From Candidatus Omnitrophota bacterium (GTDB lineage: Bacteria > Omnitrophota > Gorgyraeia > B26-G9), in NCBI GenBank assembly GCA_043805415.1, contig JAZDHZ010000033.1, positions 25,600 through 89,599 on the forward strand: a stretch of DNA of 64,000 nt, read 5' to 3'. This document shows, one piece after another, positions 1 through 64,000 of this stretch. How positions within the stretch are numbered: position 1 is the first letter of the stretch; each line of letters opens with the position of its first letter. Both the position numbers and the translations under genes were made by a program. The notes beneath the pieces were generated by a model, which was not told the origin of the DNA, did no database searches, and saw only the letters and a list, made by a program, of their open reading frames with translations.

Positions 1-177
1 GGAGTTTTTTATTTGTCCAAGACCAGTTGTTTGACCGGCTTATCAATGGCGGTCTAGAATCAATCATTTTAGCTCATTCTCGCATTACATCCTGTAATGC
101 TCCGAGGATGAATCTCTGATTTTGCCGGTCCTGTCAAAATCAGGCTTCAAACCCGCTAAAATGATTATTCTAGCCCT

Positions 178-1581
178 TTACAGTTTGAGTTTTCCTATAC
201 GCAGCAGGTATTGTTCAACTTTTTTTGATGAATTTAAGTTATTATTGATAAGATTCCAGCAGTCAGCGTCTTCCATGCATAGATATACCGGAGTTTTCTG
301 GTCATATCCGCGGATCCACTGAAGCATTTTCTCATAAATCTGTTTGCGGATAAATTTAGGATAGCGGAGTTTTTTATCCTCGCCTAAGAATAGTTCCCCA
401 TAAAAAATATTACTTTCAGGAAATCTCAGCTCAGCAGAGTTTTTAAGTTTCCTTGTGCCGCGCAGGCTGCCGATGCTTATCCAGCTAAAAGGAGGTTTGA
501 CTTTAGCATATAATAAATCAATAACTGGTTTATAGAGTTTTTCCCAATCAGCGGAATATATTACCGGATCAAAGTGAAAGCCAAGGGAAAAGCCTTTTTC
601 CTGAACCGCCAAAGCAGCGGCTAATCTTTGCTCAAGATTTGCGGTTAGCAGCTCTTCAGACTTAACAATTGATTCTGGGTTAAGCGACCAGGAAATAACA
701 ATATTACGGCTAGGGTTTAATTTTAAGATATTAGCAATATTATTGCTTTTGGTTTTCAGCTCAAAATACACCGGCTTATCTTGAAAAAACTCAATCAGTT
801 TCTGCGCATAGCCGGTAATATGATCTAAAGCCAGAGAATCGCAGAATTCACCAGTGCCGATTCGGATGGGACGGTTAATTTTTTTATAAAAATCAGCGAA
901 TTTTTCAAAAAAATCATCGAGATTAGCCGGCAGAACAATGCCGGGAAAATTAGTGTATTGCTGGAGAAAACAATATGAGCAATCATATGGACAGCCGAAA
1001 CCAAGATTAAAGATCCAGTAATTACAGCCAATATGGTTTTTGGTGCAGGGGCAGGGTTTTATAAAATCCCATTTTTCCTGGACAATAAAAACAATGGGTT
1101 TCTTTAAATCTTTTAATTGAAATTGATTGCTTTTAACATACTCAAGGGAATTATTTATTTCAGTGATCGGCGTAGTTGGAAATTCTTCAGCAAAGCGTTT
1201 AGCCAGATAACTGTTTTTTGCTTGTTTTTCAATAAAAATCCTTTCCGGAATAAAAACCGAAGATTTAGGATGCGCCTCAGAAAGCGCGGGTTTTAACTCA
1301 GCAAGAAAAATTTTTGCCGGATCAAATTCCTGGTCTTGACTGGTGAGAGGAAAACGCATATTTATCAAGTCGCGTTTAATATTAACGAATTTATTTCTGC
1401 CGCTACTGTTTTCAATAATAAAATCAGTTTTAAGTTTATTAATGATTTGCTGATCATTAATCTTATCCCGGGTTTTAATTTCATGAAACAGCCGCAGAAT
1501 ATCCTTAGTCTGATTAAGATTTAATCTAAAACCAAAGGTTTTTTCAATAGTATGTTTAAACTTATCTTGATTAGTTCGCAT
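178..1581 (-). CDS. Radical SAM protein, spore-photoproduct-lyase (SPL) family-like, with ~130 aa N-terminal extension
   Basis: CPYDCSYC (CX3CX2C) radical SAM motif followed by GIVLPANLDDFF...IRIGTGEFCDSLALDHITGY, resembling the SPL/DNA repair photolyase-like radical SAM family. Recognition is by motif only. Confidence 0.5.
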   Translation of the reverse strand: MRTNQDKFKHTIEKTFGFRLNLNQTKDILRLFHEIKTRDKINDQQIINKLKTDFIIENSSGRNKFVNIKRDLINMRFPLTSQDQEFDPAKIFLAELKPALSEAHPKSSVFIPERIFIEKQAKNSYLAKRFAEEFPTTPITEINNSLEYVKSNQFQLKDLKKPIVFIVQEKWDFIKPCPCTKNHIGCNYWIFNLGFGCPYDCSYCFLQQYTNFPGIVLPANLDDFFEKFADFYKKINRPIRIGTGEFCDSLALDHITGYAQKLIEFFQDKPVYFELKTKSNNIANILKLNPSRNIVISWSLNPESIVKSEELLTANLEQRLAAALAVQEKGFSLGFHFDPVIYSADWEKLYKPVIDLLYAKVKPPFSWISIGSLRGTRKLKNSAELRFPESNIFYGELFLGEDKKLRYPKFIRKQIYEKMLQWIRGYDQKTPVYLCMEDADCWNLINNNLNSSKKVEQYLLRIGKLKL

Positions 1582-1588
1582 GCTTTGT

Positions 1589-2437
1589 TTATTCCTCGTC
1601 CAGTTCGGAATTATAAGAATTGATTAAATCAGTATAGTGCTTAACTTGTTCAAGTTTATTTCTTTTTTTTGCTCCGGTAATATATATAAGGGATTTTTGC
1701 TTGAGCGCTAAGATAGCGGATTTTCTCTGTTCATCAGTTAATAGCGAGTTTTGCAGCAGTTTGTTTATGGCATAGATTCTTAATGTATCCATTGCCGGAT
1801 ATTGGCGGGAAAGCTGATCAGCATGCCCGCCGTGCTTTATGGTCAGGACTTCAGGAATCAGCTTTACAGGATAAATCGCGCAAACTCTTAGCCATAAGTC
1901 ATAATCTTCGCAAGCCGGCATATTTTCATCAAAACAACCAATTTGCTTAAACAAATCTTTTTTAACCACAGAAGTAGACATGCCGATACAGCAAAGCTGT
2001 AAAGCATTGTCAAAAACAAAACCGTCTGGTTTTTGATGGATTTTTTTCTGGTTGAGCAGCTTTTGATTGCGATACCAGATTTCCTCTGTATGGAAGATAT
2101 TAATATCCGGGAAACGGTTTATATATTCTCTGGCGATTTTGAGTTTATCAGGTTTAAAGCAGTCATCTGAATCTAAAAAAGCAATAAACTCGGCTTTGGC
2201 AAAAGATATCCCCAGATTGCGCGCCGAGGAAACCCCCTGATGCGGCTGATGGATATAGACTAAGCGCTTATCAGCAATATTCTTAATCAAAGCAGCGGTA
2301 TTATCAGTGGAGCCGTCATCAATCACAATCAGCTCAAAATCCGGTTCGGTCTGCGTGAGCACAGATTCAATTGCCTGGATTAAGAAGACACAGCGATTAT
2401 AAGTGGGAATAATAACGCTAAAATAAGGATTTTTCAT
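1589..2437 (-). CDS. Family 2 glycosyltransferase
   Basis: N-terminal SVIIPTYNRCVFLIQAIESVLTQTEPDFELIVIDDGSTDNT and a DSDD motif, typical of the GT2 (GT-A) fold. Confidence 0.8.
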   Translation of the reverse strand: MKNPYFSVIIPTYNRCVFLIQAIESVLTQTEPDFELIVIDDGSTDNTAALIKNIADKRLVYIHQPHQGVSSARNLGISFAKAEFIAFLDSDDCFKPDKLKIAREYINRFPDINIFHTEEIWYRNQKLLNQKKIHQKPDGFVFDNALQLCCIGMSTSVVKKDLFKQIGCFDENMPACEDYDLWLRVCAIYPVKLIPEVLTIKHGGHADQLSRQYPAMDTLRIYAINKLLQNSLLTDEQRKSAILALKQKSLIYITGAKKRNKLEQVKHYTDLINSYNSELDEE

Positions 2438-2561
2438 GGAACCTAGTATAGCAAGTTTTGCTTAAAACGTCTAATTGTTTAGATTAAAAATTTATTGGAA
2501 AGCAGGGGAAGCCTGAAAAAGGAAAATAAATAGGTGTCTGTCCCCAGCATAAATAAATAGC

Positions 2562-2590
2562 TGTAATTATGAGCAGAAATTTGATATAAT
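2562..2590 (+). promoter_or_regulatory. Candidate sigma70 promoter with extended -10 (TGaTATAAT) upstream of hisH-like gene
   Basis: TGATATAAT at 2582-2590 in the divergent intergenic region. The -35 is weak, but an extended -10 compensates. Confidence 0.4.
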
Positions 2591-2636
2591 TATCTCCTGA
2601 TATTTTTCGAATAACTCAAAACCATAAGTGAAGATA

Positions 2637-3266
2637 ATGATAGCAATTATTGATTACAAAATGGGTAATGTGCGCAGCGTGGCCAAAGCTTTTGAGTCTC
2701 TTGGGGCAAAAGTGGAAGTAACTGCCAGCAAAACCAAGCTAGCTAAAGCTAATGCCCTTGTTTTGCCTGGGGTAGGGGCATTCTCAGCTGGAATGAAAAA
2801 CCTGAGAAAAATGGAGCTTATTTCGGAAATTAAAAAAGCAGTTGCTCTTGATAAACCATTCTTAGGAATATGCTTGGGACAGCAGCTATTGTTTAGTCAA
2901 AGCTTTGAACACGGCAAGCACAAAGGCCTGGATATTATTTCCGGAGAAGTGGTTATGTTTAAACCCGGGCTTAAGATTCCGCACATGGGGTGGAATACGA
3001 TAATGCAAGACGCAAGACACAAGACACAAGACACAAGCGGATTGTTGAAGGGCGTGCCGAATGGGAGTTATTTTTATTTTGTGCATTCTTATTATGTAAA
3101 ACCAGTAAGTAAAAAGTGTATCATTGCTATCACAGAATACGGCCAGAAATTTGCCAGTATTGTCGGACAAGGTAATACTTTCGGCATTCAGTTCCATCCG
3201 GAAAAGAGTTCGGATATGGGGCTTAAAATTCTCGAGAACTTTTGTCGGATCGCTGGAGAGATATGA
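2637..3266 (+). CDS. hisH: Imidazole glycerol phosphate synthase HisH-like glutamine amidotransferase (class I GATase); probably WbuY/HisH2-type glycan amidation subunit
   Basis: MIAIIDYKMGNVRSV...LVLPGVGAF...GICLGQQLL...GIQFHPEKS, the canonical HisH signature. ATG 2637 is preferred over GTG 2628. The gene contains an in-frame heptamer repeat insertion (QDARHKTQDTSG). Confidence 0.85.
   Translation: MIAIIDYKMGNVRSVAKAFESLGAKVEVTASKTKLAKANALVLPGVGAFSAGMKNLRKMELISEIKKAVALDKPFLGICLGQQLLFSQSFEHGKHKGLDIISGEVVMFKPGLKIPHMGWNTIMQDARHKTQDTSGLLKGVPNGSYFYFVHSYYVKPVSKKCIIAITEYGQKFASIVGQGNTFGIQFHPEKSSDMGLKILENFCRIAGEI
3006..3037 (+). repeat. Heptanucleotide tandem repeat (CAAGACA)x~4.5 inside hisH coding sequence
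   Basis: Direct reading gives caagacg caagaca caagaca caagaca caag. The 7 nt period is not a multiple of 3. Confidence 0.9.
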
Positions 3267-3270
3267 AAAA

Positions 3271-3294
3271 GGGTGTAGGGGATAGGGTTTAGGG
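3271..3294 (+). other. G-quadruplex-forming motif / telomere-like G-tract cluster (GGGTGTAGGGGATAGGGTTTAGGG) in hisH-hisF spacer
   Basis: Four G3+ tracts with 3-4 nt loops on the coding (mRNA) strand. This is unusual in an AT-rich sequence. Confidence 0.5.
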
Positions 3295-3336
3295 ATTAGG
3301 AAAAACTAAAATTTTAAAAATTTATAATTTATAAAA

Positions 3337-3364
3337 CTTGTGACTTGTGTCCTGTGGCTTGTGA
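3337..3364 (+). repeat. Heptanucleotide tandem repeat (CTTGTGN)x4 in hisF leader (reverse complement of NCACAAG)
   Basis: Direct reading gives cttgtga cttgtgt cctgtgg cttgtga. It lies between the G-rich motif and the RBS GGAGAG of hisF. Confidence 0.9.
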
Positions 3365-3381
3365 CGCGAACGGAGAGAGCA

Positions 3382-4167
3382 ATGCTGGCAAAACGTATTA
3401 TTCCCTGTCTGGATGTTAAAGACGGCAGAGTGGTTAAGGGAATTAATTTTCTTAATTTAAAAGATGCCGGAGATCCGGTTGAACAGGCGGCAATGTATAG
3501 CCGTGAGGGAGCGGATGAGGTTGTGTTTTTAGATATTACCGCAAGTTCTGACCATCGTAAAACTATGCTCGATGTGGTTAAAAGAACCGCGGAACAGGTA
3601 TTTATTCCGTTTACAGTTGGCGGCGGTATCCGCAAACTATCAGACATTGAGCTGATTTTACGCAAAGGCGCGGACAAGGTTTCTTTAAACACCGCGGCAG
3701 TTAAAAATCCTCAGCTAATCAAACGGGCCGCGAGAAAATTCGGCAATCAGTGTATCGTAGTCGCTGTGGATGCCAAAAGAAGGCCATTAGCTATGAGCCA
3801 TGAGCTATCAGCTAGCAAGTGGGAAGTCTATATTTACGGCGGTAGAGAACCTACGGGTATTGATGTGATTGAGTGGGTTAAAAAAGTCGAGTCCTTGGGC
3901 GCTGGTGAAATCCTGTTAACCAGTATGGATAAAGACGGCACGCAATCCGGCTATGATCTTGAGTTGACCAGGGCAGTGTGCGAGGCAGTGAATATTCCGG
4001 TTATTGCCTCTGGCGGCGCGGGAACTTTGGAACATTTATATGATGGCTTGTCTAAAGGCAGAGCAGACGCGGTTTTAGCAGCTTCTATATTTCACTATGG
4101 AAAGTACAAGATTCAACAGACCAAAGCGTATTTAGCGCGTAAAGGCTTGCATATGCGCTGTAAATAA
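3382..4167 (+). CDS. hisF: Imidazole glycerol phosphate synthase cyclase subunit HisF-like (WbuZ/HisF2-type glycosyl amidation-associated)
   Basis: [20 protein letters not shown]...[11 protein letters not shown]...VGGGIR, plus a C-terminal GAD/SIFH motif. RBS GGAGAG lies 6 nt upstream of ATG 3382. The GTG 3340 extension would run through the heptamer repeat. Confidence 0.85.
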
Positions 4168-4249
4168 ATGGGGAATTTAAACGGGGCGAAGTGATTATTA
4201 CCTGCCTATAGAGTAACTTCAATAATTTTTTAAGCGATATTTTAGTTTA

Positions 4250-5068
4250 ATGCTAAATAAAAAAACAGAAAAAAAACTAAATAGTCTTAGAAACACACTT
4301 AGCTCTATGCAAAGCGTGGTTGTTGCTTTTTCCGGAGGCATAGACAGTACTTTATTATTAAAAGTCAGCTATGATGTTTTGCATAAAAATGTCTTGGCTG
4401 TTATTGTTTCGTCAGCTTTTTTAACTAAACAAGAACTGGATTTCGCGCTTAAGACAGTTAAAAAAATAGGCTGCGCGTATAAAGTTATAAACCTGGATAT
4501 TCTTAAAAACAGTAAAATCATTAAAAACCCTAAAAACAGATGCTATATATGCAAAAAGCAGATTATGAGCGAATTGCTCAAAATCGCTAAAACCAATAAG
4601 CTTAAGCATGTAATCGAAGGCTCAAACTTTGATGATTTAAGCCAATACAGGCCTGGCAAGCAGGCATTGCAGGAATTAGGAATCAGCTCTCCCTTGGCTG
4701 AGGTGAAGTTTAGAAAGCCGGAAATCAGGCAGGTTTTAAAAACCTGTGACTTTGCTAATTGGGATATTCCTTCATCGAGTTGTTTAGCTACCCGTTTTGC
4801 CTATGGAACAGTTTTGAATAATATTGACCTGGAAGCAGTTGCTTGCGCGGAAGCTCTTATTAAGTCGTTGGGATTTAAACAAGTCAGGGTACGGATGCAT
4901 GAACGTATTGCCAGGATTGAGGTTAGCAAAGATAAAATTAAACAATTAGTTAAAATCCTGGATAAAAAATTAATTATTAAACTTAAAAAATTAGGGTTTA
5001 GCCGTATTTGCATTGATCTTGAGGGATATCGCAGCGGAAGTATGGATAATATTGCAATTAATCCATAA
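4250..5068 (+). CDS. PP-loop ATP pyrophosphatase, LarE/TIGR00268-like (candidate sugar amidotransferase or sulfur-transferase partner of HisH/HisF)
   Basis: SGGIDS PP-loop motif near the N-terminus, and a conserved Cys in SSCLATRF that matches the LarE sacrificial cysteine context. Confidence 0.6.
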   Translation: MLNKKTEKKLNSLRNTLSSMQSVVVAFSGGIDSTLLLKVSYDVLHKNVLAVIVSSAFLTKQELDFALKTVKKIGCAYKVINLDILKNSKIIKNPKNRCYICKKQIMSELLKIAKTNKLKHVIEGSNFDDLSQYRPGKQALQELGISSPLAEVKFRKPEIRQVLKTCDFANWDIPSSSCLATRFAYGTVLNNIDLEAVACAEALIKSLGFKQVRVRMHERIARIEVSKDKIKQLVKILDKKLIIKLKKLGFSRICIDLEGYRSGSMDNIAINP

Positions 5069-5131
5069 ACTTTTATCAAGAAGCTAATTTTAATTTAACT
5101 ATTTTAACTCTAGTATGTTATGGTGATTGGA

Positions 5132-5160
5132 TTGACATATTTATCCGACGGTGGTAAAAT
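5132..5160 (+). promoter_or_regulatory. Candidate sigma70 promoter TTGACA-17-TAAAAT
   Basis: Consensus -35 TTGACA (5132-5137), a 17 nt spacer and TAAAAT (5155-5160), about 40 nt upstream of the flippase gene. Confidence 0.5.
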
Positions 5161-5198
5161 GCTTTTTTAGATATAAATCAAGAAAAGAACCATGAATA

Positions 5199-6458
5199 AT
5201 GAAGAAAAAATCATTTATAAAAAATGCCGGCATAATGTTTTTTGCCACAACATTGACTGGCATCTTTAATCTGCTTTACCAGCTATTTATGGTTCGGGCT
5301 CTGAGTCCGGTTGATTTTGGTTTATTAGATAAATTATTGGGATTAACGATAATTACTACTATGCCCACCGGAACTTTACAGGCAGTTGTAATTAAGTTCA
5401 TTGCTAGTTTTAAAGCAGAAAAAAAATATAGCAATATTCGGGCTTTTTTACGTTTATTTTTAAGCAAACTAGTGGTAGTGGGAATGGGGATATTGCTTGT
5501 TTTTGTTATCTTTCGTTCGGCTATTGGTGCTTATTATAAAACTGATAATGATTTGCTAATTATTATTGTTGGAGTCTTATTGTTTGTTTCAACAGTATTT
5601 CCTTTGACCTCAGGGGCTTTGCAAGGGCTGGAGAAATTTAAAAGTTTAGGAACAGCTTCTATCGCGAACAGTTTATTAAGATTTGGTTTAGGAGTATTGC
5701 TGGTTAAATTAGGATTCAGCGTTGGCGGAGCTTTAACAGCGCTTATTATAGCTGGAGTAGTGACTTTTCTTATTGCTTTTATACCTTTACGCAAGTATTT
5801 TTTCTTTAGACCGGATTCCGATGAGCAGGATTTGAATGAAAGCCTTGATTTAAGAGATATTGTTAAGTATTGTTTTCCGGCTTTTATTGCTCTTTTTAGC
5901 TTTGGTTTATTAACTAATATGGATTTGCAGTTAATCAGCCCTTATTTCTCCGTGGAAGACGCGGGATATTTTGCTGTAGCTCGGATGATTGGCAAGATAA
6001 TCCTATATTTGCCGGGAGCTGTGACAATTGTGATGTTTCCGAAAATAGCCGCTGAACACACGCAAAATAAGGATACAACCGGTACGCTTAAAAAAAGCTT
6101 GCTGGTTGTGGGGATAATGTGTTGTGTTGCCGGAGCCATATGTATTATGTTTCCTGATTTTATGCTTAAAGCGCTTGCCGGAGCAGTATATCCGCAATGC
6201 ATTCCTTTGGTTATGCCTTTTGTGATCAGCATGAGTTTTTATGCATTATGTAGTGTATTTTTATATTACTATTTGTCAGTACATAATATGAAATTTATTT
6301 ATATCGCAGGAGTGTTTGTTTTTGTCCAGGCAGGATTAATAAGATTTTTTCATAATAGCTTAATTCAGGTAATGTATATGGTTTGTTTTTGCGCGATTGC
6401 ATTGTTTTTAATTAATGTTTTAGGATTAAAAAAGAGTAAAAAAGCACGCGCAAATTAA
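5199..6458 (+). CDS. Polysaccharide biosynthesis protein / Wzx-like oligosaccharide flippase (MOP superfamily)
   Basis: About 12 predicted TM helices and a typical Wzx N-terminus (lysine-rich start, hydrophobic segments). Confidence 0.65.
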   Translation: MKKKSFIKNAGIMFFATTLTGIFNLLYQLFMVRALSPVDFGLLDKLLGLTIITTMPTGTLQAVVIKFIASFKAEKKYSNIRAFLRLFLSKLVVVGMGILLVFVIFRSAIGAYYKTDNDLLIIIVGVLLFVSTVFPLTSGALQGLEKFKSLGTASIANSLLRFGLGVLLVKLGFSVGGALTALIIAGVVTFLIAFIPLRKYFFFRPDSDEQDLNESLDLRDIVKYCFPAFIALFSFGLLTNMDLQLISPYFSVEDAGYFAVARMIGKIILYLPGAVTIVMFPKIAAEHTQNKDTTGTLKKSLLVVGIMCCVAGAICIMFPDFMLKALAGAVYPQCIPLVMPFVISMSFYALCSVFLYYYLSVHNMKFIYIAGVFVFVQAGLIRFFHNSLIQVMYMVCFCAIALFLINVLGLKKSKKARAN

Positions 6459-6503
6459 AAAAAAGGTTTTTAAACTTTAAGACAGGTTTAGTGAGGGATT
6501 AAG

Positions 6504-7442
6504 ATGAATATTTTAGTTACAGGCGGATCAGGATTTTTAGGATCGCATTTATGTAAGAGGTTTATCCAAGAAGGGCATTCGGTAATATGTTTGGATAATT
6601 TTATTACTGGTAAAAAAGAGAATATTGAGGAACTTTTAGCTGAACCTAAATTCAGCCTAGTTGAACATGATATCTCAAATTCGATTTGTTTTGGCGGAAA
6701 ATTAGATTGGGTGTTTCATTTTGCATCAATTGCCTCACCGGTTTTTTATTTAAAATATCCGATTAAGACATTAAAGTCTGGACTTAATGGAACCCATAAT
6801 TGCTTGGGCATTGCCAAAATGCACAAAGCTAAGTTTTTTCTCGCCTCTACCTCAGAAATATACGGAGACCCCTTAGTTCATCCTCAAAAAGAAGATTATT
6901 GGGGCAATGTTAATTCAATTGGGCCAAGAAGCTGTTATGATGAAAGTAAAAGAGCTGCTGAGGCTTTAACCTATGCTTATATGCGCAGCCATAATCTTGA
7001 TGTGCGAGTAATTAGAATTTTTAATACTTATGGGCCGAATATGCAGTTAGATGACGGCAGAGTGGTTTCTAATTTCATTGTATCAGCGCTTAAAAATATT
7101 GATTTAACTATTTATGGCGATGGAGACCAGACCCGTTCATTTTGTTATGTTGATGATTTAATTGAAGGAATTTGCCGATTAATGAATGTGGAATATAAGC
7201 AGCCGGTGAATTTAGGTAATCCGGGTGAATATAAAATGACGGATTTGGCGGAAATGGTTATTAAAACTCTAGGCTCTAAGTCTAAAATCAAGTTTGAACC
7301 ATTGCCGCAAGATGATCCCAAACGGAGAAAACCAGATATTGAATTAGCAAAAAAGATTTTAAATTGGACTCCTGCGGTACCGGTTGAAGCGGGAATTAAA
7401 AAGACCGCGGAGTATTTTGCCAAGCAAATAAAAGGCAAATAA
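6504..7442 (+). CDS. uxs: UDP-glucuronate decarboxylase (UDP-xylose synthase)-like SDR
   Basis: MNILVTGGSGFLGSHLCKRF...VICLDNFITGKKENI...YDESKRAAE. The length and motifs match UXS/ArnA-decarboxylase-type extended SDRs. Confidence 0.75.
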   Translation: MNILVTGGSGFLGSHLCKRFIQEGHSVICLDNFITGKKENIEELLAEPKFSLVEHDISNSICFGGKLDWVFHFASIASPVFYLKYPIKTLKSGLNGTHNCLGIAKMHKAKFFLASTSEIYGDPLVHPQKEDYWGNVNSIGPRSCYDESKRAAEALTYAYMRSHNLDVRVIRIFNTYGPNMQLDDGRVVSNFIVSALKNIDLTIYGDGDQTRSFCYVDDLIEGICRLMNVEYKQPVNLGNPGEYKMTDLAEMVIKTLGSKSKIKFEPLPQDDPKRRKPDIELAKKILNWTPAVPVEAGIKKTAEYFAKQIKGK

Positions 7443-7473
7443 TTTGATAACCAATCAAAAAAAGGATAGAAAA

Positions 7474-8772
7474 ATGAATATTGCCATTGTGGGAACAGGA
7501 TATGTTGGGCTGGTTTCAGGTACATGTTTCGCGGAACTGGGGAATACAGTTATTTGCGTTGATAATAACGCGAAAAAAATAGAAGATTTAAATAAGGGGA
7601 TTATTCCGATATATGAACCGGGTTTAGAAGAATTAGTGGCGAAAAACCGTAAGAAAAAGCGGCTTTTTTTCACTACGGATATGAAACAAGCTGTAGAAAA
7701 ATCAAAAGTAATTTTTATCGCTGTGGGAACTCCGCCGAAATTGGACGGGGACGCGGATTTAAAATATATTGAACAGGTTTCGCGTGATGTGGCGCGGTAT
7801 ATGAATAATTATAAGGTTGTGGTGGAAAAAAGCACGGTTCCGGTGGAAACCAATAAATGGGTTAAGTATATAATGCGCTTGAATAATCATAAAATTGATT
7901 TTGATGTCGCTTCTAATCCGGAATTTCTCAAAGAAGGCTCAGCCATTGAAGATTTTATGCGTCCGGATAGAATTGTCTTGGGAGTGGAAAGTGAAAAGGC
8001 AAGAAAACTTCTGGTTAAACTGTATGAACCGCTAAAAGCTCCGATTGTGGTTACCAATATCCAGAGCGCGGAAATCATTAAGCACGCTTCAAACTCATTT
8101 CTGGCGACAAAAATCTCATTTATTAATGCTGTGGCAAATATTTGCGAGCAGGTTGGGGCGGATATTGAAAAAGTCGCTGAAGGCATGGGCTTAGATAAAA
8201 GAATCGGCAAAAGCTTTTTAAAAGCCGGAATAGGGTATGGCGGCAGCTGTTTTCCTAAAGATGTGCAGGCGTTTATCCGGATTGCCCAAAATTTAGGCTG
8301 TAATTTTGATATTTTAAAAGAAGTGGAAAATGTTAATGAAAATCAAAGAAAAGTTGTTTTTAAAAAAATACAACAAGCCCTCTGGATTTTAAATGAAAAA
8401 AAGATTGGTGTGCTGGGTATTGCTTTTAAACCAAATACCGATGATCTGCGCAGCGCTCCGGCAATTGATATAATAAACATGCTGCAAGCTGAAGGCGCGC
8501 GGGTAAAGGCCTATGACCCAAAAGCAATGGAGCATGCCAGGGAATTATTGCCGAATGTTGATTTTTGTAAAAATGCTTATGACGCGGTAAAAGGCTGCGA
8601 TGCTTTGGTTATTGTCACGGAATGGCCGGAGTTTAAGGATTTAAGTCTTACAAAAATTAAAAAACTCCTAAAACATCCGATTGTAATTGACGCGAGAAAT
8701 ATGTTTGATCCGAAAAAGATGAAAAAACTGGGGTTTAAATATACGAGCGTTGGGCGACCAGAACAAGCATAA
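7474..8772 (+). CDS. ugd: UDP-glucose 6-dehydrogenase
   Basis: MNIAIVGTGYVGLVSGTCFAELG...GGSCFPKDV... The RBS AGGATAG precedes ATG 7474. The ORF track start at 7444 is probably too early. Confidence 0.9.
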   Translation: MNIAIVGTGYVGLVSGTCFAELGNTVICVDNNAKKIEDLNKGIIPIYEPGLEELVAKNRKKKRLFFTTDMKQAVEKSKVIFIAVGTPPKLDGDADLKYIEQVSRDVARYMNNYKVVVEKSTVPVETNKWVKYIMRLNNHKIDFDVASNPEFLKEGSAIEDFMRPDRIVLGVESEKARKLLVKLYEPLKAPIVVTNIQSAEIIKHASNSFLATKISFINAVANICEQVGADIEKVAEGMGLDKRIGKSFLKAGIGYGGSCFPKDVQAFIRIAQNLGCNFDILKEVENVNENQRKVVFKKIQQALWILNEKKIGVLGIAFKPNTDDLRSAPAIDIINMLQAEGARVKAYDPKAMEHARELLPNVDFCKNAYDAVKGCDALVIVTEWPEFKDLSLTKIKKLLKHPIVIDARNMFDPKKMKKLGFKYTSVGRPEQA

Positions 8773-8813
8773 CTTTAAAAGATTAAAGCATATAATAAAA
8801 ATAGGTAATTAAC

Positions 8814-9590
8814 ATGTTTCTTTTTAAAAAAATACTAGCTCCTTTTTTATTTCCTGTGCCATTGACTGTTTTGTGTCTTACCGCGGGCATATTATTACTA
8901 TGGTTTTCAAAAAAGCAGAAAGCAGGGAAGATTCTTATAACAGTTGGGATAATATTGCTTGTTCTGAGCAGTTTTAAAGTCACAGCAGAGGCAATGCTTA
9001 GACCAATCGAATATAAGCAGGCTGCTTTTTTAAGCGGAACTAAATATAATAAAAATCAAAGCAAGCCAGCTTTTGTAGTTGTTCTTGGGGGAGGGCATAT
9101 TTCCAATAATGAACTACCGCTGTTAAGTCAAATTGGAAGCGCGTCTTTAGCGCGCTTAATCGAAGGCATCCGCATCCAACGTGAAATTAAAGGCAGCAAA
9201 TTATTGCTTTCAGGCGGTAAAGTATTTGATCCGATTTCTAATGCGGAAATTATGACTGAAATTGCTAAAGCAATCGGTGTGAAGAAAGAAGATATTATTG
9301 TCGAAGATAGTTCCTTAGATACAAAAGATCAGGCAAGGCTCATAAAAGCAATAGTTGGGGATAAAATGTTTGTTTTAGTTACCTCAGCTTCTCATATGCC
9401 AAGGTCAATGGCTTTGTTTAAAAAAGCAGGGATGCATCCTATCCCAGCTTCAACCGGGCATTTGGTTGTTAAGCCTAATGTATTAAGTCCAGGTGTGTTT
9501 TTCCCATCAGCAGGTAATATTGAAAAAACTGAAATAGCGGTTTATGAAACACTCGGACTTATCTGGGCAAAATTAAGAGGACAGATATAG
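8814..9590 (+). CDS. DUF218 (ElyC/YdcF/SanA family) envelope-biogenesis protein
   Basis: N-terminal TM segment, then VVVLGGGHISN...LLLSGGKVFD...VTSASHMPRS, typical of the DUF218 fold. Confidence 0.6.
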   Translation: MFLFKKILAPFLFPVPLTVLCLTAGILLLWFSKKQKAGKILITVGIILLVLSSFKVTAEAMLRPIEYKQAAFLSGTKYNKNQSKPAFVVVLGGGHISNNELPLLSQIGSASLARLIEGIRIQREIKGSKLLLSGGKVFDPISNAEIMTEIAKAIGVKKEDIIVEDSSLDTKDQARLIKAIVGDKMFVLVTSASHMPRSMALFKKAGMHPIPASTGHLVVKPNVLSPGVFFPSAGNIEKTEIAVYETLGLIWAKLRGQI

Positions 9591-9631
9591 ATTTTAAATT
9601 TATTTAATTAAAAAAAATTAGGGGAACTAAT

Positions 9632-10642
9632 ATGAATCAAAATAGCCAGGATTACGAAGATGGGGAGATTGATCTAATCCAGTACATCAGAATTATTTTT
9701 AAGCATAAAAATACTTTTCTTGTAATATTCTTGCTAACTCTTGCTTTTGGCTTGACTAAAAGTATGCTTTCTCCAAAGATATACAGAAGTTCAATGTTGA
9801 TACAACCGCCGGCTGTTGGGATGTCTTTGACTGGGGCTAATGATATTGATTCCGCGGAAAACTTAAAAGCATTGATTGTAAATAAGGCTTTTAATGAAGA
9901 AGTTTACAAAAGATTGAAATTATATCCCATAAAGGATGCAGTTGAATTCAAGGTTGACATCCCGAAGAAAACTAATATTTTACAAGTTAGCATTGATTTG
10001 GAACGTAAGAATAAGGAATCGGGTATGGTTTTGTTACAAAATTTGAATGCTGTAATCGCTGAGAGCTATGCTAAGCGTATCGAGGCTGAATATGCTGATA
10101 TTGCTAGTCAGACAGAATTCAAAAAGCGTGCGATAATAAACACTGAAAATAAGGCAAAAAATTTTCAAGAACAGATAAAGGAAATAATAGCCAGAAAAAA
10201 TAAGCTAAATGAGGAGATGAAATCTGTAAACGCGAACGCATCGCAGACATTAGAGAAGCTTAAAAAATTACCAACAGGTGATAAATCTTCAGAAAGCGCA
10301 TCAATGTTGTTGCTTTCAAACTATCTTCAGAATAATGCTAACTATCTAAACCAGTTAAATAAAGAATTAAGCGCATTAACCATTCGATTGCATCGACTGA
10401 ATATGAAACTGCAAATCACTACTTCTCAAATAAGTGATTCGCGATTGGAGATAGATAACCTTAATATAAAAAATAATTTCATTTCAAATTTAAAAACTAT
10501 TGCCCAGCCGAGAGTTTCAGAAAAACCCATAAACTCTATTGGAAAGCAAACTGTAGTGACATTAATAGCGCTGGGTCTATTTTTAGGATTAATCGCGGTA
10601 TTTTTACAGGAATTCTGGCTGAATAATATGGTGAAAAAATGA
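9632..10642 (+). CDS. wzz: Wzz-like polysaccharide co-polymerase (chain-length determinant)
   Basis: N-terminal TM ([13 protein letters not shown]), a long coiled-coil periplasmic region and a C-terminal TM ([18 protein letters not shown]). Confidence 0.65.
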
Positions 10643-11685
10643 TTAAGAAAGCGCTTATAACAGGGATAACTGGGCAAGATGGTTCATATTTAGCGGAACT
10701 GCTTTTATCTAAAGGCTATGAAGTACATGGAATAATCCGTCGCGCAAGCACATTTAATACCAGCAGAATAGATCATATTTATGTTGATCCGCATTCTAAA
10801 AACCCCAGATTATTGTTGCATTATGGCGATATTTCCGACGCGGAACAAATCAATAATATTATTTTTAATGTAAAACCGGATGAAGTATATCATTTGGCTG
10901 CCCAAAGCCATGTGCGGGTGAGTTTTGATATCCCTGAATACACAGGAAATATTACGGCTTTAGGCACAACACGCATATTGGAAGCAATACGCCGCAGCGG
11001 CAGGAAAATTAAGTTTTATCAGGCTTCCAGCAGCGAAATGTTTGGCGCAGCGATTCCTCCACAATCAGAAACTACTCAGTTTCAGCCGCAAAGCCCTTAT
11101 GCTTGCGCTAAGCTTTATTCATACTGGATGACAAAAAACTATCGTGAAGGATACAAGATGTTTGCCTGTAATGGGATACTTTTTAATCATGAGAGTCCTC
11201 GTAGAGGGGAGACTTTTGTCAGCAGAAAGATTACCAGAGCAGTGGTTAATATCCTAGCTGGTAAGCAGGATAAACTTTATCTGGGGAATCTAGAAGCTAA
11301 GAGGGACTGGGGTTATGCTCCAGAATATGCAGAAATGATGTGGCAAATCCTCCAGCAAAATAAGCCGGATGATTATGTTACCGGTACAGGACAATCTAAT
11401 TCAGTAAGGGAATTAGTTGAGGCAGCTTTTAGTTATGTGGGGTTAAAGTGGAAGAAATATGTAGAAATTGATCCTCGGTATTTCCGGCCTACAGAGGTAA
11501 ACAGTCTTATTGCTGATATTAAGAAAGTAAAGAAGGTATTTAACTGGCAGCCAAAGATAAAATTCAATGATTTAGTAAAGATAATGATTGATGCTGATAT
11601 GAGAGCTTGCGGTTTAGAGCCAATAGGCGAAGGTGATAAAATACTTAAGAAAAAATTTCCCCACAAATGGTGGAAGGTAGACTGA
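10639..11685 (+). CDS. gmd: GDP-mannose 4,6-dehydratase
   Basis: [35 protein letters not shown] is near-identical in pattern to the Gmd N-terminus. Length 348 aa. Confidence 0.92.
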
Positions 11686-11719
11686 GATACAAAGCGCTAT
11701 GCTAACACAAAGGATTTAA

Positions 11720-12655
<936 letters not shown>

Positions 12656-12673
12656 TAATTTAAAGGAGCGGTT

Positions 12674-13447
12674 ATGAAAGTAGTGATTTTATGCGGAGGA
12701 ATGGGGACGCGCTTAAGCGAAGAGACAAGTACAATTCCAAAGCCGATGATTGAAATCGGAGGCAAACCAATACTCTGGCATATTATGAAAATATTTTCTC
12801 ACTATGGATTTAATGATTTTATTATTTGCTTAGGATATCGAGGTTATTTAATCAAAGAATATTTCTCACATTATTTGCTGCATATGAGTGATGTGACAAT
12901 TGATATGGTGGATAATAAGATGGATATACATAGTACTACTTCTGAACCATGGAAAGTTACTTTGGTTGATACAGGCATTAATACGATGACCGGAGGACGT
13001 ATTAAAAAAATCCAGAAATATATTGGAAAAGAACCGTTTATGTTGACATATGGGGATGGAGTGGCGGATATTGATATTAATAAATTAATCAAAACGCATA
13101 AGAGGAATAAGAAGCTGGCGACATTAACCGGAGTTTTGACTGCCGGAAGATTTGGAATTTTGGATATTCAAAAAGATTCGGTTAAGTCTTTTATGGAAAA
13201 ACCAAAGGGCGAAGGTAATCGAATTAATGCTGGTTTTTTCGTTTTGGAACCTGAAATATTTAAGTATCTTAAAAAAGGGGACGCGACAATATGGGAGAGA
13301 GACCCATTGCGTAAATTAGCTGCAGATGGCAAACTCGCGGTTTATAAACATAATGGTTTTTGGAAGTGTATGGATACATTGAGAGATAAAATAGATTTAG
13401 AAAATATGATTGAGTCTGAATATGCTCCTTGGCAGATATGGAAATAG
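12674..13447 (+). CDS. rfbF: Glucose-1-phosphate cytidylyltransferase
   Basis: MKVVILCGGMGTRLSEETSTIPKPMIEIGGKPILWHIMKIFSHYG...GGRIKK...GFWKCMDTLRDK is nearly colinear with Salmonella RfbF/DdhA. Confidence 0.92.
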   Translation: MKVVILCGGMGTRLSEETSTIPKPMIEIGGKPILWHIMKIFSHYGFNDFIICLGYRGYLIKEYFSHYLLHMSDVTIDMVDNKMDIHSTTSEPWKVTLVDTGINTMTGGRIKKIQKYIGKEPFMLTYGDGVADIDINKLIKTHKRNKKLATLTGVLTAGRFGILDIQKDSVKSFMEKPKGEGNRINAGFFVLEPEIFKYLKKGDATIWERDPLRKLAADGKLAVYKHNGFWKCMDTLRDKIDLENMIESEYAPWQIWK

Positions 13448-13460
13448 GGAAGAACTTATT

Positions 13461-14432
13461 ATGAATAAAAAATTTTGGAAAAATAAAAGAGTATTAATAA
13501 CCGGACATGTTGGATTTTTAGGTTCCTGGTTAACTAATACACTGCTTAATCTGGGAGCTGAAATAATTGGGGTTGATATCCTTAAAACTCGTAATGGGTC
13601 TGTTTTAGCTGCTCAAAGTAAGAATCTTAAGGGAATCAAAGCAGATGTCGCGAATTTAAAATCTCTGACAAAGATAGTTTCTAATTATAATCCGCAGATC
13701 ATTTTTCACTTAGCAGCTGAAGCAATAGTATATAAAGCGAATAAAGACCCGGTAAGAGCATTTAAGTCAAACATTGAAGGTACCTGGAATATCCTAGAAA
13801 TCGCGCGAAAAAGAAAGTCAATTAAAGCTATTGTAATGGCATCAAGTGATAAGGCATATGGCAGTCATGAGGTTTTGCCTTATACGGAAGATGCAGCTTT
13901 AAAAGGTGATCATCCTTATGATGTGTCTAAAAGTTGTGCGGATCTTATTGGCTATACCTATGCTCATACTTATTCGGTACCTGTAGCCACAACTCGTTGT
14001 GGAAATATCTATGGCCCTGGAGACAATAATTTTTCCCGCATAGTCCCGGATGCGATTAGATGTGCGTTGGCTAATAAAAAACTTCTTATCCGCAGTGATG
14101 GAAAATTTACCAGGGATTATGTTTTTGTCGATGACATTGTTAATGGGTATATCCTTGTTGCGGAAAAGTTATCTAGTTTAAAGTTAGGAGGAGAGGCATT
14201 TAATTTTAGCGATGAAAACCCTATAACTGTATTAAAGTTAGTTGATAAAATATATGAACTTGCCGGGAAAAAACCTGATTATATAATACAGAATAAAGCC
14301 AAATATGAAATTAAACATCAATATTTGGATTCCCAAAAGGCCAGAAAAGTGTTGTGCTGGAAAGCAAACTATTCACTGGAACAAGGGTTGAGGCAGACTA
14401 TTGATTGGTATAGTGAATTTTTGAATAAATAA
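13461..14432 (+). CDS. rfbG: CDP-glucose 4,6-dehydratase
   Basis: MNKKFWKNKRVLITGHVGFLGSWL..., the RfbG/DdhB pattern. The RBS AGGGAAG precedes ATG 13461. Confidence 0.88.
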   Translation: MNKKFWKNKRVLITGHVGFLGSWLTNTLLNLGAEIIGVDILKTRNGSVLAAQSKNLKGIKADVANLKSLTKIVSNYNPQIIFHLAAEAIVYKANKDPVRAFKSNIEGTWNILEIARKRKSIKAIVMASSDKAYGSHEVLPYTEDAALKGDHPYDVSKSCADLIGYTYAHTYSVPVATTRCGNIYGPGDNNFSRIVPDAIRCALANKKLLIRSDGKFTRDYVFVDDIVNGYILVAEKLSSLKLGGEAFNFSDENPITVLKLVDKIYELAGKKPDYIIQNKAKYEIKHQYLDSQKARKVLCWKANYSLEQGLRQTIDWYSEFLNK

Positions 14433-14444
14433 AACTTAGAGGAT

Positions 14445-15329
14445 TTGATGAGGAAAATCAAGGTAGGCATTATTGGGACAGGCAATATTGGTAGCGATTT
14501 GCTGATGAAAATAATGCGGTCAAATATTTTAGAATGTGGGATGTTTACTGGCAGAAATCCAGGATCTGAAGGTGTAAAAAGAGCAAAGAGTTTAGGAGTC
14601 AGGGTATCATCCGATTCTGTAAAGGCTATAGAAGATGATCCTGATTGCTGTGAGATTGTATTTGATGCTACTTCAGCAAAAGTACATTTGCATAATGCGC
14701 TTATTCTTGAGAAGTTGGGAAAATATACCATTGATCTAACCCCTTCACAGGTAGGGAAAATGTGTGTGCCTGTAATTAATATGGCAGAATGCCTGGATGT
14801 CAAAAATGTTAATCTCATAACTTGCGGCGGGCAAAGTGTAATACCGATAGCATATGCGATTATGAAGGTGCATCCTGAAACAGAATATATAGAGATTGTT
14901 GCTAGCATATCTTCTAAATCCGCCGGCCCAGGGACAAGAGCTAATATTGATGAGTTTACACAAACCACTCGTGATTCTATATTGTCATTTACCGGGGTGC
15001 CAAAGGCAAAAGCGATTATAGTATTAAATCCCGCTGAGCCGCCAGTTTTAATGCATAATACTATCTATGCGACTATAAAAGAACCTAAGATAGACCAGCT
15101 AAATTTTGAGATTAAAGCAATGGTTAAAAAAATTCAACAGTATGTTCCGGGATACAGATTAAAGCTTGGTCCGTTAGTAGAGAATAACCGAGTTGCTACA
15201 ATGATAGAAGTCGTGGGATTGGGAGATTATTTACCGGAATATTCTGGTAATCTGGATATTATTACCTGTGCAGCGGTAAAGATTGCTGAAGAATATGCAA
15301 AAAGCCGTCTAATAAAACAAAAGAAATAA
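14445..15329 (+). CDS. dmpF: Acetaldehyde dehydrogenase (acetylating), DmpF/MhpF-type
   Basis: KVGIIGTGNIGSDLLMK...DATSA..H...CGGQSVIP...VASISSKSAGPGTRANIDEFT. The last stretch is identical to a DmpF signature. Confidence 0.9.
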   Translation: MMRKIKVGIIGTGNIGSDLLMKIMRSNILECGMFTGRNPGSEGVKRAKSLGVRVSSDSVKAIEDDPDCCEIVFDATSAKVHLHNALILEKLGKYTIDLTPSQVGKMCVPVINMAECLDVKNVNLITCGGQSVIPIAYAIMKVHPETEYIEIVASISSKSAGPGTRANIDEFTQTTRDSILSFTGVPKAKAIIVLNPAEPPVLMHNTIYATIKEPKIDQLNFEIKAMVKKIQQYVPGYRLKLGPLVENNRVATMIEVVGLGDYLPEYSGNLDIITCAAVKIAEEYAKSRLIKQKK

Positions 15330-15334
15330 AAATT

Positions 15335-16372
15335 ATGAATAAGATATTATTTTTTGATTCAACTCTTCGCGATGGTTCTCACGCAGTAGCGCATCAACTT
15401 ACTGGTGAAAACATTAAAAACTATTGCAATGAAATAGACAGCGCTGGAACATATACGGCGATTGTCGGTCACGGAAATGGACTAGGAGCTTCGTCTTTAC
15501 AGGTCGGGTTGTCTGCTTTAACCGACCGTGAAATGTTGTCTATAGCGCGGAATCAAATTAAAAAAACTCGGTTGGGAGTTTTCCTGATTCCGGGGTTTGG
15601 GACGATTAAGGATGATCTGGCTCCAGCACTTAAAATTGGTGTTGATCTTGTTTGTGTGGCTTCACATTGTACGGAAGCGGATGTAACAAGGCAACATATT
15701 GAATATGTTCGGAGCAAAGGTAAGGAAGCCTTCGGAGTCTTGATGATGCAGCACATGACGACAAAAGAGCGCTTACTTGAAGAAGCTTTAAAAATGCAGG
15801 AATACGGGGCTTTAGGAGTAATTTTAATGGATTCAGCAGGAGCCTCTATGCCAAATTCAGTTACGGAGAATGTCGAGACCTTGGTCAGAGGAATGAATAT
15901 TAAAGTAGGTTTTCATGCTCATAACAATCTGGGGATGGCTATTGCGAATTCTTTTGCGGCGATAAAAGCCGGAGCAACAATTATTGATGGTACTTTGCGT
16001 GGTTTTGGGGCTGGCGCGGGAAATTGTCAGTTGGAAGTTCTTGCGGGTTGTTTACATAAAGCAGGTATTGAAACGGGACTTGACTTATATAAATTGATGG
16101 ATGTTAGTGAGAATATTGTTGCTGGAATGATGAAAAGACCTCAGGAAATTAGTTCCTTAGGTTTAATTAGCGGTTTAGCTGGGGTTTTTTCCGGGTTTTC
16201 GACAAAGGTTAAAATTGCCGCAGAAAGATTTGGAGTTGATCCACGGGATATATTTATGGAGTTGGGTAAACGCAAAGTTGTTGGAGGACAGGAAGATTTT
16301 ATAACTGATGTTGCTATGGAACTTGCGGAACAAAAGAACGAAAAAGCTAAAAACCAGGATTTGTCTTTTTAA
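15335..16372 (+). CDS. dmpG: 4-hydroxy-2-oxovalerate aldolase, DmpG/MhpE-type (HMGL-like TIM barrel)
   Basis: FFDSTLRDGSHAVAHQ... Length 345 aa equals DmpG, and it sits immediately downstream of dmpF as in meta-cleavage operons. Confidence 0.88.
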   Translation: MNKILFFDSTLRDGSHAVAHQLTGENIKNYCNEIDSAGTYTAIVGHGNGLGASSLQVGLSALTDREMLSIARNQIKKTRLGVFLIPGFGTIKDDLAPALKIGVDLVCVASHCTEADVTRQHIEYVRSKGKEAFGVLMMQHMTTKERLLEEALKMQEYGALGVILMDSAGASMPNSVTENVETLVRGMNIKVGFHAHNNLGMAIANSFAAIKAGATIIDGTLRGFGAGAGNCQLEVLAGCLHKAGIETGLDLYKLMDVSENIVAGMMKRPQEISSLGLISGLAGVFSGFSTKVKIAAERFGVDPRDIFMELGKRKVVGGQEDFITDVAMELAEQKNEKAKNQDLSF

Positions 16373-16393
16373 AATATTCACTGGAGGATTAAA

Positions 16394-17140
16394 ATGATCA
16401 AAGAACAAATGCGAAATGGAAAATTTGTTTTGGGAACTTGGTGTGAGTTACCGAGCCCGGCAGCGATCAATGTTATGGCTAAGGCGGGACTTGATTTTGT
16501 GATCATTGATATGGAACACAGTGTTATGGACTTTAAGACAGCGCAGGAAATGGTATTAGCCGCGGAAGCTGATGGTTGTGATGCGATTATTAGGGTGTGT
16601 CGTAATGATGAATCGGATATTTTAAGAGCATTGGATACTGGTGCGGCTGGGATTATTGTTCCGCATATAGAAAATGTTGAAGACAGGGAGAAGGTTGTTA
16701 GGTACAGTAAGTTTGCCCCTAAAGGTGATAGAGGGTTTAACCCATATATACGTGCCGGAGGCTATAATAGTGTAGGAGCAGATTATTTTCAATTACAGAA
16801 TGAGAAAGTTTTGGTATGTATAATAGTTGAAGGTAAAGAGGCAATGGCCAATCTTGACGAAATTATTTGTGATTCTGATATAGATGTTGTATATATCGGT
16901 ACATATGATTTATCGGTTGCTTTTGGCGTTCCAGGTGATGTGAAGAATAAAAAAGTTACCAATGCGTTAGTGAATTGCGTAGAGAAAATCATTAAGGCTG
17001 GAAAAAGTGCTGGGTGCATGGTTCATAATGCAGATGATCTTAGGTGGTTTAAACAGATAGGAATTCAGTTTATTGCGTACAAGGCTGATACGGCAATAAT
17101 ATTTGATGCCTTTAGCAGTATGAAAAAGGAGATAAGTTAG
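16394..17140 (+). CDS. HpcH/HpaI-family class II pyruvate aldolase (2-keto-3-deoxy-acid aldolase)
   Basis: LGTWCELPSP...DFVIIDMEHS...GIIVPHIEN...GDRGFNP are HpcH/HpaI/YfaU family hallmarks. Confidence 0.8.
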   Translation: MIKEQMRNGKFVLGTWCELPSPAAINVMAKAGLDFVIIDMEHSVMDFKTAQEMVLAAEADGCDAIIRVCRNDESDILRALDTGAAGIIVPHIENVEDREKVVRYSKFAPKGDRGFNPYIRAGGYNSVGADYFQLQNEKVLVCIIVEGKEAMANLDEIICDSDIDVVYIGTYDLSVAFGVPGDVKNKKVTNALVNCVEKIIKAGKSAGCMVHNADDLRWFKQIGIQFIAYKADTAIIFDAFSSMKKEIS

Positions 17141-18951
17141 TGATAAAATTATCAGATTATATTGTTAAGTTTCTTGAGAAAAATTCAGTAAACCGTATTT
17201 TTATGCTTACTGGCGGCGGTTGTATGCATTTGGTTAATTCTATAGGTAACTCTAAAAAAATTAAATATATTTGTTGTCATCATGAGCAGTCTTGTGCTAT
17301 GGCTGCAGAGGCATTTGCTAAATTCAAAAATGATCTGGGGGTGGTGGTGGTTACCAGCGGGCCAGGAGGGACGAATACTATTACTGGCGTAGCTGGTGCT
17401 TATCAGGATTCTGTACCCTGCATTTTTATTTCTGGACAGTCTAAGCGGCAACAAACAGTTAGGAATTCAAAAATTAAATTAAGACAGTTTGGGGTGCAGG
17501 AAGTCGATATAATTCCAATAGTTGAATCGATAACAAAATATGCGGTTATGGTAAATGAATCTAAAAAAGTAAAATATCATCTTGAAAAGGCTTTGTATTT
17601 GGCAAAATCAGGAAGACCTGGGCCAGTATGGCTAGATATTCCTTTGGATGTGCAGAGCTCTCTTATAGACGAAAATGAACTAATTAGCTTTGATCCCAGT
17701 GAGCTTGAAGAAGATTTTAAAATAGAGCCATTAGCAGATGAAGTTTCCAGGATGGTAAATTATTTAAAGACAGCACAGCGTCCGGTAATTATTGCTGGGC
17801 GCGGAATAAGAATAGCAGGCGCAGTAAAAGAACTGGTTAGTTTTGCTAGAAAATATAAAATTCCGGTTGTTACCCCGATTATGGGTATAGATGTCATCTC
17901 GAGCGATGATAAAAACTATATTGGCCGAGTGGGAACAAAAGGGACCCGCGCAGGAAATTTTGCTATGCAAAATGCCGATTTAATATTGAGTATCGGTAGC
18001 CGTTTAAGCGTATCGGTGGTGGGACACGAATATAAATTATTTGCCCGCGAAGCAAAGGTTGTGGTGGTTGATATTGATACCGTAGAACATAGAAAGAAAA
18101 CTATAAACATTTTCGATTTCATCAATTCTGACGCGAAAAAATTTTTGGAAAAACTTGCGAGCGCATTGAAAAATGAAAAACTTGTATTTTCAGATAATTG
18201 GCTAAGGAAATGCAATGAGTGGAAACATAAATATCCAGTGTGCTTGCCGGAGTATAAGAAAACCAAGAAAAATATTAATTTTTATAATTTTATGGATAAG
18301 CTGAATAAAAAGCTAACTGCGGATATCCCCGTAATATCAGATGCCGGGTCAGCTTTCTATGTGGTGTCCCAAGCTATTCATATAAAAAGTGGACAGAGGT
18401 ATATCACATCCGGGGCTTTGGCAACAATGGGATTCGGTCTGCCGGCAGCTATTGGAGTAGCCGCGGCTCTAAAAAAAGATACCCCGGTGGTAACTATAAC
18501 CGGCGAGGGGTCATTTCAGCTGAATATCCAAGAGTTGCAGACAATTGTTCACAATAAGTTTCCAATAAAAATTTTTGTGATAAATAATAAAGGATATTTA
18601 TCGATACGTCAGACTCAGAAGAGGTTTTTTAACGGAAATCTTGTTGGTGAAGGACAGACATCAGGTTTATCTTTTCCTGATACAAAAAAAATTGCCGCGG
18701 CTTACAATGTTAAGTTTGTAAAAGTGGAAAATAATGAAAAACTCGTAAAAGCCTTAGATGAGGTGTTTGCTCATGAAGGGCCTGTTTTATGTGAGATTTG
18801 CGCTTTGGAAGACCAGTTGATCATTCCGACAAATAGCGCGGCGATTAGGGCTGACGGGTCAATGGTTTCAAAACCATTGGAAGATATGTTCCCTTTTTTA
18901 GATCGCAAGGAGTTCTTGGCTAATATGATTGTTACTCCCTGTGAGGAATAG
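17140..18951 (+). CDS. ThDP-dependent acetolactate-synthase-like enzyme, YerE-like branched-chain sugar synthase candidate
   Basis: Three-domain AHAS-like architecture, 603 aa (N-terminal GGGCMHLV, central domain, C-terminal ThDP-binding GEGSFQLNIQEL). It sits between the rfbFG and rfbH homologues, as YerE does in the yersiniose pathway. Confidence 0.75.
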   Translation: MIKLSDYIVKFLEKNSVNRIFMLTGGGCMHLVNSIGNSKKIKYICCHHEQSCAMAAEAFAKFKNDLGVVVVTSGPGGTNTITGVAGAYQDSVPCIFISGQSKRQQTVRNSKIKLRQFGVQEVDIIPIVESITKYAVMVNESKKVKYHLEKALYLAKSGRPGPVWLDIPLDVQSSLIDENELISFDPSELEEDFKIEPLADEVSRMVNYLKTAQRPVIIAGRGIRIAGAVKELVSFARKYKIPVVTPIMGIDVISSDDKNYIGRVGTKGTRAGNFAMQNADLILSIGSRLSVSVVGHEYKLFAREAKVVVVDIDTVEHRKKTINIFDFINSDAKKFLEKLASALKNEKLVFSDNWLRKCNEWKHKYPVCLPEYKKTKKNINFYNFMDKLNKKLTADIPVISDAGSAFYVVSQAIHIKSGQRYITSGALATMGFGLPAAIGVAAALKKDTPVVTITGEGSFQLNIQELQTIVHNKFPIKIFVINNKGYLSIRQTQKRFFNGNLVGEGQTSGLSFPDTKKIAAAYNVKFVKVENNEKLVKALDEVFAHEGPVLCEICALEDQLIIPTNSAAIRADGSMVSKPLEDMFPFLDRKEFLANMIVTPCEE

Positions 18952-18959
18952 GTGAAGAT

Positions 18960-19916
18960 ATGATTCATGCAAGAAAAAAGTTAGCAAAAAAGCGTATTTT
19001 TATTACTGGTGCCAAAGGTTTCGTGGGCAGAAATCTTGAGGAATATCTTAAGAAACAAAATAACTATGAATTGTTTTGTCCTTCACATAGTGAGTTGGAA
19101 TTGCTGGATCCAGAGCAAGTAGAACAATATATAATTTCTAATAAAATAGAGGTGATTATTCATTCGGCTAATCGGGGAGGTTCGCGTAAAGAAGGATATA
19201 ATAATATCGGCACTGATGTATTTTATAAAAATGTGCGCATGTTTTTTAATTTAGCGCGGACTGTTAAAAAAGGAATTAAAATGCTCCATCTGGGTAGCGG
19301 TGCTGAGTTTGATCGGCGAAATTATATTCCGAAGATGAGAGAAGATTATTTTGATACCTTTGTGCCTGAGGATGATTATGGGTTCTCAAAATATGTTTGT
19401 AATAAATTTATAATGAATACAACGGATTCTGTAATAAATTTACGTCTTTTTGCCAATTTTGGAAAATATGAAGATTATGAGTTCAGATTTATTTCAAACT
19501 CAATATTAAAAAATTTGCTGGGGCTTCCAATTACTATCCGTCAGAATGTTAAATTTGAATTTTTATACGTAAATGATTTAGTCAGGATAATAGAGTATTT
19601 TATCAATAATTATGCTAAGTATAAAGCCTATAATATCGCGACGGGAAAACCAGTTGATTTAGTTTCGATTGCGGAGAAGATTAATAAAACATCTAAAAAC
19701 CCTACAGAAGTAATTGTATGCAATCCCGGATTGAATAATGAATATACCGCTGATAATACACGATTGATGGAAGAATTAAAAGATTTCAAGTTCACTCCTA
19801 TTGAAAAGTCGATACGGCAGCTGTATGAGTGGTATAAGGATAATTTAAATTCTCTGAATATAGATAGTGTTATAAAAGATAAATATATTAACGCTTGCCG
19901 GGTTAGGAAAGAATAG
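18960..19916 (+). CDS. NAD(P)-dependent epimerase/reductase (SDR), CDP-paratose/abequose synthase- or YerF-like ketoreductase candidate
   Basis: ITGAKGFVGRNL Rossmann motif, about 300 aa, next to E1 and the YerE-like gene. Confidence 0.55.
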   Translation: MIHARKKLAKKRIFITGAKGFVGRNLEEYLKKQNNYELFCPSHSELELLDPEQVEQYIISNKIEVIIHSANRGGSRKEGYNNIGTDVFYKNVRMFFNLARTVKKGIKMLHLGSGAEFDRRNYIPKMREDYFDTFVPEDDYGFSKYVCNKFIMNTTDSVINLRLFANFGKYEDYEFRFISNSILKNLLGLPITIRQNVKFEFLYVNDLVRIIEYFINNYAKYKAYNIATGKPVDLVSIAEKINKTSKNPTEVIVCNPGLNNEYTADNTRLMEELKDFKFTPIEKSIRQLYEWYKDNLNSLNIDSVIKDKYINACRVRKE

Positions 19917-19918
19917 TT

Positions 19919-21241
19919 ATGGATAAAAGGGGGAAACTGCGTAAGCAGATTCTAAAAAAAGTAAAGGAATATCATAAAGCGGGTGTACGAGTTCCTTTTA
20001 TTCCAGGGAAATCTAATGTGCCTTATGCCGGTCGAGTGTTTGATGAAAAAGAACTGGTCAATCTAGTTGATGCTTCTTTAGATTTTTGGCTTACTGCCGG
20101 CAGGTTTGCGGATAAATTTGAAAAGGGTCTTGCTGATTTCTTAGGAGTGAAATATTGTCTTTTGACAAATTCAGGTTCTTCTGCTAATCTTCTGGCAATA
20201 TCCGCGTTAACTTCTCCTTTATTGAAAAAACGCCAGCTAAAGGCTGGAGATGAAGTTATTACTACTGCTTGCGGATTTCCAACAACGCTTAATCCTATTT
20301 TGCAAAATAATTTAGTTCCAGTGTTTGTGGATGTGCAATTGGGTAATTACAATATTGATGTTAGCTGTATTGAGAAAGCTGTTTCAAAAAAAACAAAAGC
20401 GATTTTTGTTCCCCATACTCTGGGGAATCCGTTTGATCTTGATAAGGTTTTAAAGATCGCAAAAAAATACGGATTATTTGTTATTGAAGATAATTGCGAT
20501 GCTCTTGGATCAAAATACAAAGGAAAATTTACCGGTACATTTGGTGATATTGCAACCTGTAGTTTTTATCCCGCGCACCATATTACAATGGGTGAAGGCG
20601 GGTCCTTGCTGACCAATGACCCACTGCTGCATCGAATTATTCTTTCTTTTAGGGATTGGGGCCGTGATTGCTGGTGTGACCCAGGCAAGGACAATAGCTG
20701 TAAAAAACGTTTTTTGCAAAAACATGGAAACCTGCCATATGGTTATGATCATAAATATGTGTATTCACATATTGGATATAATTTAAGAGTTACAGATATG
20801 CAGGCAGCTATTGGCGTTGCTCAATTAAAAAAACTTGATTCGTATATAAAACAACGAAAAAATAATTTCGCTTATCTTTTTAAATATCTGTGTAAATTTG
20901 ATAAATACTTTATTTTGCCAAAATCATATCAAGGGACTGAACCAAGCTGGTTTGGTTTGCCCATTTTAGTAAAAAAAGACGCGCCTTTTACCAGGAACGA
21001 TATTGTTAATTATCTGGAGGAGAATAAGATTGCTACCCGAATGCTTTTTGGGGGTAATTTAACTAAACAACCGGCGTACAAAAACGCGATATATAAAGTA
21101 TCTGGGAACTTAAATAATACCGATTTAGTTATGAATAATTTATTTTGGATAGGGGTGTATCCGGGACTTACTAAAAACATGTTGAATTATATCTGTGAAA
21201 AATTTGAAATATTTTTTAAAAAAGTAATTAAAGATAAATAA
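19919..21241 (+). CDS. rfbH: CDP-6-deoxy-D-xylo-4-hexulose-3-dehydrase (E1), PMP-dependent DegT-family with [2Fe-2S] motif
   Basis: DegT/DnrJ fold with YPAHHITMGEGG (His replaces the PLP-Lys, diagnostic of E1) and a Cys cluster DWGRDCWCDPGKDNSC. Length 440 aa. Confidence 0.88.
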   Translation: MDKRGKLRKQILKKVKEYHKAGVRVPFIPGKSNVPYAGRVFDEKELVNLVDASLDFWLTAGRFADKFEKGLADFLGVKYCLLTNSGSSANLLAISALTSPLLKKRQLKAGDEVITTACGFPTTLNPILQNNLVPVFVDVQLGNYNIDVSCIEKAVSKKTKAIFVPHTLGNPFDLDKVLKIAKKYGLFVIEDNCDALGSKYKGKFTGTFGDIATCSFYPAHHITMGEGGSLLTNDPLLHRIILSFRDWGRDCWCDPGKDNSCKKRFLQKHGNLPYGYDHKYVYSHIGYNLRVTDMQAAIGVAQLKKLDSYIKQRKNNFAYLFKYLCKFDKYFILPKSYQGTEPSWFGLPILVKKDAPFTRNDIVNYLEENKIATRMLFGGNLTKQPAYKNAIYKVSGNLNNTDLVMNNLFWIGVYPGLTKNMLNYICEKFEIFFKKVIKDK

Positions 21242-21414
21242 TGCAAACGCGGTTTTACCGTAAGCGATGTTTTATACACTTGTTCGCGGGTTGTTTTTTA
21301 TTTCTCGAACTTTAGGTTGAATTTTAAAGTAGGATTATTTTAATATCATTATTTTGAATTTCTCTTAATGTCAATAATTTATAGTTAGAGAAAAACGATA
21401 AGTCTAGGTAGCGA

Positions 21415-21440
21415 TTTTAGGGTTTGGGAAAAAGGGAAAG
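21415..21440 (+). other. G-rich leader motif TTTTAGGGTTTGGGAAAAAGGGAAAG, related to the motif at 3281-3300
   Basis: Shares TAGGGTTT(A/G)GGGA with the hisF leader. Both lie just upstream of the first gene after an intergenic gap. Confidence 0.4.
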
Positions 21441-21447
21441 ATAAAGT

Positions 21448-22392
21448 ATGACCACTGAGGGGCAGGTCAGGAGGATAATGGATCCAGAAATACGGACAGA
21501 GACTTTAACCAGTTGTCCTATCTGCAATAGCGTTGTAATTTTAATGCTCCTTGAGGCGCGGGATTATGAAAGTAATCTAGGAACATATTCAATATTCAGA
21601 TGCTCAAACTGTAAAGTATGTTTTACTAACCCCAGAGTGATAGAGGAAGATATTCCAAGAATGTATACTGAGAATTTTGGCGGTGTGGATATTGCGACCT
21701 CAAGTAATGTTTCTTACATATTGAAAACACTTAAGATCCGGGGCTACTCCAGGAAAATTCTTAAGGAGTGTCATAAGAAAGAGAATTTACGAGTTCTTGA
21801 TTTAGGGTGTGGTGATGGACTTATAGCTAGCCATTTATCATTTAACAAACTGTGTGCGAGTGTTGTCGCAGCTGATTTTTCTCCCGAGGCACCGGCAATT
21901 TTCAAGAAACACCCAATAAAGAATTTATGCTATATTCAGTATCAAAAACTTTTCAATGATTGTACCGAAAAATTTGACCTTATAGTTTTGCGGCACGTAT
22001 TGGAACACACTATTTCTCCCCGTGAGTTTATTCGTTCTGCAGCCTCACTATTAGCTGATAATGGAACTATTGTCATAGAGATCCCAAATATTGATACGGT
22101 GTGGAGAAATATATTTAAGGGCAAGTATATACAATTAGACGTTCCTTTTCATTTTTTTCACTTTAATAAGCAATCATTTTACTCAACTTTTGGGGGAGAT
22201 TACAATATAAAGAGGTTTCAGTATGCTAGTATCCCTGTTTTGGGTCCGAGCTTGCTTAATTGTTTCGGTCTAAGAGTAAACAGGGTTGGATTGATGGCGA
22301 TTATGTTTTATCCAATACAATTAGTTTTTAATTTTATATTTCAAGGCTATCCTGCGATGCTAATTTCGTTACAAAATAAATCACCTGATTAG
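21448..22392 (+). CDS. Class I SAM-dependent methyltransferase with N-terminal zinc-ribbon
   Basis: CPICNS...CSNCKVCF zinc ribbon, VLDLGCGDG SAM motif I, and a C-terminal IPN...W...LDVPFHFFHF motif shared with the 30827 and 60952 paralogues. Confidence 0.75.
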   Translation: MTTEGQVRRIMDPEIRTETLTSCPICNSVVILMLLEARDYESNLGTYSIFRCSNCKVCFTNPRVIEEDIPRMYTENFGGVDIATSSNVSYILKTLKIRGYSRKILKECHKKENLRVLDLGCGDGLIASHLSFNKLCASVVAADFSPEAPAIFKKHPIKNLCYIQYQKLFNDCTEKFDLIVLRHVLEHTISPREFIRSAASLLADNGTIVIEIPNIDTVWRNIFKGKYIQLDVPFHFFHFNKQSFYSTFGGDYNIKRFQYASIPVLGPSLLNCFGLRVNRVGLMAIMFYPIQLVFNFIFQGYPAMLISLQNKSPD

Positions 22393-22487
22393 TTGTCTAC
22401 TCACAAAAACGGACAAAATGAAGACCATATTGAAGTATGTTTTGATAATTTCTTAGTTTAAAAAATAAGTTTATCCCAGAGGTAAAG

Positions 22488-23423
22488 ATGCATAAAATAA
22501 GCGTGGTAACGCCTTGTTATAATGAAGAAGAAAATGTGGAAGAATTGTATGTAAAAGTAAGAGACATATTCCACGAGCTTAAGGGGTATAGCTATGAACA
22601 TATTTTTATTGATAATGCTTCTTATGATAAAACTTTGCCGATTCTTAAGAGATTAGCCCTCAAGGATAAGAATCTTAAAATAATCGTGAATATAAAGAAT
22701 TTTGGACATATTCGTTCCCCGTATTATGGTTTGCTTCAAGCTAAAGGGAATGCTGTGATTTTTATGGCCTCTGATTTTCAGGATCCTCCTGAGTTAATTA
22801 AGACTTTTATCTCTAAATGGGAAGAAGGCTATAAAATAGTTATAGGTGTTAAGGATAAAAGTGAAGAAAATCCAGCTATGTTCGCGATAAGAAAGTTATA
22901 TTATTTGTTGATTAAGAAATTCTCATATGGGGTAAGGCAAATAGGGAATTTTACTGGATTCGGGTTGTATGACCGGTCTTTTGTAAATATTTTAAAAACT
23001 CTTAATGAGCCGTATCCATATCTACGGGGGTTAGTGGCAGACTATGGCGTGGAACTGGCAGAAGTTGAGTTTACGCAGCCTGAAAGAAAAAAAGGAGTGT
23101 CCAAGAATAATTTATATACTTTATTTGACATGGCTATGCTGGGCTTCGTAAGTTACTCTATGGTTCCATTGAGAATTGCCACTTTTTTTGGTTTCTGCGC
23201 TTCGGCAGTAAGTTTCCTTATAGCGATAATCTATTTTATATACAAGATTATTTTTTGGAATAGATTTCAATTAGGAATAGCTCCAATAATAATTGGTTTC
23301 TTTTTTCTTTTTTCTATCCAGTTATTTTTTATTGGGATAATGGGAGAATATGTAGGTGCTGTTTTTACTCAAGTAAAGGGTAGACCTTTGGTGATAGAAA
23401 AAGAGAGGATTAATTTTAACTGA
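22488..23423 (+). CDS. Polyprenyl-phosphate glycosyltransferase (GT2; GtrB/ArnC/DPM-synthase-like) with C-terminal TM helices
   Basis: ISVVTPCYNEEEN...IFIDNASYDKT...ASDFQDPPE with two C-terminal TM segments. Confidence 0.8.
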   Translation: MHKISVVTPCYNEEENVEELYVKVRDIFHELKGYSYEHIFIDNASYDKTLPILKRLALKDKNLKIIVNIKNFGHIRSPYYGLLQAKGNAVIFMASDFQDPPELIKTFISKWEEGYKIVIGVKDKSEENPAMFAIRKLYYLLIKKFSYGVRQIGNFTGFGLYDRSFVNILKTLNEPYPYLRGLVADYGVELAEVEFTQPERKKGVSKNNLYTLFDMAMLGFVSYSMVPLRIATFFGFCASAVSFLIAIIYFIYKIIFWNRFQLGIAPIIIGFFFLFSIQLFFIGIMGEYVGAVFTQVKGRPLVIEKERINFN

Positions 23424-23447
23424 ATAAAATAATGGATAATTACTGCT

Positions 23448-25052
23448 ATGAATATTAAAAATCCCAAAACCATCATTAATCCATGTTTTCTGGAAAATAA
23501 AAGCAAACTATTAAAGCTTTTTTTCATAATACCATTAGGGATCATAGTAACTGCGATCGCGTATTATCTGCTTACACAGATCTTTTACTATTTTCCCGGG
23601 GGTGTAGGTGGGAAAGAGGTATTCCTTTATCCACGTTATTGCTCTCCACAAAATGGTTTACCTTCTGGGGTATTTCATCAATGGCGACAATTAGGGCTAG
23701 TAATAATTACTGGTATTGCTAGTGTTTTTACTGCACTTTATTTGAGCAGAAATAAAAAAATCACATTAGGTAAGTTCCTCGTTGTTATATATATATTGGC
23801 TCTAACCCTAGAATTTATGTTTGTATTGCTTACTCCGAACGGGTTTGGGCATTTAGGATTACAGGCAAAATCAATTAATAATGGGATTTGGTTAAGTTTG
23901 GATGTGATTAATAATACTATTCAGCAGCGCCATTTTAATTTTGTGGATACTCTGAGATATATTTATGTAGATTTGGGAGGGAATAAGTGCGGCTATACTC
24001 TTCCCGGCACTACCCATCCTCCCGGCATTTTCCTGGTGTCAATCGCGATTTTTAGGTTGGCTACTCATATTTTTCGTTTTCTCCATAATCCATCGCTGGC
24101 TTGGGCAATTACTGTGACTTTAATAAATACTCTTTTAATTGGTATGGTTGCTTTAATTGCCAAAGAAGTATTTTCAACGCGTATTGCTAAATTAACTGCG
24201 ATCTTTCTTTTGACTGTGCCTTCTGTGTTAATGCATTTTTCTGCTATGCTGGACGGCATAGCATCTTTATTTACGGCAACCAGTGTTTTTATGATGATTA
24301 AAACTCTGAAATATTTTCGCGAAGATGCCTTCATTAGGAATAGAACAAAATCGTTTTTAATGGGTATGCTTTCTGGATTATTTTTTATGCTTTGTCTGCA
24401 AATGACTTATGGGCATGCTGTACCAATAGGTGCTTTAGTATTAGCTTTTATTGTTTTGGTTGATAAAAAAGATTTTAAAAATTTATCCATGTTTATGTTT
24501 GGGATGATTATGATCGCGCTTATGTATTTTAGTTTTGAATATTTGATAAGCCATGGAACTTCTTTTTGGTTTAAGCGGGCATTCAGAATAGCGAAAATTG
24601 TTGGCAATGGGCTTGCCAGTCGGCCATATCCTTTGTCACAAGTAGCTAATTTTGTTGTGCTTTCAGTAATGGGGGGGATTTTATTCCTTCCCGGTGTTAT
24701 TCTTGTGGTCGGGTATAGCTTTGGTTTTTTATGGCGATTGATCAAAGGGCAATTATCTTTCTCTAATTCCAGAGCTCTCTGCAGGGGTTTTTTATGGTTC
24801 TCTGCGGTATTAGCATTATCATATCTACTTTTTCAAAGGACTGTTCGCCTTGAAACGGAGAGGACATTACATTGGTTTCTTATTTTTATCTGGAGCTTGT
24901 CAGGGATATTCTTTATTTCGATTGATGCTTTCTGCAGAGAAATATTTAGAGGCATGTTTATTCGCAATAAAAAAATTGGTGTGTTAGTTTTTATTTTATT
25001 GCAGTTTGTAATAACCTTGACTTTGGCTATGAGTATTCAAGATTACTATTAA
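23448..25052 (+). CDS. Polytopic membrane protein, possible GtrC/GT-C-like partner of the preceding polyprenyl-P glycosyltransferase
   Basis: About 12-14 hydrophobic segments. The position mirrors the gtrB-gtrC / arnC-arnT arrangement. I recognised no specific motif. Confidence 0.35.
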   Translation: MNIKNPKTIINPCFLENKSKLLKLFFIIPLGIIVTAIAYYLLTQIFYYFPGGVGGKEVFLYPRYCSPQNGLPSGVFHQWRQLGLVIITGIASVFTALYLSRNKKITLGKFLVVIYILALTLEFMFVLLTPNGFGHLGLQAKSINNGIWLSLDVINNTIQQRHFNFVDTLRYIYVDLGGNKCGYTLPGTTHPPGIFLVSIAIFRLATHIFRFLHNPSLAWAITVTLINTLLIGMVALIAKEVFSTRIAKLTAIFLLTVPSVLMHFSAMLDGIASLFTATSVFMMIKTLKYFREDAFIRNRTKSFLMGMLSGLFFMLCLQMTYGHAVPIGALVLAFIVLVDKKDFKNLSMFMFGMIMIALMYFSFEYLISHGTSFWFKRAFRIAKIVGNGLASRPYPLSQVANFVVLSVMGGILFLPGVILVVGYSFGFLWRLIKGQLSFSNSRALCRGFLWFSAVLALSYLLFQRTVRLETERTLHWFLIFIWSLSGIFFISIDAFCREIFRGMFIRNKKIGVLVFILLQFVITLTLAMSIQDYY

Positions 25053-25070
25053 TTATAGTAAGGATAATAT

Positions 25071-26594
25071 ATGGTTACGAGAACTAATAAGGCTATTAAA
25101 GGCACAAGTGTGAGTTTTCTGCAATATGGTTTGCAGATTGTGCTACAAGCTATACTCATGCCTTTAATATTAAAAATAGCCGGGAGAGAAACATTAGGCG
25201 CGTATGCTATTCTAATGCAGGTTATCGGCTACGGAATTCTTTTAGATTTGGGATTTGGAGCAGCCTTAGGCAGATATTTAGCCCAAGCTTTTGGTTTTGA
25301 TGATAATGGTGTTAGATTTGTTCAAACTTTTAATATAGGGCGAACGTTTTACTTATTTACTAACTTAATATTTGGTTTGTTAGTTATTATTTTCAGTTTT
25401 TATGTTAATAAGTTTTTACTTGTTGATGAGAGAATTCTTGCGCAGGCACGATTATCTTTGTATCTATATGGATTGTGGATAATAATTCGCACTCCGCTTG
25501 TTATTTATAATTACAACTTAAATGCTACCCAAAATATGTCTGCTTCAAATCTTATCGCTATTTTAGGAAACGCGAGCAGGTTGATTTTTTCTTTAATTCT
25601 TGTTTTTATGAAGGCAGGGCTGGTTGGGTTGATATCAGCAAACATAATAGCTGAAATAGTAATTTCGGGGTGTAGTTTCATGTACTTCAAAAAAATATTT
25701 CCAATTTATAAGTTTGGCTGGGGGATAAGGGATTGGACATTATTTAAGGATATGTTTGTTTTTGGCAGAAGATATTGGGGAGTTAATGTCGCAGGTTTAT
25801 TAATGTTTGGTACTGATAATATGATTGTGGGCTATTTATACGGAGCAGCAATAGCGTCAGTTTACTACACCACTAAAATACCTGTATTTTTATTATTTCA
25901 AGCAATCTTTAAATTATCTGAAAATGCTTCTCCTGCGGCAAATGAATTATTCGCGAGAAAAAATTTTACTGCGTTACATAATGCTTATTTTAGGTTAATG
26001 CGATATTCAATGCTTTTGGTTGTGCCGCTGGCTTTGGGAATAATAAGTATGAATAGATTATTGGTTTCTGTCTGGGTTAGCCCCCAGCAATACGCAGGTG
26101 ATCTTATGACTATTTCTTGTGCGATTTTTGCAATTGCCGCAGTGTTTAATAATGTAAACGCTACAATTGTTGTTGTTTTTAACAATATACGCGATTGGTC
26201 TACTGTATCGATTGTATCGGGAATAGCGGGTTTATTATTAGCATTACTTTTAGGTAAGTCTTTGGGTTTTCAAGGGGTCGCTGTTTCAATAGTTTTAACT
26301 TGTTTGCCTAGTTTAATATTTCTCTTGCGCCGTAGTATGCAATCTCTTAGAATTAATTTTGCACAATTATGGAAAGAAGTGTATAAACCAACAATAATTT
26401 CCAGTATTCCTATAGCGATATTGACTATCATTATAAAGTATTATCAGGTAACACCTTCAGTTAGAGCTCTATTTATGCTCACTGGGCTATATGTCATATT
26501 CTGGATTATTGGAGTTTACAGCTTTGGTATAAATGATAAAGAGCGGAATACTATTAACCATTATTTGCAATTAAAGTTTGCGGGGAATATATGA
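25071..26594 (+). CDS. Wzx-like polysaccharide flippase (MOP superfamily), second copy
   Basis: 507 aa, about 12-14 TM, with an N-terminus typical of Wzx/polysaccharide biosynthesis protein families. Confidence 0.6.
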   Translation: MVTRTNKAIKGTSVSFLQYGLQIVLQAILMPLILKIAGRETLGAYAILMQVIGYGILLDLGFGAALGRYLAQAFGFDDNGVRFVQTFNIGRTFYLFTNLIFGLLVIIFSFYVNKFLLVDERILAQARLSLYLYGLWIIIRTPLVIYNYNLNATQNMSASNLIAILGNASRLIFSLILVFMKAGLVGLISANIIAEIVISGCSFMYFKKIFPIYKFGWGIRDWTLFKDMFVFGRRYWGVNVAGLLMFGTDNMIVGYLYGAAIASVYYTTKIPVFLLFQAIFKLSENASPAANELFARKNFTALHNAYFRLMRYSMLLVVPLALGIISMNRLLVSVWVSPQQYAGDLMTISCAIFAIAAVFNNVNATIVVVFNNIRDWSTVSIVSGIAGLLLALLLGKSLGFQGVAVSIVLTCLPSLIFLLRRSMQSLRINFAQLWKEVYKPTIISSIPIAILTIIIKYYQVTPSVRALFMLTGLYVIFWIIGVYSFGINDKERNTINHYLQLKFAGNI

Positions 26595-27397
26595 GGCCAA
26601 TATTATCGATTGCTATCCCTACGTATAATCGTGCAAATAAACTTAAGCGTCTTTTAGAGCTATTGCAGGATCAGATTAGGGCAGCTAATTTGGTTGATCA
26701 GATTGAGGTTTTAGTTAGTGATAATGCTTCTATTGATGATACCTATGATTTAATGATGTCCGTAACTTCAATGGATAGTAAAATTAAGTATTTCCGGCAG
26801 CAGGAAAATTTAGGATTTGATGGTAATTGTAGATTTCTCTATGATCAAGCGAAAGCGGATTATGTTTGGTTTTTCGCTGATGATGATATCCCTTTCCCTT
26901 GTTCTTTGCCAATAATTTTAGAGGGATTACGGAATAATAATCCGGATGTACTTATTTTTTCTTTTGAGCAGCCCATGGGAAAAAGAAACAATGCTTTTAA
27001 TTTTTTAAATAAATATGAAATACTTACTGAACCGCATAGAATAATAGAACTTATTTCAATATGGCCGAAAATCAGCACTTATGTTATGCGGAAAATACGC
27101 TTAAACTCTCTGCAGTGGAAAGAACTAGAACCGTTTTTGGAAAATGGCTTTTTTTTCCTTGACCTTGCATTTTCGATTATGGATACTAGTAAATATCCGA
27201 AATTGTGTGTTATTTCGCAGGCATTAGCGAGTTGTGATGAAGATTATATGAATTTTACTTTTGATCCTAAGATTTTTTTTGAATCATATAAGATTTTTTA
27301 CCATCCTTTTGTTGCTAAATATTTACCTGGTTTGGCTGAAAGTAAAAAGATCGCTCATACTGCGATGGTATACAATTTATTTTTGCCGCTAAATTAG
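26591..27397 (+). CDS. Family 2 glycosyltransferase
   Basis: LSIAIPTYNRANKLKRLLELL...LVSDNASIDDT and a DDD motif. Confidence 0.75.
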   Translation: MRPILSIAIPTYNRANKLKRLLELLQDQIRAANLVDQIEVLVSDNASIDDTYDLMMSVTSMDSKIKYFRQQENLGFDGNCRFLYDQAKADYVWFFADDDIPFPCSLPIILEGLRNNNPDVLIFSFEQPMGKRNNAFNFLNKYEILTEPHRIIELISIWPKISTYVMRKIRLNSLQWKELEPFLENGFFFLDLAFSIMDTSKYPKLCVISQALASCDEDYMNFTFDPKIFFESYKIFYHPFVAKYLPGLAESKKIAHTAMVYNLFLPLN

Positions 27398-27605
27398 GGA
27401 CTTTAATTACTTCAAAGCCTGAGTTGCTTGATATCGGACTTAAGAACGCAGGTATTCGTGTGTTTATTTTACTTAAGAATTTAAAAACACTAGGTCAGTT
27501 TTTGCTTATAAAAATGAATTTAATTAAAACGTATATGTTAATGAAACCTTTAATTAGTTTTTTTAGAATTCGATTGCTAAGCGGTAGAAAATCTTCAGGA
27601 GGAGT

Positions 27606-28367
27606 ATGAAAAAAGTAGCCATGATGTTTTATCGTTTATTAATTCCGATGCTTGACCCTTTGCAGTTAATTCGAGGTTTATTTGCTTATCCAGGGTATAT
27701 AAGGGATTGGTTAAGTTATGCCAGTATGCATGGTGCTGAGATGCTGTCTATTTTCGATGCCCAGCCGCAATTGCATGAACGTACTGAAGTTACCAAAGTT
27801 GATGCCCATTATTTCTATAGCAGCGGTTGGGTTATGCGACGCATATTAGCTAATCATCCATTGCGGCATGTAGATATTGGTTCATCGGTTATGTATGTTA
27901 ATCTTCTTAGCGCAGTGCTTCCTGTAACTTTTGTGGATTATCGTCCTTTAGACGCGAGTATAGAGGGTTTAACTAACTGCAGCGGAGATATTCTTAACTT
28001 GCCTTTTAAGGATCGTTCGATTAATTCTCTTTCCTGTTTGCATGTGGCTGAACATGTTGGTTTGGGCCGATATGGTGATGCCCTTAATCCTTATGGGACT
28101 CAACAGGCTTGTGCTGAGTTAATGCGGGTATTGTCTCCGGGAGGTTATCTCTATTTTGCCCTGCCGGTTGGTAAACAGAGGGTATGTTTTAATGCCCACA
28201 GAATCTATAGTCCAAAGACGATAGTTGATTATTTTGCAGGCCTTGAACTCGTAGAGTTTTCCGGAGTTCATGATAATGGGTGTTTTGTTGAACAAGTGGG
28301 CTTGGATGAATTTTTTAAATGCCGCTACGCTTGTGGGATGTTTATATTTAAAAAAAAGGCTGATTAA
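27606..28367 (+). CDS. DUF268-family predicted SAM-dependent methyltransferase
   Basis: VDIGSS...LPFKDRSINSLSCLHVAEHVGLGRYGD matches the DUF268 pattern (class I MT-like). Strong RBS GGAGGAG. Confidence 0.55.
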   Translation: MKKVAMMFYRLLIPMLDPLQLIRGLFAYPGYIRDWLSYASMHGAEMLSIFDAQPQLHERTEVTKVDAHYFYSSGWVMRRILANHPLRHVDIGSSVMYVNLLSAVLPVTFVDYRPLDASIEGLTNCSGDILNLPFKDRSINSLSCLHVAEHVGLGRYGDALNPYGTQQACAELMRVLSPGGYLYFALPVGKQRVCFNAHRIYSPKTIVDYFAGLELVEFSGVHDNGCFVEQVGLDEFFKCRYACGMFIFKKKAD

Positions 28368-28369
28368 AT

Positions 28370-29836
28370 ATGATTTTTGGAAAAGAAAGAATCATTTATC
28401 CTTACGCGCGTAACCTATTGTTTTTGTTGGCGTTGCTAGCTTCGTTATATATAATAGGGGTTATTGTAGTGAATGATTATCAGATTATTGTGCCAGTAAC
28501 TTGGCTGATTTTTATGGGTTTATTTTCTATTTACAAATATACAAATAAAAATAGAAGGTACTATACTCCGATAATTTTGACTATTTTTTATTTTTTTGGG
28601 TATTTGCTTTCCTTAGCAAATACCCTTATGAACAAAAGCAATCTGCGCGCTATTGGATTTAAAGCAATAGGTTCTTTTGGTTTTTCATTTTGGGAATATC
28701 TTTCGCTCACTTTTATTATTAGTACGGGTATGCTTGGTATTTTGTGTTCCGTGGTATTTATGGAAAAATTTAAAAACTCATGCCGATCTTTGTTTAGGTA
28801 TTTTAATCCTAATAAAAAGCAAATTATTAGGATTAATTATGTAATAATTAGTTTATTGATATGGTTTTTAATTTCAACAGCAATTTTTTTATATATGAAC
28901 AAAATTGGAATAGGAAGAACAGGGTTAAAACCGGAAACCCTTTTACCTTTTAAATTAGTGGGCATATTATTCTATGTAAAATTGATATTGATTCCTTGTT
29001 TAGGCTGTTTTTTGTTTGGGGTAATATTGGAAACAAACAATAAAATACTTATAAATCTGTCAATAATATTACTTATTCTTTTGGGTATAATAGGGTCTAT
29101 TTCGGGAATAAGCAGGGGTAGTTTAATCTTTAGTGTCTTACCCTCATTTATCTATATGTTATTTAAAAGTCATAAAAATGATTTTAAACGAAAAATACTG
29201 AAATCATATTCAATAATAGCAATACTTTTACTTATGATATTGATTCCGCTGGTGCTAGGCATGAGAAATATAGGGTATGCTGGTGGAAAAATAGATTTTA
29301 GCACGGCCATTAATATTTTAAAGTCTTTTAAGGTAGCTGATTTGCCTGGCGCAGCAGGATCGCTTATTTCGTTGATATTAGATAGAGTCATGGGAATAAA
29401 TGAATTGTATGCTGTTTTTAGCTCAGGAATTAAAGACTTGTATGCGCCATGGGCTCTTTTTATCACTGATGGCGCTTACTTGGAAAAAATCATAAAAGCT
29501 GTTTTTGGATTTGTCCCCTCTAATGAAGGGAATTTAGCTTTTGGGGTTGGTTTTGGTTTATGGGGAGTTTTGCAGTTAAGTGGAAGCTATAGTGTAATTT
29601 TTCTAGGTACCTTCGTGGCATGTAGTTTATCAATGGCTATAGAAGAGATATTTATTCGCAATGGGATGTATTATGTAGCTTGTTTTTTCGCGATCAATTT
29701 TGGCATGCTAGTATGGGAGGGATTGTATGTTTCAAGGTTAAGCCGTACTTTATTAATGATATTTATTTGTTTAATTATAACAGTAAGTTTGAAGAAGTTA
29801 TTTTATAGACGTATAACATGTGAAACGAGTTTGTAG
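28370..29836 (+). CDS. Polytopic membrane protein, possible Wzy-type repeat-unit polymerase
   Basis: 488 aa with about 12 TM. It has no Wzy_C motif, and the call rests on context only. Confidence 0.3.
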   Translation: MIFGKERIIYPYARNLLFLLALLASLYIIGVIVVNDYQIIVPVTWLIFMGLFSIYKYTNKNRRYYTPIILTIFYFFGYLLSLANTLMNKSNLRAIGFKAIGSFGFSFWEYLSLTFIISTGMLGILCSVVFMEKFKNSCRSLFRYFNPNKKQIIRINYVIISLLIWFLISTAIFLYMNKIGIGRTGLKPETLLPFKLVGILFYVKLILIPCLGCFLFGVILETNNKILINLSIILLILLGIIGSISGISRGSLIFSVLPSFIYMLFKSHKNDFKRKILKSYSIIAILLLMILIPLVLGMRNIGYAGGKIDFSTAINILKSFKVADLPGAAGSLISLILDRVMGINELYAVFSSGIKDLYAPWALFITDGAYLEKIIKAVFGFVPSNEGNLAFGVGFGLWGVLQLSGSYSVIFLGTFVACSLSMAIEEIFIRNGMYYVACFFAINFGMLVWEGLYVSRLSRTLLMIFICLIITVSLKKLFYRRITCETSL

Positions 29837-29930
29837 ATTATAGTATCTGGTAAATTGTAATATTATTTTTGAGAATTATTAACAGAGTAGGTGTTTTTAC
29901 CCTGCAATCTATTTATAAGTTAGGTTTTGT

Positions 29931-30806
29931 ATGAGTAAAGTGATTGTTCGGATTAAAGGTGGTCTTGGGAATCAACTTTTTTGCTACACAGCGGCGCGGC
30001 GTTTGTCATTAGTCAATAATGCGGAATTGGTTATTGATAATGTGACTGGATTTGCGCGTGATTATCTATATCGGCGGCAGTATGCATTGGATTGTTTTAA
30101 TATTAATGCCCGCAAAGCAACGCCTGCTGAACGGATGGAGCCGTTTGAGCGTTATCGTCGAGGAATAGCGAAATTTGTGGCAAAACAACTTCCTTTTCAA
30201 AAAAGACATTATCTTGAGCAGGAAGGTCTGGATTTTGATCAAAGGTTGATTGATTATCGTTTAAAGAATGGGACGCTTTATTTAGATGGGCTTTGGCAGA
30301 GTGAGAATTATTTTAAAGATGAGAAAGAGATTATATTACAGGATCTGAAAATTAATCCCCCTAAAGATAAAGATAACCTGAGCATGTCTGAGCGTATTTT
30401 GGCTAGAAATGCAGTTGCGGTACATGTGAGATTTTTTGATAGTTCAGCTGATATTGAAATCGATTATTATAAACATGCTATTAAAGAGTTGTTAAAGGAG
30501 GTTGCAAACCCTCATTTTTTTCTTTTTTCAGACAAACCTGACGCGGCTCAACAGAAGATAGGACTTCAGAAAGATCAAGTTACTTGCGTTAATCATAATG
30601 GAGAAGAAGTTAATGCGTATGCTGATTTATGGCTTATGGCTCAGTGCAAGCATTGCATAATCGCTAATAGCACTTTTAGTTGGTGGGGGGCATGGTTGAT
30701 GGAATCCATGAATCAGAAGCCTATTATTATCGCTCCTGATCGATTTCCGAGCAAAGATACTGTCCCAAATCGTTGGAGCCGTCTTAATTCTGGCGGGGAA
30801 ACTTAA
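29931..30806 (+). CDS. Alpha-1,2-fucosyltransferase (GT11)
   Basis: GGLGNQLFCYTAARRL matches the GT11 GGLGNQMFQYA signature, and the C-terminal NSTFSWW motif is present. GDP-fucose genes sit upstream. Confidence 0.8.
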   Translation: MSKVIVRIKGGLGNQLFCYTAARRLSLVNNAELVIDNVTGFARDYLYRRQYALDCFNINARKATPAERMEPFERYRRGIAKFVAKQLPFQKRHYLEQEGLDFDQRLIDYRLKNGTLYLDGLWQSENYFKDEKEIILQDLKINPPKDKDNLSMSERILARNAVAVHVRFFDSSADIEIDYYKHAIKELLKEVANPHFFLFSDKPDAAQQKIGLQKDQVTCVNHNGEEVNAYADLWLMAQCKHCIIANSTFSWWGAWLMESMNQKPIIIAPDRFPSKDTVPNRWSRLNSGGET

Positions 30807-30826
30807 GAGCAAAGGAAAGCTGCTAA

Positions 30827-31753
30827 ATGGGTTTATTAGAATATACAAAATGTCCGTTTTGCGAATCAGGCAAATATAAACAGTTATTTTCAGGAAAAGA
30901 TTTTCTTTTTTCTAAAGAAGAATTTTCAGTTGTAAAATGTCAAGATTGCGGATTGCGATATACTAATCCGCGGGTTAAACAAGATCAGATAAAAAGTTAT
31001 TATTATACTGGATACTCTTCATATGAAAGTCCTGATTTAGGACTTAATAAAAAAAATAAAAACGTATTATATCGTTTTTTTGGAAACATTCATTTTGAAG
31101 TATTGGAATTCATTAAATCAGTCAATGCCAGAACTGTATTAGAAATCGGGCCGGGGAACGGGAGTTTGCTTTATTTTTTAAAAGATCAAGGTTTTGATGT
31201 TTGCGGGGTTGAATTGGATAGTAGTTCTGCCCAAAAGATCATGGAGCATGGTGTCAAGTGTTATTCAGGAGATTTAAATTCTGTTATAAGTGAGATGAGT
31301 GGGAAAAAGTTTGACATTGTAATCCTATGTCAGGCATTTGAACATTTATATAACCCTAAAATGACACTAACTAATATACATAAAATTCTGAATGATAATG
31401 GGGCTCTTTATCTGAGTTTGCCTAACAGCGGTTCAATGGAGGCAAGACTATTTGGAAAGTTTTGGCGGGGGTTTGATTTGCCTCGGCACATTGTACATTA
31501 TGATAAAAAAACGATTAAATCAATGCTAAATAAATCAGGATTTAGTGTTATTGCCCAGTACAATCAAAATTTCCCATCGTCTTTTGTGGAGAGTCTTGGT
31601 TTTTGCTTATTCAGGAAAAGAAAGATATCTACTAAATTGTATTATTTTTTATACTATTTATGGAAATTGATTAGTCCGATTCATTTAAGGCTAATTGGTT
31701 CAGGGGTTATGACAGTAATATCAGTTAATCAAAAGGGTTGTGAAAGAAAATGA
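30827..31753 (+). CDS. Class I SAM-dependent methyltransferase with N-terminal zinc-ribbon (paralogue of 21448 and 60952)
   Basis: CPFCES...CQDCGLRY zinc ribbon, VLEIGPGNG motif, and C-terminal LPN...W...DLPRHIVHYD. Confidence 0.75.
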   Translation: MGLLEYTKCPFCESGKYKQLFSGKDFLFSKEEFSVVKCQDCGLRYTNPRVKQDQIKSYYYTGYSSYESPDLGLNKKNKNVLYRFFGNIHFEVLEFIKSVNARTVLEIGPGNGSLLYFLKDQGFDVCGVELDSSSAQKIMEHGVKCYSGDLNSVISEMSGKKFDIVILCQAFEHLYNPKMTLTNIHKILNDNGALYLSLPNSGSMEARLFGKFWRGFDLPRHIVHYDKKTIKSMLNKSGFSVIAQYNQNFPSSFVESLGFCLFRKRKISTKLYYFLYYLWKLISPIHLRLIGSGVMTVISVNQKGCERK

Positions 31754-33114
31754 AGATCTTGTTTGTGAATGCAATAGACATTTCTAAAGGGATAGAGACG
31801 GCTTATCCTCCGTTGGGACTAGCATATTTATCCGCTATTTTGAAAAATAATTTTAAGGATATTCAGATTAAAATTATTGACCGTGATGTTGAGCCAGTAA
31901 TTAAATCTTTTTGTCCTGATGCAGTAGGGGTTTCATCGGTTTCCCAAAATTATGGGAGAGCTATTGAAGTGGGGAGATTGTGTAAATCATTGCAAATCCC
32001 CGTGTTTATCGGCGGGGTGCATATCACGTTACTTCCGGAATCTTTGTCAGCGGAATTTGATTTCGGGGTGTATGGAGAGGCTGAAGAGACAATTATTGAT
32101 ATTATTAAGTATTTTAAAAAAAGTATCCCATTAGATTGCATAGGATTGGCTGATATTAAAGGGCTTATTCTACATGCGCAGGATGGAGTAAAATTAACTG
32201 CCCCAAGACCTCTTATTGAGAATCTTAATTCGATCCCTTTTCCAGCTAGAGATTTATTGAGTATTCCCATAGGACAGAGTACATATATGTTTACTTCCAG
32301 AGGATGTCCTTATAAATGTGCTTTTTGTGCTTCTACGAGATTCTGGAATAATGTTAGATGGTTCTCGGCTGAATATGTTGTGAATGAAATAGAAGAAATA
32401 ATAAGGAAATATAAGCCGTTTGCCATATCTTTTTATGATGACCTTTTTATTGCCAATACCAAGAGACTTGAGAAAATCATTGACCTACTGTGTGCTAAAG
32501 GTATAAATAAAAAAGTTAAATTTAGTTTTGCTTGTCGGGCTAATCTTGTTAATGAGAAATTGATTAAAATTTTAAAACCTTTGGATATTCAGATGATTTG
32601 TATGGGATTGGAATCCGGTTGTCAAAAGACATTGAGCTATTTGAAGGGAAGTGCAATTACGATTGAGCAAAATAAAAAAGCCATAAATATTTTCGCAGAT
32701 GCTAAGATCAATATTCAGGCCACGTTCATTATTGGGTCTCCTGAAGAAACTGAGGACGAAATATTGCAGACATTGCAGTTTATTAAGGACAGTAAACTTA
32801 CCAATTTTGAGGTGTACCTGCTGAGCCCTTTTCCCGGGACTCCGGTTTGGGAAACTGCTAAATCAATGGGATTGGTTTCCAATCAAATGGATTGGGCAAA
32901 ATTAGCAGTAGATTCTCAAAATTGCTTTGACAACAGGATAATACTGTCTAAGATAAGTAAGACCAGGCTTTCTGAGTTATACGGACTTTTTTCTCATGAA
33001 AAGAAAAGAAGGAAAATACTTTATATACTTAAAATGGGAATTTGTAATCCATTATGGGTGCTAACAAAAGCACGCGCTGTTATTTTAAATGTTTTACAAG
33101 GTAAAGATAGTTAA
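31750..33114 (+). CDS. B12-binding radical SAM enzyme (class B radical SAM methyltransferase candidate)
   Basis: N-terminal cobalamin-binding-like Rossmann region and SRGCPYKCAFCAS (CX3CX2C). Confidence 0.75.
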   Translation: MKILFVNAIDISKGIETAYPPLGLAYLSAILKNNFKDIQIKIIDRDVEPVIKSFCPDAVGVSSVSQNYGRAIEVGRLCKSLQIPVFIGGVHITLLPESLSAEFDFGVYGEAEETIIDIIKYFKKSIPLDCIGLADIKGLILHAQDGVKLTAPRPLIENLNSIPFPARDLLSIPIGQSTYMFTSRGCPYKCAFCASTRFWNNVRWFSAEYVVNEIEEIIRKYKPFAISFYDDLFIANTKRLEKIIDLLCAKGINKKVKFSFACRANLVNEKLIKILKPLDIQMICMGLESGCQKTLSYLKGSAITIEQNKKAINIFADAKINIQATFIIGSPEETEDEILQTLQFIKDSKLTNFEVYLLSPFPGTPVWETAKSMGLVSNQMDWAKLAVDSQNCFDNRIILSKISKTRLSELYGLFSHEKKRRKILYILKMGICNPLWVLTKARAVILNVLQGKDS

Positions 33115-33131
33115 TAATTATGAATTACAAA

Positions 33132-33160
33132 TTGAAATGCAATGTTCAGTATAGTATAAT
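33132..33160 (+). promoter_or_regulatory. Candidate sigma70 promoter TTGAAA-17-TATAAT
   Basis: TTGAAA at 33132-33137, a 17 nt spacer and TATAAT at 33155-33160, in the 142 bp gap before the 33257 gene. Confidence 0.5.
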
Positions 33161-33256
33161 GATGTTAATTCTTTTGGCCCAAGGGAATAGGAACATTAAT
33201 GAACTGGAAATAAATCAGTTGTGCAATGTATAACCTGTAAATAAGAGTAGGTAATA

Positions 33257-34267
33257 ATGAAAGTATTGATTTATGGAGAAGCTTATGGATATGCTTTAGC
33301 TCCTCAAATAAAAAGATCGTTTGTGCAATTAGGTTGTGATGCCGAAATTTTTAATTGGACAATGTATCTCTATACTGAGAGAGGAATTAACTTAAAAAAT
33401 CGAGTCTTCAATAGAATTATGCTAAAGTCAATTGCTGCGAAGATAAACCGCGATTTTATAAATGTTGTAAAAAAAAATAAATATGATCTTGTTCTAGTCA
33501 ATAATGGGTGGCATCTTACTGGAGATACCATTGATGCTGTTAAGAAATATGCAAAAAAAGTCGTGAATTGGAGTACTGATGAGCTTTTTAATAAGGTATT
33601 TGCTCGATTTATTCACGTTGAATCTTATTCGAAGTATGATTGTATCTTTTCGCAAAGGAAACATCTCTTTGATTCCTATCTCACTAAGGGTATAAAAAGG
33701 GTTGAGTTTTTGCCTTTATTTTATTATCCAGAACATCATCCTGTTGTTGTTTCGGAAAAAGATAAACTTTTATGGGGTAGCGATATAGCCTTCATGGGAA
33801 CATGGAACAAAGAGAGAGAAAAAATTATTGAGGCTTTAACTGGGTATAATGTTAAAATTTGGGGTGCCCAATGGAACAGGAGTAAACCAAGTTTTAAGAA
33901 GAAGTTTGAAATTACTAATAAAATCGCATGGTTAGAAGATATGTCAAAAGTTGTGAGTTCTACCAAAATAATTGTTGATAATCTAACTAAGGGGCAAACT
34001 GATAAAGTAAATATGAAGAATTATCAGATACCTGCTTGCGGTGGAGTTCTTTTAACTCAAAGGACTGATGTTATACAGGAATTATTTGAAGAGAACAAAG
34101 AAGTTATTTGCTATGATTCGCTTGAGGAATTGAGGGAAAAATGCGAGTATTATTTGAAGAATGAAGCCGCAAGAAACTCAATAGCGGTTAATGGATATAA
34201 AAAAGTTGTAAGTGCTCCTAACACAATATTAGATAGAATTAAAGATATATTACAGGTCTGCAGCTGA
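33257..34267 (+). CDS. CgeB-like/DUF3880 glycosyltransferase-family protein
   Basis: N-terminal DUF3880-like region and a C-terminal GT1-like segment (YQIPACGGVLLTQ...). Confidence 0.45.
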   Translation: MKVLIYGEAYGYALAPQIKRSFVQLGCDAEIFNWTMYLYTERGINLKNRVFNRIMLKSIAAKINRDFINVVKKNKYDLVLVNNGWHLTGDTIDAVKKYAKKVVNWSTDELFNKVFARFIHVESYSKYDCIFSQRKHLFDSYLTKGIKRVEFLPLFYYPEHHPVVVSEKDKLLWGSDIAFMGTWNKEREKIIEALTGYNVKIWGAQWNRSKPSFKKKFEITNKIAWLEDMSKVVSSTKIIVDNLTKGQTDKVNMKNYQIPACGGVLLTQRTDVIQELFEENKEVICYDSLEELREKCEYYLKNEAARNSIAVNGYKKVVSAPNTILDRIKDILQVCS

Positions 34268-34297
34268 TAGTTTGAAAGAAAGTAAGGGAGTGATAAT

Positions 34298-35239
34298 ATG
34301 AAATCAAAACTGATTTTTGTTACGGGTGGACTAGGTTTTATCGGAAAACATTTTGTTCAACGTTGTTTGGATATAGGGCATTTTATAACCAACGTTGATA
34401 TGGTCAATTATGCTGCTGACCGGATAGCGAATGATAAGTTTAAGAATCATAAAAATTATAGACATATTCAGGAGGACATTGCTAATCTGAGTCATCTTCC
34501 TGAGAGTGATTTTTTGGTGAATTTTGCTGCGGAATCACATGTGGATAATTCTATCGCCAATAATCGGCAGTTTTGTCATTCTAATATTATTGGTGTTCAA
34601 CGTTTACTTGAATTGACAAGAGCAAAAACTGCTTCCGGGTCACCACATTTTATCCAAATAAGCACTGATGAGGTTTATGGCGATATTATGAATGGAAGAC
34701 ATAGCGAATCAGATCCGCTACGGCCTTCGAATCCTTACTCGGCAACTAAGGCCGCAGCCGATATGCTTGTAATCGGATGGGCGCGGACATATGGAGTTAG
34801 GTATAATATTGTCAGAATGACGAATAATTATGGACCGAATCAATATCCGGAGAAGCTTATTCCAAAATCGGCATGGCGAATGCATCGGGGCTTGCCTGCG
34901 TTGATTCAAGGCGATGGTAGCTATATCCGGTCTTGGTTACATGTTAATGATTCAGTAGAAGCTATTTTAACTATAATCGAGAAAGGGAAATCTAATGTAA
35001 TTTATAATGTACATAGTGACTACGAATTGTCAAATCTTGAAGTGGTTAATAAAATCGCTGCCATTCTTGGAGTATCAAAGAAAGATGCATACATTCATAT
35101 TCCTAACAGGGTAGGGCAGGATGTTCGCTATAGTCTTGACGATACGCTCATTCGAGAGTTGGGATGGAAACCGTTGCGCGATTTTGATACAGAGATTAAG
35201 AAGATCGTCGAAGAAGACGATTTCAAGCGGTTTATTTAG
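34298..35239 (+). CDS. rfbB: dTDP-glucose 4,6-dehydratase-like NDP-sugar dehydratase
   Basis: VTGGLGFIGKHF...FAAESHVDNSI...ISTDEVYGD...NNYGPNQYPEKLIP matches RmlB/RfbB catalytic and NAD motifs. Confidence 0.85.
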   Translation: MKSKLIFVTGGLGFIGKHFVQRCLDIGHFITNVDMVNYAADRIANDKFKNHKNYRHIQEDIANLSHLPESDFLVNFAAESHVDNSIANNRQFCHSNIIGVQRLLELTRAKTASGSPHFIQISTDEVYGDIMNGRHSESDPLRPSNPYSATKAAADMLVIGWARTYGVRYNIVRMTNNYGPNQYPEKLIPKSAWRMHRGLPALIQGDGSYIRSWLHVNDSVEAILTIIEKGKSNVIYNVHSDYELSNLEVVNKIAAILGVSKKDAYIHIPNRVGQDVRYSLDDTLIRELGWKPLRDFDTEIKKIVEEDDFKRFI

Positions 35240-35303
35240 GTTTTTTTGCACTAGTTTAATTAACTATTAACGTAATATTCAATTATTTTCGGAGGGAAAA
35301 AGC

Positions 35304-35705
35304 ATGAAGAAAGATAGTTTAGTGAATGGGGCCATTGTCCCTTTGGATAAACCATTTAAAGATGCAAGGGGGGATATCCAGACGTTGGTTGTTGGCGGTA
35401 TACAGAGTGTTCAGATTATTACATCAAAGGCGAATACAGTTAGGGCTAATCATTATCATAAAACTGATTCCCATTACATGTATTTAATTAAGGGAGTAAT
35501 GAAATATTTCCACAGACCTGCTGGTGATAAAACCGAACCAGCATGTTTTATTATTAAACCAGGGCAGATGGTTTTTACTCCTCCCATGGTAGAACATGCT
35601 GTAGAATTCCTCGAAGACTCTGAATTTATTAATATAACTGGTAAGCCACGAGATCAAGGATCATACGAAGACGATCTTGTCCGTGTTGAACTCCACAAGC
35701 TTTAA
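35304..35705 (+). CDS. Cupin-fold NDP-4-keto-6-deoxyhexose 3,4-ketoisomerase-like (FdtA/QdtA/WxcM family)
   Basis: 133 aa cupin with ANHYHK...HY His cluster. Its size and context match FdtA-type isomerases. Confidence 0.55.
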   Translation: MKKDSLVNGAIVPLDKPFKDARGDIQTLVVGGIQSVQIITSKANTVRANHYHKTDSHYMYLIKGVMKYFHRPAGDKTEPACFIIKPGQMVFTPPMVEHAVEFLEDSEFINITGKPRDQGSYEDDLVRVELHKL

Positions 35706-35723
35706 ATAAAAAGGAATAGTATA

Positions 35724-36974
35724 ATGATGCTGCCTTATCATCACAAGCGAATGGATTGCCGCTTATGCTCTTCTAACGCGCTGGAACGGGTTTTAGAGCT
35801 TACTCCTACGCCTCCGGCTAATGCATTGGTTTCTGCCGCAGAAAAATATAAAGAGCAGACAGTTTATCCTTTAGATGTTTATAGGTGTGTAGACTGTGGT
35901 CATTTACAATTGCTTGACATTGTTGACCCTAAAATTTTGTTTTCTGATTACCCCTATGTGTCAAGTACTTCTCATGTAATGGTTGATTTTCTTAAAAGTC
36001 AATCTACGTCTATTATAAGCCGATTAAAACTTAAACCAGGAGATTTGGTGGTTGAATTTGGCTCCAATGACGGAACGTTGCTTCGTTTCTTTAAAGAGGC
36101 TGGGATGCGTGTTCTTGGAGTAGATCCTGCAGTTAATGTGGCTCCTGAGATAAATGATATTGAAAATATCCGCGATTTTTTTAGCGCAGAATTGGGCAAA
36201 AAGATACGTGAACAATATGGTCCAGCAAAAGCGATTTGTGCTTACAATGTTTGTGCTCATATTGATGACCTCCGTGGAGTTATTGAGGGAGTACGCTCAT
36301 TGTTAGCGCAGGATGGGCAGTTTGTTTTTGAAGTTGGTTACTTGCTAGATGTTTACCGCAAAACATTATTTGATACTATTTATCATGAGCATCTTGATTT
36401 TCACCATGTGGAATCATTAAAGAGATTCTTTTTTTCTAACGAGCTGAAACTTTTACATGTCGAGCATTCCGACATTCAGGGCGGAGCCTTAGTGGGTTAT
36501 GTGGGTGATTCAATTGGATTGGAAGATATCACAGTTGAGGAATTTATAAATAGGGAGCATGTTGAGGGTATTCATCTCGTAGATACTTTTTTACACTGGG
36601 GAGATATGATCAAGCAGACCGGAGAAAAACTAATGATGTTGTTGCTTGACCTTAAAGCAAAAGGCCAATCTATTGCTGCCTATGGAGCTACTGCGAAGGC
36701 AACGACACTGATGTATCACTTTGGCTTAAATAGCTCTGTTATTGATTATATTGTTGATGATAATCCTCTAAAACAGGGGTTGTTTAGTCCTGGATTGCAT
36801 ATCCCTATTTTATCTCCGGAAGTACTTTATCAAGAAAAACCTGACTATGTGTTGGTACTTGCTTGGAATTTTGCTGAGCCGATTATAGCTAAACACCGAT
36901 TTTATGCCGGAGATGATAGCCGATTTATTATACCGCTTCCAGTATTAACTGTTATTAAAAAAGGTAATGGGTAA
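35724..36974 (+). CDS. NDP-hexose C-methyltransferase (TylC3-like: zinc-ribbon + SAM MT + C-methyltransferase C-terminal domain)
   Basis: CRLCSS...CVDCGHLQ zinc ribbon, VVEFGSNDG motif I, and a roughly 150 aa C-terminal domain as in sugar C3-methyltransferases. Confidence 0.7.
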   Translation: MMLPYHHKRMDCRLCSSNALERVLELTPTPPANALVSAAEKYKEQTVYPLDVYRCVDCGHLQLLDIVDPKILFSDYPYVSSTSHVMVDFLKSQSTSIISRLKLKPGDLVVEFGSNDGTLLRFFKEAGMRVLGVDPAVNVAPEINDIENIRDFFSAELGKKIREQYGPAKAICAYNVCAHIDDLRGVIEGVRSLLAQDGQFVFEVGYLLDVYRKTLFDTIYHEHLDFHHVESLKRFFFSNELKLLHVEHSDIQGGALVGYVGDSIGLEDITVEEFINREHVEGIHLVDTFLHWGDMIKQTGEKLMMLLLDLKAKGQSIAAYGATAKATTLMYHFGLNSSVIDYIVDDNPLKQGLFSPGLHIPILSPEVLYQEKPDYVLVLAWNFAEPIIAKHRFYAGDDSRFIIPLPVLTVIKKGNG

Positions 36975-37891
36975 TGCGAATTGGTTTAATCGGTGCCGGC
37001 CGTTGGGGTAAACGTTATATTGAGACACTGAGCAGGATTCCTGGCATTGAACTTACTCACTTGGCTAGCAAAAATCCAGATAGCAGTTTACTTGTTTCCT
37101 CTGCTTGTAAAATAATTACACATTGGCAAGATCTTTTAAAAGAGCGTTTGGACGGTATTATAATAGCTACGCCACCACAAACCCATTTTGAAATAGCGTC
37201 AGCAGCGATAATAGCAGGAATCCCTATTTTAATAGAAAAGCCTATGACGCTTTCTCTATTGGAAGCGAGAAAGCTTGTTCAAGCAGCCACTGATTATGGT
37301 GTTTTAACAATGGTTGGGCATACTCATTTATTTAGTGCTGCTTTTAGGAAGCTTAAAATTATAAGTCAGCGAATGGGTAAATTAAAGCATATTATTTCTT
37401 TAGGAGGTAACTGGGGGCCGTTTAGAATTGATACTCCGCCGCTTTGGGATTGGGCGCCGCATGACATTGCAATGAGTCTTGAACTTACAGGTAACTATCC
37501 TTTACATATTGAGGCGAAACGTATTGAATTTATAGAACAGTCTCAGGGAATTGGAGAAACTGTTAATATTATGCTTAGTTTTGATTCCGGCTCCTACGCC
37601 GATATACAGGTAAGTAACATTCAGAAAAATAAAACAAGGTTTTTTGAGGCGGTGTATGAAAATGGGTCATTAGTTTATGATGATCTTGCTGATAATAAAC
37701 TTGTTCTCAGCGTTTCTTCAGAGGCAGTCCCTACACCTATTATTCTTGATAAATCTCTGTCGCTTACTAATCTTGTGTATGAGTTTTCTCACGCTATCTC
37801 TGCAGGCAATAGATATGACAGGAGTCTGCACCTTGGTTTGCAGGTGGTTGAAGTCCTTGATGAATGTCAAAGAAGGCTAACCGGGAAATAA
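36974..37891 (+). CDS. Gfo/Idh/MocA-family NAD(P)-dependent oxidoreductase (sugar ketoreductase/dehydrogenase candidate)
   Basis: MRIGLIGAGRWGKRYI Rossmann N-terminus and the EKPM motif typical of the family. Confidence 0.7.
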   Translation: MRIGLIGAGRWGKRYIETLSRIPGIELTHLASKNPDSSLLVSSACKIITHWQDLLKERLDGIIIATPPQTHFEIASAAIIAGIPILIEKPMTLSLLEARKLVQAATDYGVLTMVGHTHLFSAAFRKLKIISQRMGKLKHIISLGGNWGPFRIDTPPLWDWAPHDIAMSLELTGNYPLHIEAKRIEFIEQSQGIGETVNIMLSFDSGSYADIQVSNIQKNKTRFFEAVYENGSLVYDDLADNKLVLSVSSEAVPTPIILDKSLSLTNLVYEFSHAISAGNRYDRSLHLGLQVVEVLDECQRRLTGK

Positions 37892-37893
37892 TA

Positions 37894-38820
37894 ATGGACA
37901 GGGATATCATAGTTAAACCTAAAGTTTGTGTAATAATACCCAATAAAGATGGATTATCCCATCTGAAATATTCTTTACCATTACTAATGGGGACAAGCTA
38001 CGCAAATTATTGCTGTATCCTGGTAGATAATAACTCCAGAGATGAGTCGATTTCTTTTGTCAGAAATAATTATCCGGTTATTCAAATACTTGAAAATAAG
38101 CTTAAAAAAGGTTTTGCCAGTACTGTAAATATAGGGATAAAGCATGCTTTGGCGCAAAATGCTGAGTATATCGCGATTTTTAACAGCGATATAAAAGTGT
38201 TACCTCAATGGATAGATGTGGCTATGGATATTTTTAAAACACGAAAGAATGTAGGATTAGTCGGCTATACTGAAATATTAAAAGAAAATGAAAGTCTTTA
38301 CTATTCTGATCAAAAAACAGAAGTATCTTATCGGAAAGTAAAAAGGCTGTCCGGTTGTTTGTATCTTTGCCCTTCCACGGTTTTTAGACAAATAGGGTTT
38401 TTTGATGAAAAATATTTTATGTATGGCGAAGATAATGATTTTTTTTCCAGGTTAATACAGGCGGGATATGTGATTTTAGAGACAAATATCCCAGTGTGGC
38501 ATTATGGAGAAGGAGCTTCTCAGGGGAGAAGCTTTAAAATGACATGGCTGGCTTATCGTAATGCCATAAGGTATTCGCTTAAAAATGATAATTTTTTTGG
38601 TATTGTTAAAATGTTGCTATCGCTTTTAAATCAAGGGTGCAATCCTTTTATGCTTCGGAAGGTGAGTGATGCGTCTTCAAGAAGGATCAGACGGTATAAT
38701 CCGGTTGTAAATTTCCTGCTTATTTTAGCAAGCTGCGCGTGGAATTTATTAAATATAGTTCAAACTATTCAGGCAAGGCATAATTGTAGGCAGTTGATTA
38801 AGAAAATTAAACTTAATTAA
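37894..38820 (+). CDS. Family 2 glycosyltransferase
   Basis: VCVIIPNKDGLSHL...ILVDNNSRDES. The ATG at 37894 directly follows the upstream stop. The ORF track start at 37864 overlaps by 28 nt. Confidence 0.7.
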   Translation: MDRDIIVKPKVCVIIPNKDGLSHLKYSLPLLMGTSYANYCCILVDNNSRDESISFVRNNYPVIQILENKLKKGFASTVNIGIKHALAQNAEYIAIFNSDIKVLPQWIDVAMDIFKTRKNVGLVGYTEILKENESLYYSDQKTEVSYRKVKRLSGCLYLCPSTVFRQIGFFDEKYFMYGEDNDFFSRLIQAGYVILETNIPVWHYGEGASQGRSFKMTWLAYRNAIRYSLKNDNFFGIVKMLLSLLNQGCNPFMLRKVSDASSRRIRRYNPVVNFLLILASCAWNLLNIVQTIQARHNCRQLIKKIKLN

Positions 38821-38940
38821 TGTTTTAATTGAGCAGGGCATAAAAATAGTTTTAATTAGTCTGATAAAGATTTAGCTTCATCTTTGTTTTGCAATGAAAA
38901 TGAATGAAACTTAGAATTTTCTTAAAAAAGGTGTAATAGG

Positions 38941-40074
38941 ATGAAAGTTGCAATTCTAAATATTACTAATGGCGGAATAAGCGGCGGTTATAAAAAATAT
39001 CTTTTAAATATTATTCCTTGTTTAGCAGTTAATAGTAATATTAAATCATTACTATGCGTATCCCCAAGTTCTTTACATGTTGATACCTGGTTTAAATCAA
39101 TGCCCAAGGTGGAATTTGTAGATTGTTCTCCCCATGATTTTATTCAATATGGATTAGGCCGGACGTTAAAAGAAAAATTAAAACAATTTTCACCGGATTT
39201 AATTTTTGTTCCGGTTGCGAGAAGTTTTAGTTTTGAAGGTGTGCCTACTTTAAATATGATGCAGAACATATTTCCGTTTTTGCGCAATAAAGTTCAGGGT
39301 TTATCTTTTAGAGATAGGATTGTTTTTGCTCTGCAATATTTTGCATCAATAAGGGCTTTTAAGCAGGCTAAAAGAATAATCGTTACTTCAAATTTTGCTA
39401 AAGATTATTTAATAAATAACTTAGGCATTCCTTTGGATAAAATCTCATTAATATACTTTGGTAAGGATGCATATATTCAGAATAGTAGTAGACCGAACAG
39501 TATCCCTTTTGGCTTGGAGAAAAAGTTTTTGTTTACCGCGGGTTCTTTAGAATCATACCGCGGGGTTGAAGATATCATTGAAGCTGCGATATGTTTAAAG
39601 AATGATTTTCCTGATTTAAAGCTTGTAATTGCCGGTAAAGCAAGACCCGCAATGCAAGGATATCACAATAGACTATTAAGATTATGTGAGTCTTATGACT
39701 TGGCTGTTAACATTATTTGGGCAGGACAATTGAACCAGGTTGAGCTTGCCTGGTGTTATCAGAATTGCGCAGTGTTTATAATGACTACTCGAATGGAAAC
39801 ATTTGGAATGATAGCTCTTGAGGCAATGACTAATGGTTGTTTGTGTATCGCAGCGGATAATCCTCCATTACCAGAGATTTTCTTGGATTCTGCGTATTAC
39901 TATCCACCTAAGGATTATCGTGTTTTGGCAGATATAATTAAAAAGGTTTTAGTTTTAGATGATAAAACAAAGCTGGAGATAAAGAATAAAGCTAAAACCC
40001 GTGCTGATTATTTTACGTGGGATAAAGCTGCCGAAGGTTTGATAAAAGAATTTAAAGCGGTCATAAAAGGCTAG
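38941..40074 (+). CDS. Family 4 (GT-B) glycosyltransferase
   Basis: C-terminal GT1-type domain (E...E motif region FGMIALEAMTNGCLCIAAD). Confidence 0.7.
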   Translation: MKVAILNITNGGISGGYKKYLLNIIPCLAVNSNIKSLLCVSPSSLHVDTWFKSMPKVEFVDCSPHDFIQYGLGRTLKEKLKQFSPDLIFVPVARSFSFEGVPTLNMMQNIFPFLRNKVQGLSFRDRIVFALQYFASIRAFKQAKRIIVTSNFAKDYLINNLGIPLDKISLIYFGKDAYIQNSSRPNSIPFGLEKKFLFTAGSLESYRGVEDIIEAAICLKNDFPDLKLVIAGKARPAMQGYHNRLLRLCESYDLAVNIIWAGQLNQVELAWCYQNCAVFIMTTRMETFGMIALEAMTNGCLCIAADNPPLPEIFLDSAYYYPPKDYRVLADIIKKVLVLDDKTKLEIKNKAKTRADYFTWDKAAEGLIKEFKAVIKG

Positions 40075-40083
40075 GAAAATAAA

Positions 40084-41313
40084 ATGAAAATTTTGGTTGT
40101 AACTCAATACTTTTGGCCGGAAAATTTTCGGATCAATGATTTAACCGCCGGCTTAGTTGAAAAAGGGCATGAGGTTACGGTTTTAACCGGTATTCCTAAT
40201 TATCCAACAGGAAGTTTTTTTCCGGGGTATGGGATGTTTAAGAACATGAGGCAGGAATATCAGGGCGCAAGAATTATTCGAGTGCCGCTAATCCCTAGAG
40301 GGAAAAGCGGGAAACTTTCTCTAGTGTTAAATTATTTCTCGTTTGCTTTTTTTGCTAGTGTTATGGCTCCGTTTGTTTGCCGGGGGAAGTATGACCTGAT
40401 ATTTGTTTATCAGCTTTCACCTGTAACAGTTGCTATTCCGGCTTTATTATTAAAAAAATTGAAAGCATTACCAACAATACTCTGGGTGCAGGATCTTTGG
40501 CCGGAAAGTCTTTCCGCGACTGGTGCGGTAAACTCTTTGTTATTGTTGAAGTTAGTGGGAAAACTGGTTCATTGGATATACCATAAATCCGACTTAATCC
40601 TTGCGCAGTCAAAGGCGTTTATACCCTATATCAAAAATTTCGAAGTAAAACCAAGCAAAATTACGTATTTTCCCAACAATACAGAGGCTTTTTATCATCC
40701 GGTTGAGGTGGAAAAAGATGCGCCAGAACGCAAAAAAATTCCTCAAGGCTTTATTGTTATGTTTGCCGGTAATATTGGAGCTGCTCAGGATTTTCCCACG
40801 CTTATTTCCGCGGCGGAAAAATTAAAGAATTATCCGGATATATATTGGGTAATTCTCGGTGATGGAAGAAGGCGTCAATGGGCTGAAGAAGAGGTGCAAG
40901 CGCGAAATTTAAGTCAAAAATTTATATTTTTAGGCAGGCATGCTCCTGAAAATATGCCGCGGTATTTTGCTTTAGCCGATGTTTTGCTTGTTACGCTTAA
41001 AGATGAGGAAATATTTAAGCTTACTGTCCCATCAAAAGTTCAGTCATATCTGGCATGTGCTAAGCCGATCATTGCTTCATTGGCTGGGGAAGGGGCAAGG
41101 ATTATTGAAGAGGCTGGAGCCGGATTTTCCTGTAAGCCGGAAGATCCTCTATCTCTTGCGCAATTGGTTTTAAATGTGTATAATATGCCAAAAGACGAGT
41201 TGTACAGAATGGGAATAAAGGCAAGAAAGTATTTTGAAAAGTATTTCGAACGATATAAGCTTTTAGATCAGCTAAACGAAATAATTGTTGGCTTAAAAGG
41301 AGCAAAAAGATAA
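40084..41313 (+). CDS. Family 4 glycosyltransferase, WbuB/WcaI-like (L-FucNAc/L-RhaNAc/L-QuiNAc-type transferase candidate)
   Basis: MKILVVTQYFWPENFRINDL is the characteristic WbuB/WcaI N-terminus. It is adjacent to the UDP-2-acetamido-2,6-dideoxy-L-hexose pathway genes. Confidence 0.75.
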   Translation: MKILVVTQYFWPENFRINDLTAGLVEKGHEVTVLTGIPNYPTGSFFPGYGMFKNMRQEYQGARIIRVPLIPRGKSGKLSLVLNYFSFAFFASVMAPFVCRGKYDLIFVYQLSPVTVAIPALLLKKLKALPTILWVQDLWPESLSATGAVNSLLLLKLVGKLVHWIYHKSDLILAQSKAFIPYIKNFEVKPSKITYFPNNTEAFYHPVEVEKDAPERKKIPQGFIVMFAGNIGAAQDFPTLISAAEKLKNYPDIYWVILGDGRRRQWAEEEVQARNLSQKFIFLGRHAPENMPRYFALADVLLVTLKDEEIFKLTVPSKVQSYLACAKPIIASLAGEGARIIEEAGAGFSCKPEDPLSLAQLVLNVYNMPKDELYRMGIKARKYFEKYFERYKLLDQLNEIIVGLKGAKR

Positions 41314-42191
41314 TGCGTATATTGATTTTTGGCGGAAGCGGGATGCTGGGCCATACACTATGGGAGCATTTATCTGTTTGTTTTCCTGAAACATTTGTAG
41401 TGATAAGGCATAGCCGCGAGACCTATAAAGGGTTTAAACTGTTTGAAGACTCCGAACATGTAGTTGATAATATCGACGGCATGGATTTTCCCATAGTTGA
41501 AAGTGTCTTAAGTAAGGTAAAGCCGGATATTATTCTTAACTGTATTGGGATTACTAAACGCCACGAAACGAAAAATGATCCAATAGCTAGTATTACTCTG
41601 AATTCGCTTTTTCCTCATAAGTTAGCAAAATGGGGCAATAATAATAACGCTAAAGTGATTAGTTTTAGTACGGATTGTGTTTTTGATGGAAAATCCGGTC
41701 ACTATACTGAGGAAAGCCTGACTTCTGCCGAAGATATTTATGGAAAAACAAAAGCATTGGGAGAAGTCAAGATCGGTAATGCTCTGACATTACGGTCCTC
41801 TTTTATTGGTCCTGAGTTGTTGCATGGTTCAGAGCTTCTGGAATGGTTTCTTGCTCAGACGGGAACTGTTAAGGGGTTTAGAAAGGCCATTTATTCCGGG
41901 CTAACCACCTTAGAATTGTGCAGAGTAGTGGAGAAGATTATTTCTGATTACCCGGAGGCAAAAGGACTTTATCATGTATCCAGCGAACCAATTACAAAAT
42001 TTGATTTATTATTATTGATCAAGAAAAAAATGGGGCTTAGTATTGAGATTATTCCAGAAGACAATTTTTATTGTGACCGCAGTTTAGACTCTTCTAGATT
42101 CCGTGGGGAGTTTAATTATACGCCTCCATCATGGGAAACTATGATTGATGAACTGGCAGCAGAGTTGAAAGGAAAAAACGATGATTCTTAA
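41313..42191 (+). CDS. RmlD-like NAD(P)H 4-ketoreductase (WbvR-type UDP-4-keto-6-deoxy-L-HexNAc reductase candidate)
   Basis: MRILIFGGSGMLGH... and dTDP-4-dehydrorhamnose-reductase family length (292 aa). Confidence 0.6.
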   Translation: MRILIFGGSGMLGHTLWEHLSVCFPETFVVIRHSRETYKGFKLFEDSEHVVDNIDGMDFPIVESVLSKVKPDIILNCIGITKRHETKNDPIASITLNSLFPHKLAKWGNNNNAKVISFSTDCVFDGKSGHYTEESLTSAEDIYGKTKALGEVKIGNALTLRSSFIGPELLHGSELLEWFLAQTGTVKGFRKAIYSGLTTLELCRVVEKIISDYPEAKGLYHVSSEPITKFDLLLLIKKKMGLSIEIIPEDNFYCDRSLDSSRFRGEFNYTPPSWETMIDELAAELKGKNDDS

Positions 42192-43248
42192 AGGGAAAAC
42201 TATTCTAGTAATTGGCGGTACAGGGTCTTTAGGAAAAGTTTTTGTTAAAAGGGTATTGAGCGGAAAACTCGGGACTCCCAAAAAAGTAATAGTGATGTCT
42301 CGTGATGAAGCAAAACAGCATGATATGCGCATGTCCTATTTACATAAACTGGTTGCTACTGATGAGGTTATTTATAATAATTTCAAAAACGCGCTGGAGT
42401 TTCGAATCGGAGATGTTCGTGATTACGCGGATGTTTGTTCCGCAGTAAAAAACGCGGACATTGTTGTTAACGCGGCAGCGTTAAAACAGGTTCCGACATG
42501 CGAGTATTTTCCCACACAGGCAGTTTTGACAAATTGCATAGGTGCTTCAAATATAGTACGCGCTATTGAAGAGAACAGTTATCAGGTTGATACTGTTATC
42601 GGTGTTAGTACAGATAAAGCTTGTAAACCGCTAAATGTTATGGGAATGACTAAAGCGGTTCAGGAAAGAATCTTTATATCGGCAAATATCTTAAATCCAG
42701 GAACCCGTTTTGTTTGTGTTCGTTATGGTAATGTTCTAGCTTCACGCGGTTCAGTTATTCCTCTTTTCCATGAACAAATTAAAAATAATGGGCCTGTAAC
42801 AGTAACGGTTCCGGAAATGACCCGGTTTTTATTGAGCTTGAATCAGGCAGTGGATACTTTATTTGCGGCATTACGTTTTGCGAAAAAAGGGGAAACATAT
42901 GTGCCTAATGTACCTGCTTCAACAGTGATTAATGTGGCAAAGGCATTGATCGGCCAAAGAAAAATAAATATAAAAATTACCGGTATTCGGCCCGCGGAAA
43001 AAATGCATGAGATAATGGTTTCGGAAGAGGAAGCAACGCATTGTGTTCGGCGGGGAAATTATTACGCTATATTACCAATGCTTCCGGAATTGCGGAAACT
43101 TGGCAAAACTGAATCTCGCGCTTTAAAAAAAGAATTTAGTTCCGAGGATACCGCGCTTGATTTGAACGGAACCATTGCTTTGTTAAAGCAACATAAGCTG
43201 ATGGTTGAGGATATTGATCTGTCACAGGGTGAGGAATTACTCCGATAG
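42181..43248 (+). CDS. fnlA: UDP-N-acetylglucosamine 4,6-dehydratase/5-epimerase (FnlA/Cap5E/WbvB-type)
   Basis: ILVIGGTGSLGK...AAALKQVPTCEYFP...RYGNVLASRGSVIPLF is highly similar to Cap5E/FnlA. Confidence 0.88.
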   Translation: MILKGKTILVIGGTGSLGKVFVKRVLSGKLGTPKKVIVMSRDEAKQHDMRMSYLHKLVATDEVIYNNFKNALEFRIGDVRDYADVCSAVKNADIVVNAAALKQVPTCEYFPTQAVLTNCIGASNIVRAIEENSYQVDTVIGVSTDKACKPLNVMGMTKAVQERIFISANILNPGTRFVCVRYGNVLASRGSVIPLFHEQIKNNGPVTVTVPEMTRFLLSLNQAVDTLFAALRFAKKGETYVPNVPASTVINVAKALIGQRKINIKITGIRPAEKMHEIMVSEEEATHCVRRGNYYAILPMLPELRKLGKTESRALKKEFSSEDTALDLNGTIALLKQHKLMVEDIDLSQGEELLR

Positions 43249-43275
43249 GTTGTTTTTGTAAGAAAGGATAAATTT

Positions 43276-44397
43276 ATGAAAATTATGACTATAGTTGGCA
43301 CACGTCCGGAAATTATCAAGCTTAGTCGAGTAATGAGTGAAATAGAAAAATACCATAAACATATTCTTGTTCATACTGGGCAGAATTATGATTATGAGCT
43401 TAATGAAATTTTTTTTAAAGAAATGGGTGTTAGAAAACCTGATTATTTTCTCAATGCTGTAGGCAAGACACTGGCGGAAACTATTGGGAATGTCATCGCA
43501 AAATCTGATAAGATTATGGAAAAGGAATTGCCCGAGGCAGTTCTTCTTTATGGAGACACTAACAGCTGTTTGTCTGTAATTGCCGCGAAAAGGCGGAAAA
43601 TACCGGTTTTTCATATGGAAGCCGGCAATCGCTGTTTTGATCAGCGGGTTCCTGAGGAATTAAACCGGAGAATAGTGGATCATTTAAGTGATATTAATAT
43701 GACGCTTACGGAACATGCTCGCAGATATTTGATTGCTGAGGGGGTAAAGCCGGAAACAATCATAAAAACAGGTTCACCGATCAAAGAGATTCTGGATTTT
43801 TATATGCCGTCTATTTTAAAATCAACAGTGTTAGAGAAATTAGAATTGAGTGAGGGTAAATATTTTGTCGTAAGCGCGCATCGTGAAGAAAATATAGATA
43901 GTGAACAAAATTTTAGTGATTTGCTCGATGCTTTAAATAAAATAGCGCGTACGTTTAAAAAGAAAATAATTGTTTCGACGCATCCTCGAACCAGAAAGAA
44001 ACTGGAAAGCGGAAAAAAGAAAAATTTTGATTCCAGGATATCTTTCCTCAAGCCGCTGGGTTTTTTTGATTATATCAAGTTACAGATGAATGCCGCTTGT
44101 GTAATATCTGATAGCGGGACTATAACAGAGGAGTCGTCGATACTTAATTTTCCGGCGGTAACGATTCGTCAGGCTCATGAGCGTCCTGAAGGAGTCGACG
44201 AGGGGACTTTGATCATGTGCGGACTGAAAGCTAACGATATTATTAATGCGATTAAGACTGTAACTGCTCAGTATTCAAAGAGTAACCGTCAATTTAAAAT
44301 AATCCCGGATTATGATGTGGATAATGTTTCCAAGAAAGTATTGAGAATTATTATGAGCTATACGGATTATATAAACCGCACGGTGTGGTATAAGTAA
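43276..44397 (+). CDS. wecB: UDP-N-acetylglucosamine (UDP-2-acetamido-2,6-dideoxy-L-hexose) 2-epimerase, non-hydrolysing
   Basis: MKIMTIVGTRPEIIKLSRV...HTGQNYDYELN...VSAHREEN are WecB/Cap5G/FnlC hallmarks. Confidence 0.88.
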   Translation: MKIMTIVGTRPEIIKLSRVMSEIEKYHKHILVHTGQNYDYELNEIFFKEMGVRKPDYFLNAVGKTLAETIGNVIAKSDKIMEKELPEAVLLYGDTNSCLSVIAAKRRKIPVFHMEAGNRCFDQRVPEELNRRIVDHLSDINMTLTEHARRYLIAEGVKPETIIKTGSPIKEILDFYMPSILKSTVLEKLELSEGKYFVVSAHREENIDSEQNFSDLLDALNKIARTFKKKIIVSTHPRTRKKLESGKKKNFDSRISFLKPLGFFDYIKLQMNAACVISDSGTITEESSILNFPAVTIRQAHERPEGVDEGTLIMCGLKANDIINAIKTVTAQYSKSNRQFKIIPDYDVDNVSKKVLRIIMSYTDYINRTVWYK

Positions 44398-44497
44398 ACC
44401 GTATTTTTCAGTTTTAAACGATAATGACTTTAATAACTGAGGATTTGTTGTCTTCAATCTGTGTGTATTTTATGGTTATTTTGTTTGAGGATTCGTG

Positions 44498-44506
44498 TGC
44501 TATAAT
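44498..44506 (+). promoter_or_regulatory. Extended -10 promoter element TGcTATAAT
   Basis: TGCTATAAT at 44498-44506 in the 210 bp gap, about 100 nt upstream of the strongly SD-led small ORF. Confidence 0.4.
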
Positions 44507-44607
44507 ATATGCTATATTCCTGTAGTTTGGGCTTATGAGTCATATTTTAAATTAAAATCATTGATTTGTTAATATGGGCCAAAATGAAAATTTAAAAAGG
44601 GGGCAGG

Positions 44608-44826
44608 ATGTTTAATTTAAAAAGGAATTTTTATTTCCGATTATGTATGGTTATTTTAATCTGTATGTTTTTCACAAAAAACGCTTATGCTTATTTAGAT
44701 CCGGGAACTGGAAGTTATATTATACAAGTATTAATTGGCATTGTGATGGGCGGGATTATTACCATTAAGTTCTATTGGAAAAGGATTAAAGATTTTTTAA
44801 AGAATCTCTTTAACCCGCAAAAGTGA
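44608..44826 (+). CDS. Small single-pass membrane protein (72 aa), translationally coupled to downstream gene
   Basis: Strong SD AAAGGGGG 5 nt upstream of the ATG, one hydrophobic helix, and the stop overlaps the next start (ATGA). Confidence 0.5.
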   Translation: MFNLKRNFYFRLCMVILICMFFTKNAYAYLDPGTGSYIIQVLIGIVMGGIITIKFYWKRIKDFLKNLFNPQK

Positions 44827-46208
44827 TGAAACTTATTAAACCTATTCAAAGCTCTTTTAGAGATCCGAGCGGTTTCCTTTTTTTTCGGAATGGCTTGCTG
44901 TGTCGTCAGATAAATAAAATATATAAGGAAGAGTATGATCATTTGATGATCTCAGGCCTTTATAATAGGCTTGTAAAAGAGAAATTACTTATACCGCATG
45001 TTGAAACAGAGGGGATAGCCGGACAAATTGAAGCCTATAAAATTGTTCAACCAGAATTCATACCTTTCATTTCCTATCCTTACGAATGGTGTTTCAGCCA
45101 GTTAAAGGACGCAGCTTTAACAACATTAAAGATACAAAAAATAGCTATTGAATCAGGTATGTCTTTGAAGGACGCAAGTGCGTATAATATACAATTTAAC
45201 GAGGGCAAACCTGTATTAATAGATACTCTGTCTTTTGAAAAATATAATGAAGGCAAGCCTTGGATTGCGTATAGACAGTTTTGCCAGCATTTTCTTGCGC
45301 CTTTATCTTTGATGAGCCTTACCGATGTTCGAATGAGCCAACTTTTTAGGGTGTATATAGATGGTATCCCTTTAGATTTGGCGAGTCTATTATTACCTAA
45401 AAATAGCTGGTTAAGGTTTTCTTTATTTTTTCACATTCACATTCATGCTAGAGGACAGAAACATTTTGCTGACAAGCAAGTTGATACACAAAGGCATAAA
45501 TTAAGTAAATTGTCCTTATTGGGAATAATTGAAAATCTTGAAAAAACAATACAAAAATTCAACTGGAGACCTAAGGGAACTGAATGGGCTGATTATTACG
45601 CTAATACTAATTATTCTGCTGAGGCGCTACAGCATAAAAAGGATATTGTAGCCGAATTCTTGTCCAAAGCTGATCCGAAAACTGTATGGGATATTGGCGC
45701 CAATGAAGGGGTATTTAGCGGTATTGCCAGTGATAAAGGGATAAAGGTGGTATCTTTTGATAACGATCCTGCGGCAGTGGAAAAAAATTACCTTAAGTGT
45801 AAATTACAAGAAGAAACAAATACTCTGCCTTTGTTGATCGACATAACTAATCCGAGCCCGGGCATCGGATGGGAAAATGAGGAAAGAGAGTCTTTTATAA
45901 AACGCGGTCCCGTGGATATGGTTTTGGCACTGGCCTTGGTACATCATTTAGCGATCTCTAATAATGTCCCATTAAATAAAATCGCTAACTTTTTTAGCAA
46001 TATTTGTACTTGGTTGGTTATTGAATTTATTCCCAAATGTGATTCGCAGGTCCAAAGGCTTTTGGCAAACAGGGCGGATATCTTTTCGAATTATACTCAG
46101 CAGGATTTTGAAGTTTCTTTCCAAGATGATTTTTTAATACTCCAAAAGGTACGGAATATAGACTCTCAGCGCATACTTTATCTTATGAAAAAAAAGGGGC
46201 ATGATTAA
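44823..46208 (+). CDS. Bifunctional kinase-like (N-terminal) / class I SAM methyltransferase (C-terminal) protein
   Basis: N-terminal Gly-rich FRDPSGFLFF, LKDASAYN (D-x4-N catalytic-loop spacing) and LIDTLSFE (DFG-equivalent) fit a protein-kinase/APH/Kdo-kinase-like fold. C-terminal VWDIGANEGVFS is SAM motif I. Confidence 0.55.
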   Translation: MMKLIKPIQSSFRDPSGFLFFRNGLLCRQINKIYKEEYDHLMISGLYNRLVKEKLLIPHVETEGIAGQIEAYKIVQPEFIPFISYPYEWCFSQLKDAALTTLKIQKIAIESGMSLKDASAYNIQFNEGKPVLIDTLSFEKYNEGKPWIAYRQFCQHFLAPLSLMSLTDVRMSQLFRVYIDGIPLDLASLLLPKNSWLRFSLFFHIHIHARGQKHFADKQVDTQRHKLSKLSLLGIIENLEKTIQKFNWRPKGTEWADYYANTNYSAEALQHKKDIVAEFLSKADPKTVWDIGANEGVFSGIASDKGIKVVSFDNDPAAVEKNYLKCKLQEETNTLPLLIDITNPSPGIGWENEERESFIKRGPVDMVLALALVHHLAISNNVPLNKIANFFSNICTWLVIEFIPKCDSQVQRLLANRADIFSNYTQQDFEVSFQDDFLILQKVRNIDSQRILYLMKKKGHD

Positions 46209-47607
46209 TAAAATAACGATACATCCATATTGTTTCGCATTATATTATATATTACTTGCAGCTACCACGCAATTCAGGCCGGCTTTATTGAATTTATTTT
46301 TTTCGACTTTAATTCTATTAGCGCTAGTGTTGGTATTCCATCTGATATTGTGGTTCAGGCTTAGGGATATTTTGAAGGCCGGGATTATCGTTACTATTAT
46401 TTTATTCTCGTTTTTATTTTATTCACAGATATATCAGATGGTTTCTGATATATCTACTAAATTAGCCAGGCACAGATTTCTCGTTTTTGGAGTATTAACT
46501 TTTACGATTTCATCAATTTTTTTCATTACAAAGACAAAAAAAAAGCTGTGTAATCTTAATTCCTATCTTAATCTTGTTTCCGTGGCATATGTTATTTATG
46601 GAATAATACTGGTATCCCAAACATACGCAAAGCCTTATGATAGTTCGCTGGAAAATCAAGTTTATGATATTAAATTCGAAAAAAGTGCGAGTAGCGTGGA
46701 GGAAATAAAGAAATTACCGGATATTTATTATATTATTTTAGATAGCTATACCAGTTCAGCTGCTCTAAAGAAATACTTTAGTTATGATAATAATGAGTTT
46801 GTGCATAATTTACAAAAAAGAGGATTCTATGTAGCAGAAACTAGCCGTTCGTTTGCAAATTCCACTGCTATTTCCATAGCTTCAACCTTTAATATGACTA
46901 ATGATCATAGATTATTAGCTGAACCTACCGAAATTTGCATGAAATTAATCGAAAATAGTTTGGTAGTAAAATATTTGAGCTCCCGATCATATGAAATAAC
47001 AAATTATTCTTTATTTTGCTTAGCTGATAAACAGCCATATTATACATATTTTTCATCTTTCAATGGATTCAATCCCTGGAAAATGTTAGAAAATAACCTT
47101 TTCAATGTAGCCTTCCAAAATTTTCAAAACGGAGATATGTATAAGATTAATAAGAGCATAATTTTCGAATTAAAGCGAATGCCCGAGGTCAGGCAAAATC
47201 AGCCGAGATTTATATATGCTCACCTGTTTATTCCTCATGAGCCTATGATATTAGATCGGGAGACAAACATTATTCCGTGGTGGAAACGCAAAAGTATTTT
47301 AGATAAGAAGGCCTATGTTGAACAGGTGCAAGGAACAAATAAGTTAGTTTTGGAAGTAATCGATAATATATTGGGTAAATCAAAAGTTCAGCCAGTTATT
47401 ATTATACAAGGAGATCACGGGTATAGACATGGGGAACATTCCAAGGTGACCGGTTTTTCCATATTAAATGCTTATTATCTTCCTGATAAGGATTATAAAT
47501 ATTTATATCCGAACGTTTCTCCTTTTAATTCTTTTAGGATAATATTCAATCTATATCTAAAGACTAAATATGAATTATTAAAGGATGATTATTGGGGCAA
47601 TGAATAA
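46201..47607 (+). CDS. Membrane-anchored sulfatase/alkaline-phosphatase-superfamily transferase (LtaS/EptA/OpgB-like phospho-substituent transferase candidate)
   Basis: Five N-terminal TM helices, then IILDSYTS (sulfatase N-terminal motif) and QGDHGY near the C-terminus. Confidence 0.6.
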   Translation: MINKITIHPYCFALYYILLAATTQFRPALLNLFFSTLILLALVLVFHLILWFRLRDILKAGIIVTIILFSFLFYSQIYQMVSDISTKLARHRFLVFGVLTFTISSIFFITKTKKKLCNLNSYLNLVSVAYVIYGIILVSQTYAKPYDSSLENQVYDIKFEKSASSVEEIKKLPDIYYIILDSYTSSAALKKYFSYDNNEFVHNLQKRGFYVAETSRSFANSTAISIASTFNMTNDHRLLAEPTEICMKLIENSLVVKYLSSRSYEITNYSLFCLADKQPYYTYFSSFNGFNPWKMLENNLFNVAFQNFQNGDMYKINKSIIFELKRMPEVRQNQPRFIYAHLFIPHEPMILDRETNIIPWWKRKSILDKKAYVEQVQGTNKLVLEVIDNILGKSKVQPVIIIQGDHGYRHGEHSKVTGFSILNAYYLPDKDYKYLYPNVSPFNSFRIIFNLYLKTKYELLKDDYWGNE

Positions 47608-47691
47608 AAATACAATCCTATTTGCTTTCGAGTTGGCTGTTTTTAAGGCGCTGTTTACTCTTGAACAGGGGATTAGGGAAACTGTAACATA

Positions 47692-48264
47692 GTGCAAATA
47701 AATATGAAACGAATTTTTGATTTTATTTTGGCTTTTATTTTGATGAGTTTGTTTAGCGTGCCGATGTTACTTATTGCAGCATATATTAAGCTAATATCTA
47801 AGGGGCCGGCTATATTCTGGACTGATCGCGTGGGTATAAATAATATCATTTTTAAAATGGCAAAATTTAGGACTATGAAATTAAATACGCCCCAGGTAGC
47901 GACTCATTTAATGAAAAACCCGGAAAAATATTTAATTCCAGGAGGAAAGTTTCTGCGTATATCAAGCCTTGATGAGCTGCCGCAATTATTTAACATTTTA
48001 AAGGGAAATATGAGTTTCGTCGGTCCTCGCCCCGCATTATTTAATCAGGATGACCTCGTGGAATTGCGTACTAAGAAAAATATCCATAAGCTTGTTCCCG
48101 GTATTACGGGTTGGGCGCAGGTAAACGGAAGAGACGATTTAGAGATTCCTGTAAAAGTTTCTTTTGATGAATATTACCTCAGGAACCGTTCTTTTGCCTT
48201 TGATCTTAACATTATTTTTTTAACTGCGATAAAAGTTTTAAAAAGAGATGGTGTTAAGCATTAA
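47692..48264 (+). CDS. Initiating sugar-phosphate transferase (bacterial sugar transferase, PglC/WbaP C-terminal domain type)
   Basis: One N-terminal TM, then PAIFWTDRVG...KFRTM...DELPQLFNILKGNMSFVGPRP, the monotopic phosphoglycosyl transferase core. Confidence 0.88.
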   Translation: MQINMKRIFDFILAFILMSLFSVPMLLIAAYIKLISKGPAIFWTDRVGINNIIFKMAKFRTMKLNTPQVATHLMKNPEKYLIPGGKFLRISSLDELPQLFNILKGNMSFVGPRPALFNQDDLVELRTKKNIHKLVPGITGWAQVNGRDDLEIPVKVSFDEYYLRNRSFAFDLNIIFLTAIKVLKRDGVKH

Positions 48265-48287
48265 AAATAGACTCACATAGCCTGACA

Positions 48288-48326
48288 ATATCAATGAAAT
48301 GGTTGTAAAAACCATTTCATTGATAT
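48288..48326. promoter_or_regulatory. Perfect 17-bp inverted repeat (ATATCAATGAAATGGTT-gtaaa-AACCATTTCATTGATAT) overlapping a TTGTAA-17-TATAAT promoter
   Basis: Arms at 48288-48304 and 48310-48326. The -35 TTGTAA (48303-48308) spans the arm/loop junction and the -10 TATAAT is at 48326-48331. No U-tract follows, so it is not a canonical terminator. Confidence 0.6.
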
Positions 48327-48396
48327 ATAATATAACCCTACGTAAAATGAATAAAATTTCTTATAACATATTGATACTTTTGGTGTTATAGATTTT

Positions 48397-50271
48397 ATGT
48401 CAAGAAAAGACGCAAAGAGGATATACAAGATGAAAGTAAAATTTAGAAAATTGATTATAGTTGCTGTTGATTTGTTGTCAATTAATGTTTCCATATTTCT
48501 TGCGTTTATGATCCGTTTTGACTGGAATCCATCTCCTTTGATGAGAGAAGCGTGCGTTTATTTCATGGTTTTGGCAAGTGTGATCAGAGTTAGTATGTTT
48601 TTTGTTTTTGGCGCGTATCAGTGGTCTTTTCGGCATGCCAGCATGAGCGAAGCCATGAATATTTTTAAAGCTGTTACTGTCGGAAGCCTAGTGATTATTA
48701 CTTCGGCATTTTTTTTGCGGCAAGATGGGCTGCTGGGCATAGGGCGTACGGTACTGTTGATTGATTATCTAATTTGTTTTTTTCTGATCAGCGCTTCGCG
48801 GTTTTTGCCCAGGTTTTTGATTAAGTTTCGAATCTTGCACCGGAGCAATCTCAAACGATTGCTTATTGTAGGGGCGGGAACTGCTGGAGAAATGGTTGTT
48901 CGTGAGTTGCTTAATGTGGAGGAGGGGATGTATCTTCCTATTGGTTTTGTCGATGATGACCATTTGAAACTGCATTCACGAATACATGGCATAAAAATAT
49001 TGGGAGTGACTGATGATATAAAAAAACTAGTCACTGATCATGGGATAGAGGAAATTGTCATTGCTATGCCTTCGGCCAATGGCCGGACTATAAGAAATAT
49101 TGTTTCTAAATGTGAAAATTTAGGCGTAAAGATTAAAATCATTCCTGGATTGCATAAAATAATGTCAGGAGAAGTATCTATAAAGCAAATTACTGACGTC
49201 CAGCCGGAAGATCTTTTGGGCCGGCAGATGGTGGAAATGGACGAGAGTGATGTCCAGGCGTTTCTCAAAGAACAGGTTGTTCTTGTTTCCGGTGCGGGCG
49301 GAACTATCGGATCGGAATTATGCCGGCAAATAGTAAAATTTAATCCAAGACTCTTAATCCTCTTTGATTATAATGAAAATGATATTTATTTTTTGGAACT
49401 GGAGTTGAAAGAAAAATACCCATATTTGAATTTTAAAACAATAATTGGTGATATTAAGGATGTGGGATTGCTCAAACATACATTTTCCAGCTATAAACCC
49501 GATATTGTGTTCCATTCCGCCGCGCATAAACATGTGCCGCTTATGGAGGAAAATCCAGTAGCAGCAGTTAAAAATAATATTATAGGAACCCGTAATCTTA
49601 TGTATGCTTCCGAGCATTACGGGGTCAAAAATTTTGTAATGATATCTACAGATAAAGCAGTTAATCCTACAAGTATTATGGGTGCTTCAAAGCGAATAGC
49701 GGAAACAATGATTCAGGCAAAGGCACAGGTTTCCAGAACAAAATTTATGGCGGTTCGTTTCGGTAATGTTATTGGTTCCAGCGGAAGTGTTATTCCGATT
49801 TTTAAAAAACAGATTGAAAAGGGCGGCCCTATAACCGTTACTCATCCCGAGGTCAAAAGATATTTTATGTCAGCCAGCGAAGCAGCCCAACTGGTAATTC
49901 AGGCTGGGGCTATTGGCAATGGAGGTGAAATCTTTATTTTGGATATGGGCGAACAGATTAAAATTACTGATCTTGCCAAAAATCTGATAACATTATCCGG
50001 GCTGGAAGTTGATGTGGATATTGAAATTAAGTATATTGGATTACGGCCGGGAGAGAAGATGGAGGAGGAGACATTGCTTGATATTGAGCATGATAGGGCA
50101 ACAAAATACAATAAAATTTTCATTGCTCAGCCGAATAATTTTGATTTACGTAAGATGCGTAGGGATATAAGAGCGCTGGAAGTAATGGCTAAAGTTATGG
50201 ACAGCCAGCGCATAGTTAATAAAATTAAAAAGATGGTCCCCTTCCATAATTCTAATGCAGCGATAAAATGA
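48397..50271 (+). CDS. Membrane-anchored UDP-GlcNAc 4,6-dehydratase (WbpM/PglF/CapD-type polysaccharide biosynthesis protein)
   Basis: Four N-terminal TM helices, then two Rossmann-like domains (LIVGAGTAGE; VSGAGGTIGSEL) and the CapD-type catalytic core. ATG 48430, with RBS AGAGGA, is an alternative start. Confidence 0.88.
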   Translation: MSRKDAKRIYKMKVKFRKLIIVAVDLLSINVSIFLAFMIRFDWNPSPLMREACVYFMVLASVIRVSMFFVFGAYQWSFRHASMSEAMNIFKAVTVGSLVIITSAFFLRQDGLLGIGRTVLLIDYLICFFLISASRFLPRFLIKFRILHRSNLKRLLIVGAGTAGEMVVRELLNVEEGMYLPIGFVDDDHLKLHSRIHGIKILGVTDDIKKLVTDHGIEEIVIAMPSANGRTIRNIVSKCENLGVKIKIIPGLHKIMSGEVSIKQITDVQPEDLLGRQMVEMDESDVQAFLKEQVVLVSGAGGTIGSELCRQIVKFNPRLLILFDYNENDIYFLELELKEKYPYLNFKTIIGDIKDVGLLKHTFSSYKPDIVFHSAAHKHVPLMEENPVAAVKNNIIGTRNLMYASEHYGVKNFVMISTDKAVNPTSIMGASKRIAETMIQAKAQVSRTKFMAVRFGNVIGSSGSVIPIFKKQIEKGGPITVTHPEVKRYFMSASEAAQLVIQAGAIGNGGEIFILDMGEQIKITDLAKNLITLSGLEVDVDIEIKYIGLRPGEKMEEETLLDIEHDRATKYNKIFIAQPNNFDLRKMRRDIRALEVMAKVMDSQRIVNKIKKMVPFHNSNAAIK

Positions 50272-50355
50272 GACTAACTCCTTATCCATGATGAGCGTGG
50301 GGAAATTAAAACGCTTCTGTTTGTAGTCGGTCACTTAGGGTTGGTTTTGGAATAA

Positions 50356-51558
50356 ATGAGAATGAAAGAAAAAATAATACACTTTCTTAAAAATACACTC
50401 TTGGCAAATATAGCAATTTTTATAATACTTGCTCCTTTTTCCAAAAAAGCTATTAAGATCAGTCTGCTCATTGCTCTTTTTTTATGGATAGCCATAACAA
50501 TAGCGGAGTTTGGAAGCAATTTTTACAAGCATTTAATTACAAGAATACCAATCGCCATACCGTTGGAATTATTTTGGATAGCACTTTTACTGTCGACTGT
50601 TTTTAGCCTGGATCCGTATTATAGCCACGCTGTTTTACTGGAACGCTATTTAGGTTATATTCTATTTTTTCTCTTGGGGTGCTATCTGGCAAAAGATATT
50701 CGGATGATTTATTGTCTGGTAGGGGCAACTCTGTTTGGGGGGATAGTGATTGGAATCGGAAGCTTGTGGAATTATGTTCAGTTTCAACCTGTTCGATTAT
50801 ACGACTGTTTCAGGTATTCGATCAGTCTTGCTCGTTTTCTAGTCCTTTACACGCCTATAACTTTTATTGTTTTGTTTTTTGTAAAAAATAAATTCCTTAA
50901 ATTTATCGCACTGGTTAGCGGCTTACTTTTAGTCCCATGTTTAATTCTTAACGCTGCGCGCGCGGCCTGGGTTTCAGTTTCTTTTTCTCTTTTAATCGTT
51001 TCTTTTTTTAAGAGTCGAAAACTTGCTTGTTGTGTGTTGATTTGTATTATTATAATTGGTCTATTTTTGCCTTTGCAGTTAAAATGTCGGGCAATTACGA
51101 CTGTTAATCCACTGACATGGGGCGAAAGATTGCCTTTGTGGAAGATGTCACTGCAAATGTTTGCTGATTTTCCAGTATTTGGGACAGGATTGGGAATGCG
51201 TGAGAAGCTTTTCACAAGTTATTGGCATAAATCGGCTCTATTCCCCCGATTCCAATATCAAGATGCGCATAATAATTATTTAGAAATCGCATCAGAATCA
51301 GGCAGTATTGGTTTAATCGCGTTTATATGGATTTTTATCGCTTTTTTTAAGCATGTGTTTGCAGCTATTAAAAAAATGTCAGGAGACCGGCAAGCGGTAT
51401 TAATGACTTTTACCAGCAGTGTTATCGCTGCTTTGCTTTTTGCCTGCTCTGCTTCAAATATTACTGGCGGAGTTGAGGAGGTCGTGGTATTCTGGTTTAT
51501 TTTCGGCATGGCTTCGGGGCTAAGCGGATTAAGAGAGAATCAGGAAACTATAGCATAA
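50356..51558 (+). CDS. O-antigen ligase family protein (Wzy_C domain; WaaL or Wzy)
   Basis: Polytopic protein with AHNNYLEIASESGSIGLIAF, which matches the Wzy_C HNxxL...E.G..G signature. Confidence 0.7.
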   Translation: MRMKEKIIHFLKNTLLANIAIFIILAPFSKKAIKISLLIALFLWIAITIAEFGSNFYKHLITRIPIAIPLELFWIALLLSTVFSLDPYYSHAVLLERYLGYILFFLLGCYLAKDIRMIYCLVGATLFGGIVIGIGSLWNYVQFQPVRLYDCFRYSISLARFLVLYTPITFIVLFFVKNKFLKFIALVSGLLLVPCLILNAARAAWVSVSFSLLIVSFFKSRKLACCVLICIIIIGLFLPLQLKCRAITTVNPLTWGERLPLWKMSLQMFADFPVFGTGLGMREKLFTSYWHKSALFPRFQYQDAHNNYLEIASESGSIGLIAFIWIFIAFFKHVFAAIKKMSGDRQAVLMTFTSSVIAALLFACSASNITGGVEEVVVFWFIFGMASGLSGLRENQETIA

Positions 51559-51642
51559 TTTTAATTTTCATAAGGAATTATTTAAAATGAAAACAAATAG
51601 TTTAATTTTTGATTAATACTCTGGAGTGAAAAAGGCAAGAGC

Positions 51643-52419
51643 ATGAAAAATATAGAAGGAAAGAAAATATCAATAATAATGCCTGCCTATAATGAAGCAG
51701 ACAGGATCGTTGAAAGTCTTAAAGAAACTATGAAGACTTTTGACGATTTTAAAGCTAATTATGAAATAATAGTTGTTGATGACGGCTCAAGCGATCAAAC
51801 TTATGAGAAAACCAAGAAATTCGCACAGGATATCAGTAATGGCAAAATAATTGTTCAGCGTAACCGTGCTAATTACGGTAAAGGTAGAGCTTTGTATAAA
51901 GGGTTTCGCTATGCTACTGGAGATTTTATTATATTTCTTGACGCGGATATGGACTTGCATCCCGGACAGATAGATACATTTTTTGATCTTATGGAACTGA
52001 CTGACAGCGATATTGTAATCGGTTCTAAGCGGCATCCTAATTCAAAATTATTCTATCCCAAGGACCGTAGGATTTTGAGCGCAGGATATTTCTTTCTTGT
52101 AAAGATACTTTTTGGTTTGCCGATTAACGACACTCAAACAGGACTAAAACTGTTTAAAGCTCATGTTTTAAAGGCAGTTTTTAAGGAGTTTATCAGTAGA
52201 GAATTTGCTTTTGATCTGGAGCTTTTAGTAACCGCGCATAGATTTGGCTTTAAAATCGCGGAAGCACCTGTGTGTATTAATTCACAGAGAGGATATAATC
52301 GGATTGGGATAGGAACTGTATATAAAATGACTATTGATACTTTGGGAATTTATGCGCGTTTTCTGCGTAATAAAACTAAAAAACTGACATCAAAAATTAA
52401 AAGAAAAATAAAAAAATGA
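51643..52419 (+). CDS. Family 2 glycosyltransferase (DPM1-like, soluble)
   Basis: ISIIMPAYNEADRI...IIVVDDGSSDQT...LDADMD. Confidence 0.75.
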   Translation: MKNIEGKKISIIMPAYNEADRIVESLKETMKTFDDFKANYEIIVVDDGSSDQTYEKTKKFAQDISNGKIIVQRNRANYGKGRALYKGFRYATGDFIIFLDADMDLHPGQIDTFFDLMELTDSDIVIGSKRHPNSKLFYPKDRRILSAGYFFLVKILFGLPINDTQTGLKLFKAHVLKAVFKEFISREFAFDLELLVTAHRFGFKIAEAPVCINSQRGYNRIGIGTVYKMTIDTLGIYARFLRNKTKKLTSKIKRKIKK

Positions 52420-53429
52420 GTAATCTATCAGTAGCGATTATAATTCCGGTTAAGTGTTTTAATGATAATTTAAAAAAGTCTATGGAAGAATGCCTTAAGC
52501 TTGATTATCCAAACTTTGAAGTGCTTGTTTTTCCCGATGAAATAAGCGAGGGATTTATTCCTTTTAAGGGAAAAATTAAAGTTATTCCCACTGGCAGTAT
52601 GGGCCCGGCTTTAAAAAGGGATATGGCGGTTGAGCATTCAAAAGCGGATATATTTGCTTTTTTAGATGATGATGCTTATCCAGAGCCTGATTGGTTGAAG
52701 AATGCAGTAAAACACTTTAAACAACAGGAAATAGCTGCTGTTGGCGGGCCGTCGGTAACACCCCCTGAAAGCACTTTTGCTGGTATGGCAAGCGGTTATG
52801 CTTTTGCTTCACTTACGGTTTCCGGCCCATATACATATCGCTATGTTCCAGGCAATAAAATTATGAAAGTAGATGATTATCCATCCTGCAATTTTCTGGT
52901 GCGTAGGGAAATATTCGCAAAACTGGGCGGTTTTGATAGCAGTTTTTATCCAGGAGAAGACACAAAACTTTGCTTGGAAATTACGAAAAAATTAAATAAA
53001 AAAATAATTTATGATCCGGATGTTCTGGTTTATCATCATCGTCGGGATTCTTTAAACAGGCATATAAAGCAGATAGAAAATTATGCTACTCATCGCGGTA
53101 ATTTTGCCAAGCGATTTCCGGAAACATCCCGGAAAATTGCATATTTTGTCCCCAGCTTATTTGTCGGATTGCTTGTTAGCGGAGCAGGATGGTCTTTGAT
53201 ATCGCCTGTGCTAAAATCTGTCTATTTATGCTGTATATTGCTTTATTTAGCGATTATCGCGGCGAATGCCGCGTGGGTGCTGCTGATGGATAAAAAAGTT
53301 TCTTTTTTTAAGAAGCTTTTACTGCTTATCCCGGTTATTGTATTTATTGTTGTTACTCATATTACTTATGGCATATTTTTCATTAAAGGTATTTTTTTAA
53401 AACAATTAAAAGAAGAAAAGAGTAAATGA
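52416..53429 (+). CDS. Family 2 glycosyltransferase with C-terminal TM helices
   Basis: VAIIIPVKCFNDNL...FLDDDAYPEPDW, with C-terminal hydrophobic segments. Confidence 0.7.
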   Translation: MSNLSVAIIIPVKCFNDNLKKSMEECLKLDYPNFEVLVFPDEISEGFIPFKGKIKVIPTGSMGPALKRDMAVEHSKADIFAFLDDDAYPEPDWLKNAVKHFKQQEIAAVGGPSVTPPESTFAGMASGYAFASLTVSGPYTYRYVPGNKIMKVDDYPSCNFLVRREIFAKLGGFDSSFYPGEDTKLCLEITKKLNKKIIYDPDVLVYHHRRDSLNRHIKQIENYATHRGNFAKRFPETSRKIAYFVPSLFVGLLVSGAGWSLISPVLKSVYLCCILLYLAIIAANAAWVLLMDKKVSFFKKLLLLIPVIVFIVVTHITYGIFFIKGIFLKQLKEEKSK

Positions 53430-53433
53430 ATTT

Positions 53434-53605
53434 CTAATTTCTAATTACTAATTGACCTAAAATAAATAAAAAAATAACTAATAAATTACTAATGGATCTA
53501 AAATTATTAAAAAAGAGTTTACTGAATAAAGTACTGATTGACTTAAAATAGATAAAAATAAAATAAGAGTTGAGTAAATTACTAATTATTAGTAGACCTA
53601 AAATG
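53434..53605 (+). repeat. Repeat-rich leader: (CTAATTN)x3 heptamer array followed by four degenerate ~45-bp tandem units (core TTACTAATNGACCTAAAAT) ending at the 4HB start codon
   Basis: CTAATT at 53434, 53441 and 53448. Unit cores start near 53446, 53494, 53533 and 53582. The last unit contains the ATG of the four-helix-bundle gene. Confidence 0.8.
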
Positions 53606-53962
53606 AATGAAAATAAAGATAAAAAGTATGATTTAGCTGAGCGTACTGCCAAATTTGGTGAGGAAATAGTTCGTTTTGCAAAGAGAGTAAAGACGGATAA
53701 TATTACCGTAACGATAATAAGACAGTTAGTAGCTGCAGGAACATCTGTTGGAGCGAATTATTGTGAAGCGGATGATGCGGAGTCTAAGAATGATTTTAAG
53801 CATAAAATTGGGATTTGTAAAAAAGAAGCGAGAGAAACTAAATATTGGTTAAGAATTGTATTAGTGACAAGTCCTGAGCTTGAAAAAGAAGCAAAAATAC
53901 TCTCTAATGAAGCAAAAGAACTGAATCTGATATTTAACGCGATAGTTAATAAGCTGAAATAA
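53603..53962 (+). CDS. Four-helix-bundle protein (TIGR02436 / 23S rRNA intervening-sequence protein family)
   Basis: KYDLAERTAKFGEEIVRF...RQLVAAGTSVGANYCEA...KHKIGICKKEARETKYWLRI is the canonical pattern of this family, and the size matches (about 120 aa). Confidence 0.8.
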   Translation: MNENKDKKYDLAERTAKFGEEIVRFAKRVKTDNITVTIIRQLVAAGTSVGANYCEADDAESKNDFKHKIGICKKEARETKYWLRIVLVTSPELEKEAKILSNEAKELNLIFNAIVNKLK

Positions 53963-53986
53963 TTTTGACATTGGTAATTATTTAGA

Positions 53987-54013
53987 AATTAGATTAATTA
54001 GGTTAATTAGATC
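53987..54013 (+). repeat. (AATTAGNNN)x3 array, inverse complement of the CTAATT array upstream of the 4HB gene
   Basis: AATTAG at 53987, 53996 and 54005 with a 9-bp period. Together with 53434-53453 it forms inverted hexamer arrays that bracket the 4HB gene. Confidence 0.7.
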
Positions 54014-54037
54014 AATTGAGGAAAGTGTAATCAAAAT

Positions 54038-55531
54038 ATGAAGGTAATAATTTCTTATCCGCCATTAAATAAAGAAAAGGGAACGCCTTTACTTTCTCAG
54101 AATAGGCAGTTTCAATATTTTAAAGATCCGACTTATATTTATCCGGTTGTTCCAGCGCAAGCGGCATCACTGCTTAAACGGGAAGGATTTGATGTTATCT
54201 GGAATGATTGTATTGCCATGGACTGGGAGTATCAGCGGTTTATCGAGTTCATAAACAATGAAAAACCTGATATTATAGCAATGGAAACAAAGACACCTGT
54301 TGTTAAAGAACACTGGAAAATCATCAACGACATTAAAAGACTATCGACCATTGACTATCGACCATTGACTGTTTTATTCGGCGACCATGTTACCGCAATG
54401 CCTGAGGAATCAATGCAAAATTGCCAGGTTGATTTTGTGCTAACAGGAGGTGACTATGATTTTCTGTTGTTAAATTTGTGTAATGCATTAAAAGCCACAA
54501 GCCACAAGCCGCAAGCCGCAAGCATAAAGGATAAATTAGAGCAGGGCATTTGGTATAGGAAAACAGGACAGATAAAAAACACAGGGAAGTTTGAACTGAA
54601 ACATGATCTTAATACTCTTCCGTTTATTGACCGCGATTTAACCCAGTGGAAATCATACGCTTATAAAAATGGTAATTACAGAAAAACTCCGGGAACTTAT
54701 ATTATGAGCGCACGGGATTGCTGGTGGGGGACGTGCACTTTCTGTTCCTGGCCCCAACTTTTTCCTGAATTTAGAAGCCGAAATCCGGAAAATGTGCTGG
54801 ATGAGATCGAGCTGTTGGTGGATAAATTTCAGGTTAAGGAAATAATGGATGATTCCGGGACATTTCCTGTGGGGAAATGGCTGAAAGAATTTTGTTTGGG
54901 AATGATTGACCGGGGTTTGCATAAAAAAGTTACGCTTGATTGCAATATGCGTTTTGGCGCTTTGAGCTTTGAAGAATATAAATTGATGCAAAAAGCCGGT
55001 TTTCGTTTCCTTCTCTTTGGTATTGAGTCAGCTAATCAAAAAACGCTTGATAAGATAAAGAAGGGTCTAAAAGTAGAAGACATTATCCCGAGCTGTAAAG
55101 ATGCCAGACGCGCAGGGCTTTATCCGCATATTACCATAATGTTCGGCTATCCCTGGGAATCCTATGAAGATGCCCAAAATACCCTTAAACTGGGGAAATT
55201 CTTATTAAAAAAAGATTATGCTTATACCATGCAGTCAACAGTGGTTGTGCCTTATCCGGGAACTCCTTTATTCGAAGAATGCAAGGCTAATGACCTTTTA
55301 TACAGCACGAATTGGGAAGATTATGACATGAAGTGTCCGTTAATGAAAACAGATTTTTCCAAGGAAAAGCTTTTACAGCTTGTCCAGAGCCTTTATTCTG
55401 TCAGCTATTCCCCGGAATTTGTGGCCAGGAAAATTCTTAGCATTAGAGAGTTTGATGATATAAAATATTTCGGCCGGGCGTTCATGAAAGTTGCTGGGCA
55501 TATATTTGATTTTAAAAAGAAAAAAGCGTGA
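54038..55531 (+). CDS. B12-binding radical SAM enzyme with atypical CX4CX2C cluster motif and in-frame heptamer-repeat insertion
   Basis: N-terminal B12-binding-like domain, then DCWWGTCTFCSW. The repeat-encoded KATSHKPQAASIKD segment lies between the two domains. Confidence 0.65.
   Translation: MKVIISYPPLNKEKGTPLLSQNRQFQYFKDPTYIYPVVPAQAASLLKREGFDVIWNDCIAMDWEYQRFIEFINNEKPDIIAMETKTPVVKEHWKIINDIKRLSTIDYRPLTVLFGDHVTAMPEESMQNCQVDFVLTGGDYDFLLLNLCNALKATSHKPQAASIKDKLEQGIWYRKTGQIKNTGKFELKHDLNTLPFIDRDLTQWKSYAYKNGNYRKTPGTYIMSARDCWWGTCTFCSWPQLFPEFRSRNPENVLDEIELLVDKFQVKEIMDDSGTFPVGKWLKEFCLGMIDRGLHKKVTLDCNMRFGALSFEEYKLMQKAGFRFLLFGIESANQKTLDKIKKGLKVEDIIPSCKDARRAGLYPHITIMFGYPWESYEDAQNTLKLGKFLLKKDYAYTMQSTVVVPYPGTPLFEECKANDLLYSTNWEDYDMKCPLMKTDFSKEKLLQLVQSLYSVSYSPEFVARKILSIREFDDIKYFGRAFMKVAGHIFDFKKKKA
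54331..54358 (+). repeat. 14-bp (2x7) perfect tandem duplication CTATCGACCATTGA x2 inside radical SAM gene
   Basis: Read directly from the sequence. It encodes STIDYRPLTV. Confidence 0.9.
54493..54520 (+). repeat. Heptanucleotide tandem repeat (AAGCCRC)x4 (= CCRCAAG register) inside radical SAM gene
   Basis: aagccac aagccac aagccgc aagccgc. It shares the CACAAG core with the hisH and hisF-leader repeats. Confidence 0.9.
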
Positions 55532-55554
55532 TTTTTTAGAAATAATGTTTTAGG

Positions 55555-56271
55555 ATGAAACAGTTTATGAAATTAGATGAATATTCAAAAAAATATATCC
55601 ATTATTATTCAGATGAATTGCCGGCGCTCATTAAGGCTACTTTTAAGGAAAACAAGATAAAAAGATTTGCTGATTTAGGATCAGGTGATGGTTCGATTTT
55701 ATTCGCTTTATTTAAAAATGGCTTACTTGATAATGCTGAGAGTATTATTGCTGTTGATGTATCAGAAGACCGAATAAGGAATGTGAAGAATATTAGTGAT
55801 AGAATTTGTTGCATTGTTACTGATGTGGGCAATATGCCGATGATTGCTAATGAAAGTCTTGATTTTGCTATATCCAATCAAGTGATTGAGCATATGATTG
55901 ATGAGGAGGGGTTAATCAAAGAAGCTTTTCGAATTCTGGCTAAAGATGGGATGTTATATCTTTCGACAGTATTTAAAAAATGGTATGGCTGGTACTTCTA
56001 TCGCTGTAACGGCAAATGGGCGCTTGATCCTACTCATTTAAAAGAGTATACATCGGAAGCTCAATTACTGGATAAAATTAAAAAATATGGCTTTAAGATA
56101 TTAGTTAATAAAAAAAGTATGTTTTGGTTTCCGGTGACTGATTTTATTTTTAAACGTATAGGGATTAGCCGGAATGCTTATGATAATAGATTTTTAAGGT
56201 TACTTAGATATATCAGGATTCCAATTATCGGATACTATAATTGGGAAATTGTTTTAAGAAAGAACGTGTAA
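55555..56271 (+). CDS. Class I SAM-dependent methyltransferase (Methyltransf_11-like)
   Basis: FADLGSGDGSILFAL motif I and an acidic motif II (DFAISNQVIEHM). Confidence 0.7.
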   Translation: MKQFMKLDEYSKKYIHYYSDELPALIKATFKENKIKRFADLGSGDGSILFALFKNGLLDNAESIIAVDVSEDRIRNVKNISDRICCIVTDVGNMPMIANESLDFAISNQVIEHMIDEEGLIKEAFRILAKDGMLYLSTVFKKWYGWYFYRCNGKWALDPTHLKEYTSEAQLLDKIKKYGFKILVNKKSMFWFPVTDFIFKRIGISRNAYDNRFLRLLRYIRIPIIGYYNWEIVLRKNV

Positions 56272-57293
56272 TAATGACAGATATAAAAAAGGGGTTAAAA
56301 GAAAAAGTCAGTGTCTGCATACCGGTTTATAATGGGGCAGGTACAATATTAGAAACTGTAAACAGCATTCTTAAGCAAACTTTTACTGATTTTGAATTGC
56401 TTATTGTCGATAATCTTTCTACTGATGATACAATCGCAAAAGTAAAAACAATTAAAGACCCGCGAATAAAAATTATTATAAATGAAAAGAATGTCGGATG
56501 CGGAGGTAATTTAAATGTTTGCAAAGAAAAAGCAAGCGGCGATATTATTTACTATCTTTGCGCTGATGATATAGCGGATATTAACGCGCTTAAGAGAATG
56601 TATGAAGCTTTTCAAAAATCAGATAATATCGGAATTGTAACAAGATCGTATTATTGGTTTATTGAATCTGTTGCTCAAGCAGTTAGGGTTAAGAAACAGT
56701 TTAAATCAGATGTTACTGTATCAATAAATAATAATTTTGAAGATGTTAGGGATGTTATCGCTTTATCAGATCAGATATCAGGCATCGCTTTTCGTAAAAA
56801 GTTCATGCAAGATTTTAGTTTTCTGAATCAAGCATTTGTAGAAATGGCGTCTATGGTTGTCCAAGTTTTAAAAATAAGTGATGCGGTTATTTTAAGAGAT
56901 AATACAATTGCAGTAAGAATTGATCGAAATGGCTCAATGAATCCGGCTATTTATGTTAAATCACCGATGATGGTTTGGTATGATTTGATAATTAAATCAT
57001 TTGATGAAGAAAAATTTATTCCGTTAAGAAGATATTTGATCGATCATTTTATAGCAAATAATTATATTGGCCTTGTGCAAATTAGAAGTTTTGGCGGAAT
57101 CAGGTATGCTTTAAGAGAAATATATTATTTAATTAAGCTTCGATGGGAGAATGTGTTTAATCTTAGGTTCTGGTTTTTTTCTTTAGGAGTAATTATCATA
57201 CCGAATAGATTGTTACAGGGATTAGTGGTTTATTTTAAGAATAGAGTTAATAGCAATTTTTTAAAAAATATTAAAATCAACTTAGAATTATGA
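56241..57293 (+). CDS. Family 2 glycosyltransferase
   Basis: VSVCIPVYNGAGTI...LLIVDNLSTDDT. The start is uncertain (ATG 56241 or 56275). Confidence 0.7.
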   Translation: MGNCFKKERVIMTDIKKGLKEKVSVCIPVYNGAGTILETVNSILKQTFTDFELLIVDNLSTDDTIAKVKTIKDPRIKIIINEKNVGCGGNLNVCKEKASGDIIYYLCADDIADINALKRMYEAFQKSDNIGIVTRSYYWFIESVAQAVRVKKQFKSDVTVSINNNFEDVRDVIALSDQISGIAFRKKFMQDFSFLNQAFVEMASMVVQVLKISDAVILRDNTIAVRIDRNGSMNPAIYVKSPMMVWYDLIIKSFDEEKFIPLRRYLIDHFIANNYIGLVQIRSFGGIRYALREIYYLIKLRWENVFNLRFWFFSLGVIIIPNRLLQGLVVYFKNRVNSNFLKNIKINLEL

Positions 57294-57336
57294 CTATAGA
57301 GAAGTTTTTTGATTTAAATCCTGTCTTAATAGGAAT

Positions 57337-58563
57337 ATGAATTACATGAAACAAGAATGTTTTTTTATTGCCAATAACAATATCGGAGATTCCGGGTTGA
57401 GCGGCGGTTGCCGGGTTTTTATTGAATTAGCCAGGTATTGGAAAGAATCTTTAAATTTAAAAATGATTGCTACGGAAGAGGCAATCACTGTTTGTAAAAA
57501 CTATGGGCTTGGCGATCTTACATTCTATAGGTCCTCAAGCAAATTAGGATTTAAGAATGTTTTTACTCTGAGAGCGGTTTTTGCTAATTTTTTTAAGAAA
57601 TTAACAAATGGTATATTATTTATATTACGGAACAAATGCTTATTTAAAAATAATCCCTGGGTTTATTCAGTATCTGACTTTTACCCTGATCTTATTCCGG
57701 CTTTTTTAATAAAGTTAATAAACCCAAAAGCAAGGTGGATTGCCGGATACTATTTATTCGCGCCTGCTCCTTGGGATAAAGATAGTCCCTATAAAGGGAA
57801 AGATTTGTTTCGAGGATTTTTATACTGGCTATCGCAAAGGCCAACTTACTGGCTTGTGAAAAATTTCGCTGATATAGTTTTTGTCACATCTGAGCCGGAT
57901 AAAAATAAATTTATCACTAAAACCAGGGACGAGAGTAAAATTTTTGTTATTCGCGGAGGGGTTAATATCGAAGCCTCTACCGCGTATTTAAATAGTTCAA
58001 AGGTTATTCCTATCAATAAAAGAAAATATGACTGTTGTTTTGTGGGTAGATTCCATCAGCAAAAAGGGGTTTTGGTTTTAATGGAAATATGGAAAAAAGT
58101 TATTGCTGTGTTACCAGAAGCTAAACTGGCGATGATTGGAAATGGGCCGCTGGAAGAAAATGTTAAAAATAAAATCAATGAATATAAGTTGAATGGAAAT
58201 GTTGATTTGTTTGGTTTTATGGATGGAGAGGATAAGTTCAATATTTTTAAACAAAGTAAAATTGTAGTGCACCCGGCGACCTTTGACAGTGGCGGAATGG
58301 CCGCGGCAGAGGCAATGGCTTGGGCTTTACCAGGCATAAGCTTTGATCTGGAAGCGTTAAAAACGTATTATCCTCAAGGTATGATAAAAGTTCCTAAGGA
58401 CGATTATAATCAGTTTGCTGCTGAAATAATTAAAGTTTTATCAAACTCTGATTACTATAAAATAATTTCCGGGCAAGCTCGTGAGTTAATAGTGGAGCAA
58501 TGGGATTGGAAAAAAAGAGCACAGCTGATTCTGGAAGGGTTGTTAATCAATAATAATGGATAA
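57337..58563 (+). CDS. Family 4 (GT-B) glycosyltransferase
   Basis: C-terminal GT1 domain (GRFHQQKG...SGGMAAAEAMAWALP). Confidence 0.7.
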   Translation: MNYMKQECFFIANNNIGDSGLSGGCRVFIELARYWKESLNLKMIATEEAITVCKNYGLGDLTFYRSSSKLGFKNVFTLRAVFANFFKKLTNGILFILRNKCLFKNNPWVYSVSDFYPDLIPAFLIKLINPKARWIAGYYLFAPAPWDKDSPYKGKDLFRGFLYWLSQRPTYWLVKNFADIVFVTSEPDKNKFITKTRDESKIFVIRGGVNIEASTAYLNSSKVIPINKRKYDCCFVGRFHQQKGVLVLMEIWKKVIAVLPEAKLAMIGNGPLEENVKNKINEYKLNGNVDLFGFMDGEDKFNIFKQSKIVVHPATFDSGGMAAAEAMAWALPGISFDLEALKTYYPQGMIKVPKDDYNQFAAEIIKVLSNSDYYKIISGQARELIVEQWDWKKRAQLILEGLLINNNG

Positions 58564-59413
58564 TATTAAGGTTTCAATTATAATCACTACAAAAAATGCT
58601 GAACAGTATATTGCCGACTGCTTGGGTTCGATAAAGTCTCAGAATTATAATCAATCTGAGATTGAAGTTATTGTTGTTGATAATAATTCAAATGACAAGA
58701 CAAAATCAATCGCGTATCAATTTACGGATAAAGTCTATAATATAGGCCCGGAACGTTCAGCTCAAAGGAATTTCGGAATAAATAATGCATCAGGGGAATA
58801 TGTGCTTTATCTTGATGTGGACATGATGCTTTCCAGAAATGTGCTCTTAGAGTGTGTGAAAAAAATAGAAACAGAAGATTTGAGCGGGTTGTATGTCCCG
58901 GAAGTAATTGTCGGCAAAGGGTTTTGGATAGAGGTGCGAAACTATGAACGCGGTTTTTATAACGCGACTGTGGTTGACTGTGTTCGGTTTATAAAAAAAG
59001 ATGCATTTGTAAAAATAAAAGGTTTTGATGAAAATTTAACCGGCCCGGAAGATTGGGATTTTGATAGAAGAATAAATCAGGTTGGAAAAACCGCGATAAT
59101 AAATTCTCCGATTTATCATAATGAGGGGAGATTTAATTTAAGAAACTATTTACTGAAAAAAAGCTATTATTCAAAAACATTTGAAAAATATATTCAAAAA
59201 TGGGGAAAAAATGATCCAATTATAAAAAAACAGCTTGGTTTTTTTTATCGGTTTATTGGTGTATTTATAGAAAAGGGAAAATGGAAAAAACTTATTAGCC
59301 ATCCTGTTTTTACTTCAGGGATGTATTTTTTAAGATTTTTAGTCGGGATCACATTCTTGGCAGCAGGAATCGGTCGAAATCCTTTAAAAAATAAAGGTAA
59401 TATCTATGAGTAA
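58556..59413 (+). CDS. Family 2 glycosyltransferase
   Basis: VSIIITTKNAEQYI...VIVVDNNSNDKT...LDVDM. Confidence 0.75.
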   Translation: MDNIKVSIIITTKNAEQYIADCLGSIKSQNYNQSEIEVIVVDNNSNDKTKSIAYQFTDKVYNIGPERSAQRNFGINNASGEYVLYLDVDMMLSRNVLLECVKKIETEDLSGLYVPEVIVGKGFWIEVRNYERGFYNATVVDCVRFIKKDAFVKIKGFDENLTGPEDWDFDRRINQVGKTAIINSPIYHNEGRFNLRNYLLKKSYYSKTFEKYIQKWGKNDPIIKKQLGFFYRFIGVFIEKGKWKKLISHPVFTSGMYFLRFLVGITFLAAGIGRNPLKNKGNIYE

Positions 59414-60926
59414 AAATAGTTCGATCAAGAAAGTTTTGTTTGTTTCTCCGCCTTCTAGAGCCTTTAACCACTATCGACCGCCTTTGGCATTAATGTATCT
59501 TTCCGGTTATTTAAAAAAACAGGGTATTCAAACGGAAATTATTGATTGTATTATTAAGGATCAGGTTAGAAGCAAGTCTTTTGATCGAAATAAGGATATT
59601 TATTTAGCTAAAGTAAGGGAAAACACAATAAAGCATATAATTGAAACGGATACTGATATAGTTTGTATAACTTGTTATACTCCTGAATTACAAGAAGTTG
59701 AAACCCTAGCTGCTGAGATTAAAAATAAAAAAAAAGGAATAAAGATTGTTGTCGGCGGAGTCCATCCTATGTTTTTCCCTGAACATTTCATTTGCGATAA
59801 TTCTAATTTTGATTTTGTGGTTATAGGTGAAGGCGAGGTAACTCTTTTTGAATTAGTCAAGGCAATTAGGAATAATGCTTATCAATATAACTTGGTTGAC
59901 GGTATAGCATACTGGGATAAACAATCAAATAAGCTGATAATAAATAAAAGACGAGTTTTGGCTGAAAATTTAGATGAGATATCATTTCCTGATTATGAAG
60001 ATTTAGATATGGATTTTTATACAACAGCATCGCCGTATGCGATAAGAGGAGTTTTTTCTAAAAGTTTTTATGTTTTATCATCTAGAGGTTGTCCATCTTC
60101 TTGTACTTTTTGTGTGTCGAAAAAATTGAGAGAATTTTACTCAGGTGAGCGTTTTGTCAGGCTGCGTTCTCCTGAATCCTTGTATAAGGAGATTAAGGAT
60201 TTAAGAGACGAATATAAAATTGATTCGTTTTATTTTATTGATGACCTCTTTACCTTAAAAAAAGAAAATGTTCGCCAGTTCTGCCAATTAATGATTGATG
60301 ATAAATCTCCTTTGATCTGGGGCTGCTCATCTAAGGTTAACACAGTTGATTACGAAATGCTTAAAATTATGGCTGATGCCGGTTGTGTGCAGATTGATTT
60401 TGGGGTTGAAAAAGGAACGGATAGTGAGCTTAAACAGCTTAAAAAGGGAATCACTCTTGCCCAGATAGAAAAGACTTTTAAAAATTGCCGAAAACTAGGT
60501 ATTCGTACTTTTGCTAATATGCTGGTTAATACTCCCGGGGAACAGGAGGCTGATTTGCGGTCATCTTTGGCTTTTGTTCAAAGAATTAAGCCAACCATTG
60601 TTTCTTTTAATGTTTTTGCCCCATATCCAGGGTGTGAAATTTTTAATGAGCGATGCGGGAATATAAAAAGAGAAGATTATCCGGCTTTAATGAATACAGT
60701 GTTATTGATAAAAGATAAGCCTGAGAAATATAGGTTTGCAGAGCATTCGGTGGATTTGCTTGATTGGGTTATCCGTGCAAATAGAAAATATAATAAGGTT
60801 TTACCTAACTTATCAATATATTTTAGCGTCAAATATATTAAAAATATTATAAGCTCGAAATCCAAAATGGAATATTTGAAAAGGTTCGTGAGTTTATTAA
60901 AAGAATTTATAAATCAAAAATTTTAG
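59406..60926 (+). CDS. B12-binding radical SAM enzyme (third copy)
   Basis: N-terminal B12-binding-like domain and SRGCPSSCTFCVS (CX3CX2C). Confidence 0.75.
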   Translation: MSKNSSIKKVLFVSPPSRAFNHYRPPLALMYLSGYLKKQGIQTEIIDCIIKDQVRSKSFDRNKDIYLAKVRENTIKHIIETDTDIVCITCYTPELQEVETLAAEIKNKKKGIKIVVGGVHPMFFPEHFICDNSNFDFVVIGEGEVTLFELVKAIRNNAYQYNLVDGIAYWDKQSNKLIINKRRVLAENLDEISFPDYEDLDMDFYTTASPYAIRGVFSKSFYVLSSRGCPSSCTFCVSKKLREFYSGERFVRLRSPESLYKEIKDLRDEYKIDSFYFIDDLFTLKKENVRQFCQLMIDDKSPLIWGCSSKVNTVDYEMLKIMADAGCVQIDFGVEKGTDSELKQLKKGITLAQIEKTFKNCRKLGIRTFANMLVNTPGEQEADLRSSLAFVQRIKPTIVSFNVFAPYPGCEIFNERCGNIKREDYPALMNTVLLIKDKPEKYRFAEHSVDLLDWVIRANRKYNKVLPNLSIYFSVKYIKNIISSKSKMEYLKRFVSLLKEFINQKF

Positions 60927-60951
60927 GTATTAAATAATCCTAGGGGATATT

Positions 60952-61878
60952 ATGAATTGCAGGTTATGCGCAAGCGGTGGCGTGAGAGAATTATTTCTTG
61001 CTCAAGACATTCATGGCAGACATATTTTAAGTGAAGATAAATTCGCTATACTTCAATGTGAAGCTTGCGGTGTTACTTTTACGGAAGTTGAAACCGATAG
61101 TGATTATTACAAAAAATACTATCGGGAGAATTATTATCCTCCAATTAATTCAAATAGTTTTATTGATAGGATCTTGTCCTGGATGCAAAACTTTAGTTTT
61201 AAGCAGAGATTGAAATTAATCGAAACTTATAAAAGCTCTCAGGGAAATAGAGTGCTTGAAATTGGTTGCGGCAGAGGCGAGTTTTTGAACTTTCTTCCGG
61301 ATGTTTATGAGAAAAATGGAGTTGAAATAAATGAAAAAGGATATAATTTTGTAAAAGAAAATTATAAGAATATTGATGTCCATAACCTGAGAATCAATGA
61401 TCGAACTTTTGAAGCTTCAATACTGGGTAAATTTGATGTGATAATTATGTGGCATGTGTTTGAACATATTAATGATCCAGTTATTTTTGCAGAAAATCTC
61501 GCAAAACTTTTAGCTGAAAATGGAGTGATAATCTTTGATATCCCTAATAGAAATAGCTTTGGATTTAGTTGGTGCAAAAAATGGTGGTTTCATTTAGACG
61601 CGCCGCGGCATTTATTTCATTATGACTATAATAGTATGCGTGACTTAATTAAACGCAGTAAGTTAGAAATAATTGAATTTTTGGGAAATTTCAGGGATTA
61701 TCCTCAAGATTTGCCAGCTAGTTTTTATTCAAGGTTTAAAACAAATAATTTTATCAGCAATCTTTTCCTGTTCATTTTTGTTTTACCTATAGCGACAATT
61801 TTTAGATTAATAATCGCCCTGTTTTTACCGAAACGAGCTGAGATCAATACCTATATAGTAAAACATTATAAAGGATAG
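60952..61878 (+). CDS. Class I SAM-dependent methyltransferase with N-terminal zinc-ribbon (third paralogue)
   Basis: CRLCAS...CEACGVTF zinc ribbon, VLEIGCGRGEF motif, and C-terminal IPN...W...LDAPRHLFHYD. Confidence 0.75.
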   Translation: MNCRLCASGGVRELFLAQDIHGRHILSEDKFAILQCEACGVTFTEVETDSDYYKKYYRENYYPPINSNSFIDRILSWMQNFSFKQRLKLIETYKSSQGNRVLEIGCGRGEFLNFLPDVYEKNGVEINEKGYNFVKENYKNIDVHNLRINDRTFEASILGKFDVIIMWHVFEHINDPVIFAENLAKLLAENGVIIFDIPNRNSFGFSWCKKWWFHLDAPRHLFHYDYNSMRDLIKRSKLEIIEFLGNFRDYPQDLPASFYSRFKTNNFISNLFLFIFVLPIATIFRLIIALFLPKRAEINTYIVKHYKG

Positions 61879-62009
61879 ATAGAGCCGCTAAATCAAGATC
61901 ATATTATGAAGCGCAGCAGTTTAAAACCAGGAAAATCCGTTTAGATTTAAAAGCTGTTTATGTTATAATAAAAACTTCTTATTTATGTTTTTTTAAGAAA
62001 GGCAATTTA

Positions 62010-62915
62010 ATGGGGCTATCGGTTAGAGATATTAAATATGTTATCAAAACAGTAGATAAATATAAAATCCAAGGGCCATTGCTTACTTTGGGAAATCAGG
62101 ATATTTATGCTACTGAGCAACAGGTTACTGGCTGGATGAAAGAATATAATTGCAAACAATGCGTGCCAAGTTCAATTGAATATTCCACTAGCGCCAGCAC
62201 AGCGAAAATTAATACAGAAGCGAGAAAATATATTCATGCGAAAACATTCTTTGAAATGTTAGGCATTCCGGCAGATCAATACTATGATGTGGATAAGTTT
62301 GATTTTGATAAGCCGAAAATATTGTTTGATATGCAGGATGAAGTTGAGCAGAAATTCCGCGATAAGTTCAATTTTATTTTAGACAGCGGAACTTTGGAAC
62401 ATATATTTGATATAAAAGGGGTGTTGAGTAATATTGTAAAAATGACTAACTTAAACGGATATGTCCTGCATCTTATCCCTACGCATAACTTTGTAAACCA
62501 TGGATTCTATCAGTGCTGTCCTACTTTATTTTATGATTTTTATATGGCGAATGGGTTTAAGATTGTGGAGTCTTATATGGTAGAGATCAAGCCTTTATTT
62601 AATAGATATCATAAATATACACAAGAACAGGATTATTTAGGGATGTATATTTCCCCGACTAATAGATATGCTAGTGTTTTTCTTGTTCAGAAAATAGCTG
62701 AGCAGCCTAGGATTGTTAATCCAGACCAGTATTTATATAGCAAGTTAGCTCAGAATTCTGATGCTGTTAGTGCGAATTTTAATAAATCATTTATTGATAA
62801 AGTCACTAATTTTTTACGCCACATTATTCCGATCAAGTTTCATGGCGTATTTTTTAGTATATGGCAATTAATGAAACGTTTAGAAGATAAGCGAGAGTAT
62901 TTTGATATTGGATAA
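62010..62915 (+). CDS. Hypothetical protein, possibly methyltransferase-like
   Basis: ILDSGTLEHIFD resembles the motif II/III region of class I MTs. No further recognition. Confidence 0.3.
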   Translation: MGLSVRDIKYVIKTVDKYKIQGPLLTLGNQDIYATEQQVTGWMKEYNCKQCVPSSIEYSTSASTAKINTEARKYIHAKTFFEMLGIPADQYYDVDKFDFDKPKILFDMQDEVEQKFRDKFNFILDSGTLEHIFDIKGVLSNIVKMTNLNGYVLHLIPTHNFVNHGFYQCCPTLFYDFYMANGFKIVESYMVEIKPLFNRYHKYTQEQDYLGMYISPTNRYASVFLVQKIAEQPRIVNPDQYLYSKLAQNSDAVSANFNKSFIDKVTNFLRHIIPIKFHGVFFSIWQLMKRLEDKREYFDIG

Positions 62916-63009
62916 ATGCGAATGGTTTTAATTTTTAGGAAGTTTTTGTGGTAACATTTTTCAAAAGTGAATAAAAATTTAACCGGTGATAGGGAGTAAG
63001 TTATAAGCT

Positions 63010-64000
63010 GTGAACATAAAAAATCGCCTAGTGAAAAACATTTTAGTACTCAGTATTTTTATTCTTGCCGGGATTTTAGCAGTAAGCCCGATTATTAATG
63101 ATTTTTCCGGGAAAGTATTTGGAGAGCCTAATGATGCGCTGGTTACGGTCTGGCATTTTTGGTGGTTGCAAACAGCCCATGACCAGGGGGTTTCCGAATT
63201 AAAAATTCCGATTGTCTCCGCTCCTTTTGGTGCGGACTATTCAAGGTATCCATATTATCCGGTATGGAACTTTATAAACATGCACCTTTCCTGCGCGATA
63301 GGAGAAGTGGCTGCGTACAATATTCAGATACTACTAGGATTCATTCTCTCCGGGCTTGCTATGTATTATTTTATCTTCTTTTTAACGAAAAATATGTATG
63401 CTTCAGTGCTCACTGGTTTGATCCTTACATTTTCCCCATATCATTTTTCGCATGCTTTTGAGCATCTGGGTCTTTCTAATATGCAGTGGCTTGTTTTTTA
63501 CATGTTAAGTTTATTTAATTTTCTAAAAAAACCTTCCTATATAAGCGCTGTTTTATGCGGAATCTTGTTCGCTGTAATAGGTTTTTTTGATTATTATTAT
63601 CTTTATTTTGCCGGCATATTCTCAGCTGTTCTGTTTATATATTATTGTTTTTATTACTACGCTTCATTAAGGAAAAAGATTTTTAAAAATTGGCAGTATC
63701 TTATTTTGGGCGTTTTAGTATCAGCTGTTTTATTGTTCCCGTCATTATTCCACATAGCTAAATTTTTAATCATTAAGTCTCCGGAGACTTCGGTGATAGT
63801 CACTGATTATGCGCGTCCTTTTGGCCAGCTTTTTGCTGACTCGGCGAGAATCCTTAACTATATTTTACCTGCATATTTTCACCCGATTTTGGGATGGATC
63901 ACAAGGCCTTTTATTGGTACATTTTTATATGGAGATAATCCTCCAGAGCAAACACTTTATCTCGGATGGTTTGGCTTGCTGTTTGCTTATTTCTGGGTTA
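63010..64000 (+). CDS. Polytopic membrane protein, N-terminal 330 aa (partial; continues beyond window)
   Basis: Uninterrupted reading frame from GTG 63010 to the window end (verified codon by codon). It is rich in aromatic and hydrophobic segments. The ORF track omits it, probably because it has no in-window stop. AGGGAG lies 13 nt upstream. Confidence 0.5.
   Translation, partial: MNIKNRLVKNILVLSIFILAGILAVSPIINDFSGKVFGEPNDALVTVWHFWWLQTAHDQGVSELKIPIVSAPFGADYSRYPYYPVWNFINMHLSCAIGEVAAYNIQILLGFILSGLAMYYFIFFLTKNMYASVLTGLILTFSPYHFSHAFEHLGLSNMQWLVFYMLSLFNFLKKPSYISAVLCGILFAVIGFFDYYYLYFAGIFSAVLFIYYCFYYYASLRKKIFKNWQYLILGVLVSAVLLFPSLFHIAKFLIIKSPETSVIVTDYARPFGQLFADSARILNYILPAYFHPILGWITRPFIGTFLYGDNPPEQTLYLGWFGLLFAYFWV

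Follow-up and report, generated by a model that had tools for sequence, protein, structure and literature searches.

Where rRNA intervening sequences (IVSs) and their S23p ORF come from and what they do has been an open question since the early 1990s. In Coxiella burnetii and Leptospira, an S23p IVS comprises a PF05635/TIGR02436 ORF within terminal inverted repeats that form a stem, and it is regarded as selfish; the Coxiella IVS has a 28-bp terminal stem that is cut by RNase III, carries two to three tandem heptamers (GACAGAT, of strain-variable copy number) just before the ATG, and lacks a good Shine-Dalgarno sequence, its S23p gene is decaying and the protein is probably not made, and both the functionality and the origin of rRNA IVSs are described as unclear (PMC4990558). 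The same four-helix-bundle fold is found in Avd, an accessory protein in diversity-generating retroelements (DGRs), the family of which forms pentamers and in DGRs binds RNA and reverse transcriptase. Inserted or repetitive DNA without this protein is also familiar: MITEs and small palindromic elements, e.g. the Rickettsia palindromic elements and the Neisseria Correia elements, insert into genes or between them and are transcribed along with them, and the cyanobacterial STRRs are tandem heptanucleotide repeats dispersed in intergenic and coding DNA that are not known to bracket a gene.

We analysed a 64-kb stretch of DNA from a Candidatus Omnitrophota bacterium (the window), in which a cassette of similar design lies between two protein genes of an operon. 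A preliminary description had already tied its single gene to the rRNA IVS family, and the tie holds: the ORF family, the terminal stem and the heptamers ahead of the ATG are all present in the Coxiella IVS (PMC4990558). Like S23p IVSs, the cassette has an ORF of this family within inverted repeats, tandem heptamers upstream of the ATG, no good Shine-Dalgarno sequence and a presumed selfish character. However, it lies between the genes GT2b and rSAM and not in helix 25 or 45 of 23S rRNA, has repeat arrays on both sides which themselves form the inverted arms, and encodes a protein that is clearly under purifying selection. With MITE-type elements it shares terminal inverted repeats, small size, flush intergenic insertion and multiple ORF-less miniatures, but its full-length form has a conserved non-transposase ORF, its arms are built of tandem 7/9-nt units, and a family-wide test detected no target-site duplication. 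Tandem heptamer arrays resembling STRRs also occur elsewhere in the window, e.g. (CACAAGN)n at three sites; the CTAATT arrays of the cassette, unlike STRRs, travel with its gene across phyla and do so as mirrored pairs.

The GT2b/rSAM junction with and without the cassette

All features of the locus lie on the + strand. The left neighbour is a GT2 glycosyltransferase gene (GT2b, 52416-53429; PF00535, 57.7 bits), the TGA stop of which sits within an ATGA at 53426-53429. The cassette spans about 53430 to about 54017, and its outer end is the left array (53430-53460; AATTTCT x3.6 with three CTAATT, at 53434, 53441 and 53448 with 7-nt spacing, then GACCTAAAAT), for which the TRF call is AATTTCT x3.6 at 53429-53453. 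Four tandem leader units (53443-53618; TRF score 139, 77-83% identity) lead into the four-helix-bundle (4HB) gene of 119 aa (53603-53962; TIGR02436 and PF05635; S23p, 23S rRNA IVS protein or Avd-like fold), which opens with the ATG at 53603 and closes with a stop codon at 53960-53962. The inner right arm that follows, TTTTGACATTGGTAATTATTTAG (53963-53986), matches the segment complementary to the start-codon region in relatives, in which the post-stop sequence ..GTCATTAGTCATTGGGATT.. mirrors ..AATCCCAATGACTAATGAC.. around the start. Next comes the right array (53987-54017), 3.4 copies of AATTAGNNN with a TRF period of 9 and with AATTAG at 53987, 53996 and 54005, the units of which are the inverse complement of those on the left; the paired arms 53433-53447/53979-53993 are 93% complementary and 53448-53460/53998-54010 are 92% complementary. 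A short spacer with the rSAM start (54018-54041), in which the ATGA at 54038-54041 repeats that of the GT2b stop, joins the cassette to the right neighbour, a B12-binding radical SAM gene (rSAM, 54038-55531; PF04055, PF02310). The preliminary description had placed a TIGR02436-type gene between the GT2 and radical SAM genes, three CTAATT upstream and three AATTAG, their inverse complement, downstream, and all of these are present. That the flank repeats are common AT-rich low-complexity sequence, which it had named as a refutation, is not borne out, as CTAAT-N2-4-CTAAT occurs four times in the 64-kb window against 1.18 expected, all four in the cassette flanks, and the triple CTAAT pattern was found at 0 of 79 other Omnitrophota loci, the sole locus having it carrying the same cassette.

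Searches of Rfam with 52900-54600 gave no match, the PADLOC anti-phage defence models matched 0 families, and an exact look-up of the window rSAM and 4HB proteins found neither recorded. As a separate observation, all six reading frames contain a stop within the left array of the window, and left arrays close all three frames in 59% of loci compared with 13% of shuffles. For the right array read in the sense direction the values (43 and 32%) do not differ, and a role of the arrays as three-frame stop barriers was rejected.

For comparison we confirmed 169 rSAM relatives and retrieved 80 loci with 60-88% identity. The order GT2a-GT2b-rSAM is conserved across the 80, and GT2b and rSAM abut in approximately 70 of these Omnitrophota relatives, with a gap of 0-50 bp and often an overlapping ATGA as stop and start, exemplified by the empty sites L002, L046, L038 and L021. 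This sequence comparison clearly indicates that the cassette was inserted at the stop/start junction of genes that are adjacent in most relatives, and the adjacency of GT2 and radical SAM genes in relatives, to which the preliminary description had looked, upholds its view of a small insertion into the glycan operon. In the clade of the window, L001, L081 and L171 the 4HB gene is inherited at the same site. Three distinct 4HB subfamilies occur at this one junction, each with its own mirrored repeat: CTAATT in the window type, AATAACC/GGTTATT at L007 and AAAGTT/AACTTT at L003. The ATGA at both window junctions is possibly a duplicate of the ancestral overlapping stop/start; ATGA is also found at both junctions in L171, and AATGA at both in L121. 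Family-wide, the longest common substring averaged 5.02 for the two flanks of one cassette and 4.94 for different-locus pairings, so that target-site duplications show no excess. It matters for annotation that such cassettes come between genes whose stop and start codons overlap elsewhere, and that they may fragment operon transcripts.

Relatives in other genomes and the 4HB protein

An HMM built from three sequences missed divergent 4HB genes and was replaced by a broader iterated profile. Approximately 70 relatives have the array-ORF-array design, in unrelated contexts and with 61-97% amino acid identity; the named database matches among them are Patescibacteria and Omnitrophota, the closest protein relatives that have these flanks are likewise in unrelated contexts, and many of the named ones are Patescibacteria. 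Before the ORF, CTAAT units spaced 7/9 nt apart extend as far as the ATG; beyond the stop codon come the same units in mirror image, and arrays across the family have three to four units each. Upstream there are 3.41 CTAAT per locus against 0.07 ATTAG, downstream 3.04 ATTAG against 0.19 CTAAT, and the flanks are inverted at z > 3 in 68 of 78 relatives. On this comparative evidence the array motif is clearly conserved family-wide, even where synonymous sites are saturated. When the metagenome relatives were screened for ORFs on both sides, only two loci were without one on one side, and viral contigs yielded no relatives. The locus and its relatives present the IVS design, i.e. an ORF, heptamer-type repeats at its start and an enclosing inverted stem, as a discrete cassette that is widespread in the ordinary operons of ultra-small bacteria, where it recurs at hundreds of unrelated sites, and that is evidently functional.

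The cassettes of L121 and L133 are 90% identical in DNA but lie in unrelated contexts with no flank similarity, and their similarity breaks off at the first CTAAT on one side and at the last AATT on the other, i.e. exactly at the outer array ends; copies in different contexts thus have discrete common ends as terminal inverted repeats do. Palindromic ORF-less miniatures of 110-140 bp, several on one contig, were found at L107, L129 (two, next to a full copy) and L008, and at L110 the arrays enclose an extra glyoxalase-family gene. Taken at sequence level, these data clearly indicate that the cassette moves as a discrete unit with the arrays as its ends. The preliminary description had suggested a miniature mobile or homing insertion, of which the mobile element with inverted arrays stands, whereas strict endonuclease-driven homing is unsupported because neither a nuclease nor a general target-site duplication was found. 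We found no transposase or nuclease in the cassette, the only ORF of which in the window is the 119-aa 4HB, no transposase in the window gene cluster, and noticed none near the retrieved loci. Identical proteins from different samples never differed in context (P0050, P0110 and P0067 each have a single one), which gives no indication of very recent jumps. For further work the family offers elements with defined ends, sites that are naturally filled or empty, miniatures, and a conserved protein that can be assayed directly for repeat binding.

The window 4HB protein scores above the curated cut-offs of both TIGR02436 (74.2 bits, cut-off 24) and PF05635 (53.2 bits, cut-off 33.8) and matches PDB 2RLD with E = 2e-15. 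An AF2 monomer model (pLDDT 92.6; helices 11-27, 33-57, 62-89 and 91-117) has TM-scores of 0.80 to 2RLD, 0.81 to 2GSC and 0.72 to Avd 8UB7_E, and thus predicts an up-down four-helix-bundle fold like those of 2RLD and 2GSC. Both of these homologues have five chains in their PDB entries, and 2GSC has been described as a homopentamer (PMC4990558). Avd (PDB 4DWL and 8UB7) has the same fold, with TM-scores of 0.69-0.77, but sequence identity is only ~10% and the neighbours of the cassette relatives are housekeeping genes; by Pfam, the ten genes at 48.4-59.4 kb of the window include no reverse transcriptase domain, only glycan-pathway enzymes. The protein is basic, with a pI of 9.0.

Values of dN/dS for the 4HB gene are 0.07-0.16, which clearly indicates, at the level of codon comparison, that the protein is kept by purifying selection; the suspicion that the gene is a decaying remnant does not survive this result. 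In addition, pS is 0.09-0.16 in the 4HB gene and 0.39-0.65 in the adjoining 95-100 codons on each side, a synonymous divergence 3-6 times below that of adjacent codons (Fisher p = 2e-13 for the window versus L081 and 7e-5 for the window versus L001). The cassette may be younger than its flanks, or it may be specially constrained. RNA structure inside the ORF was considered as a cause and rejected, RNAalifold on 40 homologues having returned only two invariant pairs.

Predicted pairing of the arrays and competing explanations

In minimum-free-energy folds, 67 of 77 loci reach 15 or more terminal pairs and the window reaches 33, its cassette RNA having a structure z-score of -6.15; the predicted pairing of the two arms encloses the ORF. 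Against an IVS-like reading, the structure z-score of the cassette RNA from L171 (-1.66) is not significant. Arm mismatches show no G.U-type excess (126, compared with 151 of A.C type), although repeat units can align out of register, and the left arm scores nearly equally with the right arm of its own and of other loci (40.3 and 38.0), which indicates a conserved motif vocabulary and not locus-specific compensatory pairing. This evidence does not distinguish RNA-level pairing from DNA-level inverted repeats. A promoter and terminator scan gave no excess over shuffles and no site placed to serve the 4HB gene. Neighbours are co-oriented with the 4HB gene in 60 of 64 cases upstream and 52 of 64 downstream, with median distances of 9.5 nt from the upstream stop to the array and 23 nt from the array to the downstream start. 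Read-through is not universal, since the P0067 cassette follows a divergently oriented gene and the P0110 cassette precedes a convergent one.

We consider it probable, if far from certain, that this is a gene-sized selfish cassette of the 23S rRNA IVS type which resides in an mRNA operon and not in rRNA. The start codon of the 4HB gene is embedded in the inner end of the left array, of which the right array is the mirror image, and the cassette would be transcribed by operon read-through. Base-pairing of the two arrays would then produce a stem of ~30 bp, with interruptions, and leave the ORF together with its start codon in the enclosed loop. By analogy with rRNA IVSs, the stem might be a substrate of RNase III; cleavage would set free or insulate the message for 4HB and divide the transcript of the operon. 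More speculatively, a 4HB multimer could act on three to five repeat units, in self-regulation or in propagation of the cassette.

A rather less likely account is a DNA transposon or MITE-like element: a transposase encoded at another location would bind subterminal sites in the arrays, which would serve as terminal inverted repeats, the 4HB gene would be a passenger, the miniatures would be non-autonomous derivatives and RNA pairing would be incidental. The sharp boundaries at the arrays, the palindromic 110-140-bp miniatures with several per contig, the L110 cassette with its extra gene, the missing G.U excess and the interchangeability of arms between loci, as expected of protein-binding motifs, are all consistent with it. 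However, it has to do without a target-site duplication and without a transposase in the window gene cluster or noticed near the retrieved loci, it needs the same conserved passenger family in every subfamily despite differing repeats, and the strong sense co-orientation is unexpected for cut-and-paste, though selection could yield it.

The arrays might instead be operator-like sites, in RNA or DNA, at which the 4HB multimer autoregulates translation or protects the transcript, their symmetry providing two binding platforms and not a stem; we rate this, too, as somewhat doubtful. Three to five repeat units per end would match a pentameric ring, and the three to four units per array, the five chains each of 2RLD and 2GSC, the basic pI, the binding of RNA and reverse transcriptase by Avd in the DGR ribonucleoprotein structure 8UB7, the interchangeable arms and a repeat motif that changes along with the protein subfamily all fit. 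Such binding is putative, simple co-inheritance would make motif and protein co-vary just as well, and the miniatures retain arrays without the protein.

We advance only tentatively a wider form of the cassette explanation, in which free-standing 4HB cassettes would constitute an unrecognized class of mobile elements, autonomous, of the size of one gene and abundant in both Patescibacteria and Omnitrophota: an array-recognizing Avd/S23p-like multimer would drive or license propagation, possibly via a folded single-stranded or RNA intermediate, the miniatures would be non-autonomous and rRNA IVSs a special case. If this were true, the 3-6-fold pS deficit would stem from horizontal replacement that recurred at one and the same site.

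An ordinary vertically inherited small gene, with no insertion and with flanks that are AT-rich low complexity or promoter and terminator signals, would suit an AT-rich genome with heptamer arrays elsewhere in the window and the same-site inheritance within the window/L001/L081/L171 clade, but it is highly improbable given that the 4HB gene is missing from this junction in approximately 70 of 80 relatives, that the CTAAT-array pattern is unique to these flanks in the window and found at no other Omnitrophota locus without the cassette, that the nearest protein relatives sharing these flanks occur in unrelated contexts (many of the named ones in Patescibacteria), that promoter- and terminator-like sites are not in excess, and that the presence/absence pattern and the L121/L133 comparison contradict it.

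Tandem duplication of the leader

The four degenerate leader units that the preliminary description had likened to the start of the gene begin at 53443, 53484, 53529 and 53584 (spacing of 41, 45 and 55 nt), and each does resemble the inner left array, the start codon and the first codons, the ATG being kept by the fourth only, which contains the real start codon of the 4HB gene. Slippage and repeated insertion had both been offered as their origin. Repeated insertion was rejected, because the units hold the end of GT2b together with the first 4HB codons and have no right-arm sequence; slippage, or else unequal crossing-over, is upheld by a copy number that varies among close relatives, from one in L171 and two in L001 (107 bp each) to four in the window and five in L081. 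These data show that the leader repeat is a lineage-specific tandem duplication running from the end of GT2b through the left array to the first 4HB codons. Two A/G-rich direct repeats that resemble each other border the duplicated segment, one (AAAGAAGAAAAGAGTAAATGA) where GT2b ends and the other (AAAGATAAAAAGTATGA) within 4HB codons 5-10.

A 4HB gene inserted at the GT2b/rSAM junction

Direct reading of the region, together with scores above the curated cut-offs for TIGR02436 (74.2 bits) and PF05635 (53.2 bits), confirmed the preliminary description of a four-helix-bundle (4HB) gene of the S23p family between GT2 and radical SAM genes. The ORF runs from an ATG at 53603 to a stop codon at 53960–53962 and encodes 119 amino acids; the TTG at 53570 given in an ORF-finder listing was rejected as the start because all close homologues start at the ATG. 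The left neighbour, GT2b (a GT2 glycosyltransferase gene, 52416–53429), and the right neighbour, rSAM (encoding a B12-binding radical SAM enzyme, 54038–55531), are members of a long same-strand glycan cluster containing an epimerase/dehydratase, a Wzy-like ligase, several GT2 and GT1 genes and a methyltransferase. The repeats described around the 4HB gene were all present, i.e. a left CTAATT array (53434, 53441 and 53448; AATTTCT ×3.6), a leader of four degenerate tandem units (starting at 53443, 53484, 53529 and 53584, the last holding the true ATG) and a right array of the inverse complement AATTAG (53987, 53996 and 54005; period 9, ×3.4). The left and right flanks are 92–93% complementary across stretches of 13–15 nt. 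The pattern CTAAT-N2–4-CTAAT has four matches in the 64 kb window compared with 1.18 expected, and all four lie in the cassette flanks, so that within the window these repeats are not common AT-rich sequence.

Using the rSAM protein as query, we retrieved 80 loci with 60–88% identity, almost all labelled Candidatus Omnitrophota, and by these relatives the window is from an Omnitrophota-like genome. GT2a–GT2b–rSAM forms a conserved triad in which GT2b directly adjoins rSAM in approximately 70 of the 80 loci. Where the junction is empty, the stop of GT2b and the start of rSAM often overlap in an ATGA (L002, L046, L038 and L021). The same 4HB gene at this position is confined to the closest relatives, namely L001/L082 (96% amino acid identity), L081 (97%) and L171 (84%). 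These comparisons bear out the proposed insertion of the 4HB cassette between GT2b and rSAM. ATGA is found at both cassette junctions in the window (53426–53429 and 54038–54041) and in L171, which would fit a duplication of the overlapping stop/start. Across the family, a test for target-site duplication gave no general signal.

A broadened profile detected only five 4HB genes over the 80 loci, three of them at the junction and one right after rSAM. The L007 junction carries a 4HB gene with 44% identity between (AATAACC)n upstream and (GGTTATT)n downstream, and that of L003 a very divergent, C-terminally truncated one between (ATAAAGTT/TGAAAGTT)n and (AACTTTAT)n. A PIN/VapB toxin–antitoxin pair (L064, 5192–5896), an AbiEii toxin gene with a partner (L006, 2439–3870) and an epimerase gene (L042, 4957–5991) were also observed there. 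The junction is a recurrent landing site for small, selfish modules.

The leader differs even among close relatives. In L171 one left array runs directly up to the ATG, in L001 a clean 107 bp duplication takes in the terminal bases of GT2b together with the first eight codons of the 4HB gene, and L081 has five units to the window's four. Reading of the sequence places an A/G-rich direct repeat on each side of the duplicated segment; the two are similar, AAAGAAGAAAAGAGTAAATGA lying at the GT2b end and AAAGATAAAAAGTATGA within codons 5–10 of the 4HB gene. The copy-number differences and the duplicated content show the leader to be a rapidly evolving tandem duplication, generated by slippage or unequal crossing-over, rather than a series of insertions; slippage and repeated insertion had both been suggested for the leader copies, and repeated insertion is the part that did not stand. 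Partial duplications of the left end have also arisen independently elsewhere, as in L086.

A mobile family of array-bounded cassettes

The database holds more than 7995 relatives of the 4HB protein, thousands of them at 65–75% identity, the named hits falling in Parcubacteria/Patescibacteria groups, Jacksonbacteria, Portnoybacteria and Omnitrophota. We retrieved 80 metagenome loci with 61–97% relatives, and nearly all display the same array–ORF–array design. Among 73 non-redundant loci, the 70 nt before the ATG hold 3.41 CTAAT per locus compared with 0.07 ATTAG, and the 100 nt after the stop 3.04 ATTAG compared with 0.19 CTAAT; successive units lie 7 nt apart in 54 cases and 9 nt apart in 85. 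The complementarity extends inward, the start region (..AATCCCAATGACTAATGAC..) being mirrored directly 3′ of the stop codon, and 68 of 78 loci exceed shuffles in flank complementarity at z > 3. In minimum-free-energy folds, 67 of 77 loci form at least 15 end-to-end pairs and the window forms 33; the fold z of the window was −6.15 for the cassette and −3.53 for the ORF alone; for the L171 cassette it was only −1.66. As no other Omnitrophota locus has the triple-CTAAT pattern, the arrays are part of the cassette and not of the host genome.

Two of these cassettes, in L121 and L133, are 90% identical in DNA and lie in contexts without similarity on either side, the alignment starting with the left array's first CTAAT and stopping with the right array's last AATT. 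In addition, we found ORF-less miniatures of 110–140 bp, in which only an ATG, a few codons and the inner right arm separate the left from the right array (L107, 517–633; L129, 4162–4274 and 5698–5830; L008, 1175–1269). The L129 contig carries two of these and one full cassette, and in L097, L100 and L116 miniatures are nested behind the 4HB stop. Both the shared limits and the miniatures support the earlier suggestion of a miniature mobile insertion with inverted arrays around one ORF, and the cassette is, on this evidence, a discrete unit that moves. Decaying copies were also present, truncated in L003 and with in-frame stops in L098 and L111. In L110 (3366–3779), the cassette encloses a second gene, of the glyoxalase/VOC family (PF00903), after the 4HB stop and before the right array.

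The cassettes fill the intergenic space, with a median of 9.5 nt from the upstream stop to the first CTAAT and 23 nt from the last ATTAG to the next start, and their neighbours are co-oriented in 60 of 64 cases upstream and 52 of 64 downstream. Movement is not frequent, because identical 4HB proteins always share one context across many samples. One such protein, P0050 (L161–L170), lies between PilB/T (T2SSE) and PilC (T2SSF) in 24 contigs, and its cassette is stable within this type IV pilus operon.

Selection on the protein and a possible mode of action

The four 4HB copies at the junction gave dN/dS values of 0.07–0.16. The AlphaFold model is a four-helix bundle (pLDDT 92.6) with TM-scores of 0.80 and 0.81 to the solved homologues 2RLD and 2GSC, and of 0.72 and 0.69 to the accessory protein Avd of DGRs (diversity-generating retroelements; 8UB7_E and 4DWL). 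Both the selection and the predicted fold indicate that the protein is functional. Synonymous divergence (pS) of the 4HB gene among the window, L001 and L081 was 0.09–0.16, compared with 0.39–0.65 in the adjacent 95–100 codons of GT2b and rSAM, and against L171 it was 0.36–0.40 compared with 0.60–0.76. The deficit, 3–6-fold relative to both flanks and switching abruptly at the cassette edges, gave approximate Fisher P values of 2e-13 (window versus L081), 7e-5 (window versus L001) and 1e-3. The cassette may be younger than its flanks, having been replaced horizontally at the same site, or it may be under a clade-specific constraint. The low pS is not explained by a conserved RNA structure within the ORF, and in the wider family the third positions of codons show free variation (alignment A1).

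What the data show is a discrete cassette that ends in the arrays, keeps a conserved motif, has its start codon within the array and encodes a protein under selection. Since a sequence scan found no excess of promoter or terminator signals, it would be transcribed by read-through, and the array arms would pair into a stem enclosing the ORF. However, arms taken from different loci score nearly as high in pairing as those of one locus (38.0 compared with 40.3) and G.U-type mismatches are not enriched, which argues against a purely RNA-structural role and identifies the mirrored motif as the conserved entity. Recognition of this motif by a protein, either a transposase or a 4HB multimer, fits as well as a stem.

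Known systems and other heptamer arrays

In S23p-bearing rRNA IVSs (intervening sequences), which RNase III excises, a stem encloses the ORF, and two to three tandem GACAGAT heptamers, strain-variable in number, stand just before the ATG (PMC4990558). The putative arm-paired stem would have the same topology, and tandem repeats of variable number before the ATG are common to both. The 4HB protein belongs to the S23p/4HB family, and the cassette departs from the 23S rRNA IVS class in location, sharing every other anatomical feature. A classical MITE was rejected because the full-length form has a non-transposase ORF, and a known defence system was rejected as well, no PADLOC model having matched. 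A DGR seems less likely, as a scan of the annotated neighbouring genes found no reverse transcriptase domain. Full-text literature searches turned up no account of free-standing 4HB cassettes flanked by mirrored repeat arrays.

Heptamer arrays also occur elsewhere in the window. Two surface loops of rSAM are encoded by in-frame tandem repeats, at 54339–54370 (GACTATCGACCATT ×2.3) and 54492–54523 (AAGCCAC ×4.6). TRF found arrays in 51 of 78 rSAM orthologues, with period 7 in 58 of 88 arrays, and they cluster at these two loop positions, residues 100–110 (33 arrays) and 150–170 (38 arrays). The repeat unit differs among lineages, and no other part of the gene is as poorly conserved as the loops (62–69% compared with approximately 90% nucleotide identity, window versus L001). 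Both variable loops of the L042 rSAM (6001–7569) have nearly the same 20-residue peptide (LSTFSAKGGSAxGGNFxLST), and thus the same repeat-derived insert occurs twice in one gene. The second loop in the window (54489–54522) holds a member of a dispersed (CACAAGN)n family with eight matches compared with none expected, in three places, the others being inside hisH (3004–3037) and, on the opposite strand, in the hisH–hisF spacer (3337–3363); these two, 299 nt apart and bracketing the hisH 3′ end, are 88% complementary over 25 nt. Just after hisH lies (AGGGNTT)×4 (3270–3300), which resembles the plant telomere repeat, and hisF contains an in-frame GCCATGA/GCTATCA array at 3783–3814.
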